Source of the DNA: Clostridia bacterium
GTDB lineage: Bacteria > Bacillota > Clostridia > Oscillospirales > QAMX01
Reading direction: 5' to 3'
DNA length: 45,403 bases
Assembly (NCBI GenBank): GCA_017533425.1
Contig: JAFXIE010000046.1
Coordinates: 1 to 45,403 of the forward strand
A program made the translations under genes and the position numbers. Shown in pieces: positions 1 through 45,403 of this stretch (positions within the stretch are counted from its first letter, which is position 1; every line of letters begins with the position of its first letter). Under the pieces are notes generated by a model. The model had not been told where the DNA came from. It ran no database searches and saw only the letters and a program-made list of their open reading frames with translations.

Positions 1-504
1 CTGGACGAGGCCACCGATCCCTGGGGCATCAAGGTCAACCGTGTGGAGCTGAAAAACATCCTCCCTCCCAGAGAGATCCAGGATGCCATGGAAAAGCAGA
101 TGAAGGCCGAGCGCGAACGCCGTGAGGCCATCCTCATCGCCGAGGGTGAGAAGCGCAGCGCCATTCTCCGCGCCGAAGGCCAGAAGGAATCCAAGATCCT
201 TGCCGCCGAGGCCGACAAGCAGGCCGCCATTCTCCAGGCGGAGGCAGTTAAAGAGGCCACCATCCGCGAGGCAGAGGGCCGCGCCGAGGCAATCTTTACC
301 GTCCAGAAGGCCACAGCCGAGGGCTACAAGCTCTTAAACGAGGCAAATCCCTCCGACCGGGTTCTCACCCTTAAGAGCTTTGAGGCCTTTGAGAAGGCCG
401 CCGACGGAAAGGCCACCAAGATCATCATTCCCTCGGAAATTCAGTCCCTTGGCGGACTTGCCGCCGCTCTGAAGGAAACCATTTCCGAAAAAGATCCCGA
501 GTAA
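1..504 (+). CDS. SPFH/band 7 (stomatin/QmcA-like) membrane protein, 5'-truncated by window edge
   Basis: Frame is open from base 1 ([39 protein letters not shown]), the typical SPFH coiled-coil region. Confidence 0.9.
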
Positions 505-511
505 GGACACC

Positions 512-547
512 GCGGGGCAGAAAAGTTACCTCTGCCCCGCTTTTTTT
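512..547 (+). terminator. Rho-independent terminator
   Basis: gcggggcaga/tctgccccgc stem followed by T7. Confidence 0.85.
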
Positions 548-559
548 GTGAAAAAGGTA

Positions 560-588
560 TTGACAGGCGAAGGTTTTGGTGGTATAAT
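560..588 (+). promoter_or_regulatory. sigma-A promoter of the infC operon
   Basis: TTGACA-17 bp-TATAAT with TG extended -10. Confidence 0.9.
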
Positions 589-602
589 ACTTGCCGTTAC
601 AT

Positions 603-732
603 GGAAGTAGGACTTACAGCCTGTCCTCACCACTCCCGCCACGACGCGGGAAGGTTAATACGGAAGCCGCAGATCCTCGGATTTCGGCGCTGTATGTTGA
701 GCACGGGCAAAGGTCCGTGCGTTTTTTATTTT
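603..732 (+). ncRNA. Ribosomal protein L20 leader (autogenous attenuator)
   Basis: 5' UTR of infC-rpmI-rplT. GAAGTAG...CTCACC resembles the Firmicute L20 leader core. It ends in a terminator (gcacgggc-aaag-gtccgtgc-T run) just before the RBS. Confidence 0.75.
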
Positions 733-749
733 GACGGAGGTGTTTTCCT

Positions 750-1268
750 ATCAGCAAACTCGAACATCAGATCAACGGTGAAATCCGCGACAGCGAAGTC
801 CGTTTGATCGCAGCCGACGGTTCCCAGTTTGGCGTTGTGGCCATCGCCCGCGCCCGTGAGCTGGCCGATGAAGCCGGTCTTGATCTCGTGAAGATCGCGC
901 CCACCGCGCAGCCCCCCGTTTGCAAGATCATGGATTACGGTAAATTCCGCTTTGAGCAGCAGAAGCGCGAAAAGGAAGCCAAAAAGAACCAGAAGGTCGT
1001 TGAGATCAAGCAGGTTCAGCTCTCCCTCGGCATCGCCGAGCACGATCTGGCTGTCAAGCAGAAGCGCACCGTTGGCTTCCTCCAGGAAGGCAACAAGGTC
1101 AAGGTAGTCGTCCGCTTCCGCGGCCGTGAGATGGCTCACACCGACATGGGACTGGATGTGCTCAATGACTTTGCCGCAAGATGCGAAGACTGTGCTGTTA
1201 TCGAAAAGGCAGCAAAGCTCGAGGGCCGCAACATGTCCATGTTCCTCGCGCCGAAGTCCGCCAAGTAA
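750..1268 (+). CDS. infC: Translation initiation factor IF-3 (non-canonical ATC start)
   Basis: IF-3 motifs (DLVKIAPTAQPPVCKIMDYGKF, KVVVRFRGRE). GGAGG at 736-740 precedes an in-frame ATC at 750, adding the conserved INGEIR..EVRLI. Confidence 0.95.
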   Translation: MSKLEHQINGEIRDSEVRLIAADGSQFGVVAIARARELADEAGLDLVKIAPTAQPPVCKIMDYGKFRFEQQKREKEAKKNQKVVEIKQVQLSLGIAEHDLAVKQKRTVGFLQEGNKVKVVVRFRGREMAHTDMGLDVLNDFAARCEDCAVIEKAAKLEGRNMSMFLAPKSAK

Positions 1269-1307
1269 ATCTTCCCCACTGTAAATCAATTAAAGGAGTA
1301 TAGAACA

Positions 1308-1505
1308 ATGCCCAAGATGAAAACTCACAGCGCTTCTGCCAAGCGGTTCATCATCACCAAGTCCGGCCGCATCAAGCGCGCACACGCCTACAAGAATCAC
1401 ATCCTCAACAAGAAGAGCACCAAGCGTAAGAGAAACCTCCGGCAGACCGTTATGACCGACGAGACCAATCTCATCGCCGTCAAGCGCATGCTGCCCTACG
1501 CGTAA
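1308..1505 (+). CDS. rpmI: 50S ribosomal protein L35
   Basis: [14 protein letters not shown]...; synteny with infC and rplT. Confidence 0.98.
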
Positions 1506-1536
1506 TTGCTTAAGAAGAATTAGGAGGTAAATAATC

Positions 1537-1890
1537 ATGGCAAGAATCAAAGCCGCAATGATGACCCGCAAGAGAAGAAAGAAGATCCTCAAGCTCGCGA
1601 AGGGCTACTGGGGTTCCAAGTCCAAGCACTTTAAGATGGCCAACCAGGCTGTCATGAAGTCCCTGACCTATGCTTATGTCGGCCGCAAGCTCCGCAAACG
1701 CAATTTCCGCAGCCTGTGGATCACCCGCATCTCCGCTGCTGCCAAGCTCAACGGCATGAACTATTCCACCTTCATCAACGGTCTGAAGAAGGCCGGCATC
1801 GCCCTGGACCGCAAGATCCTCGCCGATATGGCTGTCAACGACGCCGCCGGTTTCGCTTCCCTCGTTGAGAAGGCAAAGGCCGCTCTCTAA
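1537..1890 (+). CDS. rplT: 50S ribosomal protein L20
   Basis: [41 protein letters not shown]. Confidence 0.98.
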
Positions 1891-1902
1891 GATTCACTGG
1901 TT

Positions 1903-1948
1903 AAAAGCAGCGCATACTTATCATTTCTCAAGTATGCGCTACTTTTTT
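1903..1948 (+). terminator. Rho-independent terminator after rplT
   Basis: agcgcatactt/aagtatgcgct stem plus T6. Confidence 0.8.
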
Positions 1949-1979
1949 CAAACATTCACCACGAAAGGAATTCATAATC

Positions 1980-2138
1980 ATGGTATATGTCTGTGACGTC
2001 TGTGGCTGGACCTATGATGAGGATCTCGGCGACGAGGAGTGCGGCATCGAGGCCGGCACCCGTTGGGAAGATATCCCCGAGGATTTCGAGTGCCCCGTCT
2101 GCTCTGTCGGTAAGGAAGAGTTCTCTCCCGAAGAGTAA
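1980..2138 (+). CDS. Rubredoxin (52 aa, absent from the ORF track)
   Basis: Manual translation MVYVCDVCGWTYDEDLGDEECGIEAGTRWEDIPEDFECPVCSVGKEEFSPEE shows two CxxC knuckles. AAAGGA RBS upstream. Confidence 0.95.
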   Translation: MVYVCDVCGWTYDEDLGDEECGIEAGTRWEDIPEDFECPVCSVGKEEFSPEE

Positions 2139-2150
2139 GCCAATGTATGC

Positions 2151-2186
2151 AAAGCGACCTGTCCAGTCGGACAGGTCGCTTTTTTT
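2151..2186. terminator. Bidirectional terminator
   Basis: aaagcgacctgtcc/ggacaggtcgcttt inverted repeat between convergent genes. Confidence 0.85.
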
Positions 2187-2715
2187 ACTTATGCGCTTTT
2201 AAGTGCCGCCGCAGTGCCGCAAAGAATTCGCGCTCGCCCTTCTCGGCGAGCAATGTAAGGAACTTCTCAATATCCCGCATGGTGTCGGGATGGGCCTCCA
2301 CATGTCCCTTCTCGCGCTCCCAGTACTCCAGGGCGCTGCGATCGGTGTAATTTTTGCCCTGGTAGACCTTGCTTGCAGACACGCGGTCACACATCATCTC
2401 CGCAAAATAGACCGGCGGCATGGGAACCGGACAATATTTGCCCTTCTCGGGCATAAAATCCGTCCAATACTCGAAATGGTGGCGGTTCCGGCCTTTATGA
2501 TGCATCCAGGCCTCCGAAAAGCCCTTGACCTCGCGTTCCCGGGCGTTGGGGCTTCGGGTACCCTGATAGTGGCGGGCTCCTTCAAGGAATTCCGTCGGGC
2601 TGTACTTGGAAAGATCATGCATCAGCCCCCGCCAGGGAATGCCGGCGCGGAAGCAGTTATACATGGTTTTATGCCGGTGTCTGGTGATGGTCAGAAAATG
2701 GCGCCAGATATGCAT
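2185..2715 (-). CDS. DUF5662-like HD-fold hypothetical protein
   Basis: HDLSKYSPTEF, AWMHHKGRNRHHFEYW and EMMCDR motifs. Confidence 0.75.
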   Translation of the reverse strand: MHIWRHFLTITRHRHKTMYNCFRAGIPWRGLMHDLSKYSPTEFLEGARHYQGTRSPNAREREVKGFSEAWMHHKGRNRHHFEYWTDFMPEKGKYCPVPMPPVYFAEMMCDRVSASKVYQGKNYTDRSALEYWEREKGHVEAHPDTMRDIEKFLTLLAEKGEREFFAALRRHLKAHK

Positions 2716-2745
2716 AGGTATACCAGCCTCCGCAAAAGAATTGAA

Positions 2746-3732
2746 TTACAGCAGGGATGCGCGAAGCTCCTCCGGGGATAAGGGGCTCAAATCCGCCGGG
2801 GCGATATCAAACATAGTTTTTCCGCCCGTCTCACCACGCAAAGAGAGCTTGTGGACTGCGCGGGCAACGGCAGCAATGACACCGGCGGTGAACTCCGGGT
2901 TGGAATCAAGCTTCAGGCTGTACTCGATGAGATGACGATGCTCGCCCTCCCAGCCGGATTTGCCGGAGCGGATGACAAAGCCGCCGTGGGGAATGCCGGA
3001 ATGGTCGCGGCGCAGCTCCTCCAGGGAGATGAAATGCACCGTGGTATCATAATCGGCAAAATAATTGGGCATGGTGACGATCTCGCGCTCGATGCGGTCA
3101 AGGTCTGCCCCATCCTCCGCCACAACAAAGCACTCACGCAGGTGCTTTTCCCGGGTGGAAAGGTCAGGCTCCTCCCCTGCGCGCACACGCGCCAGGGCAT
3201 CCTCCACGGGAATGGTGTACTGGCGGGCATCCACAACGCCTTCTATGCGGCGGATGGCATCAGAATGCCCCTGGCTGACGCCCTTGCCCCAGAAGGTATA
3301 ATCCTTACCCGCAGGCAGAATCGCGCCGGCATACAGACGCGCAAGAGAGAACATTCCGGGATCCCAGCCGCAGGAAATGACTGCCACATGGCCGCCCTCC
3401 CGTGCCGCCGCATCCACGCTGGCGAAATGCTCCGGGATCTTTGCATGGGTGTCAAAGGAATCCACCACATTGAAATGGCGGGCATATTCCGGCGTCTGCC
3501 GGGGAAGATCGGTGGCGCTGCCGCCGCAGAGAATGAGAACATCGATCTCATCCTTATATTTAAGCACATCCTCCGCCGAATAGACGGGCACACCGGGGGT
3601 TAAAATGCGGACAGAGGCCGGATCTCTGCGGGAAAAGACACAAGAAAGCTCCAGATCCTCATTATAACGAATGGCACATTCGATGCCGCGGCCAAGATTG
3701 CCGTAGCCCATGATGCCAATACGAACAGACAT
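2746..3732 (-). CDS. ddh: meso-diaminopimelate dehydrogenase
   Basis: GYGNLG, CGGSATDL, DSFDTHA, GWDPG, TFWGKGVSQGHSDA, SNPEFTA. Confidence 0.95.
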   Translation of the reverse strand: MSVRIGIMGYGNLGRGIECAIRYNEDLELSCVFSRRDPASVRILTPGVPVYSAEDVLKYKDEIDVLILCGGSATDLPRQTPEYARHFNVVDSFDTHAKIPEHFASVDAAAREGGHVAVISCGWDPGMFSLARLYAGAILPAGKDYTFWGKGVSQGHSDAIRRIEGVVDARQYTIPVEDALARVRAGEEPDLSTREKHLRECFVVAEDGADLDRIEREIVTMPNYFADYDTTVHFISLEELRRDHSGIPHGGFVIRSGKSGWEGEHRHLIEYSLKLDSNPEFTAGVIAAVARAVHKLSLRGETGGKTMFDIAPADLSPLSPEELRASLL

Positions 3733-3765
3733 AAAAACTCACTCCTTAGCTTCGATTGCACATTT

Positions 3766-3850
3766 ATTATACCACGCGGATTCCTGCGGCACAACACTTT
3801 TTTTGCCGGGAAGGCCCGCACTTGACAGCATCACAATCATTTAGTAAACT
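3766..3850. promoter_or_regulatory. Divergent sigma-A promoters for ddh (-) and the chromate transporters (+)
   Basis: Minus strand: TTGTGC-17-TATAAT with TG (3794-3766). Plus strand: TTGACA-17-TAAACT (3822-3850). Confidence 0.65.
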
Positions 3851-3887
3851 ATACGGAGATAAAAAATGCGAAGGGAGCCTGTGAATT

Positions 3888-4445
3888 TTGCTCTGGAAAC
3901 TCTTTTTAACCTTCTTTAAGATCGGCGCCTTCACCTTTGGCGGCGGCTATGCCATGATCTCTCAGATCCGTGAGGTCGTGGTGGAGAAAAACGGCTGGAT
4001 CTCCGATGATGAGCTCACGGAGATCATCACCGTCGCAGAATCCACTCCCGGTCCCATCGCCATCAACATGGCCACCTATGTGGGCTACAAAAAGAAGGGT
4101 GTTCTCGGCAGCGCCTGTGCAACCCTCGGCGTTGTTCTCCCCTCCTTTTTGATCATTCTTGCCATTTCCTATTTTCTCGAGGCCTTCATGGCCAACAAAT
4201 ATGTGGCCTACGCCTTCACCGGCATCCGCGTGGCCGTTGCCTTCCTCATTATGCGCGCTGCCGCCGGTATGTTTAAGAAGATGAAGAAAAAGCCTCTGCC
4301 CTGCATTCTTTTTGGGCTCGTCTTTGCCGCAATGATCGCCATGGAGCTCTTTGCTGTCTCCGCAAGCCCTGTCTTCTTTATCCTTGGCGGCGGCGCGGTC
4401 GGCATCATCGCCTATGCCGCCCTGCCCGGAAAGGAGGAGCGCTGA
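3888..4445 (+). CDS. Short-chain chromate transporter (CHR family), subunit 1
   Basis: FFKIGAFTFGGGYAM...ESTPGPIAINMATYVG. TTG start. Confidence 0.92.
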   Translation: MLWKLFLTFFKIGAFTFGGGYAMISQIREVVVEKNGWISDDELTEIITVAESTPGPIAINMATYVGYKKKGVLGSACATLGVVLPSFLIILAISYFLEAFMANKYVAYAFTGIRVAVAFLIMRAAAGMFKKMKKKPLPCILFGLVFAAMIAMELFAVSASPVFFILGGGAVGIIAYAALPGKEER

Positions 4446-4446
4446 T

Positions 4447-5040
4447 ATGGCATTTATTCTGAAGCTTCTCTACATCTTCTGGGAATTCTTCCAGATCGGG
4501 CTTTTCACCTTCGGCGGCGGCTTTGCCATGATCCCTCTGGTCAAGGAAACGGTGCTTTCCAACAACTGGCTGACCGAGGCCGATTTCTACAGCTTTATCG
4601 GTGTCTGTGAGTCCACCCCCGGCCCCATCGCCATTAACATGGCCACCTATGTCGGCGCATCCCAGGCCGGTCCCCTCGGCTCGGTGTTTGCAACCCTCGG
4701 CGTTGTGCTTCCCTCCTTCATCATCATTCTGCTCATTGCGGCGCTGCTCAAGGGACTGACGGAGACCAAATGGTTCAAGGGCTTTCTTTCCGGCGCCCAG
4801 CCAGTCATTACGGCGCTGCTTCTTTCCACCGGACTTGTGATGCTTGCCAAAGCCCTCGGATATGGCGGAAATTTTGCCTTCACGCCAAATTATGAGGGTC
4901 TGGTGATCTTCGCCCTGCTGCTGGCAATTGTCGGCGCAGCGAAGAAGTTTTTCAAAAAGAAGCTCTCCTCCATCCAGCTGATCCTCATCTCCGCCGTGCT
5001 TGGCATCGCGGTGTGCATGATCGGCGAAGTTCTCAAATAG
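4447..5040 (+). CDS. Short-chain chromate transporter (CHR family), subunit 2
   Basis: FFQIGLFTFGGGFAM...ESTPGPIAINMATYVG. ATG at 4447 after GGAGG. Confidence 0.92.
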   Translation: MAFILKLLYIFWEFFQIGLFTFGGGFAMIPLVKETVLSNNWLTEADFYSFIGVCESTPGPIAINMATYVGASQAGPLGSVFATLGVVLPSFIIILLIAALLKGLTETKWFKGFLSGAQPVITALLLSTGLVMLAKALGYGGNFAFTPNYEGLVIFALLLAIVGAAKKFFKKKLSSIQLILISAVLGIAVCMIGEVLK

Positions 5041-5046
5041 AGCTTC

Positions 5047-5099
5047 AAAAAAAGCAACAGGCAGCACAGCCATTTCGACGCTGTGCTGCCTGTGATTTT
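5047..5099. terminator. Bidirectional terminator
   Basis: acaggcagcacagc/gctgtgctgcctgt stem flanked by A and T runs. Confidence 0.8.
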
Positions 5100-5634
5100 A
5101 TACGGATGATCCCATGAGCTGCCGGTAGAGTCTGTTCATAAGATTCGTCAGGGGCAGAATGAGCAATCCGCCTACAAGGTTTCCGATCCCGTGGGTAATG
5201 TCATAGCCGATGCCCGAGGCGATCCAGGCCAGGGGGCTGACCCCCAGCAAGGTTGCTGTCAGAGGAGCTCCGAGGACTCCGAACAGAAGCCCGTGCACGC
5301 CGGAGACCGCCGGATAGACCACAGCCTTCAGCGCCGTCGGCATCTTTTTGGGCAGAATCATCACCGCGGCCCAAAGGAGGGCCCACGCATAAAGATAGGG
5401 TGCCCAGTAGGGCGAAAAGCCAAAATACAGCCCATCCAGAAACACAAAAATATAGATGGGGATCAGCGCCTTCCAGCGGAAGGTCAGCGTGAAGACAACG
5501 ATCAGAGTGCCGATGAGATGTATATTCGGAAGCACTGCCATCAGCACCACGGAAACAAACATGATCACGCCAAGCATCGGGAAGAGCACCAACTCCCGAA
5601 GAAGCAGCCGCTTGCTGCCGGCACTATTTTTCAT
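5098..5634 (-). CDS. ECF-type S component, CbrT-like (probable cobalamin uptake)
   Basis: About 178 aa, about 6 hydrophobic segments, LPNIH motif and 'SGIGYDITHGIGN' end. Downstream of a cobalamin riboswitch. Confidence 0.7.
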   Translation of the reverse strand: MKNSAGSKRLLLRELVLFPMLGVIMFVSVVLMAVLPNIHLIGTLIVVFTLTFRWKALIPIYIFVFLDGLYFGFSPYWAPYLYAWALLWAAVMILPKKMPTALKAVVYPAVSGVHGLLFGVLGAPLTATLLGVSPLAWIASGIGYDITHGIGNLVGGLLILPLTNLMNRLYRQLMGSSV

Positions 5635-6058
5635 ACACAAAGCGATATGTCGCCGCGGAATCAATGGGGGTCGCATCCGCGCCGGTCAGCGCGTATTGCC
5701 CGTCGATATAAAATGCCCAGTAAGCCTTATCCAGGGTATAATCCGCCCGGATGCCGTTGACCTTTTTGATGTAGATTCCATGCTCGCTATCGTCCCCTTC
5801 GATGAGCTTATGCTCCAGAAGCGCCTCACCGACGGTCTCTTTATCGGTATGCACCGTAAAGGTGACCGACTGATCCTCAAGCACGACCTCCACCTTTACG
5901 GTTTTCGCGCCGCTGCCGAATTCTGCATCCTTGCTGTAGGCAGCACTTTCCCACAGGCCATCGTCAATCCCCTTCTCCGCACAGGCGGTAAGGCAAAGAA
6001 GCAGGGATAGCGCAAGTACAAGAGACATCGCCGAGATTACAATTCTTTTCATCATCAT
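5624..6058 (-). CDS. DUF4430-like lipoprotein (probable B12-binding)
   Basis: Lipobox LTAC. 'GIYIKKVNG..AD...YWAFYIDGQYALTGAD' fits the DUF4430/transcobalamin C-terminal-like pattern. Confidence 0.75.
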   Translation of the reverse strand: MMMKRIVISAMSLVLALSLLLCLTACAEKGIDDGLWESAAYSKDAEFGSGAKTVKVEVVLEDQSVTFTVHTDKETVGEALLEHKLIEGDDSEHGIYIKKVNGIRADYTLDKAYWAFYIDGQYALTGADATPIDSAATYRFVYEK

Positions 6059-6084
6059 TTCTTCCTTTCTGATTTCAAAAGGAT

Positions 6085-6115
6085 AAAGCAAAAGCACCCT
6101 CCATGGAGGGTGCTC
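6085..6115 (-). terminator. Riboswitch expression-platform terminator
   Basis: agcaccctccatggagggtgct palindrome followed by TTTGCTTT on the minus strand, upstream of the lipoprotein start. Confidence 0.7.
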
Positions 6116-6195
6116 AAAATATGCACAGCAGACGAAAGGGGAACATACCCCCCTCTTAGAATGCACATCTCCCCCATTTGCCCAAGGAAACTTCT

Positions 6196-6326
6196 ACGCA
6201 TCGCAGACCGATGAGCATTCCGACTTGACCTGACTTCCTGCAGGAGTTACGGTAATGGCTGTTGCCGCGGACTTTCACCGCGATTTCCTCATCCCCGGAC
6301 GGGGAATTTCCCGCCCGACAACGCAA
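6196..6326 (-). ncRNA. Cobalamin riboswitch
   Basis: Minus strand reads GAGGAAA-TCGCGGTGAAAGTCCGCGG-CAACAGCCATTACCGTAA...AAGTCGGAA, matching the cobalamin riboswitch core and B12 box. Context is B12 uptake. Confidence 0.8.
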
Positions 6327-6370
6327 AAATAGATTTGTGATGATCTGCGTTTATTCTTTTGTACGGTTAA

Positions 6371-6399
6371 AATATACCACATCCGGCGGGAAAAATCAA
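6371..6399 (-). promoter_or_regulatory. sigma-A promoter for the riboswitch transcript
   Basis: TTGATT-17-TATATT with TG, overlapping the MATE stop codon. Confidence 0.6.
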
Positions 6400-7781
6400 C
6401 CCTCCAGCTTTGCGGGATCGATGCGCTTGAGCCATTTTCCGCTGTGCAGGCGGAAAATGCACCAGATGCTCTTGATGACCTGGTCAATTTTCAGGAAGGT
6501 GTAGATCCAGAAGGCCGGCCAGTGAAAAACAAGCCCGGCAAGATAACCCAGGGGGATGGATGCAACCCACAGGAAGAGAATGTCTCCGGCCATGAGAAAG
6601 CGCGTATCTCCGCCGGCGCGCAGAACGCCCTTGGTCAGAATGGAGGCCAGGGACTGGAAGATGACGATGATGAGAATGGCATTCATCAGCTCATCGGCAA
6701 TGGCTCTTGCCTCGTCAGAGACCTTATAGTAGTTGATGATGGGATCCTTCAGCACAAAGATCACCAGCGCGGCAAAGATTCCGATGATGATGCCGAGGAA
6801 GATGAAGGTGTAGCCCTGGCGCTGGGCTTTTTTATAGTCCCCGCGTCCCATGGTGTGACCGGTGATGATGCCGCTGGCATTGGAAATGCCCTGGGTCAGG
6901 ACGCTGGAGAGCTGCTGGACGACCACCGTGACGGAATTTGCCGCCACAAAGGCCTGTCCGATGTGCCCCATAACCATGGCAACGGCGTTATTTCCCAGAG
7001 CCAGAAGCCCATCGGAAATGAGCACCGGGATGCTGACGCGCACATATTCCCGCAAAAGATCTCTGGCTCGGCCAAAGAAATCGCGGATGCGATAGCCAAT
7101 GCGCCGATCCACCACAATGAAATAGCCGCAGATGAAGACGAGCTCAAAAATACGGGCAATCAGGGTTCCCAGGGCGGCGCCTTCGATTTCCATGCGGGGC
7201 GCGCCGAGCTTCCCGAAGATAAAGACCCAGTTTGCAAACACATTGACAAAAAATGCGATGATGGAGCATACGAGAGGGATGCGAACCTGCCCCACCGTGC
7301 GCAGCACAATGGTGCAGGTCAGGGTAAGGCCTGTGCAGAGATAGGTGGGGATCATCCAGCGCAGGTAGAGAACTCCGTACCGGATGATTTCGGCCTCATC
7401 GGAATAAATTCGCATGATCAGCCCCGGAGCAAGCACCGTCGCCAGGGTAAAGACGGCGACAAAGCACAGGCAGATGCGCAGCATCAGGGTGATGCTCTTC
7501 TTCAGGCTGGGGATTTCCTTCATGCCCCAGAAGCGGCTGGTCAGCACAGATGCGCCCATGCCGATGCCCATGCAGAAGATCATAAAGAGGTTGATAAACT
7601 GTCCCGCAAGGGAGGATGCGGAAAGCTGGGCATCTCCCATGGAGGAAAGCATGACCGTATCCGCAAGGTTGATGCCGACGGTGATGAGAGACTGCAGGGA
7701 AACGGGAACGGCAATACGTACCATGGTTTTATAGAGCTCCCGGTCTCCGAGATAATCCCGCAGGCGAAATGTATCCGACAT
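6396..7781 (-). CDS. MATE family efflux transporter
   Basis: 12-TM pattern, NLADTVML, NWVFIFG..GAPRMEIEGAALGT, LRAGGDT. Confidence 0.92.
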   Translation of the reverse strand: MSDTFRLRDYLGDRELYKTMVRIAVPVSLQSLITVGINLADTVMLSSMGDAQLSASSLAGQFINLFMIFCMGIGMGASVLTSRFWGMKEIPSLKKSITLMLRICLCFVAVFTLATVLAPGLIMRIYSDEAEIIRYGVLYLRWMIPTYLCTGLTLTCTIVLRTVGQVRIPLVCSIIAFFVNVFANWVFIFGKLGAPRMEIEGAALGTLIARIFELVFICGYFIVVDRRIGYRIRDFFGRARDLLREYVRVSIPVLISDGLLALGNNAVAMVMGHIGQAFVAANSVTVVVQQLSSVLTQGISNASGIITGHTMGRGDYKKAQRQGYTFIFLGIIIGIFAALVIFVLKDPIINYYKVSDEARAIADELMNAILIIVIFQSLASILTKGVLRAGGDTRFLMAGDILFLWVASIPLGYLAGLVFHWPAFWIYTFLKIDQVIKSIWCIFRLHSGKWLKRIDPAKLEG

Positions 7782-7841
7782 AGCCAAACAAGACCTTTCA
7801 ATTAAAATCGCAATTGCAGATATTATAGCAAATGTTGCCGT

Positions 7842-7880
7842 AAAAAGAAAGACACTCCGGGGAAAAAGCCCCGGAGTGTT
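7842..7880 (-). terminator. Terminator after the GGDEF-EAL gene
   Basis: gacactccgggg/ccccggagtgtt stem with a T run on the minus strand. Confidence 0.7.
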
Positions 7881-7896
7881 GATGATTTCTATGTTG

Positions 7897-10020
7897 TTAT
7901 CGTTGATCGCACAGAAGCTTTGTCAATCCGTCAAGATCCAGCGGGCGGCTGAAGAGATAGCCCTGGCCGACATCGATGCCCATATCGCGCAGCATATCGC
8001 GCTGGGTAGCATTTTCAATGCCCTCGGCCACCAGATGCACGCCGCCAAGCTCCCGCATCATACGCACGGTATTTTTAAGCACCGTGCGGGTGCGGGCGCT
8101 GCTCTCGATATCCGCCACCAGAGAGCGGTCAAACTTGATCTCATCAAAGGTAGCCACAGAAAGCAGGGAGAGATTGGAATGCTCCCGGCCGAAATCATCC
8201 ATGGAAAAGCGGAAGCCGGCGCCGCGCATTTCCTGCATCAGCGTCTCCAGCACATCCATGCCGATTTCAGAAACATTCTCCGTCACCTCCAGGGTGAGAA
8301 GCTCGGCAGGAACGTCATATTGACGACAAAGGTCAGTCAGCGTTTGAACAAAATCGGGCAACAGCAGGGTGCCTCGGCAGAAATTGACCGATATCGGCAG
8401 CCGGATTCCCCGGGCGGCAAATTTTGAGACGGTACACAGCGCTTCCCGCAGGGCAAAGAGATCCAGATGAATAACCGCGCCCATGGCCTCATACCGGGGC
8501 AGGAAGCGGGCAGGGGGAAGCACCGTACCATCGGCATCGATCCTGCGGATGAGCGCCTCGGCACCGGCAAATTCTCCGGAAGAAAGATGGAATTTCGGCT
8601 GATACCAGAGGGTAAAGCGGCCGTTTTCAATCTCACGCAGCACATCCACCGCCGCCGCTACGGCACGTCTTCCCTCCTGCAGGGCCATGTAGTAGCTATA
8701 CTGCTTGACGGAGTTCATGCGCTCGTCGGCACGGGACAGCAGCGCATCGATATCAATGCCGTCATCCCCCCAGGAATAGCCGAGGGAAACGCGGAAATCC
8801 CTCTCCGCCGCGAAGGCTGCCTGCAGCTCGGCAAGTTTAGCAAAAAAGGTTTCATTGTCCATATCCGGGCAGGGCGCGATGAAAAGATCTCCGCCCAGGC
8901 GGTAAATGGGCACACCGAGAACATCCCGCAGAATGTGGGCGGTGCGGATAATGACCTCATCGCCCCGGGTATAGCCAAAGCGCTTATTGATATCATCCAG
9001 GCCGTCGATATCCGCCTTGATGAAGCCGAGGCTGCGGAAATGGGTCAGATAGCGGCGCTGCAGCTCCTCAATATAGGAATTTCGATTGAATACGCCGGTC
9101 AGGCGATCGACATAGGAAAGATCGTGAAGCTTTGCCAGCAGACGCTTACGTTCGATCTCAGCACCAAAGAAGTCCGCGGCAGCCCGGAGAATGCGATCCC
9201 GGGTTTCGAGATTGAGGCGAGGATTGTCCAGTACGATAAAACCAAAGAGATCACGGTCATGCAGCTCGCTGCCGCCGTACAAGGGCACCGCCGCCACAGA
9301 ATCCAGACCAGACACATCAAAAAAGCGCTGAAGCCCCGCACTGACGGGAGTCGCTTCCGCCCGGTCAAAGAAAAATTCTCTCTCCTGCCGTAGAATTGCG
9401 TACATCTCCCGGGTTGCCGCAGGGAGCAGCTCCCCCGTTACGCCGGAATTGATATTTTCAAACCCGGGGCGAAGCCAGGCAAAGGTGGTCAGATAGCTTC
9501 CGTTGACGGAATCGTATTCGATAATAAGCGCCCGGTCGGAGCAGTAAAAATCGCCAAGCACTTCAAGAAAATGCTCCGCGGCCAGGGCAATGTCATCTCC
9601 CATGGTCAGCACCCGCGCCAGCTCCAGCAGCACGGAATCCACCGGAATCTGGTTGTTCAGCCGGCGATAATCATCAGAGACCATGCGCACGACCTCAACC
9701 CGGCAGCGGCGGCCTTCAATCTCGCGCAGATAGATTTCCTGCACCGTCCATTTCTTCAGCATCGGGTTGTAGCGGGTCTGGTAAAAGGTGCGGTCGGGGG
9801 TCAGCTGCAGGTTATTGCACCAGCTGCAGGGAATCTGGCTATCTGCCAATACATCGTGGCAGATTTTTCCTCGGTATTCCTCGGGCGAGGTAAGGCCGTA
9901 GAGCTGCATTGCTGCATCAGACATGTGCAGAAGCTCATGGGAATCAATATCCACAATATAGGCGTGTGTACCGGCGGTATTGACAAGAAGGTGCTCATAA
10001 CCGTTGAAATCCACAACCAT
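7897..10020 (-). CDS. PAS/GAF-GGDEF-EAL c-di-GMP signalling protein
   Basis: DRLTGVFNR and GGDLF (degenerate GGDEF). EALIR, SVN, LEVTE, DDFG, IKFDRS, EGIE and QGY are intact. Confidence 0.9.
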   Translation of the reverse strand: MVVDFNGYEHLLVNTAGTHAYIVDIDSHELLHMSDAAMQLYGLTSPEEYRGKICHDVLADSQIPCSWCNNLQLTPDRTFYQTRYNPMLKKWTVQEIYLREIEGRRCRVEVVRMVSDDYRRLNNQIPVDSVLLELARVLTMGDDIALAAEHFLEVLGDFYCSDRALIIEYDSVNGSYLTTFAWLRPGFENINSGVTGELLPAATREMYAILRQEREFFFDRAEATPVSAGLQRFFDVSGLDSVAAVPLYGGSELHDRDLFGFIVLDNPRLNLETRDRILRAAADFFGAEIERKRLLAKLHDLSYVDRLTGVFNRNSYIEELQRRYLTHFRSLGFIKADIDGLDDINKRFGYTRGDEVIIRTAHILRDVLGVPIYRLGGDLFIAPCPDMDNETFFAKLAELQAAFAAERDFRVSLGYSWGDDGIDIDALLSRADERMNSVKQYSYYMALQEGRRAVAAAVDVLREIENGRFTLWYQPKFHLSSGEFAGAEALIRRIDADGTVLPPARFLPRYEAMGAVIHLDLFALREALCTVSKFAARGIRLPISVNFCRGTLLLPDFVQTLTDLCRQYDVPAELLTLEVTENVSEIGMDVLETLMQEMRGAGFRFSMDDFGREHSNLSLLSVATFDEIKFDRSLVADIESSARTRTVLKNTVRMMRELGGVHLVAEGIENATQRDMLRDMGIDVGQGYLFSRPLDLDGLTKLLCDQR

Positions 10021-10064
10021 TTACCTCAATTCGACTGAATATATAAGAGGAAATACTTATGTAC

Positions 10065-10171
10065 ATTATAACACACAGCGGGGCGCTTGGCAATCCCAAT
10101 TCGCGCCGCAGGAATTGCCCGCGGCAATTTGCAGGTATTTTCTTGAATTTTGAAAGCGGTTATGTTATAAT
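10065..10171. promoter_or_regulatory. Divergent sigma-A promoters for GGDEF-EAL (-) and tRNA-Leu (+)
   Basis: Minus strand: TTGCCA-17-TATAAT (10093-10065). Plus strand: TTGAAT-17-TATAAT (10143-10171). Both have TG. Confidence 0.75.
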
Positions 10172-10185
10172 ACATTGACGAACCT

Positions 10186-10269
10186 GCCGGTGTGTCGGAA
10201 TTGGTAGACGACCGCGACTCAAAATCGTGTGCCTCTGGCGTGTGGGTTCGAGTCCCACCACCGGCACCA
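10186..10269 (+). tRNA. tRNA-Leu (CAA)
   Basis: GCCGGTG/CACCGGC acceptor stem, D-loop GGAATTGGTAGAC, anticodon loop CT-CAA-AA, long variable arm, GGTTCGAGTCC, encoded CCA. Confidence 0.97.
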
Positions 10270-10305
10270 AATAAAAAAACACCCCTCGGGGTGTTTTTTT
10301 ATTTG
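10268..10305 (+). terminator. Terminator after tRNA-Leu
   Basis: caaataaaaaaacaccc/gggtgtttttttatttg inverted repeat. Confidence 0.85.
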
Positions 10306-10353
10306 GTTACGTTGATGACCCGGTGAGAGCCCTGCAAATTGCCTGCAATTTGC

Positions 10354-10438
10354 GCAATACGAGCGCCGAGCGCTCGTTTGAGCAATAAGAGCACAGGGGC
10401 GCTCGTTTAAGCAATAAGAGCGCCGAGCGCTCGTTTGC
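10354..10438. repeat. Three tandem 28-29 bp hairpin repeats
   Basis: GCAATA(C/A)GAGC..GCGCTCGTTT units at 10354, 10382 and 10411. Confidence 0.85.
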
Positions 10439-10447
10439 GGTCGAGCA

Positions 10448-10462
10448 TCCCACCACCGGCAC
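10448..10462 (+). repeat. Direct repeat of the tRNA-Leu 3' end (att-like)
   Basis: tcccaccaccggcac is identical to 10253-10267. Confidence 0.85.
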
Positions 10463-10640
10463 TACTTTTTCACTATTAACTCTTCACTTTTCACTCTTCT
10501 CTCGAAGCTTGTCGATTAGGTAATAAGTAATAGTGAATAGTGAAGAAGTAAAGGTATCCGCATTGCGGTTGATTTGAATTTCTGTAAGAGTTCGATTTCA
10601 TACGCAAAATGCCCCAAATATCTTTTTCAAAGCCCATAAA

Positions 10641-10691
10641 CAAATAAAAAAAACTCCCTTCTGGGTGTTTTTTTATTTGTTTACGTTGATG
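10641..10691. repeat. Degenerate copy of the tRNA terminator and its downstream flank
   Basis: Near copy of 10268-10317, including atttg(g/t)ttacgttgatg. Confidence 0.8.
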
Positions 10692-10692
10692 C

Positions 10693-10838
10693 CTACTTTT
10701 CAAGCCGTGCGAGGTGCTCCACAAGAGCCTCCCAGCCGCCGTTCCGGCAAGACCCATGACATAGGCCTTTGCGAAGGCATCCTGATCCATCGGAAGCAGC
10801 GTGCCGTCAAGATCAAAGAGAATTGTTGTGATGGGCAT
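10693..10838 (-). pseudogene. HAD-family hydrolase remnant (probable internal deletion)
   Basis: RBS plus MPITTILFDLDGTLLPMDQDAF (HAD motif I). Homology is lost after about 33 aa, and a shifted frame gives a plausible C-terminus NGGWEALVEHLARLEK*. Confidence 0.7.
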
Positions 10839-10900
10839 AAATATATCCTTTCGCGAAAGAAGCGTGCCGCCCGCCGGGGTGGCAGACGGCACAGACGGGC

Positions 10901-12289
10901 TTATTTTTTGCCTTTCCGTCCAAAGAGCTTTGATCGGAAGAGGAAGACATTCAGCACCGCAAAGAAGGCGGCGAGAATGATGAGCACAAGTCCCGGACGG
11001 GTGGGCGCCATGGTCGCAAGGAACATGATGGGGAAGCCGAGAACAATGGCCGGGAAGTTCTGATAGACCATATTGTCGGCCGCCGGCGTCTCAAAGCGGC
11101 TGTCCAGCTCGCGCAGGAGGATGATGCCGGTGCTGGCAGTGCCGGTGAGCATACCGTACATCATCATAAATTGCTCCTGCTTGTAGGCCTTAAAGAGGGT
11201 TTTCGCAACAAAATACTCATACAGATAGGTGGAAACCAGGCCGACGACGCCGAGGATGAGGATGACGCCCCAATACTTCTCCAGAATGCCGAGTCGGATG
11301 GCGGCAATGCCCGCCACGACCATAACATCAAAGCAGAAGTTGGAAACTCGCGTCATCAGGAAGTCGTTGGTATATTTCCGCTTGGCGATCCCGCTTTTTT
11401 CCAGCATCCGGATGATGAGCTTGACGAGGGTCGCCGCGAGGACGCCGATGAGGAAGTTGAAGCCGTAGATGACCGAGCGCATGCCCGGCAGCAGCTTGCC
11501 AAGAAGGAAAAGCAGCAGATAGGTGGCAAGATTGGTCACCACCACCAGCGCGATCTGAACGGTCAGCTTATCCATACCGCCCTGCAGAGGGATCTCGTTG
11601 TCCGACTGAACCTCCTCAATGCGGAGAGGCGCCTCATCATCGGCGGAGGCGGGGGTGATATTCTTCCTGCGTTTGAGGATCTGCAGGTGAATGACGCCGC
11701 CGATGCTTGCCGAAAGGAAGCCCAGCGCCGCAACCGTCAGGCCGAAGGTCTTACCGCCGACAAAGCCGAAATCGGTCTCAAATATATTGCCGTAATTCAG
11801 AGCCTGCCCGGTTCCCTGTCCATAACCAAAGGGCAGCAGCACGCCGGCGGCGGAGAAAAAGCCGGGGATGACCAGCGCCGCAATCATGGTTATGCCAAGG
11901 CCAAGGACACCCTGCATAAGATATGTGGAAACGGTGGTGACGCCGGTGTTCAGAATCTCAACCGTGCGCTCCCGCGTCAGCTTTCCCTTGCCGGATTTGA
12001 AGGTAGATGCAATGAAGCCGAGAGCCAGGGTATGGTAGGTGATGACCTCCAGCATATTGTAGCCATTTCCGGCGAAAAACTGCGTTTCAAACATGGGCAC
12101 ATCGGCAAAAACATCATAAATTCCGGCAATGATGAGCAGTATCACGCCGCCGAGCACCGAAGTTGGGATGAGAGAATTGCGCAAAAACGGAATCAGGCGC
12201 TTCAGCGCATTGGCGCCAAGAAGGCTGAGCAGCAGAACAGCCGCCAGATTGAGCGCGCCCCAAACATTAGAGTCCCAAAAATTGGCCAT
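10901..12289 (-). CDS. Sodium/glutamate symporter (GltS/ESS-like) membrane protein
   Basis: IPTSVLGG, GYGQGTGQA and YGMLTGTASTG re-entrant motifs; multiple TMs. Confidence 0.75.
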   Translation of the reverse strand: MANFWDSNVWGALNLAAVLLLSLLGANALKRLIPFLRNSLIPTSVLGGVILLIIAGIYDVFADVPMFETQFFAGNGYNMLEVITYHTLALGFIASTFKSGKGKLTRERTVEILNTGVTTVSTYLMQGVLGLGITMIAALVIPGFFSAAGVLLPFGYGQGTGQALNYGNIFETDFGFVGGKTFGLTVAALGFLSASIGGVIHLQILKRRKNITPASADDEAPLRIEEVQSDNEIPLQGGMDKLTVQIALVVVTNLATYLLLFLLGKLLPGMRSVIYGFNFLIGVLAATLVKLIIRMLEKSGIAKRKYTNDFLMTRVSNFCFDVMVVAGIAAIRLGILEKYWGVILILGVVGLVSTYLYEYFVAKTLFKAYKQEQFMMMYGMLTGTASTGIILLRELDSRFETPAADNMVYQNFPAIVLGFPIMFLATMAPTRPGLVLIILAAFFAVLNVFLFRSKLFGRKGKK

Positions 12290-13478
12290 CGGATTCACCC
12301 TTTCGGATATTTTTTGTGCGATTGTAGATGTGAACGTATTTCAGCGCGTTGAAGCGCTTGTCGCCGTGCAGCTGGAAGATCTGCTTTCCGAGATAGATGT
12401 TAAGCTTATTCCTGCCAAGCACCGTGAAGGCCGAGCAATCCGCAAAGGAAAATACGTGCTCCGTCTCCTTCCCCGCATCCAACACGACACGGTCGCCGTA
12501 GAGATCCACCGTGGCCCACTTTAAGAGTCTGACCTTCTTTTCACTGGGGATGACCTCGGAGAATTCCGCGCCATCGCTGAAGATGGGACGCTCGGTATAG
12601 ACCAGGGGATCAAAGGCGTTGATATAGTCCTTCTGCCAGTCGTACCACTCGGAAACGGTGCGGAAGGGAAACTCCGGCAGGGTCGCGGAGAGGGTGAGAT
12701 CCTCGCCGTAGGTGACAACATTGCCGCAGCTGGTGCAGGCAAGACGCGCCTCCCGGCTGACATGCTTTGACAGCCCGCAGCGGGGACAGATATAGATGGC
12801 GCGCTCGAGAAATTCAGCCCGTCGGCGGTGGGTAAAGCAGGGATCTCCCTTGGTATCATCCACAAAAAGGCCCTCACGGATGGCCGCAAAGAGGGCTGCA
12901 TCGTCCATCGCGGCATATTCCTCCGGCTGGATGATGCGGGCAATGCGGGTAAAGACCTTGCCCCTGCGGATGCAGTCGCTCCAGCGGGGCTCGGCGCCGT
13001 AGCCGCCTTCAATGCGGTAGAGCACGATGGGCAGCCCCAGCCGCCGGGCAAGACCGGCGATGGAGGGGTTCATATATTCTGTCTTGCCGCTGTAGGTGCG
13101 GTTGCCCTCCGGGGCAATGCAGAGGGTACCGCCCTCCCGCACCACCTGCAGGCAGTTGCGGATGGCGCCGATATCCATCGTCTGCTTCTTGATGGGAATG
13201 GGCGCCACCAGCCAGCGGATCAGGCCGGATATCCATCCATTGGAGAAAATATCCTCGCTGGCGAGGTAATAAACCGGATCGCGGAAGGACATGCCCACAA
13301 AAAACTGATCAAAGGGGGTCTGGTGATTTAAAAGAATGAGGAACTGCCTTCCTTTACTATCCGGGCATTTTTCAATGCGGATGCCGTAGCGGATACGGCT
13401 GTAGGGATAGAGAACGAGATAGGCAAGATTTCGCACAATTCTGTGGCGAAAGCGAAGCCACCCCTTCTTCTTTTGCAT
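12267..13478 (-). CDS. PlsC-like lysophospholipid acyltransferase with C-terminal extension
   Basis: NHQTPFD (HX4D) and PEGNR motifs, followed by CPRC..CTSC. Confidence 0.85.
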   Translation of the reverse strand: MQKKKGWLRFRHRIVRNLAYLVLYPYSRIRYGIRIEKCPDSKGRQFLILLNHQTPFDQFFVGMSFRDPVYYLASEDIFSNGWISGLIRWLVAPIPIKKQTMDIGAIRNCLQVVREGGTLCIAPEGNRTYSGKTEYMNPSIAGLARRLGLPIVLYRIEGGYGAEPRWSDCIRRGKVFTRIARIIQPEEYAAMDDAALFAAIREGLFVDDTKGDPCFTHRRRAEFLERAIYICPRCGLSKHVSREARLACTSCGNVVTYGEDLTLSATLPEFPFRTVSEWYDWQKDYINAFDPLVYTERPIFSDGAEFSEVIPSEKKVRLLKWATVDLYGDRVVLDAGKETEHVFSFADCSAFTVLGRNKLNIYLGKQIFQLHGDKRFNALKYVHIYNRTKNIRKGESDGQFLGL

Positions 13479-13654
13479 CCTCAGCACCTCCCCGATTGTA
13501 ATCTAACCTACATTATAGCAGATTTGCGCGCAATACGCTATAATAATTCATACACTAAAGCATATTTTTCTGCATTGCCCGAAAGCTGTTGCAATAGACG
13601 GCATTTTGTGGTATTGTTATGATGTAGAAATTCTATGCAAGGAGGCACATCGCC

Positions 13655-15391
13655 ATGCCGAACTTCCCTCCTCTTTCCGATATCCGCATGACCGACTGTC
13701 ACGATACCAACACGCAGTATTCGCCCCCGCATTTTGCAACCTCGGCAGAGGTTGACCGCCGGCGGGAGGAGCTGCGCTTCAATCTGCGCATGGCCGCCGG
13801 TCTCTGGCCGGAGCCTGCCCGCACACCCCTCAATGCAAAATATGAGCTGGTGGGTGAGTTTGAGGGCTACACCCTCAAAAAGGTCATGTTTGAGAGCCGT
13901 CCCGGCTTTTGGTCCACGGGAAATCTGTATCTTCCCCGGCCGCTGCAGGGTCCCTGCCCGGCGATTCTGAACTTTGTCGGCCATTGGGAGGATCAGCGAC
14001 TTCACCGCGGCGAGGACGGCGACTTTCCTCAGCAGATCGCAAACTTTGCCCGCATGGGCTTTGTCTGCCTTGTGACGGATATGATCGGCAAGGTGGACAG
14101 CCGCCAGCTCTCCCACGAGTACGGTGCCCGTCCCGAGGAGGAGGCCTGGCTTTCCAACGGTCTTGGCGTTCAGCTTTGGAACAATATCCGCGCCATCGAT
14201 CTGCTCTGCGAAATGCCGGAGGTCGATTCCTCCCGCATTGGCGCCACCGGCGCCTCCGGCGGCGGCTCACAGACCCTCTTTGCCAGCTTGATGGACGATC
14301 GCATCCGCGCGGCTGCCCCCATCAACATGATCTCCCTTTCCATGCAGGGCGGCTGCCGGTGCGAGAACGCACCGGGACTTCGCCGGCATACAAATAACCT
14401 GGAAATGTGTGCCATGATCGCCCCGCGTCCCCTCTTCCTTGCCGGATCCACTGGGGACTGGACGGTCAACCAGGAAACCCTGGAGGCTCCCGCCCTGGAG
14501 GAGATTTATTCCCTCTACGGCGCCCGTGATGCCTTCCGCCATTTTTACCAGGACGCAAACCACCAGTACAACGCAAAGACCCGCCACGAGGTATACCAGT
14601 TCTTTGCAAAGCACCTGCAGGGACGGGACATCGTCTGGCAGGAGGAGCCCATCGAGACGGGCGATCTGCAGGATTTCACCTGGTTCCGCGGAGACAGCTG
14701 CGCGCCGGGCTTCCGGAGTGATTCCGAGTATCTCGCAGCGGATGCCGAGACCCGCACTGCGGCGGTGGCCGCGCTTTCTGCGGAGGATAAAAAGCGCATG
14801 CTCGGCTGGATGGTTGATGTCTGCGAGGAGGATCCCTTCTCCCTGGCCGAGGGTGAGGATACGGAGGGCTTCTCTATCGAATACGGCAAGCTTTCCGATA
14901 CCCGCGGCGCCGAGGTTCGCTACGCAAAGTACCTTCCGAGGGATTTTGATGGCCGCAGCGCCTTCCTCTTCATCGGCGGTGAGGACGGCTATGAACCCGT
15001 TTTGGAATGCCTTGAGGACGGCTGCGCCGTCATCCGCGCAAATCTCTTTATGACGGACGGCGACGGCGAGCCTGCCAGCCGCAAGGCCATGTACCGCAGC
15101 TGTTTCCATGCAAGCGAGGATGCCTGCCGCGTGCAGGATGTATGGATGCTCTGCCGCCACATTCTCTCAACCTGCGAAAGCCTGGATATCTGCGCCACCG
15201 ATGCCGCAGCCCGGGCGGTGGCCGTCGCCCTTCCCCTGCTGCCCGCCGGTGTTACGGCACATCTCGATGCCGCAGCGCTGAAGGATGCGGCTGGTATGAA
15301 CATCCCCGGCCTTTCCCTTCTCGGCGGTGTGATGGGCTGCGCAAAGCTTGCCATGCAGGAGGGCAAGATGGTCCATTTTCTCAATTTCTAA
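13655..15391 (+). CDS. Alpha/beta-hydrolase, acetyl xylan esterase-like
   Basis: VMFESRPG, RAIDLL..PEVDSSRIGATGASGGG (nucleophile elbow), GGCRCE, IAPRPL. Confidence 0.8.
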   Translation: MPNFPPLSDIRMTDCHDTNTQYSPPHFATSAEVDRRREELRFNLRMAAGLWPEPARTPLNAKYELVGEFEGYTLKKVMFESRPGFWSTGNLYLPRPLQGPCPAILNFVGHWEDQRLHRGEDGDFPQQIANFARMGFVCLVTDMIGKVDSRQLSHEYGARPEEEAWLSNGLGVQLWNNIRAIDLLCEMPEVDSSRIGATGASGGGSQTLFASLMDDRIRAAAPINMISLSMQGGCRCENAPGLRRHTNNLEMCAMIAPRPLFLAGSTGDWTVNQETLEAPALEEIYSLYGARDAFRHFYQDANHQYNAKTRHEVYQFFAKHLQGRDIVWQEEPIETGDLQDFTWFRGDSCAPGFRSDSEYLAADAETRTAAVAALSAEDKKRMLGWMVDVCEEDPFSLAEGEDTEGFSIEYGKLSDTRGAEVRYAKYLPRDFDGRSAFLFIGGEDGYEPVLECLEDGCAVIRANLFMTDGDGEPASRKAMYRSCFHASEDACRVQDVWMLCRHILSTCESLDICATDAAARAVAVALPLLPAGVTAHLDAAALKDAAGMNIPGLSLLGGVMGCAKLAMQEGKMVHFLNF

Positions 15392-15409
15392 CAGACCCGG
15401 AGGTACTTT

Positions 15410-16219
15410 ATGAAAAATTGTCTTGCCGCATGGCACTATAAGCACCGCACCTACTGCGAAAACGCAGAATTCTTTGCCGCAAACGGCTTTGAAGCCGTTT
15501 CCATGCTGGGACTTCACATGAAGCGCGTTCTGCAGGATCCCGCCCAGTCGGAGGAAATGGCCTGCATTATCAAAAAGCATGGGATTCCCCTCACCATTCA
15601 CTATAAGCTGCCAAATAGCCATTCCGCAGAGGATGTCGACCACTTTCACGAGGTCATCACCCGCTTTGGAGACTGGCAGAAGACCCACGGTCTCATCCAC
15701 ATTCTCTCCTTTGACGTTCCCAATGCCGTGCGCGAGAATCTCGCGCAGTATGTGGATTTCGTGCTGGAAACCGTCCCCGACTGCAAGGTCGGACTTGAGG
15801 ATTACTGCCTGACGGAGGGCGAGCGAGCCGATGTGGAACGCTTCAAGGCAGAGCCGCGCTTTGGCCATCTCATCGATCTCGGCCATGTGCACCTCTACCT
15901 GACCAAGGAGGCCGATGCCCGGGGCTGCGTTCCGGTGTATGAGGACTATCTTGCCTATATGCAGCGGCTGGAGTTTCCCGTTTGGGAAATTCACCTGCAC
16001 AACAACGACGGCGTTCACGATCAGCACCAGTTTCTCACCTGCGGTACCCTCTCCATCCCCAATATGGCGCGGCTTGTCACCGAAATCGGCTTTGACGGCG
16101 TGCTGACCATTGAATCCGCCCCCGGCTACACCTTTGAATGCTTCGGCGAGGATGCCGACCGCGGCATTTTCAACGACTACGAATACTGGAAAAAGTGCCT
16201 TTTCACGGCAAAAAGATAA
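15410..16219 (+). CDS. Sugar phosphate isomerase/epimerase (AP-endonuclease-2 TIM barrel)
   Basis: GLED, IDLGH, IHLHNNDG..DQH, GFDGVLTIE metal-binding motifs. Confidence 0.8.
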   Translation: MKNCLAAWHYKHRTYCENAEFFAANGFEAVSMLGLHMKRVLQDPAQSEEMACIIKKHGIPLTIHYKLPNSHSAEDVDHFHEVITRFGDWQKTHGLIHILSFDVPNAVRENLAQYVDFVLETVPDCKVGLEDYCLTEGERADVERFKAEPRFGHLIDLGHVHLYLTKEADARGCVPVYEDYLAYMQRLEFPVWEIHLHNNDGVHDQHQFLTCGTLSIPNMARLVTEIGFDGVLTIESAPGYTFECFGEDADRGIFNDYEYWKKCLFTAKR

Positions 16220-16237
16220 AATTCAGGAGTTTTAACC

Positions 16238-18421
16238 ATGTCCATCACCTTTCATCCCGAGCACAACACCATCAAGCTTGACAGCAGCCGTTTTTCCTAC
16301 ATTCTCAAGATCTATGAGCAGAACTACATTCTGAATATCTACTACGGCGCCCCCATTCCCGATGCCTACATTCCCAAGCGGGAGCAGCGGTATCCCAACG
16401 CCTCCTTCTCCCCCTCCGATCCCATCATCGGCGAGATCGGCCACCGCTTCCGTCCCGACACCACCCCGCTGGAGTATTCCGGCAGCGGCGCCGGCGACTT
16501 CCGCGAGCCCTGCCTTGCCCTGCGCAACGCAAACGGCGATACGGTGACCGACCTTCGATATGACGGCCACAAAATCTATGCCGGAAAGCCGGAAATTCCC
16601 GGACAGCCCTCCACCTATGCAAACACCCCCGACGAGGCCGAGACCCTGGAGCTCTATGCCAAGGATCCCACCACCGGCCTTCGCGTCATTCTCTATTACA
16701 CCGTCTTTGATGCCGCCGGTGTCATGACCCGCCGCGTCCGGGTGGAAAACCCCACCGACAAGGCCTGCGATATCGAGCGGGTTTTCTCCATGTGCGTGGA
16801 TCTGCCCACCATGGACTACGATATGATCTCCCTGTGGGGTCGTCACAACCACGAGCGCTATACCCAGCGCGTGCCGCTGCACCACGGCCTGCAGGGAGTG
16901 GAGAGCCGCCGCGGCGTTTCCGGCCACACCTACAACCCCTTTATGGCGCTGGCCGCCCACGGCGCCGATGAGAATCAGGGCTGGGTTTACGGCTTCAACC
17001 TCGTCTATTCCGGCAACTTCTCTGCCCACGCGGAGTGCGATTTCAACGGCTGCACCCGCGTCACCATGGGCATCAACCCCGTGGATTTCGGCTGGCATCT
17101 CGATCCCGGCGAATTTTTTGATGCGCCCGAGGTCGTCATGGTCTTTACCGACGGCGGCATCGGCGAAATGAGCCGCGTTTTCCACCGCTTCTATAACGAA
17201 AACCTCATCCGCGGCCGCTGGAAGAGGGAAAAGCGCCCCCTGCTCATCAACAGCTGGGAAGCCGCCTATTTTGATTTCAATTCCGACAAGCTGGTTGCCT
17301 TTGCGCATGAGGCAAAGAAGCTCGGCATCGAGATGCTTGTCATGGACGACGGCTGGTTTGGCGTTCGCAATCGGGACAACTGCTCCCTTGGCGACTGGTA
17401 TGTCAATGAGGATAAGCTGCCCGGCGGCCTGACTCCCCTCATCGAGCGCGTCAATGCCGAGGGTCTGAAATTCGGCATCTGGTTTGAGCCGGAGATGATC
17501 TCCCCCGATTCCGACCTCTTCCGTGCCCATCCCGACTGGCATGTGCATGTGGAGGGTCGTCCCTCCATGCCCGCCCGCTTCCAGTATGTGCTGGATGTTT
17601 CCCGGGAGGATGTGCGCGAAAATATCTGGCAGCAGCTCTACGCGATCCTGGCAAACAACAAGATCGACTACGTCAAATGGGACTTCAACCGCAATCTCTC
17701 AGAGGCCGGCTCTGCCCTGCTGCCGCCCGAGCGCAAGAAGGAGTTCTTCCACCGCTTCATCCTCGGCACCTACGATCTGATGGATCGCCTGGTCAAGACC
17801 TTCCCCGACATTCTCTTTGAAAACTGCTCCGGCGGCGGCGGACGCTTTGATCCCGCCATGCTCGCCTACTCTCCCCAGATCTGGGCCAGCGACAACACCG
17901 ACCCCATCGAGCGCCTGGATATCCAGTTCGGCACCTCCATGTGCTATCCCGCCTCCACCATGGGCGCCCACGTTTCCGCGAACCGCCGCGCAGGCTACGT
18001 CACCAAGGGCAATGTCGCCATGTGGGGCACCTTCGGCTATGAGCTCGACCCCGTGAAGCTCACCGATGAGGAGCGCGAGATCATCCGCGGTCAGGTGGCG
18101 GACTATCACAGATACTACGACCTCATCCACTACGGCGATCTCTACCGCCTCATCTCCCCGGCAGAAAATGAGCGCCGCGCCGCCTGGATGTTCGTCTCCC
18201 CCGACAAATCCGAGGCCCTCTTCACCCTCGTCACCACCCGCAGCGTCTTCCGCCTGCCCCTCATCATCAAGTTCCGCGGTCTGGATGCCAAGGCCATGTA
18301 CCGTATCCAGGAGACCGACGAGATCCTCTCCGGCGCCGCCCTCATGAACGCCGGATACTGGTTCATCGACGTCCCCATGGCCGATAAGGAAAGCTATACG
18401 CTGCATCTTGAGCGGGTATAA
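16238..18421 (+). CDS. Alpha-galactosidase (GH36)
   Basis: NSWEAAYFDF, VMDDGWFG, FGIWFEPEM, YVKWDFNR, ENCSGGGGRFD, WASDNTD. Confidence 0.95.
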   Translation: MSITFHPEHNTIKLDSSRFSYILKIYEQNYILNIYYGAPIPDAYIPKREQRYPNASFSPSDPIIGEIGHRFRPDTTPLEYSGSGAGDFREPCLALRNANGDTVTDLRYDGHKIYAGKPEIPGQPSTYANTPDEAETLELYAKDPTTGLRVILYYTVFDAAGVMTRRVRVENPTDKACDIERVFSMCVDLPTMDYDMISLWGRHNHERYTQRVPLHHGLQGVESRRGVSGHTYNPFMALAAHGADENQGWVYGFNLVYSGNFSAHAECDFNGCTRVTMGINPVDFGWHLDPGEFFDAPEVVMVFTDGGIGEMSRVFHRFYNENLIRGRWKREKRPLLINSWEAAYFDFNSDKLVAFAHEAKKLGIEMLVMDDGWFGVRNRDNCSLGDWYVNEDKLPGGLTPLIERVNAEGLKFGIWFEPEMISPDSDLFRAHPDWHVHVEGRPSMPARFQYVLDVSREDVRENIWQQLYAILANNKIDYVKWDFNRNLSEAGSALLPPERKKEFFHRFILGTYDLMDRLVKTFPDILFENCSGGGGRFDPAMLAYSPQIWASDNTDPIERLDIQFGTSMCYPASTMGAHVSANRRAGYVTKGNVAMWGTFGYELDPVKLTDEEREIIRGQVADYHRYYDLIHYGDLYRLISPAENERRAAWMFVSPDKSEALFTLVTTRSVFRLPLIIKFRGLDAKAMYRIQETDEILSGAALMNAGYWFIDVPMADKESYTLHLERV

Positions 18422-18496
18422 ACCGCAAAAAGAATAAAAGCCTGCAACGACGTGTAAAATTGGCGGAGAAATCGCAAAATCTTTCACCAATACATG

Positions 18497-18544
18497 GTAG
18501 GGGCGAACTGTGTTCGCCCGCGGGAGACCGCAGGTCTCCCCTAC
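18497..18544. repeat. GTAG-type REP doublet (REPIN-like)
   Basis: GTAG-GGGCGAAC-tgt-GTTCGCCC followed by the inverted unit GGGAGACC-gca-GGTCTCCC-CTAC. Confidence 0.75.
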
Positions 18545-18576
18545 GGATAAAAATGCTCCGCTGTAAACAAATAAGT

Positions 18577-18611
18577 AACCCCGACAGATTCTTAAAGGTC
18601 TGTCGGGGTTT
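18577..18611. terminator. Bidirectional terminator
   Basis: aaccccgacaga/tctgtcggggtt. Confidence 0.8.
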
Positions 18612-18638
18612 GTGTTATTTTGCTTGATAAAATTGATT

Positions 18639-19073
18639 TTATTCAATTTCTTTTCGTCGCAGATATTCATCAATCAATAACGGCTGAATCAAAGGATATG
18701 TCCATTCTGTAGGAAGGTCATCAAACAAAAAAACACTTTCCATTTCGCTGTGAAGTTCGTTTTCAAATGTTTGAATGTTCGCAAAAAATAGCATGCCGTA
18801 AGTTTCTTCGCCTGTCTGATTTACTCTATTCTTTCCAATCACAGAGTAAACACAAACAGGGACAATCTCAAAATGTTGTGCTCCGGTTTCTTCAGATAGT
18901 TCTCGTTTTGCAGTTTCGATTATTGACTCATTGGGTTCTCTATGCCCTCCGGGTATTTCATAGGTGTTTCTTTCTTTGTGTTTGCAAAATACCCACTTCC
19001 CATTATGCTTTGAAATGATTACTGCAAATTTTAACAATTCATCAGATACAGATTCATAGAAATTGACTTTCAT
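18639..19073 (-). CDS. NUDIX hydrolase (AT-rich)
   Basis: Nudix box GGHREPNESIIETAKRELSEETG. Confidence 0.92.
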   Translation of the reverse strand: MKVNFYESVSDELLKFAVIISKHNGKWVFCKHKERNTYEIPGGHREPNESIIETAKRELSEETGAQHFEIVPVCVYSVIGKNRVNQTGEETYGMLFFANIQTFENELHSEMESVFLFDDLPTEWTYPLIQPLLIDEYLRRKEIE

Positions 19074-19098
19074 ATATCTTGCCTTTTATTTTTTGTTA

Positions 19099-19926
19099 TT
19101 AAATTTCCGTCACAAGGCCGTCGTAGGTGACCTCAAAGCCTGCGGCGCGTGCCTGGGGCTCCAGATCTTCCCAGAGGACGTCCTTTCCGTTGTGGGAGAA
19201 GTGGTTGACAAAGCAGCGGGTCTCATCATCCACAAGGCCCATGCGCTGCAGACGCTCACGGCAGCGGATATTGCGGCCAAGGCACATATGGCTTGCATAA
19301 TCAAGGTCATCCTCCGTGCCGCCGGTGCAGTCAAAGGAGATCATATCGATATGAAGCTTAAGGCCAGCGAGATAATCCCAGGTCTCATCGGGGAAAATGC
19401 CGCTGTCATGGGCATAGAGAAGGCACTTTCCGTCCTTTTCGATCAGATAAACATAGGGATTCTCGGTGCCGTGGGTAGCCTTCAGCGCCGTCACCGAAAA
19501 ACCGGCAATGGAATTGGGCTGAAAGGGTTTGACTTCGCGAAACTCACCGCGAATGCGGGGATTTGCAAAAATACTTTCCGTAAGGCTACCCACATCGCAG
19601 CTGCCCCAAATCCGGAAGTTTGGCACACCCTCCGGCGTTACAGCAAAGGGGCGGCGCAGATTTCCCAGCTCGGTGGGGTAAAAATGATCCTCGTGGACGT
19701 GGGTTACTATGGCATCGCGAACTTTTGAGAGATCTACACCATATGTCAGACAATGGTGATAGGTATCGGGGCCGAAATCAATAAGCAGACAATCGTCAAT
19801 CAACGTCTGACAGCGCGAACGAACATCCCTGCCGCCGATTCTGCGAACCTTTCGGCACACATCACAGGCACAAAAAACCGCAGGGATACCCTCCGCAGCC
19901 GCAGTACCGAGAAACTGGATTCTCAT
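19099..19926 (-). CDS. MBL-fold metallo-hydrolase (PhnP-like)
   Basis: FLGTAAAEGIPAVFCACDVC, THVHEDH, NHFSH. Confidence 0.85.
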   Translation of the reverse strand: MRIQFLGTAAAEGIPAVFCACDVCRKVRRIGGRDVRSRCQTLIDDCLLIDFGPDTYHHCLTYGVDLSKVRDAIVTHVHEDHFYPTELGNLRRPFAVTPEGVPNFRIWGSCDVGSLTESIFANPRIRGEFREVKPFQPNSIAGFSVTALKATHGTENPYVYLIEKDGKCLLYAHDSGIFPDETWDYLAGLKLHIDMISFDCTGGTEDDLDYASHMCLGRNIRCRERLQRMGLVDDETRCFVNHFSHNGKDVLWEDLEPQARAAGFEVTYDGLVTEI

Positions 19927-19944
19927 TTTTGGTAACCTCCCACC

Positions 19945-20952
19945 TCAAAGTAAGGTAACGCCGTGCTCGGCATAGAGTGAAATGGCCTCCTCCGGCCAGA
20001 TAGAGCTCTGCACCTCGCCAATGTGGGCGCGGCCAAGCAGCAGCATACAAAGCCGGCTCTGTCCAATGCCGCCGCCCATGGTCAGGGGCAGCTCACCGGC
20101 AAGCAGCGCCTTGTGGAAGGGAAGCTCCGCCCGGCTCTCGCAGCCGGAGGCCGCCAGCTGGCACCGCAGGGAGGCCTCATCCACGCGGATACCCATGGAA
20201 GAGATCTCAATGCGTCCATCCAGAGGCTTGTGGTAATACACAAGGTCGCCGTTGAGCTTCCAGTCGTCATAATCGGGGGCGCGGCCATCGTGGGGCTTGC
20301 CGCCGCGCAGGGGCCAGCCGATGCCGATGAAGAAGGCGGCGCCATGCTCCCGCACAAAGGCAAGCTCGCGCTCCTCCTGGGAGAGGCCGGGATATAGATC
20401 CTCCAGCTCCTGGGTGCCGATAAAGGCGACATCGCCCGGAAGCTCGGTATCGATCTCCGGGAAGAGGCGCTTGAGCACCCCAAGGGTACGCACCAGGGCA
20501 ATATGGATGCCCCGGACGGCCTCCCGAAGGGTCTCCTCCGTGCGTGCATCGCGGGAAATGATCTTTTCCCAGTCCCACTGATCCACATAGACGGAATGAA
20601 GGTTATCGGTGGTCTCGTCGCGGCGGATGGCATTCATATCGGTGTAGAGACCGTGTCCCATGGGGAATTTGTACTTACCGAGGGCAAAGCGCTTCCATTT
20701 CGCCAGAGAATGCACGATCTGGATCTCCCGGTCGGGGCACTCGCCCAGATCAAAGGAAACCGGACGTTCCTTTCCGCTGAGATCGTCATTGAGCCCGGAG
20801 GTACGATCCACAAAGAGAGGTGCCGAAACGCGGGTCAGTCCCAGGGCACCGGCAAGCTCGTTCTCAAAGGTATCCTTTGCCACCTTGATGGCCTTCTGGG
20901 TGGTAAAGATATCCATGTTGGGCTTATAGTTTTCAGGGTAGATATGCGGCAT
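19945..20952 (-). CDS. asnA: Aspartate--ammonia ligase
   Basis: VHSLAKWKR, MNAIRRDE, HSVYVDQWDWEK, HDGRAPDYDDW, GGGIGQSR. Confidence 0.97.
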   Translation of the reverse strand: MPHIYPENYKPNMDIFTTQKAIKVAKDTFENELAGALGLTRVSAPLFVDRTSGLNDDLSGKERPVSFDLGECPDREIQIVHSLAKWKRFALGKYKFPMGHGLYTDMNAIRRDETTDNLHSVYVDQWDWEKIISRDARTEETLREAVRGIHIALVRTLGVLKRLFPEIDTELPGDVAFIGTQELEDLYPGLSQEERELAFVREHGAAFFIGIGWPLRGGKPHDGRAPDYDDWKLNGDLVYYHKPLDGRIEISSMGIRVDEASLRCQLAASGCESRAELPFHKALLAGELPLTMGGGIGQSRLCMLLLGRAHIGEVQSSIWPEEAISLYAEHGVTLL

Positions 20953-20976
20953 AGATCGGAGTCACTTCCTTATAAG

Positions 20977-21450
20977 TCAGAGCAAAAGCTCCATATGTCT
21001 TGACTGGGTCTTCATGCCCAGGCTTTCATAAAATGCGATGGCGGAGGCGTTGAATTCGTATACATTGAGAAGCACCTCATCGGCGCCGAGCTCTTTTGCA
21101 TAGGCAATGACATGCTCCATCAGCCGGGTTCCGAGATGGCGGCCGCGGGCGGCCGCATCCACGCAGAAATCATCCACATACACCGTCAGCCGCCGCCGCA
21201 GTACGGAGTTTTCCTCCTGTCGGCGAAGCTGCAGATAGGCCGTTGCGAGGAGCTTCTCCCCTTCCCGCAGGCAGAAAACGGGCTGATCGGGGTCGGAAAG
21301 CAGCTGCGCGAGGGATTCTGCGCTGTGTTTGCAGGCACCGGGCTTAAATTTATCCGGCCGGCCTTGGGCATGGACGCCGCCCACCTGCCTTAGAATGCGG
21401 AGCATTTCGGGAATATCCGAAAGGCCAGCACGGTCGATGGTCACGCTCAC
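20977..21450 (-). CDS. GNAT family N-acetyltransferase
   Basis: VDDFCVDAAARGRHLGTRL, LNVYEFNASAIAFYESLG. GTG start inferred at 21450. Confidence 0.88.
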   Translation of the reverse strand: MSVTIDRAGLSDIPEMLRILRQVGGVHAQGRPDKFKPGACKHSAESLAQLLSDPDQPVFCLREGEKLLATAYLQLRRQEENSVLRRRLTVYVDDFCVDAAARGRHLGTRLMEHVIAYAKELGADEVLLNVYEFNASAIAFYESLGMKTQSRHMELLL

Positions 21451-21454
21451 CCGA

Positions 21455-23596
21455 TTACGCCTCGATTTCATATTCCCGCAGCTCGCCGCGATATTTGCGG
21501 GAGGCGGAGATCTTCTTCCAGCCCTTGGGGAAATGGGGTTCCACCACAACACCAGACTCGGAGGTGTGGCGGATGCCGGCAATGTACTCCACCATCATCC
21601 AAAGGAACCAGGCCACAGAGCCGGTGCCGTAGGAAAGGCTGGAACGGCCGAAATTCTCACCCGGCAGGCTGAAATAGAAGTTCGGGATGAAGGTCGGAGA
21701 CTGGAGGTTGCGCTCGGTGGGGTTCTTGGGGTTGATGGGCAGCACATCATAGAGGGTCTCAAAGGCTGCATCGGCATCGCCGCGGGCAATGTCCGAGGCG
21801 GCCTTGAACATAGTTCCGTGGCAGTAGGCACAGCCGTTTTCGGCGGTGCCGGGGTTCTTTGCGCTGATTCGGCCCCAAATGGCATTGTATTCGCGGAATT
21901 CCGGCGCAAAGAGAAGATATCCGGAATCAATATGCAGCGCATCAAAGCTCTTGACGATGCTTTCCAGCCGCTCGCCGCGGGCAATGCCCGCAAGAATGGC
22001 AAAGGACTGGGCATTGAGGAATTCCTTGGCCTCGGGATCATTATGGGATCCGTAGGGACGGCCGTCATCATCAATGCCGGCAAGATACCAGGCGCCGTCC
22101 CAGGCGCTGCGGTTCATGGCCTCGTCCAGGCGGTCGGCACTGGCGGCGAGCTCCTCATCCGGATGGACGGAAATGAGCTTGCGGATGGCATAGCAAAGGG
22201 CGGCGGTATTCCAGACGGACTCTCCTTTACCCTTGCGGCCGGGGCCGTTGAGGGGATCGGTCCAGTCGCCGTCGAGCATGAGGCACATGCCGTGCTCGCC
22301 GGTCTTTGCGCCCATGTAGCGGGCAGCCTTGCGCAGGTGCTCCAGCACCGTTTCCTTTTCATCGCAGTCGCCGTAGCCGACGAGGGTGTTGTAATACTCC
22401 GGTCTTCCGGACATTTCGATGATATTGACAAAGCAAAGGATAAGCCAGATGGGGCCGTCGGAATGCTCAATGAGGCAGAGCTTCTGGGGAGCGGAGCCGT
22501 CGGTCATGACCCAGCCCTTGATGTAACCGTCGTAGTGCTGGCCACGCATGACGTTGCAGACCACGCGGAATGCATCATCGGGATCGACCAGTGCATAGCC
22601 CATGGCATCCTGCAGCTGGTTGCGGATGGGGCAATAGGTGCCGGCACGGTTAAACTTTCCGAGGAAGAGAGCCTGCTTTTTCAGCCAAACGTTGAGCATG
22701 GCATTGAGATCATCATCGGGGGTGTCGATCCAGAAGCTCTCCAGGCGCTCTTCCCACACGGCACGGGCGGCATCCAGCTGGGCATCCACATTCAGATACT
22801 CCGCCTTCAGGGCAGGAAGCTCCGCAATGGATTTTGCAACACCTGCGAGGATATTGACGGCGGCACTGTCCTCAGCCCCAAGCTCAAAGACAAAATGCAG
22901 GGCGCCGCAGGTCATGCCCTCTTCGCTGACGCCGCAGGCCAGGCGGCCTTCGCGCACCGGAGCAGGAATGACATAGGGATTGTCCGCCCCGAAGAAGCGC
23001 TGGTTGTTGGTTTCATAGCTCTCCGGACGGATGTCGGAGGTGACATAGCAGATGTCCTTCTTTGCCAGGGCATTTTCATACTCTGCATAGTAAACATAAT
23101 AGGGGAAGCCGGCGCGATAGGCAGTGCCGGTGGCCTCGTCCCAGCGGGCGCACTGACCCATGGTGCCCGCCTTGGTCAGCCCAAAGCAGGTGAAAACCTC
23201 GGCGCGCATGGGCGCACCGGAGGTGTTCTCCACCGTGACCGTCCAGATCTCGGCCTCGCCCTTTGCGGGAACAAAGACGCGCACGCAAACGCTGAAGCCG
23301 TCAAACTCCTCGCGCACGGAGCTTTCCGCCATCTCATGGCGGCATTCGTAGCTCTTTCCGGCGCCAACCAGCAGGCGGTAGGCCTCGCCATTGACACGGA
23401 CAAAGAGATCCCGGTTCTCGGTGATATATTCCTTGGTGTTAAAGGTCTTGGACAGGGTGACACCTGCGCCCTGAAGACGCTGGGTGGCATCCAGCATATA
23501 TCCGTCATTGAACAAAAGATTCTTCCAGGGGGTGGGGGTATTGGGGGTGCGGATGGAAAGCACGCGGCCTCCCTCTTCAAAGGACCAGAATCTCAT
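21455..23596 (-). CDS. GH94 glycoside phosphorylase
   Basis: TPTPWKN, RNQLQD, GDWTDPL..GESVW, ENGCAYCH. Confidence 0.85.
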   Translation of the reverse strand: MRFWSFEEGGRVLSIRTPNTPTPWKNLLFNDGYMLDATQRLQGAGVTLSKTFNTKEYITENRDLFVRVNGEAYRLLVGAGKSYECRHEMAESSVREEFDGFSVCVRVFVPAKGEAEIWTVTVENTSGAPMRAEVFTCFGLTKAGTMGQCARWDEATGTAYRAGFPYYVYYAEYENALAKKDICYVTSDIRPESYETNNQRFFGADNPYVIPAPVREGRLACGVSEEGMTCGALHFVFELGAEDSAAVNILAGVAKSIAELPALKAEYLNVDAQLDAARAVWEERLESFWIDTPDDDLNAMLNVWLKKQALFLGKFNRAGTYCPIRNQLQDAMGYALVDPDDAFRVVCNVMRGQHYDGYIKGWVMTDGSAPQKLCLIEHSDGPIWLILCFVNIIEMSGRPEYYNTLVGYGDCDEKETVLEHLRKAARYMGAKTGEHGMCLMLDGDWTDPLNGPGRKGKGESVWNTAALCYAIRKLISVHPDEELAASADRLDEAMNRSAWDGAWYLAGIDDDGRPYGSHNDPEAKEFLNAQSFAILAGIARGERLESIVKSFDALHIDSGYLLFAPEFREYNAIWGRISAKNPGTAENGCAYCHGTMFKAASDIARGDADAAFETLYDVLPINPKNPTERNLQSPTFIPNFYFSLPGENFGRSSLSYGTGSVAWFLWMMVEYIAGIRHTSESGVVVEPHFPKGWKKISASRKYRGELREYEIEA

Positions 23597-23676
23597 AATG
23601 CCTCCTAAAAGATTAAATTCTTACCCGTTATTATAACATATCTTTATTTGAAATTAAAGAGGTGGGGGCATACATC

Positions 23677-23706
23677 GTATAAATTTCTCCCAGGCTGCGC
23701 AAAATA
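23677..23706 (+). promoter_or_regulatory. Possible sigma-G-type forespore promoter
   Basis: GTATA-18 bp-CAAAATA upstream of a spore coat-like gene. Confidence 0.4.
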
Positions 23707-23734
23707 CAGCCACAAACGGAAAGGAGAATGAACC

Positions 23735-24187
23735 ATGACCCTCACCCAAAAGGAATATGAGCTTCTCAAGGATCTCAAGGATCAGGAAAACCTCTGCGCC
23801 GAGAAATACACCCGCGCCGCAGAAGCCGCCGTGGACGGCCAGCTCAAAGGCCTCTTTACCCACCTTGCCGACAACGAGCGGCAGCATCTTGCCACCCTCT
23901 GCGAGATCGAATGCTGCACGCCCCCTGCCCCTGACTGCACGGAAAAGCCTCTTCCCTCCTTCACCCAGACCTACACCGGCGCAAATTCTCCCGACAAGGC
24001 GGGAGATGCCTTTCTCTGCACGGATATGCTCACCGCAGAGAAGCACGCCTCCTCCCTCTACGACACCTGTATCTTTGAATTTGCCGATGAAGGGGTCCGG
24101 AAAGCCCTCAACCACATCCAGAAGGAAGAGCAGAACCACGGAAAAATGGTCTACGACTATATGCACGCAAACCATATGTACGGATAA
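23735..24187 (+). CDS. Spore coat protein, ferritin-like (CotF-like)
   Basis: Duplicated ExxH helices (ENLCAEKY..ERQH; AEKH..Y..EEQNH) and YMHANHMY end. Confidence 0.75.
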   Translation: MTLTQKEYELLKDLKDQENLCAEKYTRAAEAAVDGQLKGLFTHLADNERQHLATLCEIECCTPPAPDCTEKPLPSFTQTYTGANSPDKAGDAFLCTDMLTAEKHASSLYDTCIFEFADEGVRKALNHIQKEEQNHGKMVYDYMHANHMYG

Positions 24188-24191
24188 TTTG

Positions 24192-24231
24192 AAAGGCGGC
24201 AGAGATCCCGATGATCTCTGCCGCTTTTTTT
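24192..24231. terminator. Bidirectional terminator
   Basis: gcggcagagatc/gatctctgccgc plus T run between convergent genes. Confidence 0.85.
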
Positions 24232-25288
24232 ACTTCAGTCTCCGCTGGAGTGCCTCCGGCCGCAGGGCATACTGCAGGGCGGTCTCCCGCGAGATGCGCC
24301 CCTCCCGGAAAAGCTCCAGAATGGCATCGTCCATGGCCACCATTTCCGCATCCCCCGCCGCAGAAACCAGCGCATCCAGCTGATGCACCCGGGATTCGCG
24401 GATGAGATTGCGCACCGCAGGGGTCGCATGGAGAATTTCAAACACAGGCACCAACGCACCGTCCTGCGTGGGAATGAGCTGCTGGGAAATGACGGAATTG
24501 AACACCATGGCCAGCTGCACACGGATCTGCTGCTGTCCCACCGGGGGGAAGCAATCGATGATGCGATCCACGGTGTTTGCCGCGCCGAGGGTGTGCAGGG
24601 TGGAGAAAACGAGATGCCCCGTCTCCGCGGCCGTCATGGCGGTGGAGATGGTTTCGTGGTCGCGCATCTCCCCCAGCAGAATGACATCCGGCGACTGGCG
24701 GAGGCTTGCCCGCAGTGCGGTGACATAATCCTTTGTATCGATCTGGATTTCCCGCTGGGAGATGATGCACCGGTCATGCCGGTGGAGATACTCCACGGGA
24801 TCCTCCAGAGTGATGATATGCCCATCCCGGGTGTGGTTGATGCGGTCAATGATGCAGGCAAGGGTGGTGGATTTTCCGCTGCCGGCGCTGCCGGTGATGA
24901 GGGTCAGACCCTTGTGCTGACCGGCCACGGCCATGACCCTTTCGGGGATGCCCAGCATCCGATAATCGGGAATGCCAAAGGAGATGATGCGGATAACGGC
25001 GGCAAGGGATCCCCGCTGCTTATAGGCGCTGACGCGCAGGCGCACCTTGCCGGGAACGGAGATGCAGAAATCGTCATCCCCGGAGGAAACCAGGCGTTCC
25101 ATATCCCGCCCGGCAATGCCGTAGGCCTCGGCGATGATGCGCTCCGACTGATCGGGCATGATGGCAGACTCGGAAATACAGCTGAGATTCCGGCCTGCCT
25201 TGCAGCTCACCGCCTTGCCGGGAACGACAAAGATATCCGAGGCGGAACGCGCCAGGGCAGTATCCAAGATTTGCAGAAAGGACAGCAT
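24230..25288 (-). CDS. pilT: PilT/PilU-family type IV pilus ATPase
   Basis: Walker A GSAGSGKST, Asp box TLEDPVE, Walker B LLGEMRD, His box GHLVFSTLH, AVRNLIRE. No PilB N-terminal domain or Zn motif. Confidence 0.88.
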   Translation of the reverse strand: MLSFLQILDTALARSASDIFVVPGKAVSCKAGRNLSCISESAIMPDQSERIIAEAYGIAGRDMERLVSSGDDDFCISVPGKVRLRVSAYKQRGSLAAVIRIISFGIPDYRMLGIPERVMAVAGQHKGLTLITGSAGSGKSTTLACIIDRINHTRDGHIITLEDPVEYLHRHDRCIISQREIQIDTKDYVTALRASLRQSPDVILLGEMRDHETISTAMTAAETGHLVFSTLHTLGAANTVDRIIDCFPPVGQQQIRVQLAMVFNSVISQQLIPTQDGALVPVFEILHATPAVRNLIRESRVHQLDALVSAAGDAEMVAMDDAILELFREGRISRETALQYALRPEALQRRLK

Positions 25289-25297
25289 ATACACCTC

Positions 25298-25717
25298 TCA
25301 ATTCCCGCCGGTCCACACGGAAATGGCATCCGACGGATTCCAGCGTTGGGTATTTTCGACACGCCAGGAGAGAATTTCCATCTCCCCATCAAAGCGAAGG
25401 GTCACGGCAAGCACCTGGCGGTCATCCAGGGGCACCCCATAGGATACGAGGTTTTCCCGCACCGTGCACGCATATTCTTCTGCACAGGACTCCAGCCGCT
25501 GCTCTGAATAGGCAGCCTCCAGCGCCCGGGCAATGTGCGCCGCCTCGGCATCCGCAAGATAAAAGGCAGCTTTTGCATCACATACGGTTACAGCTCTCGA
25601 AAGCTCTGCACGCGCCTTGGTCAGGGAAGTGACCGAAAAGATCGCCATCACCACCAGAGCAAAGGAAACCCCCAAAGAAACAAGGCCGACAGGGCCAAAA
25701 AAGCGTCGGTTATTCAC
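25298..25717 (-). CDS. Pilin-like protein (no E5)
   Basis: Basic N-terminus, Gly, single hydrophobic helix, then 'AAFYLADAEA' resembling PilX/GspK-type minor pilins. Confidence 0.55.
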   Translation of the reverse strand: MNNRRFFGPVGLVSLGVSFALVVMAIFSVTSLTKARAELSRAVTVCDAKAAFYLADAEAAHIARALEAAYSEQRLESCAEEYACTVRENLVSYGVPLDDRQVLAVTLRFDGEMEILSWRVENTQRWNPSDAISVWTGGN

Positions 25718-26073
25718 AATGCACCTCCCACGCGGAAGGAAAGGATGCAGGCATCCGCTTCAAATGCCTGCACCTGCATTTCACCGCCTGAAAAGCTGAA
25801 GCGCAGCGTAAAATCGGAGGTTTCATAGCAAAGCTCCCCGTCGACAGAGGGAATGTTCAGGCGCTTTGCAACAGAATCCGGATCCCCGGTGGCGCGGAAG
25901 GTCTCCGCCGCCATGACGGCGGCCTCCATGGCCGCATTGCGCACGCGGGCATCATCCCTGGCCTTAGCCGCCGCGCCGAAGGCCCGCAGGCAAACCGCCG
26001 CACCAAGGGAGAAGACCAGCAGCATGGCCGCAATTTCCAGGATCAGAAGTCCTGCACCCCGGCGATTATCCAT
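25714..26073 (-). CDS. Prepilin-like protein
   Basis: MDNRRGAG|LLILE fits a class III signal with Gly(-1) and Glu(+5), followed by a hydrophobic helix. Confidence 0.65.
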   Translation of the reverse strand: MDNRRGAGLLILEIAAMLLVFSLGAAVCLRAFGAAAKARDDARVRNAAMEAAVMAAETFRATGDPDSVAKRLNIPSVDGELCYETSDFTLRFSFSGGEMQVQAFEADACILSFRVGGAL

Positions 26074-26551
26074 GGTGTACCTCCCCGGCACAGCGCAGCG
26101 CCACCGAAAGGGTGGTGACATCCGCGCCGCTTTGCAATACGCAGGAGATGCCGCCGGCATCCAGCGAAGGGGTAAAGGCATCCAGCAGGACAATGGCCTC
26201 CCCGGCTGACGGGGAGAGCTTAGCACCGGCGGGGGCATACAGCTCGGTCAGATAGCCCGCATGGGCATACAGGCAGGTGACAAATTCCTCTCCCTCCACG
26301 CGTTCCCGGAGGATGAGGGCCGGAATTCCGCCGATTTCGCCGACCGCAATGCCGTCCCGCATATCTGCACGCTGCAGCCGGGCGGTGATATAGGCCGCCG
26401 CCGTGCGTCGGGCAAAGCCTTCATCGAGATCGGCCTGCATATCTCGGCTTGCCTGCGCGCCGCCAACCATGACACCGGCAAGACAGATGCCAAAGGCGAC
26501 AAGCAGCAGCACCGCGGCGGTATAGGTAAGGATTTTATGCGCCTTTTGCAT
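26066..26551 (-). CDS. DUF4860-like pilin-associated protein
   Basis: N-terminal TM, 'RTAAAYITARLQRAD' and 'LYAHAGYLTELY' patterns. Confidence 0.65.
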   Translation of the reverse strand: MQKAHKILTYTAAVLLLVAFGICLAGVMVGGAQASRDMQADLDEGFARRTAAAYITARLQRADMRDGIAVGEIGGIPALILRERVEGEEFVTCLYAHAGYLTELYAPAGAKLSPSAGEAIVLLDAFTPSLDAGGISCVLQSGADVTTLSVALRCAGEVHHG

Positions 26552-26555
26552 CCTT

Positions 26556-26876
26556 CTACCTCCGCACCACCGTGATATCCGGCATGATATTCTCCGCAAA
26601 AGCGGAATAATGAACGAAATATTTTTCCTCATCCACCGAAAGTGCGTAGTGCTCCCTGAGATAGGCAAAGCTTTCCGGGAAGCGCCCCTCCAGACAATAG
26701 CAGGTCACACAGGCGCGGCGGATGGCATCCTCCGCCAGGCGGAGGCTCTCCGCATCCGAGGTCTCCTTCACCTGGCGCATGGCTCGCGCAAAGAGAAGGA
26801 TGCAGCAGCACACCACCGCCCCGCAGAGCAGGGCGGCAACGACGGATATTACGCTTTTTTTCTCGCGTTTCAACAT
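26556..26876 (-). CDS. Small pseudopilin-like protein
   Basis: N-terminal TM followed by AIRRACVTCYCLEGRFPESFAYL, reminiscent of the GspG 'Y..D.G.YP' motif. Confidence 0.55.
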   Translation of the reverse strand: MLKREKKSVISVVAALLCGAVVCCCILLFARAMRQVKETSDAESLRLAEDAIRRACVTCYCLEGRFPESFAYLREHYALSVDEEKYFVHYSAFAENIMPDITVVRR

Positions 26877-26878
26877 AC

Positions 26879-27892
26879 TCAAAGCACCGAAAGAATGCCA
26901 AGCAGGGGCAGCATGACCCCCAAAAGAAGCAGGCCGACACCTGCGCTGAGAAGCAGCACCGCCACAGGCTCAATGACGGAAATGCGCCGGTTCAGGGTCT
27001 CCTCCACCAAGGCTGTATAGCGCTCGGAGAGGGTATCCATAACCGCCTCCATATCCCCGGCGGCCACGCACACGGAGAGATACCGAAGATCCATGCCGCG
27101 GAAAAGACCGGTTTCAGCGAGAATTTCCTGCAGGCTGTCGCCGGCCTCTGCCCGATCCGCCGCATGGCGGATGCGCCGGGCAAGTTCCCCTTCCGCAAGG
27201 TCTGCGGCAAAGGCAAGTCCCCGGGCGGCATCCATTCCCGCCGAGGAGGCCATGGAAAGGGCAGCGCAAAGATCCGCCGCCGCCTGCAGGCGGGCAACCT
27301 TGCCCGGTCTGCGGCCGGAATTTTTGCGGACAAGCAGAAGGGTCAGAAGCACCACCACAGCAATTCCGGCAAGGCCTGCCGGAAGGATCCAGCCAAGCTC
27401 CCGCAGAGCTTCTCCCGCAAGAAAAATTTTCTCCGCAAAGCCCGGCATCGTGGCACCGAGCTGGGAATAGACCCCGTGGAATACGGGAAGCACCTGCCCC
27501 GCCACCACATAAAGCACCGCAAGCAGCACCGCCGCAAGGCAGACCGGGTAAATAACCGCGCTGCGCACGGCCCGCGCCACTCTGGCTCGCATATGCCAGA
27601 AGGCAGCCAGCCGCCGCAGGGTTTTCGCCCCGTGGCCGGTGGCCTCGCCGACAGAAAGCATGCGGGTCATATACGCAGGGATTGCACCGCCGGCAGAGAG
27701 GCAGTCCGTAAGGCTTCTGCCCTCCTCCGCAGCCCCTTCCATCCGGGCAAAAAGTGCCTTCAGTGCGGGATTTTTCTCTCCCTCCCCCAGGGCTGCAAAG
27801 ACTTCGCCCGCAGGGATACCGACATCCACCGCCTCTGCAAGGGTCTCGCAGAGGGAAGCCAGCATATTCACATCCGGACGAAAGCTTCGCAT
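26879..27892 (-). CDS. Type II secretion F / PilC platform protein
   Basis: Two T2SSF repeats (MLSVGEATG..AVIYP; AAGDM..IEP..VGLLLLGVMLPL), 337 aa. Confidence 0.88.
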   Translation of the reverse strand: MRSFRPDVNMLASLCETLAEAVDVGIPAGEVFAALGEGEKNPALKALFARMEGAAEEGRSLTDCLSAGGAIPAYMTRMLSVGEATGHGAKTLRRLAAFWHMRARVARAVRSAVIYPVCLAAVLLAVLYVVAGQVLPVFHGVYSQLGATMPGFAEKIFLAGEALRELGWILPAGLAGIAVVVLLTLLLVRKNSGRRPGKVARLQAAADLCAALSMASSAGMDAARGLAFAADLAEGELARRIRHAADRAEAGDSLQEILAETGLFRGMDLRYLSVCVAAGDMEAVMDTLSERYTALVEETLNRRISVIEPVAVLLLSAGVGLLLLGVMLPLLGILSVL

Positions 27893-27905
27893 ACGTATTT
27901 CTCCG

Positions 27906-29027
27906 TCAATAGATATATTTTGCCTGATAATTCGATGTTTTTGCGATGTAGGCCATGATTTCCGCGCTGGAATTTGCGGTGGATGCAAAGGTGGGATCCA
28001 TGAGCTTCCAATCGCTTCCGTTGAAGAAGATGGTACCCTCGATCCAGCCGCTTTCCGCGGTATAGGTGCTGATCCAGGCATGGTATTCCGCGCCGGTATA
28101 GCCGACAACCAGCTTGGTGGGGATGCCGTAGGCGCGCAGCATAGCCGTCATCAGGGCGGCATAATCAAAGCAGATGCCCTTTTTCTCTGCAAAAACCTTG
28201 TCAATATCGGGAATATAGCCGCTTTTGACACTGGCGGCCTTAGCATAATCATACTGCGTATTGGTTACAACATAGTTATAAATGGCGGCAATTCGCTCCA
28301 AATCCTTCATTTCCTCCCGCAGAATGGTGGAGGCAAAGGCGATTGCGGCGCTGTCTTTGCTGTAATTGACATACTGATTCGGATGAAGGAAGGGAGCATT
28401 CGCATCCGTAAGGGAAACCGCCAGGGTCTCGGCGGCGAGGGTCGCGTACTTATTGCCTGTCACGGCGCAGTAGACCGCAACCTTATAGCTTCCGCTGCCG
28501 TCGGAGAACTGGAAAACCTCATAGCTGTCCGCGCCGTTGAGATTGTAGGTGTAGGCAATGCCGCTGGGGCCGGTGATGATGACCTTCAGGCGGCGGGTGG
28601 ACTTTGCGCGGATCATGACATAGCCATCCTTGGTATTGGAGGCATCGATGGTCACCGGCTCGGTGTCCGTTCCGGCGGAAATGACCTTTGTGCCGGAGGC
28701 CACCGGCTTGAAAACATGGGAAACCGCAGGGGTTCCGCCGACAACGCCCTGCAGGGTATCCGGCTTCTTTGTGGGAGTGGCCGTTGGTGCTGCCGTCACC
28801 GTCGGCGAGGGGGTTGGCATCACCGTGGGCGAGGGGACTGCCATAACGGAAGGCGACGGCTGCTGTGTGGCGATCGGGGACTCCGTCGGAGGGGCGGTGG
28901 GTGCCGCCGTCACGGTCGGCGAGGGTTGCGCCGGCACATCGGAGGCCGGGGGCTGAACATCGCCGCAGGCAGAAAACATAAGCGCAAGAAGCATGATAAA
29001 AATCAGACAAACCATCGGCCTGCGCAT
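27906..29027 (-). CDS. Transglutaminase-like domain lipoprotein with Pro/Thr-rich linker
   Basis: Lipobox FSAC, PSPTV repeats, catalytic GICFDYA / YHAW / MDPT. Confidence 0.85.
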   Translation of the reverse strand: MRRPMVCLIFIMLLALMFSACGDVQPPASDVPAQPSPTVTAAPTAPPTESPIATQQPSPSVMAVPSPTVMPTPSPTVTAAPTATPTKKPDTLQGVVGGTPAVSHVFKPVASGTKVISAGTDTEPVTIDASNTKDGYVMIRAKSTRRLKVIITGPSGIAYTYNLNGADSYEVFQFSDGSGSYKVAVYCAVTGNKYATLAAETLAVSLTDANAPFLHPNQYVNYSKDSAAIAFASTILREEMKDLERIAAIYNYVVTNTQYDYAKAASVKSGYIPDIDKVFAEKKGICFDYAALMTAMLRAYGIPTKLVVGYTGAEYHAWISTYTAESGWIEGTIFFNGSDWKLMDPTFASTANSSAEIMAYIAKTSNYQAKYIY

Positions 29028-29055
29028 GAAACACCGCCTCCCTTCTATGGGTTTC

Positions 29056-29064
29056 ATTATACCA
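29056..29064 (-). promoter_or_regulatory. Extended -10 promoter of the pilus-like operon
   Basis: TGGTATAAT on the minus strand; weak -35. Confidence 0.5.
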
Positions 29065-29095
29065 TGTTTTTCCGACTTTGAACAGATATGCAGAT

Positions 29096-29130
29096 AAAAA
29101 ACAGGCATTCCGCTGACGGAATGCCTGTTT
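29096..29130 (-). terminator. Terminator ending the hisS-aspS-ABC operon
   Basis: aaacaggcattcc/ggaatgcctgttt with a T run on the minus strand. Confidence 0.8.
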
Positions 29131-29137
29131 AGATCAT

Positions 29138-30547
29138 TTAGAAGATATCGGCGATGCTTTCGCCCTTCTCCACCATGTCGATGAGCTTCAGCAGGTGGTT
29201 GACTGCCGTCACGCTGACATAGCTGTTGCAGGTGCCGTTGACCGTGGCCGCATACTGGCGGGAATTGATGCGGGAAAGGGTCAGCACATTCTTTGTTCCG
29301 TCGCGCATGGTGAAGGTGACGGAATACTGCACCTCATCGGGAACCTTGCCTGTGTAGCTTCCCACCGCGTAGAAGGAGAGCATACCTGCGTAGAGGGAGC
29401 GTGCATCGTCCACCTGCAGAGCCTTGCCCTGGAAGGTGGCCTCAAAGTGGCCGTTGCCCTCTTCATCGGTCTGGTCATCCACGGTAAAGACATAGTTTTT
29501 GCCGTTGCAGAAGATATCCGCCCTGGAGACCTCCTTGATGCTGTACATAAAGAGGCCGGTTTCCAGAATGTCCTCTCCGCGGACATCGAGGAAGGTGAAG
29601 TCGCCGGAAACGGCGAGCACCATGGGGATGCCTTCCTTCATGACAAAGATAAAGTCCTCGTCCATATAGCCGATCAGCAGGGTGGTTTTCTCCCCGTCTG
29701 TGAGCCCGACGGTAACGCGGATGGGATTTTTCAGTCCGTAGGCGGCGAGATCCTGGGGGAAATCCTCCACAACGCCGACAACGGAAAGATTCATGATCTT
29801 ATCGAGAATGCGGTTGGTCACATTGTAGTTATCCGCAGCGCCCGACTTGGGAGCAGTCTCGATAAAGACACTGCCGTCGGATTCGGGGTTTCTCTCAAAG
29901 GCCAGGCGATAGCCGTCCGGCAGGAGCATCTCATAGGAGGCCACGTTGTCATAGGTGCCTTCGTTCATGGCCGGGAGAATGTTGGTGTCGCGGTAATAGC
30001 TCGCCGGGCTGGAGAGGGTCTCCTTGATGGATGCGCTGGTGGTATAGACGCAATCCAGCGTATCGACATAGACATAGCACAGGGTGCCGTCCAGCGGATA
30101 GGCATCGCCAAAGATAATGGTGTCCTTCTCCGCTTGATTTGTCCGGGTGACGACAACCGTGGGGCGCTTATCGGAAATGCCGTACTTTGAAAGATCCGCA
30201 GGGTTCTTTTCGATGACTTCCTGGCCGCCGAGGCCGGCAATCATATCTACCGTCATGATGAAGAAGCTCTGCTTGGACTCAAAGGTATCGTCGCCCTCGA
30301 TGGAATAGAAGACATTGCCCGCCTTAAAGCCCTTTTTGAAGGCAAAGGGATCGCCAACTGCGGTATTTTTGAACTCCACGCGCTCAATAAAGGCGGAGTC
30401 ATACTCAAAAATATCCACAAGCTCGGTAACGCTGGTGGGATCCTCCGGCTCATTCTCCGGCAGAAGCAGCCAGACGGTAAGCACGGCGGCCAGCAGCACG
30501 GCGAGTACGACGGCGGCAATGATGATGGTCTTTTTCTGCTTATTCAT
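29138..30547 (-). CDS. DUF4340-like membrane-anchored extracellular protein
   Basis: N-terminal TM and repeated 'DLSKYGI/DLAAYGL..P' motifs, downstream of a GldG-like gene. Confidence 0.7.
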   Translation of the reverse strand: MNKQKKTIIIAAVVLAVLLAAVLTVWLLLPENEPEDPTSVTELVDIFEYDSAFIERVEFKNTAVGDPFAFKKGFKAGNVFYSIEGDDTFESKQSFFIMTVDMIAGLGGQEVIEKNPADLSKYGISDKRPTVVVTRTNQAEKDTIIFGDAYPLDGTLCYVYVDTLDCVYTTSASIKETLSSPASYYRDTNILPAMNEGTYDNVASYEMLLPDGYRLAFERNPESDGSVFIETAPKSGAADNYNVTNRILDKIMNLSVVGVVEDFPQDLAAYGLKNPIRVTVGLTDGEKTTLLIGYMDEDFIFVMKEGIPMVLAVSGDFTFLDVRGEDILETGLFMYSIKEVSRADIFCNGKNYVFTVDDQTDEEGNGHFEATFQGKALQVDDARSLYAGMLSFYAVGSYTGKVPDEVQYSVTFTMRDGTKNVLTLSRINSRQYAATVNGTCNSYVSVTAVNHLLKLIDMVEKGESIADIF

Positions 30548-32043
30548 TACTTATTCTTCCTCCGGAACCAGACGAGAACGCCCATAATGAGCAGAGCCGC
30601 GGGGATGATGCAGAGGATGCTGAGTACAAAGGTCTTCTCCCAGTTGAGCAGAACGATCTGCGGGGTTGCAAACTCATTGGCCTCGTAGATGGAGAGGTCG
30701 GGGGTCTCAAAGAGCTCGTTGAGGATGGCGGTGAAGAACTCCTGATTGGTATACTTGGAGGAGTTGAAGAACTCATCCTGCAGGCAGAAGGCGGAGCCGA
30801 GAACCAGCATACGGCTGGTGCGCAACTCAAAGGTTCCGGTCTCCACCGTGGAGTACTCGGAGAGGCAGGCAATGTTGAAGGGGCCGGCGAAATCCGAATC
30901 CTCCTTGACTACCACAGACTGGGTCACATCGGCATTGGCCTTGGCAAAGGAGCTGTCGGAGGAGGTCAGAATGGCGCGGGAGGCAAAACCGGTGGGACGG
31001 CCTTCATTGAGCTTCAGCTGCAGAGAAAGGGGCATGATGATATTATTTGCATAGGGAACGTTTTCAAACATCGGCTCGGTCTCACTGAGAATGCCGGAGA
31101 TATTTGCCGCGCCGAGGGATACCTTGGTATCAAAGATGGTGTTCTCGGTGATATCCACGCCGTAGTCGGAGATAAAGCGGCGCAGCTCAGGCAGCTCACC
31201 GTTGGCGGGAGAAAGGGCCACGAACATATCCACGCCGTCGCCGGCAAGATACTGCTCAAGCTTTGCGATCTCCGCCTCGGTGTAGTCAAGCTTCGGCGCA
31301 ACCAGCACCACAAGATCGGTCTCCTCCGGAATATCCGCCGAGGAGAGGTTGACCGACAGGTTTTCAAAGTTGTTGAGCTCCAGGAAGGTGGCAAAGGCGT
31401 TGAGATTGTCCGCCTCGCCGTGGCCGGAGATAAAGACAGCGGTCTTGCGCTCCGCCTCATCCAGGAAGAGAATGCCGGAGGCGATGCTGCGCTCCACCTG
31501 CAGGCCGATGGGGCTCATGCCCTGCTCATAGCTCTCATCAAAGGAATAGAACCAGTAATAGAGCTGATGGAGGGGAATGGTGCGGTAGCTGTTCTTTTCA
31601 TTTGCGACGATGATGGTATAGGGAGAGATCTCACCGATACCCTCAAAGCGGTTGAGGAACTGGGGATTTGTGCCGACGTCAACATACTCCACCTTGACCA
31701 TGCCGTCGGAAAGGACGGGATACTTATTGAGCACCTCGACGATCTCATTTCCGTAGGTGGTCATGGGAATGCTGTCGGCGCTGTACATCATATGGTTGCG
31801 CATTTCCGCCTCGGTGGCGACCACATAGATGGTGATCTCCTCCTCCAGCCCGGAAAGCAGCTTTTCGGTTGCCTCGGTAATGGCATAGCGGCCATCGCGG
31901 GTCATATCGACCTCAAGACCCAGGCGCTCGGTCAGCAGGGTAACACCGATATTGACCACAAGAATGGCCACAATAACGACAATGGACAGCAGCACGGCCA
32001 TGGAGCCGTATTTGAACCTGCGTCCGAAATTGATCTTGTTCAT
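30547..32043 (-). CDS. GldG-like ABC transporter auxiliary protein
   Basis: DMTRDGRYAITEAT, FISGHGE, PKLDYTEAE; N- and C-terminal TMs. Confidence 0.8.
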   Translation of the reverse strand: MNKINFGRRFKYGSMAVLLSIVVIVAILVVNIGVTLLTERLGLEVDMTRDGRYAITEATEKLLSGLEEEITIYVVATEAEMRNHMMYSADSIPMTTYGNEIVEVLNKYPVLSDGMVKVEYVDVGTNPQFLNRFEGIGEISPYTIIVANEKNSYRTIPLHQLYYWFYSFDESYEQGMSPIGLQVERSIASGILFLDEAERKTAVFISGHGEADNLNAFATFLELNNFENLSVNLSSADIPEETDLVVLVAPKLDYTEAEIAKLEQYLAGDGVDMFVALSPANGELPELRRFISDYGVDITENTIFDTKVSLGAANISGILSETEPMFENVPYANNIIMPLSLQLKLNEGRPTGFASRAILTSSDSSFAKANADVTQSVVVKEDSDFAGPFNIACLSEYSTVETGTFELRTSRMLVLGSAFCLQDEFFNSSKYTNQEFFTAILNELFETPDLSIYEANEFATPQIVLLNWEKTFVLSILCIIPAALLIMGVLVWFRRKNK

Positions 32044-32100
32044 CTTCTGTCTTCAGCCTTTCTGGATGAATTGTATGGTTATTCGTCCGATTCCCGGGGA

Positions 32101-32805
32101 TCAAGCATATCTCTTCTTTTCCAGCATCCGGCCGGTGAGGAAGAGGAAGATGGCCGCGATGCTGATGTAGAAGAGGAAGTCCGAGAAGTTGAAAATGCCG
32201 AGACGAACATTGTCAAAGCGGGAATAGAAGGCCAGCCACTTGCCGACCGCAACGGTGAAGGGAGTGTCGTAGGAGCCAACCGCGATATCCACCACCAGCA
32301 GACCGATGAACACAGCCCAGGACAGAATGCCGGAGATGAAGTTGGATTCGGTCATGGAGGAGATAAATATGCCGATGGCAAGGAAGGCCGCCGCAAAGAA
32401 GAAGGTGGAAAGGTAGTTTCCGAGGGTCGTCCAGAAGACAAAGCCGCCGACACTGGCAAGCACCACCGGGATAAGCAGGGTTCCGCACAGAGCCAGGGCA
32501 ATGACCGCCAGGGCGGCAAAGAACTTGCCAAGTACGATGGACATGACGCTGACCGGCGCCGTCAGCAGCAGCTGATCGGTCTTCTTGTTGTACTCATTGC
32601 TGATGAGGTTCATGGTCAGGAGGGGAATAATGAGGGCAATGAGCATCTGCGCAAAGAGGAAGAGGGTGGACATATCCGCCGTCTCACCGGAGATATTGAC
32701 CAGATAGAACACACCGTAGAAAACGAGGATGGTGATGGCGATAAAGACATAGCCCACGGGAGAGCGGAAGAAGGAGGCAAATTCTCTTTTAAAAATGGCT
32801 TTCAT
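32101..32805 (-). CDS. ABC-2 type permease (GldF-like)
   Basis: AIFKREFASFFRSPVGY, TDQLLLTAP..IVLGKF. Confidence 0.85.
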   Translation of the reverse strand: MKAIFKREFASFFRSPVGYVFIAITILVFYGVFYLVNISGETADMSTLFLFAQMLIALIIPLLTMNLISNEYNKKTDQLLLTAPVSVMSIVLGKFFAALAVIALALCGTLLIPVVLASVGGFVFWTTLGNYLSTFFFAAAFLAIGIFISSMTESNFISGILSWAVFIGLLVVDIAVGSYDTPFTVAVGKWLAFYSRFDNVRLGIFNFSDFLFYISIAAIFLFLTGRMLEKKRYA

Positions 32806-33791
32806 TACTGCTTGTCCTCCTTATTTTTCCGGGCGCGCTTGCCGCCCTTGGCAGGTACGTCCTCTTCAACAGTGAGCTTGACGAAGATATCCTCCAGGGA
32901 GGCGCCGGCATCGCGCATTTCGAGAATGGCGCTGCCCAGCTGCTCCAGCTTGCGGAAGAGGGGCTGGCGGATATCGATGCCGGGCGCAGAGGTCAGCTGA
33001 TAGTCGCAGGAGCCGGACTCCTTCTCGCCGAGGATCTCCACATTTTTCATGCCGTCGATGGTGCGCAGCGCAGGGGCAACGACCTTGACATCGCCGGTGA
33101 TGCGGACATTCAGGCGGCGGACGCCGTCCACCCGGGCGCCAAGATCGGCAGCTCTGCCGTCGGCAACGATTTTACCGTTGTTGATGACGAGCACGCGCTC
33201 GCAGATGGCCTGCACCTCGGGCAGGATATGGGTGGAAAGGATAACCGTGCGCTCACGGCCGAGGTTTTTGATGACGTTGCGGATCTCGATGATCTGAATG
33301 GGGTCAAGACCGACGGTGGGCTCGTCAAGAATGAGCACCTCCGGGTCGCCGACCAGCGCCTGCGCCAGGCCGACGCGCTGCTTGTAGCCCTTGGAGAGGT
33401 TGCGGATGAGGCGATCGGCCACATGGGTAATGCCCACCAGCTCGCAGATCTCATCCAGATGCGCCTTGCGGGGCAGCTGCACCTTTTTCAGGTCAAAGAC
33501 GAAATTCAGAAATTCGCGGACGGTCATATCCATATACAGCGGGGGCTGCTCGGGAAGATAACCGATGTTTTTCTTTGCCGCAATGGGATCCTCCAGAATA
33601 TCCACATCGCCGATGAGGGCGGTGCCGGAGGTGGCGGAGAGATAGCCGGTGATCATATTCATGGTGGTGGACTTGCCGGCGCCGTTGGGGCCGAGAAAGC
33701 CTACGATCTCCCCCTTTTCAATGCGGAAGGAGATGCCGTTGACGGCGTGCTTGTTGCCGTAGTGCTTTACCAGGTCGCGTACTTCGATCAT
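32805..33791 (-). CDS. ABC transporter ATP-binding protein (GldA-like)
   Basis: GPNGAGKST, LSKGYKQRVG, LILDEPTVGLDP. Confidence 0.92.
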   Translation of the reverse strand: MIEVRDLVKHYGNKHAVNGISFRIEKGEIVGFLGPNGAGKSTTMNMITGYLSATSGTALIGDVDILEDPIAAKKNIGYLPEQPPLYMDMTVREFLNFVFDLKKVQLPRKAHLDEICELVGITHVADRLIRNLSKGYKQRVGLAQALVGDPEVLILDEPTVGLDPIQIIEIRNVIKNLGRERTVILSTHILPEVQAICERVLVINNGKIVADGRAADLGARVDGVRRLNVRITGDVKVVAPALRTIDGMKNVEILGEKESGSCDYQLTSAPGIDIRQPLFRKLEQLGSAILEMRDAGASLEDIFVKLTVEEDVPAKGGKRARKNKEDKQ

Positions 33792-33793
33792 CT

Positions 33794-35602
33794 TTATGCT
33801 TCCTCCTTTTCGGGAAGATCCAGCTTGATGCAGAGCTCACGCAGCTGCTTTTCCTCCAGCTCGGAGGGGGAATTCATCATGGGCTCGGAAGCATTCTGTA
33901 CCTTGGGGAAGGCGATGCCGTCCTTGATGTTGTCGCGGCCGGCCAGAAGCATCACAATGCGGTCCAGACCATAGGCAAGGCCGCCGTGGGGAGGTGCGCC
34001 GTAGCTGAAGGCCTCGATAAGGTGGCCGAAATTCTCCTGCGCCTTCTCATCGGTAAAGCCGAGGGCGCGGAACATACGGGTCTGTAGCTCGGAGGAATGG
34101 ATACGGATGGATCCGCCGCCCAGCTCATAGCCGTTCAGAACGATATCGTAGGCCTTGGCGCGAACGACACCGGGATCGGTCTCCAGCAGGTGCTCGTCCT
34201 CATCCATGGGAGAGGTGAAGGGATGGTGCATGGCGGTGTAGCGGCCTTCCTCCTCATCATACTCAAGCAGGGGGAATTCCACAACCCACAGGGGCTTGAA
34301 TACGGTGGGATCGCACAGGCCGAGACGACGGGCACACTCGCAGCGCAGGGCGCCGAGGGCATCGAATACCACCTGATTTTTGGCGTCCGCCACGATGAAG
34401 ATGCAGTCGCCCTTTTCGGCACCCATGCGGTCGATGATGGCCTGCATTTCCTCCGGGGTTACAAACTTGCCGAAGGAGGAGGCGATCTCATCGCCCATAC
34501 GCACCCAGGCAAGACCGCCGGCGCGGTAGGTGCGGACAAATTCGGTGAGCTTATCGATCTCCTTGCGGGAGAAGGTATCGTAGCCGCCCTTGACATTGAT
34601 GGCGCGGACAGAGCCGCCGGCAGCGAGCGCCGAGGCAAAGACGCGGAACTGGCAGTTGCCCAGCACCTCGCCGAGGTTCTGAAGCTCCATGCCGAAGCGG
34701 ATGTCGGGCTTGTCGGAGCCGTAGCGCTCCATGGCGTCCTTCCAGGTCAGGCGGGGCAGCGGAAGCTGCAGCTCCTGGCCGAGGATTTCCTTAAAGAGGC
34801 GGGCAAGGAAGCCCTCATTCACGGCGATGACATCATCCACATCCACAAAGGAAAGCTCCATGTCGATCTGGGTGAATTCCGGCTGGCGGTCGGCGCGCAG
34901 GTCCTCATCGCGCATGCACTTGGTGATCTGAATGTAGCGGTCAAAGCCGGCCAGCATCAAAAGCTGCTTGTACTGCTGGGGAGACTGGGGCAGCGCGTAG
35001 AACTTGCCGGGATGGACACGGCTGGGAACCACATAGTCGCGGGCACCCTCGGGGGTGGACTTGGTGAGGATGGGGGTTTCGATCTCGCAGAAGCCGTTTT
35101 CGGCAAAATAAGAGCGGGTGATCTGGGTCACCTTGTGGCGCAGGCGCAGAATGCGCTGCATATCGGGGCGGCGAAGGTCGAGATAGCGATACTTCAGGCG
35201 CAGCATCTCGTTGACCTGGCTGTCCTCCACGATCTCAAAGGGAGTCGTCTTTGCCTGGGCAAAGACCTTCATCTCCGTGGCGAGGATCTCAATCTCACCG
35301 GTGGGCAGATCGGGATTGATGGCGCCCTCTCCGCGGCTGCGCACCACGCCGCGGACGGCAATGGTATACTCCGTGCGCAGGGCAAAGGCCTTCTCAAAGA
35401 GCTCCGGATACTGGGACTGATCAAAGGTGCACTGCAGAATGCCGGTATAATCGCGCAGATCCACAAAGATCAGGCCGCCGAGGTTGCGGGTGCGACCCAC
35501 CCAGCCCATCACGGTCACTTCCTTGCCGATATCCTGCGCAGAAAGGGCGGTGCAGAGATGGGATCTCTTCCAGCCCCCGAGAACTTCATTTCCGATCTTC
35601 AT
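33794..35602 (-). CDS. aspS: Aspartate--tRNA ligase
   Basis: STPEGARDY, ALPQSPQ, RDEDLRADRQPEFTQID, HHPFT, GAPPHGG. Confidence 0.98.
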   Translation of the reverse strand: MKIGNEVLGGWKRSHLCTALSAQDIGKEVTVMGWVGRTRNLGGLIFVDLRDYTGILQCTFDQSQYPELFEKAFALRTEYTIAVRGVVRSRGEGAINPDLPTGEIEILATEMKVFAQAKTTPFEIVEDSQVNEMLRLKYRYLDLRRPDMQRILRLRHKVTQITRSYFAENGFCEIETPILTKSTPEGARDYVVPSRVHPGKFYALPQSPQQYKQLLMLAGFDRYIQITKCMRDEDLRADRQPEFTQIDMELSFVDVDDVIAVNEGFLARLFKEILGQELQLPLPRLTWKDAMERYGSDKPDIRFGMELQNLGEVLGNCQFRVFASALAAGGSVRAINVKGGYDTFSRKEIDKLTEFVRTYRAGGLAWVRMGDEIASSFGKFVTPEEMQAIIDRMGAEKGDCIFIVADAKNQVVFDALGALRCECARRLGLCDPTVFKPLWVVEFPLLEYDEEEGRYTAMHHPFTSPMDEDEHLLETDPGVVRAKAYDIVLNGYELGGGSIRIHSSELQTRMFRALGFTDEKAQENFGHLIEAFSYGAPPHGGLAYGLDRIVMLLAGRDNIKDGIAFPKVQNASEPMMNSPSELEEKQLRELCIKLDLPEKEEA

Positions 35603-35644
35603 AAAACCGATCTCTCCTTATATTCAAGAATGAGGTATTGATTA

Positions 35645-36910
35645 CTATTTGTTCAGCGCCGCTGCGATGGCTTCCGCATCCAGGGCGCAGGCGGTCTTTT
35701 CGCCGGTGCGCATATCCTTGATCTCGATCTCGCCGGCATCCAGCTCATTTCCGCCGACGACGGCCACCGCCGCCGCGCCGGACTTGTCGGCATATTTCAT
35801 CTGCGCCTTCAGGGATCTTGCGCAGGTATCCCGCTCGCAGGAAATGCCCGCACGGCGCAGCGCATGGACCAGCACCTGCACGCGCTCATCCGCCGCCGGA
35901 TCGGCGCAGGCGATAAACAGCCGGGTGGGCTCCGCCTCCGGGAAGGGAATGCCGAGGCTGTCCATCACCATCATCAGGCGCTCAATGCCGCTGCCAAAGC
36001 CAAGGCCGGGCATATCCGGACCGCCGATCTCGCGGACAAGACCGTCATACCGGCCGCCGCCGCAGACGGTGCCCTGGGCGCCGATATTTTCCGAAACAAA
36101 TTCAAAAACCGTCTTGGTGTAATAATCCAGACCGCGGACGATGTTGGGATCGATCTCAAAGTCGATGCCCATGGCAGTGAGATACTTCTGCACGGCGGCA
36201 AAATGCTCCCGGCATTCCTCGCACAGGTAATCCACGCAGTGGGGAGCCCCGGCGGCGATGGATTTGCAGATGTCGGACTTGCAGTCCAGCACACGCATGG
36301 GGTTTTTCTCCAGCCGGGAAAGGCAGGTGCAGCAAAGCTCATCCTTGCGCTCGGAAAGATAGTCCTTCAGCGCCGCATGGTACTCCTTGCGGCAGACGGG
36401 GCAGCCGATGGAGTTGATGTGCACACGGATATTGTGGATGCCGAGCCTGGAAAGGAAGGTATCCGCAAGGCCGATGACCTCCGCATCCTGCACGGGGCTC
36501 CTGGAGCCGAAGACCTCGACGCCAAACTGATGATGCTCCCGCAGGCGGCCGGCCTGGGGCTTTTCATAGCGGAAGTTGGGGGCGATGTAGAAGCACTTGA
36601 AGGGCAGCGTACCGCCGGCAAGGCCATGCTCGATAAAGCTGCGGGCGACGGAGGCTGTTCCCTCCGGCCGCAGGGTGATGGAACGTCCGCCCTTGTCCTC
36701 AAAGGTGTACATCTCCTTCTGCACCACGTCGGTGGTATCCCCTACGCCCCGCAGAAAGAGCTCGGTATGCTCAATGGTGGGGAAACGGATTTCGCGGAAG
36801 CCGAAATCCGCCGCGCAGTCGCGCAGCACCTTTTCAATATATTGCCATTTGACGGCCTCCGAGGGTAAAACATCGTGGGTTCCCTTCGGAGCCTGAATCA
36901 TAACTGCCAT
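35645..36910 (-). CDS. hisS: Histidine--tRNA ligase
   Basis: LRPEGTA, FRYEKPQAGRLREHHQ, VRGLDYYT, GGGRYDGL. Confidence 0.98.
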   Translation of the reverse strand: MAVMIQAPKGTHDVLPSEAVKWQYIEKVLRDCAADFGFREIRFPTIEHTELFLRGVGDTTDVVQKEMYTFEDKGGRSITLRPEGTASVARSFIEHGLAGGTLPFKCFYIAPNFRYEKPQAGRLREHHQFGVEVFGSRSPVQDAEVIGLADTFLSRLGIHNIRVHINSIGCPVCRKEYHAALKDYLSERKDELCCTCLSRLEKNPMRVLDCKSDICKSIAAGAPHCVDYLCEECREHFAAVQKYLTAMGIDFEIDPNIVRGLDYYTKTVFEFVSENIGAQGTVCGGGRYDGLVREIGGPDMPGLGFGSGIERLMMVMDSLGIPFPEAEPTRLFIACADPAADERVQVLVHALRRAGISCERDTCARSLKAQMKYADKSGAAAVAVVGGNELDAGEIEIKDMRTGEKTACALDAEAIAAALNK

Positions 36911-36974
36911 GAAGAAACGCTCTCCTCTTCCCGGACGGCGCATGGGCACACGTCCGCACAATAACACTCATAAC

Positions 36975-37003
36975 ATTATACGATTTTCCTTACATATTGT
37001 CAA
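36975..37003 (-). promoter_or_regulatory. sigma-A promoter of hisS
   Basis: Perfect TTGACA-17-TATAAT on the minus strand. Confidence 0.85.
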
Positions 37004-37073
37004 GGACAGGCTGATCTATAATTTGTAAACAATGATACAATCCATGAATTTTTTCATCCTTTTCCTTCCCCGC

Positions 37074-37102
37074 TTGCACTTCGGCAAAAGGTGGTGTATA
37101 AT
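37074..37102 (+). promoter_or_regulatory. sigma-A promoter of the oxidoreductase
   Basis: TTGCAC-17-TATAAT. Confidence 0.7.
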
Positions 37103-37153
37103 GAGGGCAGCGGATACCCGACTCTATGAAAAAAGGAAGGTTCAAATCGTCCT

Positions 37154-38320
37154 ATGGATCTCGTAAGAATCGGAATCATCGGTATCGGCAACATGGGCTC
37201 CAACCACATGAACAATATCGAGGAAAAGCAGAACATCCCCGGCGCAAAGGTCACCGCGGTCTGCGATCTTCGGCAGGAGCGTCTTTCCATCGCCCGCGAA
37301 AAGTACGGCGATGCCATGACCTATTTTACCGATGCAGATGAAATGATGAAGAGCGGCCTCATCGATGCCGTTATCATCGCCACCCCCCATTACGCACACC
37401 CCGTATACGCCCTGAAGGCTCTCAAGGCCGGCCTGCATGTGCTCTGCGAAAAGCCCGCCGGCGTGGATGCAAAGTCCGTCGCCGAGGTCAATGCCTATGC
37501 CGAGTCCTGCGGCCTGGTTTACGGCGTTATGTTCAACCAGCGCACCAATCCCCTCTATCAGAAGCTGCGGGAAATGGTTCAGTCCGGTGAGCTCGGCGCC
37601 ATCAAGCGCGTCAACTGGATCATCACCGACTGGTACCGCTCCCAGAGCTACTACGATTCCGGCGGATGGCGCGCCACCTGGTCCGGCGAGGGCGGCGGCG
37701 TTCTCATGAACCAGGATCCCCATCAGCTCGACCTGATGCAGTGGATCTTCGGCATGCCCAAGCGCGTTCGCGCCTTCATGTATTACGGCAAGTTCCACAA
37801 CATCGAGGTTGAGGACGATGTGACCGCATATCTCGAGTATGAAAACGGCGCCACCGGCCTCTTTGTCACCGGCACCGGCGAAGCCCCCGGCACCAATCGC
37901 CTGGAGGTTTCCTGCGATATGGGTAAGATCGTTGTGGAAGGCGGCGAGATCAAGTTCTGGAAGAACGAGATGAACGAGCGCGAATTCAACGCCACCTGGA
38001 CCAAGGGCTTTGGTGCCCCCAAGAACGAGCTGACCAAGCCCGAGGTCGTGGGCGAAAACCTGCAGCACACCGGCATTCTCCGCAACTGGACCAATGCCAT
38101 CCTCAACGGCACGCCCCTCATGGCCCCCGGTGTTGAGGGCATCAACGGCGTTCGCCTGGCCAATGCCTTCTATGTTTCCGCATGGACCGATTCCTGGGTG
38201 GATATGCCCGCCGATGAGGAGCTTTATCTGAAGCTGCTTGGCGAGCGCAAAGCCGCCAGCACCGGCAAGACCGTTGAGGAAAAGACCCTCGACGTGGACG
38301 GAACCTACGGCAGCAAATAA
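37154..38320 (+). CDS. Gfo/Idh/MocA family oxidoreductase
   Basis: GIIGIGNMG, IATPHYAH, HVLCEKP, GGGVLMNQDPHQLD. Confidence 0.92.
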   Translation: MDLVRIGIIGIGNMGSNHMNNIEEKQNIPGAKVTAVCDLRQERLSIAREKYGDAMTYFTDADEMMKSGLIDAVIIATPHYAHPVYALKALKAGLHVLCEKPAGVDAKSVAEVNAYAESCGLVYGVMFNQRTNPLYQKLREMVQSGELGAIKRVNWIITDWYRSQSYYDSGGWRATWSGEGGGVLMNQDPHQLDLMQWIFGMPKRVRAFMYYGKFHNIEVEDDVTAYLEYENGATGLFVTGTGEAPGTNRLEVSCDMGKIVVEGGEIKFWKNEMNEREFNATWTKGFGAPKNELTKPEVVGENLQHTGILRNWTNAILNGTPLMAPGVEGINGVRLANAFYVSAWTDSWVDMPADEELYLKLLGERKAASTGKTVEEKTLDVDGTYGSK

Positions 38321-38339
38321 TATAACCTTTTTCACATGC

Positions 38340-38375
38340 GAAAGGACAGAGATCGATCTCTGTCCTTTCTTTTTT
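38340..38375. terminator. Bidirectional terminator
   Basis: gaaaggacagagatcgatctctgtcctttc palindrome plus T run. Confidence 0.8.
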
Positions 38376-39114
38376 ACGCCTCTGCCCCAAGCTCCGGAAA
38401 GTCTCTGTACCCATCCGGGAATCTGACCGTTACCGGCTGCTGCGGATCTCGGATGAGAAGGGTCACATCCGCCGCGGCGGAAAACTGCCTGCCGCCGGCA
38501 TTGCCCGTCAGGGTAAAGGAGAGATTTCCCGCCCGGACATATCCCGCCTCCACGGCAAATTCAATTTCCGCATTTCCGAAGGAAAGGTCGGAAATCTCAT
38601 TTCCCGCAAAGCCTGCAGCAAGCTCGGCAAAGCTTCCGTAGAGGCTCTGAAACTGCGCATCCGTCGGCCGAATGCGGATGAGGGTATCCTCCTCGCGGAC
38701 GATGACCTCCGCCTTCTCCCAGAGATCATTCTGCGCGGGAATCAAGAGCTCCGGCAGGGCGGAGAGCATATCCGAATCCGTATCCTTTACGCGGTATTTC
38801 TCATCCCCGACAACGGTGTAGGTCCACTCACCCTCCCGGTAGATCTCCATGCGCAGTTCCTCCGCCTCCAGCAGACCTGCCATGCGCAGATCCTCTCCCT
38901 GCAGCCCCTCGGCACTGAAATCCAGCGCCACCGGCACCGAGATCGACGTCTCCCCATCCTCAAAATCCAGCCGCAGCTGCATTCTGCCCGAGAGGGCATC
39001 CAGCGCCGCCATATTTTTTGAGGCATCCAGCATAATTTTCTCCGGCGTCATGGCTGCCGTGCAGCCGCAGAGAAGCAATGCCGCCGCAAGCAGAATGAAA
39101 AGCATTCGTTTCAT
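38374..39114 (-). CDS. Hypothetical lipoprotein (possibly LolA/LppX-like beta fold)
   Basis: Lipobox LCGC, beta-rich body, 'VTVRFPDGY' end. Confidence 0.65.
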   Translation of the reverse strand: MKRMLFILLAAALLLCGCTAAMTPEKIMLDASKNMAALDALSGRMQLRLDFEDGETSISVPVALDFSAEGLQGEDLRMAGLLEAEELRMEIYREGEWTYTVVGDEKYRVKDTDSDMLSALPELLIPAQNDLWEKAEVIVREEDTLIRIRPTDAQFQSLYGSFAELAAGFAGNEISDLSFGNAEIEFAVEAGYVRAGNLSFTLTGNAGGRQFSAAADVTLLIRDPQQPVTVRFPDGYRDFPELGAEA

Positions 39115-39161
39115 AAAAAAATCACCTCTTCCCCATTATTCCCGGAAAAGAGGTGATTTTT
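39115..39161 (-). terminator. Terminator-like hairpin containing the RBS of the downstream gene
   Basis: aaaatcacctctt/aagaggtgatttt inverted repeat ending at the ATG. Confidence 0.6.
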
Positions 39162-39181
39162 CTATGCAAATTTTTGAAAAG

Positions 39182-40693
39182 TTACAGTCGGGTCGGGCGG
39201 AGAATGCAGCTCTCCCCCACCGGGGTGATGATAAATTCCCCTGCATCGCCGTCGGCGACGGCGGCATTTTCGATGCGCAGAGCGTAGGCAAAGCCGCGAT
39301 GGTTATAATAGAGAGTGTTATCCTCCCGGCGGATCTCGGTATCGGGCTTTCCGGGGCGGAAGATCAGGCGGGGCGCGCAAACGCACACAGCGTCCTCGCA
39401 GAAGTTCACCCACTTATCTCCCCAGCGCACCGTAAGCTCGCCCTCACCGCGCTTTTCGGCAGAAAACTCGCTTCCCTCGGTATCCAGAATGATGCCGCAG
39501 GTGCGGTCGGTTTTATCCGTCCAGTTCTGGGTGTTCATGAGGGGCAGATTGTCATACACCGCATCAAATGTGGTGCAGACATCCTCAAGATAGCGCTCGG
39601 CATAGCGCTCATCAAAGAGGAAGAAGGCGCGAATGCTCACGCGGTCTTCATGGCGGATGATATTTGCCATGTAATTCTCGCAGTCATAATAGACCGACTG
39701 GACGTCCTCGCCATCCCAGTTATCCAGCGCAACAACCGCGGTGGCCGGCGTCTTGGTGCCGTACATTTTCTTGAAGGCCTCGCCGGTTTTGCTCATTTTT
39801 TCAATGCGGACATCTTTGAGTTCGGCCAGCTCCTCAAACTGCATCCGCAGACCGGGCATGAATTTCTTCCAGCCGAAGCTGTTTTCCTGGCCGAGCTGGG
39901 CATAGGAGAATCCGAGATCCTCATTTTCAAAATAGGTGCGGAAGAACCACCGCACGGCATCGCGGTCCTTTCCGGTATGCCAGATGGGCTCCAGCGTGCA
40001 GGGGGTCACCCTGTTTCGCTCAAAGCTCTGCATGTACTTCTTGTTCTCATAATTATGCACCGGGCAGGGGCCGAGCAGGCGGAGCATGGGCACGTTCACG
40101 CGCTCCTCCGCCGTCTGGGCGGGGGAAAACATATTCTTTCGTGCGGGAAAATAGCCCTGGTTAAAATAGCCGCCGATGAGGGTATAGGCGTCGGTGTTGA
40201 CCTGATCGCGGCAGTTTGCAAAGGCGGAAATGTCATAATGATCGGCAAGGTAGGCAATGGTATGGGAATCCATCAGCCAGCTCGCCACCGTTTTGGGATA
40301 GTATCCGAAAACCTCTTTGAATTTTCTCATGGCCTCGTCGATGAGAAGCTCCCGCTCCCGCGGGGTGTAGGCCATGGAAAAGCCGGGGTTGATATGCCAG
40401 TCCCACTGATACCCAAGCTCGCTGCGGTACGGCAGCCCCACGGCATCGCACAGGGGCTTTACGATCTCATACCACAGACCGAGCTCGGTCTTCTCCGTGG
40501 CCTTTTCCGCAAAGAGCTTCTGATAGCGCTCGGAAATGACGGCATCATACTGCAGGAGAAAGGTGTTTTCATAGCCGTATTCATTGCAGAGATCCAGTTC
40601 CATCTCCGTAGACTCAAATTGATACTCTACGCTGTCGCAATCCATTCGCTCGTCGATATAGCGGACAAAATTCATGATGTTGATGCATTTCAT
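39182..40693 (-). CDS. Hypothetical protein, probable carbohydrate-active (beta/alpha)-barrel
   Basis: 503 aa, RBS AAGGAG, host codon usage. TFLLQYDA, ELGLWYE and FKEVFGYYPKTVASW recall the glycoside hydrolase/deacetylase barrel. Confidence 0.6.
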   Translation of the reverse strand: MKCINIMNFVRYIDERMDCDSVEYQFESTEMELDLCNEYGYENTFLLQYDAVISERYQKLFAEKATEKTELGLWYEIVKPLCDAVGLPYRSELGYQWDWHINPGFSMAYTPRERELLIDEAMRKFKEVFGYYPKTVASWLMDSHTIAYLADHYDISAFANCRDQVNTDAYTLIGGYFNQGYFPARKNMFSPAQTAEERVNVPMLRLLGPCPVHNYENKKYMQSFERNRVTPCTLEPIWHTGKDRDAVRWFFRTYFENEDLGFSYAQLGQENSFGWKKFMPGLRMQFEELAELKDVRIEKMSKTGEAFKKMYGTKTPATAVVALDNWDGEDVQSVYYDCENYMANIIRHEDRVSIRAFFLFDERYAERYLEDVCTTFDAVYDNLPLMNTQNWTDKTDRTCGIILDTEGSEFSAEKRGEGELTVRWGDKWVNFCEDAVCVCAPRLIFRPGKPDTEIRREDNTLYYNHRGFAYALRIENAAVADGDAGEFIITPVGESCILRPTRL

Positions 40694-40697
40694 GGTT

Positions 40698-41516
40698 TTA
40701 ATCTCCTTTATGTCTCAGCATATCCCGCAGCCGGCTTACGGCAGCGAAGGCACGCCGCAGGTATTCCTCGCAGCCCATCCCGGCATAATAATCCGGCCGG
40801 GGGCCGGAAAGCTCCAGCGTCAGCGGGCCGCAATATTCATTCTCCGCAAGGTGGCGAACGCGGGCAGAAAAATCAATGCCGCCATCAAAGGGAATGAGAT
40901 GAATATCCCCGTTATGCACGCAGAAGTTGTCGTGGATGTGGGTGTAGACCGCCTTTTTGCCAAACATCGGCATATAGGCAAAGCCGGGACCAAGGGCGGA
41001 TTCATGCCCCATATCCCAGCAGAAGCGCACATTTGGCACATCCGCATAGGTTTCAAACATATATGCGAGGTTTGCAAGCTTTCTCTGGTTCTCCAGGGCA
41101 AGGGTCACACCGAGCTTCACCGCGCAATTCACCAGCCGGTCATACCGCGCCCGGCCGATATCGGTGATGGGGGGCGCCGCATCGCCGGAGCTCATATGCA
41201 TGACCACAACGGGAATGCCGTGGTCAGCGGCATCCTTGAGGGTATCGCAGAATTCCGCAAGCACCGCATCGCCCTTTTCTCCCGGAAGCCACATCTCGTT
41301 TACCGGGGCATAGGGCGCATGCAGCGAGGAGTAGGTCAGCCCGTGCTTTGCGGCAAGGCTTGCAAAAAGCGCCGTCTCTTCCCTGTCCCGGCGGACGGAA
41401 AAGAAGCCGTCAAAGCCGATTTCCGCAATCAACCGGCAGAATTCTTCCCGGGTCAGGCCGTATTTTGTTTCATAATCCCAGTAGTAGTTGGTTCCCAGCG
41501 GATTCATTTCTTTCAT
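40698..41516 (-). CDS. Sugar phosphate isomerase/epimerase family TIM barrel
   Basis: LHAPY, LALEN, CWDMGH, THIHDN..DIHLIPFDG, LTLE. Confidence 0.85.
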   Translation of the reverse strand: MKEMNPLGTNYYWDYETKYGLTREEFCRLIAEIGFDGFFSVRRDREETALFASLAAKHGLTYSSLHAPYAPVNEMWLPGEKGDAVLAEFCDTLKDAADHGIPVVVMHMSSGDAAPPITDIGRARYDRLVNCAVKLGVTLALENQRKLANLAYMFETYADVPNVRFCWDMGHESALGPGFAYMPMFGKKAVYTHIHDNFCVHNGDIHLIPFDGGIDFSARVRHLAENEYCGPLTLELSGPRPDYYAGMGCEEYLRRAFAAVSRLRDMLRHKGD

Positions 41517-42100
41517 CCTTCCCGCACTTTGGCATAAACGCGCATGCCTGTGCCGTGGTCGCGCACCAGTATATCCCCGGGCAGGCGCAGGAATCGGAGA
41601 GTGACATAAAAATCGCCCGCGGCGCCGGAAATATTGATGATCTGCAGGATCCAGACAATCCAGAACCATTCCACCGGCACAAGGGGGTTGACAAGGGCGA
41701 TCACCGACCCCAGAAGGACAACCGGCGCCAGCGCGATGAAAATATAGGGCACCTTGGGGTAATAGTCGTCGCTGCCGGCAAAGGCATACATGCCCGTGAA
41801 GCCGTAACGAATCTTCTTCGTGCCGCAGAGCTTCATGGCAATGCCATGGGTAAGCTCATGGAGCACCATATATAGAACCATCAGCACAAGAAGAGCCGCA
41901 AACCGCAGCCCGTAGGCCAGCAGCCCCTGCTCCATGGAAAACATGCTGCCGATGGGGACGACAAAATGCATCGGCACCGCCATCAGGACACCAATAAGCA
42001 CCGCCAGCAGATTGACAAAGAGCATCAGCTTCTTATCCTTCTGCAGATCCACACACAGGATTTCGCCATAGCCTTCGGGTAGGTTATTGTATACTCGCAT
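41513..42100 (-). CDS. DUF3267-like membrane zincin peptidase
   Basis: HELTHG (HExxH) within TMs, IALAP, NISGAAGDFY. Confidence 0.8.
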   Translation of the reverse strand: MRVYNNLPEGYGEILCVDLQKDKKLMLFVNLLAVLIGVLMAVPMHFVVPIGSMFSMEQGLLAYGLRFAALLVLMVLYMVLHELTHGIAMKLCGTKKIRYGFTGMYAFAGSDDYYPKVPYIFIALAPVVLLGSVIALVNPLVPVEWFWIVWILQIINISGAAGDFYVTLRFLRLPGDILVRDHGTGMRVYAKVREG

Positions 42101-42152
42101 TTTGGTTTCTTCTCCACACATAGAGATTTTAAACTATTATACTACAGAAACA

Positions 42153-42173
42153 GAGCCTGCGCAAGGCAGGCTC
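42153..42173 (-). terminator. Probable terminator after the M20 peptidase
   Basis: gagcctgc/gcaggctc stem. Confidence 0.55.
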
Positions 42174-42190
42174 CGAATACCCATCTAATA

Positions 42191-43627
42191 TTACAGCGAG
42201 CGCATCAGACGGATAAAGAACTCCACCGAGCGATGCAGACAGTCAATGCGGATTCGCTCATTGTTTCCGTGGATGGTTGCGCGCTCCTCTGCGGTGAGGT
42301 CCATAGCGGAAAAGCGGTAAACCCGGTTGCAGATGCGATCGTAATGGCGGCTGTCGGAGCACTGCACCATGAGGTAGGGGGAAACGAGGCAGCCCTGCCA
42401 GGTGGCAGAAACTGCGGCCTCCACCTTTCGGTAGGCATCGCACTCCGTCTCGGAAATCCGGCTGGGATTCATGCCGTCAATCGCAGAAACCTCGACTGTG
42501 GAATCCTTCAGGCAATCGTTGAGATAGGAAAGGGCAGAATCCGTCGTATCGCAGGGGTTCAGCCGCAGATTTGCCACCATTTCCGCCTTCGGCGGTATGA
42601 CATTCGGCGCATTGGATCCCTTCATCTGGGTGAAGGCAACCGTAGTGCGCATCAGCGCGTTGAGCTCGCCGCCGCTCATGCGGCAGATGATATCCAGCAC
42701 CGGCGCAAAGAGCCAGAGGTTTGCAAAAATCATCCGATACACAAAGGTGGAATGCCGGCCGAGGGTATCAAAGAGCTTTTCCACCGGTGGGGTAACATGG
42801 AAGGCAAAGGGCTTATTCAAAATGCGCAGGCAGGCGCGGGACAGGCGCTCCACCGGGGAACCGGGGCGAGGTGCTGATGCATGGCCGCCGCCGGAGGCCA
42901 CCGTAAATTTTGCGTTGATCATGCCCTTTTCGGCAATGCCGATCAGTCCGCAGGGAGCCGAAACGCCGGGGAACACATTTTCCACCACGGCGCCGCCTTC
43001 ATCCAGCACCAGATCCGGGGTGATCTTCTCCTGCTCAAACCACTCCACAATGCGCAGCGCGCCGGGACCGTTGATCTCCTCCCCGCCGGAGAAGGCAAAA
43101 TAGACATCCTTTTCCGGCTGGAAACCCGAGGCAATCAGGGCATCCGCCGCGGAGAGAATGCCGTTCATGGTCACCTTGGTATCGAGCGTTCCGCGTCCCC
43201 AGAGTACGCCGTCCTCGATCTGCGCTTCAAAGGCGGGCTTATCCCAGCTCTCCGCATCCACCGGCACGACATCGTAATGAGCCATCAGGACGGAAGGATT
43301 GCCTTCTTCCCTGCCCTTCCAGCGAAGGAGCAGCGCCCTGTCGGGAAGCTTTCCTGCCGCACAGGCAGAAAAAACATTGGGATAGAGTTTCGGCAGGATG
43401 GACAGAAGCTTTTCGAACTCCGCATCGTCCTCTTCTTCCTTATTCCGGCTGGAGACCGTTCTGCAGCGCACCAGCGCCTGCAGGCATTTTACCGCACGCT
43501 CGCGGTCAAATTCTACCGGCTCGGCGGGGATTTCCTCCCGCTCCTCCGGCTTGAAGCGCAGGGTACGCACAACAACCACAGCAGCAAGGGCCAAGAGAGC
43601 CGCAAGCAGCAAAAGTAAGATCCACAT
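42191..43627 (-). CDS. M20 family metallopeptidase/amidohydrolase (carboxypeptidase S / PM20D1-like)
   Basis: AHYDVVP, WGRGTLDTK, GGEE, LDEGG, GGHASAP, IHGNNERI; N-terminal anchor. Confidence 0.92.
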   Translation of the reverse strand: MWILLLLLAALLALAAVVVVRTLRFKPEEREEIPAEPVEFDRERAVKCLQALVRCRTVSSRNKEEEDDAEFEKLLSILPKLYPNVFSACAAGKLPDRALLLRWKGREEGNPSVLMAHYDVVPVDAESWDKPAFEAQIEDGVLWGRGTLDTKVTMNGILSAADALIASGFQPEKDVYFAFSGGEEINGPGALRIVEWFEQEKITPDLVLDEGGAVVENVFPGVSAPCGLIGIAEKGMINAKFTVASGGGHASAPRPGSPVERLSRACLRILNKPFAFHVTPPVEKLFDTLGRHSTFVYRMIFANLWLFAPVLDIICRMSGGELNALMRTTVAFTQMKGSNAPNVIPPKAEMVANLRLNPCDTTDSALSYLNDCLKDSTVEVSAIDGMNPSRISETECDAYRKVEAAVSATWQGCLVSPYLMVQCSDSRHYDRICNRVYRFSAMDLTAEERATIHGNNERIRIDCLHRSVEFFIRLMRSL

Positions 43628-43630
43628 CGT

Positions 43631-44302
43631 TTACAGCCAGCCTTTCTTATACATGATCCGCGCCACCGCCACCGTAAACACAACGCCGACGGGCACCATA
43701 ATTCCGACCGTTCCCGCATTGAGGGCAGGAACCGTAACAAAGAGCGCCAGCATGAGGATAATGGGCGCGATGGAGAGCTTTGCATTCTTGGAGATGAATA
43801 CCACCGCGAGACCTCCAAAGAGAGCCGGGAGGATCATATCAAAGGCGGGTTTCAGCACGGGAGATTCCAGAACCGGGGTCAGAGGAACAATACAAACGAC
43901 GCCGACGATGATGATCAGGGTCGTTACAATGCTGGAGACGGCGATGGCAATGGTAGAGATGACCTCCCCCTCCTCCGAGCTTGCCTTGACCTTGGCGCGC
44001 TCCATGGCGTCAATGGCGCAGGGCAGCTTCAGATTGGAGATATTTCCCGTAATGAAGGAAAGATAGGTTCCGCCGGCGCCGAGCATGGGAACATAGGTAA
44101 AGATCTCAACAAGTCCCACCGCCCAGTACATGGGCGCCGTGGCAATGATACCCTTTGCCAGAACCTTCAGATCGGGCGAGGTGCCGAAGATCAGCATCAC
44201 CAGGGCAGGAAAAAGCAGGATAACGCCGCCAACAACAATGCCCCAGATGCGGCCGTCGCGATGGACGCTGTCCATATACGATAGATTTCTGTTCGCTTTC
44301 AT
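43631..44302 (-). CDS. Conserved membrane protein, partner of DUF5058
   Basis: YVPMLGAGGTYLSFITGNISNLKLPCA; 6-7 TMs. Confidence 0.7.
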   Translation of the reverse strand: MKANRNLSYMDSVHRDGRIWGIVVGGVILLFPALVMLIFGTSPDLKVLAKGIIATAPMYWAVGLVEIFTYVPMLGAGGTYLSFITGNISNLKLPCAIDAMERAKVKASSEEGEVISTIAIAVSSIVTTLIIIVGVVCIVPLTPVLESPVLKPAFDMILPALFGGLAVVFISKNAKLSIAPIILMLALFVTVPALNAGTVGIMVPVGVVFTVAVARIMYKKGWL

Positions 44303-44315
44303 GCGCACCCCTCCT

Positions 44316-45050
44316 TTAACCCAAAAGATTGGTAAAGGGAATGGCCGAGGCCATACCGATCACCAGGCTGAGGGGCAGGGCGTAATCCTCCAGCCAGCGA
44401 ATGCGGAATTTTTTGGCAGAAAGGCCGCAGACGGCCATCACCAGGGCGGATACGACCATCACGCAGACGGGGATGAGACCGCGGGTCTCCCCCTTTGCCA
44501 CGAGGCCGACATCGCAGAAGACATATCCGAGGAAGGCGGAGATCATGCCGAGGAACATGGCGTTGTTGAAGATCTCTCCCCACTTTTTGTCCTTCATGCC
44601 CATCTTGAGCATACCGGTCTGAATGCGCTTTGTCAGGAAGGGAACGAGAATCAGACCGGCGGCAATGCCAATGGTCATAACCCAGAGAACGGTGACGAAA
44701 ACGGAAGGATCTGTGATGGTTTCGCTGCCGGAGAGGCCGGCGGCGGTCAGCGCATTCTGCGCGGCAACATTTTCATAGGTGATCGATCCGATGACCGACA
44801 GCCGCAGCCATGGCAGCGCAATGCCGAGGGACTTTGAGAGCACCACCACACCCACAAGAATGGAGACGGCTGGCGCAACCGTGAAAAGAGCCGCCGAAGA
44901 AACCGTCGCCTTGACCGTCGCAGAAGAAATGCCCAGCTCCTTTGCCCGGCGGCAGGCCTTCAGCAGGAAATAAACCGACTGCGCCAGCACCACAGCAATA
45001 ATTGCTCCGACAATCACAAAGAGTATCGGATGATTTACACTGAATTTCAA
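44316..45050 (-). CDS. DUF5058-like membrane protein
   Basis: LPWLRLSVIGSITYE and WLEDYALPLSLVIGM motifs. TTG start after AGGAGG. Confidence 0.75.
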   Translation of the reverse strand: MKFSVNHPILFVIVGAIIAVVLAQSVYFLLKACRRAKELGISSATVKATVSSAALFTVAPAVSILVGVVVLSKSLGIALPWLRLSVIGSITYENVAAQNALTAAGLSGSETITDPSVFVTVLWVMTIGIAAGLILVPFLTKRIQTGMLKMGMKDKKWGEIFNNAMFLGMISAFLGYVFCDVGLVAKGETRGLIPVCVMVVSALVMAVCGLSAKKFRIRWLEDYALPLSLVIGMASAIPFTNLLG

Positions 45051-45081
45051 AAGATTGCTCCTCCTGTATTTTCTTATGTTA

Positions 45082-45110
45082 ATTATATAATCGAGAGACC
45101 CGATTGTCAA
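45082..45110 (-). promoter_or_regulatory. sigma-A promoter of the DUF5058 operon
   Basis: Perfect TTGACA-17-TATAAT on the minus strand. Confidence 0.85.
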
Positions 45111-45121
45111 ACCCCGTTAAG

Positions 45122-45153
45122 AAAAAAAATCCCCCTTACGCAAAGGGGGATTT
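45122..45153 (-). terminator. Rho-independent terminator
   Basis: aaatcccc ctt/aagggggattt stem with a T run on the minus strand. Confidence 0.8.
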
Positions 45154-45160
45154 CGCATAC

Positions 45161-45403
45161 TTACTTTTCAAGGTAAATTGCCTGAATAGATTCAATTTCT
45201 GCCGCAGTAATTCCCAGGGAAAGCAAATAGTTTTCCACCTTTTCCTGCATGCTATCTCCCGGCAGGAGACGCAACTCCGCGATCAGTGCATTGATATCGT
45301 CATTTTTCAGCCATTCATGATAGAGGGCGGACAGACGGTATTCCGCGAGCAAATCCTCCTCACGCATCCCAAGCAGTGCACCCAGCAGATATACATATGT
45401 ACC
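45161..45403 (-). CDS. C-terminus of a probable tyrosine-protein phosphatase (truncated by window edge)
   Basis: Frame open to the edge. GTYVYLLGALLGMREEDLLAEYRLS resembles the region after the HCxxGxDRTG loop in Y_phosphatase3-type proteins. Confidence 0.55.
   Translation of the reverse strand, partial: GTYVYLLGALLGMREEDLLAEYRLSALYHEWLKNDDINALIAELRLLPGDSMQEKVENYLLSLGITAAEIESIQAIYLEK

Follow-up and report, generated by a model that had tools for sequence, protein, structure and literature searches.

Gene content and organization of the operon

The window, that is, the whole stretch of DNA analysed here, comprises 45,403 nucleotides of contig JAFXIE010000046.1 from a Clostridia bacterium. On its minus strand, between positions 29027 and 24230, seven densely packed genes form one operon in the order tgl, gspF, A, B, C, D and pilT. 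With the assigned starts, the intergenic spacings are +13, +2, +4, −8, −4 and +9 nt, all of them 13 nt or less. The first gene, tgl (29027–27906, 373 aa), has an ATG start preceded by the ribosome-binding site GGGAGG at 29042–29037 and encodes a transglutaminase-like lipoprotein. It is followed by the platform gene gspF (27892–26879), whose 337-aa product has two T2SSF domains, and by the genes of four small single-helix proteins: A (26876–26556), a 106-aa pilin-like subunit; B (26551–26066), a 161-aa DUF4860 protein with a predicted GspJ-like minor pseudopilin fold; C (26073–25714), a 119-aa putative prepilin-type subunit; and D (25717–25298), 139 aa with a GTG start. The last gene, pilT (25288–24230), encodes a predicted 352-aa hexameric secretion ATPase of the PilT clade.

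Direct reading of the sequence revealed an extended −10 element, TGgTATAAT, at 29064–29056 on the minus strand, immediately 3′ of the terminator that closes the preceding operon (29130–29099) and ahead of the ribosome-binding site; it is absent from the output of a sigma-70 scan, and the −35 region is weak. A 12-bp inverted repeat, also read directly and assigned to neither strand, lies 3′ of the pilT stop at 24224–24196 and is common to a convergent Coat_F gene. Because its T-run is on the plus strand, this repeat is a better terminator for the Coat_F gene than for pilT. The original prediction of seven co-oriented genes, separated or overlapping by 13 nt or less and arranged in this order around a 337-aa PilC/GspF protein, agrees with the gene model and with the Pfam and NCBIfam assignments, and the extended −10 element that it placed upstream is present. 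Its downstream terminator holds only in part: there is a hairpin 3′ of the stop, but the T-run is on the wrong strand and the terminator scan did not report the repeat.

The seven genes occur in identical order in 70 of 80 loci fetched from other species, the other 10 being broken by contig ends. This excludes a chance arrangement, and by sequence the operon is conserved across many gut Clostridia, so that the proposal survives the refutation by non-conservation that had been considered for it. DUF4860 was found in 32 of 400 Clostridia genomes that are at least 95% complete, and 597 of 600 pattern matches, among the matches listed, encode the A family. No further conserved neighbor gene was seen around the operon loci. 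In two RNA libraries of one study, contigs match parts of each of the seven genes with 93–99% identity, a weak sign of expression because DNA carry-over remains possible.

Features of the lipoprotein, the platform, and the four small subunits

The tgl product consists of a signal peptide with a lipobox-like LMFSAC motif, a linker rich in Pro, Thr, and Ser, a beta-rich region that is conserved, and, at residues 230–329, a Transglut_core domain (PF01841, 77.3 bits against a Pfam cut-off of 23), as expected for the lipoprotein originally predicted. Residues Cys286, His316, and Asp344 show no variation among the 78 homologues aligned. Among the nearest solved sequences are a putative cysteine protease (3isr_A, E 4e-5) and a protein-glutamine gamma-glutamyltransferase (6g49_A, E 7e-5). 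The gene stays linked to the operon throughout, even when it is relocated behind pilT.

The platform protein, encoded by the sole T2SSF gene of the window's genome (G000), matches PF00482 in two stretches of one reading frame (T2SSF, 104.5 bits against a Pfam cut-off of 25.2). It scores below every NCBIfam equivalog cut-off (GspF, 121 bits against 424; HofC, 103 against 401; PilC, 93 against 700; ComGB, 56 against 240) and covers positions 7–330 of the 332 in the ComGB profile, which corresponds to ComGB length. It belongs to the GspF/PilC/ComGB superfamily.

Among the four small proteins, A is the best conserved and carries the motif CY-x-x-EG-x-[YF]-P; the window copy contains neither Gly-1 nor Glu+5 and matches no Pfam family. 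Its AF2 model (pLDDT 88.2) comprises a helix spanning residues 4–63, a short helix, and a hairpin. In a VIA-wide search of 48,161 chains, the top eight matches of this model are all pilins or pseudopilins, with PilA4 first (6xxd_A, rmsd 2.5 over 95 aligned residues) at Z 7.4, which is in the middling range of the tool, followed among others by EpsG (Z 5.9) and PulG (Z 5.7). On the basis of its model, A thus appears pilin-like and resembles small major pilins. Protein B belongs to DUF4860 (PF16152, 71.3 bits against a cut-off of 25), and both Gly-1 and Glu+5 are absent from the window copy. Its model (pLDDT 89.1) has a helix at residues 2–61 and eight strands, and its four top VIA-wide matches are one type IV-like pilin, TTHA1219 (Z 9.3, 108 aligned), and three GspJ-family pseudopilins, EpsJ (Z 8.7, 122 aligned), GspJ (Z 8.7, 112 aligned), and XcpW (Z 8.5, 112 aligned). 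The next unrelated entries, at Z 5.9 or less, score well below these four, and B models as a GspJ-type minor pseudopilin. Foldseek returned no significant match for A or B.

The N-terminus of C reads, by eye, MDNRRGAG/LLILE, with Gly-1 and Glu+5. The glutamate is conserved in 75 of 80 homologues and the glycine in just 23 of 80; orthologues exceed the Pfam N_methyl cut-off (PF07963) in 15 of 29 high-quality carriers, an example being RRG/FTLIE in carrier G423. The window's own C has no Pfam match, N_methyl included, and an Atlas structure comparison gave a TM of 0.80 to a cluster with 87% N_methyl. Judged by motif and orthologues, C appears to be a prepilin-type subunit. Protein D has an invariant Gly before its hydrophobic helix (80 of 80 homologues) and no Glu+5, position +5 being I, L, V, or M in 76 of 80, an N-terminus that we take to be GspK/PilX/ComGG-like; PilX_N was detected in only 2 of the 80 members, and one homologue is named "PilX N-terminal domain-containing" in UniRef. 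The window's A, C, and D all score below threshold for the Pfam pilin families. Profile comparison over the N-terminal helix links A to C with 94% and B to C with 80% probability. The pilin-like character that the original prediction gave to the four proteins is thus supported by the predicted folds of A (middling) and B and by the motif and orthologues of C, and the refuting case in which they lack pilin folds was not found.

The ATPase and other filament genes in carrier genomes

The ATPase exceeds the cut-off of the PilT/PilU family TIGR01420 (380.6 bits against 319.1), covering profile positions 2–341 of 343, and also matches T2SSE in Pfam (141 bits). Compared with Aquifex PilT (2gsz_A), it aligns over the full length with 282 bits, versus 80 bits or less for PilB and GspE; the ComGA model gives 135.5 bits, under its cut-off of 300. 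The alignment to 2gsz_A contains the Walker A and Walker B sequences GSGKST and DVILLGEMRD. As first proposed, AVRNLIRE, a motif of the AIRNLIRE type, is present and the translation has no PilB N-domain. In a quick IQ-TREE analysis of 68 rows, with Tad as outgroup and built without experimentally studied reference sequences, a single clade with SH-aLRT 99 takes in 43 of 44 operon ATPases; it lies within the PilT clade (98), apart from the PilB clade (99) and separate from the canonical PilT proteins that adjoin PilB in the same class. The ATPase can thus be classified as PilT-clade from its sequence. Against a PilT-only machine, the PilT proteins characterised so far all act in retraction, alongside a separate ATPase for extension, and one study states that "in all T4P" extension relies on a motor of PilB type (10.1101/2021.03.09.434644). 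A precedent for PilT in extension is the Vibrio cholerae MSHA pilus, for which it is reported to be required (PMC9815625).

Related carriers of the operon comprise seven metagenome-assembled genomes from four genera that are 65–91% complete (G000, G001, G002, G007, G015, G023, and G036). The prepilin peptidase Peptidase_A24 (PF01478) is found in 0 of these 7, and 6 of 7 (G000 and five of the six others) have no second T2SSE secretion ATPase, the operon protein being the sole T2SSE match over the cut-off in G000. N_methyl motifs are found nowhere in five of the seven, including G000; G015 has two, on a contig other than that of the operon. With neither an A24 peptidase in the seven nor a second ATPase in six, the locus does not appear to be a fragment of a canonical system completed elsewhere in the window's lineage, although the incompleteness of these genomes counts against the conclusion. 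The genome search suggested for the original prediction hence left G000 with a single PilT-clade ATPase and neither a PilB-type ATPase nor A24.

Among 29 high-quality carriers (at least 96% complete), a PilB-size ATPase is missing in 13 and present elsewhere in the genome in 16, and the A24 peptidase is missing in 3 and present in 26. In G423 (98% complete), the operon ATPase is the only one of T2SSE type. At all eight fetched PilB loci of carriers, a separate canonical PilT adjoins PilB. For the window's lineage, the alternative in which PilB and PilD are supplied in trans is untenable; help in trans is possible in those other carriers that hold PilB or A24.

Proposed machine and its relation to known systems

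A literature search returned no description of this gene set. One of its closest parallels is the ComG competence pilus of monoderm bacteria (ComGA–GG with ComC), likewise a type IV filament of Firmicutes that is encoded in one operon and served by one ATPase, with a platform of ComGB length and a subunit of about 100 aa followed by further pilin-like ones, the last without Glu+5. Unlike ComG, the operon encodes a PilT-clade ATPase in place of ComGA, its gene being last here and first there; A has no prepilin motif, a transglutaminase-like lipoprotein is added, and neither a ComC/A24 peptidase in the window's lineage nor an N_methyl motif anywhere in G000 was found. With the type IVa PilB–PilT–PilC machinery it shares a PilT/PilU-family ATPase with an AIRNLIRE-type motif, a PilC-family platform, and pilin-fold subunits, but PilB, PilD, and an N_methyl major pilin are all missing from this lineage, the operon ATPases form their own clade, and, in contrast to canonical use of the PilT family, no extension ATPase stands alongside in G000 or in five of six related carriers.

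The four small subunits encoded together beside a GspF-family platform recall type II secretion, and B (through EpsJ, GspJ, and XcpW) and D (through its K-like N-terminus) recall the pseudopilus tip GspH–I–J–K. In contrast to that system, the host is a monoderm, GspE, GspG, a secretin, GspL/M, and GspO are all absent, and at the sequence level no membership was found. In Tad pili, one ATPase drives both directions, a role for which the bifunctional CpaF/TadA offers a parallel. The Tad ATPase clade nevertheless differs, forming the outgroup of our tree, and the operon has one two-domain platform gene instead of TadB/TadC, no Flp pilin, and no TadV. Tad retraction without PilT is described in PMC6668835.

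We consider it likely that the operon encodes a self-contained module of the type IV filament superfamily whose one motor is of the PilT clade. Since such motors normally just retract pili, the operon offers a natural test case for how they set direction. The platform would sit in the membrane with the four pilin-like proteins on top: A as the small, major-pilin-like stem subunit, B as a GspJ-like protein, C as the prepilin-type subunit with Glu+5, and D as a GspK/PilX-like cap lacking it. Together they may form a short pseudopilus across the thick wall, with a tip of B, C, and D on a stem of A. As sole motor, the dedicated ATPase would dock on the platform and could turn it both ways, inserting and withdrawing subunits, by analogy with the one ATPase of Tad pili; we infer the direction of the motor, extension driven by a PilT-type motor included, and likewise the function of the machine. 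Outside the membrane, the lipoprotein, with its Cys–His–Asp triad, may cut or cross-link wall peptides or the filament at the point of passage. In the cell, the machine might take up DNA or another substrate, mediate adhesion, or export material through the wall. A long free filament is doubtful, since A and B have no Gly-1/Glu+5, a peptidase is missing, and a leader that keeps its positive charge for want of cleavage should make subunits harder to draw out of the membrane.

A bolder reading, which we advance tentatively and would not yet favor, is that the operon represents a new family of filament machines that has no prepilin peptidase and in which a wall-side transglutaminase-like enzyme makes openings in the peptidoglycan or anchors the filament by covalent bonds; the PilT-clade ATPase, as sole motor, would then have to power both assembly and disassembly. 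If true, it would be the first filament system in nature to run on PilT alone, and it would occur in hundreds of species of gut Clostridia.

Several other explanations can be weighed against the self-contained module. The genes might form an accessory set of a canonical T4aP, ComG, or Tad system, adding alternative priming minor pilins and a second motor for retraction, while the extension ATPase, the major pilin, and the peptidase of that system are encoded at other sites, in keeping with the established role of PilT as retraction motor in all studied systems, with the resemblance of A–D to a minor-pilin set, and with the high-quality carriers that have a PilB-size ATPase (16/29) or A24 (26/29). 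An accessory set would hardly need its own platform gene, however, and T4aP carriers retain a separate canonical PilT beside PilB; the related carriers without A24 (all seven) or another T2SSE ATPase (six), the 13 of 29 without PilB, and G423 with its single ATPase also make this explanation highly improbable. Replacement of ComG by a competence pseudopilus, in which the PilT-type motor provides the inward stroke that pulls DNA through the wall to ComEA/ComEC, is unlikely. The ComGB-length platform and the order of platform, small pilin, and three more pilins, which is close to comGB–GG, speak for it, and ComEC and a ComEA-like gene are present in G000, where type IV filament genes other than those of the operon are missing; in diderms, DNA uptake by T4aP is powered by PilT retraction, as described in PMC6668835. 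Yet ComEC and ComEA were matched in 10 and 9 of 14 control genomes and are thus widespread irrespective of the operon, so their presence does not discriminate, the operon itself occurs in just 32 of 400 sampled Clostridia, and the ComGA and ComGB models score far below their cut-offs.

It is also conceivable, with a probability that we rate as very low, that no filament is made and that A–D stay anchored in the membrane with uncleaved leaders, as a fixed scaffold in the wall zone for placing or activating the transglutaminase-like enzyme; the PilT–platform pair would then only rearrange or turn over the complex. The constant linkage of tgl and its invariant triad would fit such a scaffold, as would the lack of a prepilin peptidase in the window's lineage, of Gly-1/Glu+5 in A and B, and of Gly-1 in most C homologues. 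Against it, a hexameric motor with a rotary platform would be costly for a static structure, subunits that polymerise have folds like those predicted for A and B and a Glu+5 like that of C, and in 15 of 29 carriers the prepilin motif of C is canonical throughout.

Organization, distribution and expression of the operon

The seven genes form a single compact transcription unit on the minus strand of the window (29064–24196), with spacings of +13 to −8 nt. An extended −10 element (TGgTATAAT, 29064–29056) lies 5′ of a ribosome-binding site and of the genes, which encode a transglutaminase-like lipoprotein, Tgl (29027–27906; Transglut_core, 77 bits), a GspF-like platform protein (27892–26879; two T2SSF matches, 104 bits), the small single-helix proteins A (26876–26556), B (26551–26066; DUF4860, 71 bits), C (26073–25714) and D (25717–25298), and a PilT-like ATPase (25288–24230; PilT/PilU model TIGR01420, 380.6 bits against a cut-off of 319.1). 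No family was assigned to A, C or D. The last stop codon is followed by a 12-bp hairpin (24224–24196), with a T-run on the other strand that serves a convergent Coat_F gene; the terminator scan did not report it on either strand. The operon details of the original prediction were thus all recovered, but its downstream terminator is weak for the operon strand. Of 73 upstream regions surveyed for promoter motifs, 33 contain TATAAT and 14 an extended −10-like pattern.

The Coat_F domain gene (23735–24187, plus strand; 68.9 bits) converges on pilT and shares the hairpin at 24196–24224 with it. Further along lies a GH94-family phosphorylase-like gene (21455–23596, minus strand; Glyco_hydro_94, 194 bits, together with a supersandwich domain), which is unrelated to the operon. 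The preceding ABC-2 transporter operon (29138–33791, minus strand) encodes an ABC ATPase, an ABC-2 permease, a GldG-like ABC_transp_aux protein and a DUF4340 protein, and closes with a strong intrinsic terminator (29130–29099). PADLOC assigned no defence family to the locus and returned P-loop noise on the ATPase only.

DUF4860 is present in 12 of 41 relatives, counting the window's genome. The ten loci fetched from relatives contain the same set of genes, eight in the order of the window and two with tgl shifted behind pilT. A word-index homologue search with B returned one near-identical protein, as this index misses such fast-evolving proteins. A scan for the A-family motif, with one genome per species, gave at least 600 pattern matches, and 597 of the 600 listed encode a relative of A. 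Among the best 80 of these loci, home-made HMMs identified all seven genes in the same order and on the same strand in 70; in the other 10, a contig end falls inside the operon. Gene order, on whose conservation the original prediction depended, is conserved in many Clostridia. The best 80 carriers include Lachnospiraceae, Oscillospiraceae, Butyricicoccus, Intestinibacillus, Blautia, Lacrimispora, Faecalibacterium MAGs, Christensenellales, Anaerovoracaceae and others, and DUF4860 was found in 32 of 400 evenly sampled Clostridia genomes (≥95% complete), with 30 of the 32 above cut-off. Comparison of loci across species revealed no conserved genes beside the operon except lineage-specific housekeeping genes. 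We also considered a mobile element or foreign island and rejected it, since the G+C content of the operon is the same as that of its surroundings and the flanks vary between species.

The stretch, or part of it, is present in twenty public runs from nine studies, two of the runs being recorded as RNA. In these two metatranscriptome libraries, both from one study, contigs span pieces of all seven genes at 93–99% identity, which fits expression of the operon in an animal gut but does not prove it. The contigs of one RNA library, X19, do not cover the operon flanks, and missing cover is not counted as a finding.

The PilT-clade motor and its genomic context

The ATPase aligns over its full length with Aquifex PilT (282 bits), contains Walker A, Walker B and AVRNLIRE motifs, and scores 85 bits or less against PilB, GspE and PilF. 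We placed it in a tree of 68 sequences, comprising 44 operon ATPases, ten canonical PilT proteins encoded beside or near PilB, nine PilB-type proteins and five Tad-type proteins as outgroup. The operon set unites the window's ATPase, nine from relatives, six from high-quality genomes and 28 of 330–380 aa drawn at random from the fetched loci L033–L112. In this quick search, built on genomic sequences without experimentally studied references, the PilB and PilT clades have SH-aLRT values of 99 and 98, respectively, and a single clade (SH-aLRT 99) nested in the PilT clade takes in 43 of the 44 operon ATPases. Together with the TIGR01420 score, this confirms that the motor is PilT-type, as had been proposed. 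The sole exception is the copy from genome G072 (locus L129, G072:C2:788000–791500), where the ATPase adjoining the DUF4860 gene groups with canonical PilT. The DUF4860 match of this genome is also low-scoring (6e-15), and the locus may represent an operon copy that has diverged or recombined.

The locus had been described as self-contained, and one alternative is that it is a fragment of a larger system completed elsewhere in the genome. In the window's own genome (G000, 86% complete), there is no T2SSE match above cut-off other than the operon ATPase and no T2SSF gene other than the operon platform, and neither a prepilin peptidase (Peptidase_A24) nor an N_methyl prepilin motif was detected genome-wide. 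The picture is much the same in six related carriers, namely G001 and G002 of the same genus (65% and 91% complete), G007 (91%), G015 (90%), G023 (85%) and G036 (85%). Peptidase_A24 is absent from all seven genomes and a second T2SSE match from six; G015 has one additional match, a 228-aa piece. Five of the seven contain no N_methyl motif at all, and G015 has two, on a different contig. Chance loss of the same genes from seven independent assemblies is very unlikely, and in the window's lineage the locus is not completed elsewhere. More widely, a PilB-size ATPase is encoded by 16 of the 29 carriers that are at least 96% complete; of the 13 without it, most have a Tad-type ATPase, and one, G423 (98% complete), has the operon ATPase alone. 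Peptidase_A24 is missing in three of the 29. The related carriers G005, G009 and G012 contain a full T4aP system with its own PilT elsewhere in the genome. The operon is found both with and without other type IV filament systems and thus coexists with them but does not depend on them. Taken together, what the locus encodes are the components of a type IV filament machine that has one PilT-clade motor and lacks a peptidase.

Pilin-like subunits and the Tgl lipoprotein

The original prediction regarded A–D as atypical pilins, and the structural models of A and B bear out this fold. The B model, based on an alignment of 83 sequences (pLDDT 89.1), has a helix at residues 2–61 followed by eight strands. 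Foldseek gave no PDB match at E ≤ 0.001, with pilins as weak rows only, whereas an exhaustive aligner ranked a Thermus type IV-like pilin first (Z 9.3, 108 residues aligned), followed by EpsJ, GspJ and XcpW (Z 8.7, 8.7 and 8.5; 112–122 aligned). The minor pilin PilB of S. sanguinis is fifth (Z 6.7), and lower rows match the long helix only. With a pilin and EpsJ, GspJ and XcpW as its top matches, the predicted fold identifies DUF4860 as a GspJ-type minor pseudopilin. The A model (88 sequences, pLDDT 88.2) consists of a helix at residues 4–63, a short helix and a hairpin. Foldseek likewise returned pilins as weak rows and no PDB match at E ≤ 0.001. With the exhaustive aligner, pilins or pseudopilins occupy the top eight places among 48,161 chains, at Z values that the aligner itself flags as middling; PilA4 leads (Z 7.4, 95 of 106 residues aligned), and EpsG and PulG follow.

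The C protein of the window has no Pfam match. Its N-terminus reads MDNRRGAG↓LLILE; the Glu is retained in 75 of 80 homologues and Gly at −1 in 23 of 80. Pfam assigns N_methyl to only 2 of 80 C members, and orthologues score above the N_methyl cut-off in 15 of the 29 high-quality carriers. The C model matches an Atlas cluster that is 87% N_methyl (TM 0.80), and the best rows of a PDB profile search, geopilin (E 0.076) and PilA (E 0.11), are not significant. In G423:C2 (L131:753–1259), G119:C126 and G276:C59, all from genomes 98–99% complete, the operon C protein carries the genome's only N_methyl motif, a textbook RRG↓FTLIE, yet Peptidase_A24 is not detectable there. Since genomes lacking this peptidase have either a canonical C (G119, G276, G423) or a degenerate one, we dropped the idea that prepilin motifs degenerate along with peptidase loss.

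D has a Gly in 80 of 80 members, followed by a hydrophobic helix with I, L, V or M at +5 in 76 of 80. This pattern of Gly without Glu+5 is the one known from GspK, PilX and ComGG. PilX_N matches 2 of 80 D members; a PDB profile search found nothing, and the Atlas gave only unnamed Bacillota clusters, with DUF2509 as the nearest named family (0.81, below the lead threshold). Profile comparison linked A to C (94% over 76 columns) and B to C (80% over 62 columns); the link of D to C is weaker (62%). Complex prediction of A+B+C+D, with D as the partner, scored 0.76, compared with 0.63 in a control in which B was replaced, and counts neither for nor against an assembly of the four.

A signal peptide containing a lipobox-like site, a Pro/Thr/Ser-rich linker, a conserved beta-rich region and a transglutaminase core make up Tgl, and all 78 aligned homologues share its Cys286, His316 and Asp344. 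Its nearest solved sequences, both near E 5e-5, are 3isr_A, a putative cysteine protease, and 6g49_A, a bacterial protein-glutamine gamma-glutamyltransferase. Judging from its topology, Tgl lies outside the membrane and therefore cannot be the leader peptidase. All 88 sequences of the A family, a small extracytoplasmic protein, share a single Cys (C59) together with Y60, E63, G64, P67 and N96 (motif CY-x-x-EG-x-[YF]-P). These residues look less like a structural core than like a site for binding or reaction, and the region could be a target or partner of the Cys enzyme Tgl.

Relation to known systems and proposed role

By the defining tests of the ComG, T4aP, T2SS and Tad systems, the operon belongs to none of them. 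It works most like ComG, being monoderm and combining one operon, one ATPase and a platform of ComGB length, and its subunits resemble the T2SS tip set. Full-text searches found no paper under DUF4860 and no relevant description for PilT with Clostridia taxa, transglutaminase, missing PilB or MacSyFinder. We found no mention of such a gene set in Imam et al, 2011 (PMC3244431) and Denise et al, 2019 (PMC6668835), although the supplementary lists of "generic" systems in the latter might contain it. The operon represents a family of its own in the type IV filament superfamily, one that is widespread and so far uncharacterised.

We propose that A–D would assemble on the platform into a short pseudopilus, its tip made of B, C and D and its stem of A, and that the PilT-type hexamer would turn the platform both ways. 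Where this structure passes the thick wall, Tgl may cleave or cross-link subunits or wall peptides. Tad and ComG also run on one motor. In the MSHA pilus of V. cholerae, a role of PilT in extension has been reported (PMC9815625). A long free filament is doubtful because A and B lack a cleavage motif and the lineage lacks the peptidase; equally likely is a structure that is anchored or works like a piston. The window's genome contains ComEC and a ComEA-like gene, which makes a role of the operon in DNA uptake possible, but neither gene is diagnostic.

The working rule of the field is that a PilB-type motor drives extension and PilT serves retraction only. A platform and pilin set with a PilT-clade motor alone, in genomes without another such ATPase, would break this rule if a filament is built, and an operon that does not build one would be likewise informative. 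The operon thereby offers a natural system for studying what sets the direction of a hexameric motor, and a test of whether pilin-like subunits function without leader cleavage. It also brings together a type IV filament machine and a transglutaminase-like enzyme, a link for which we found no earlier report. As cultured gut commensals are among the carriers (Butyricicoccus pullicaecorum DSM 23266, Intestinibacillus massiliensis, Blautia and Lacrimispora), the idea can be tested at the bench.

DUF4860 gains a predicted GspJ-like fold, and three unnamed protein families gain a context. In public records, members of A–D are named hypothetical, DUF4860, "prepilin-type", "PilX N-terminal" and, once, "short-chain dehydrogenase". 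The last name, given in NCBI and UniRef to the D homologue of Lacrimispora sp. 38-1 (L099:7244–7714), looks like a misannotation.
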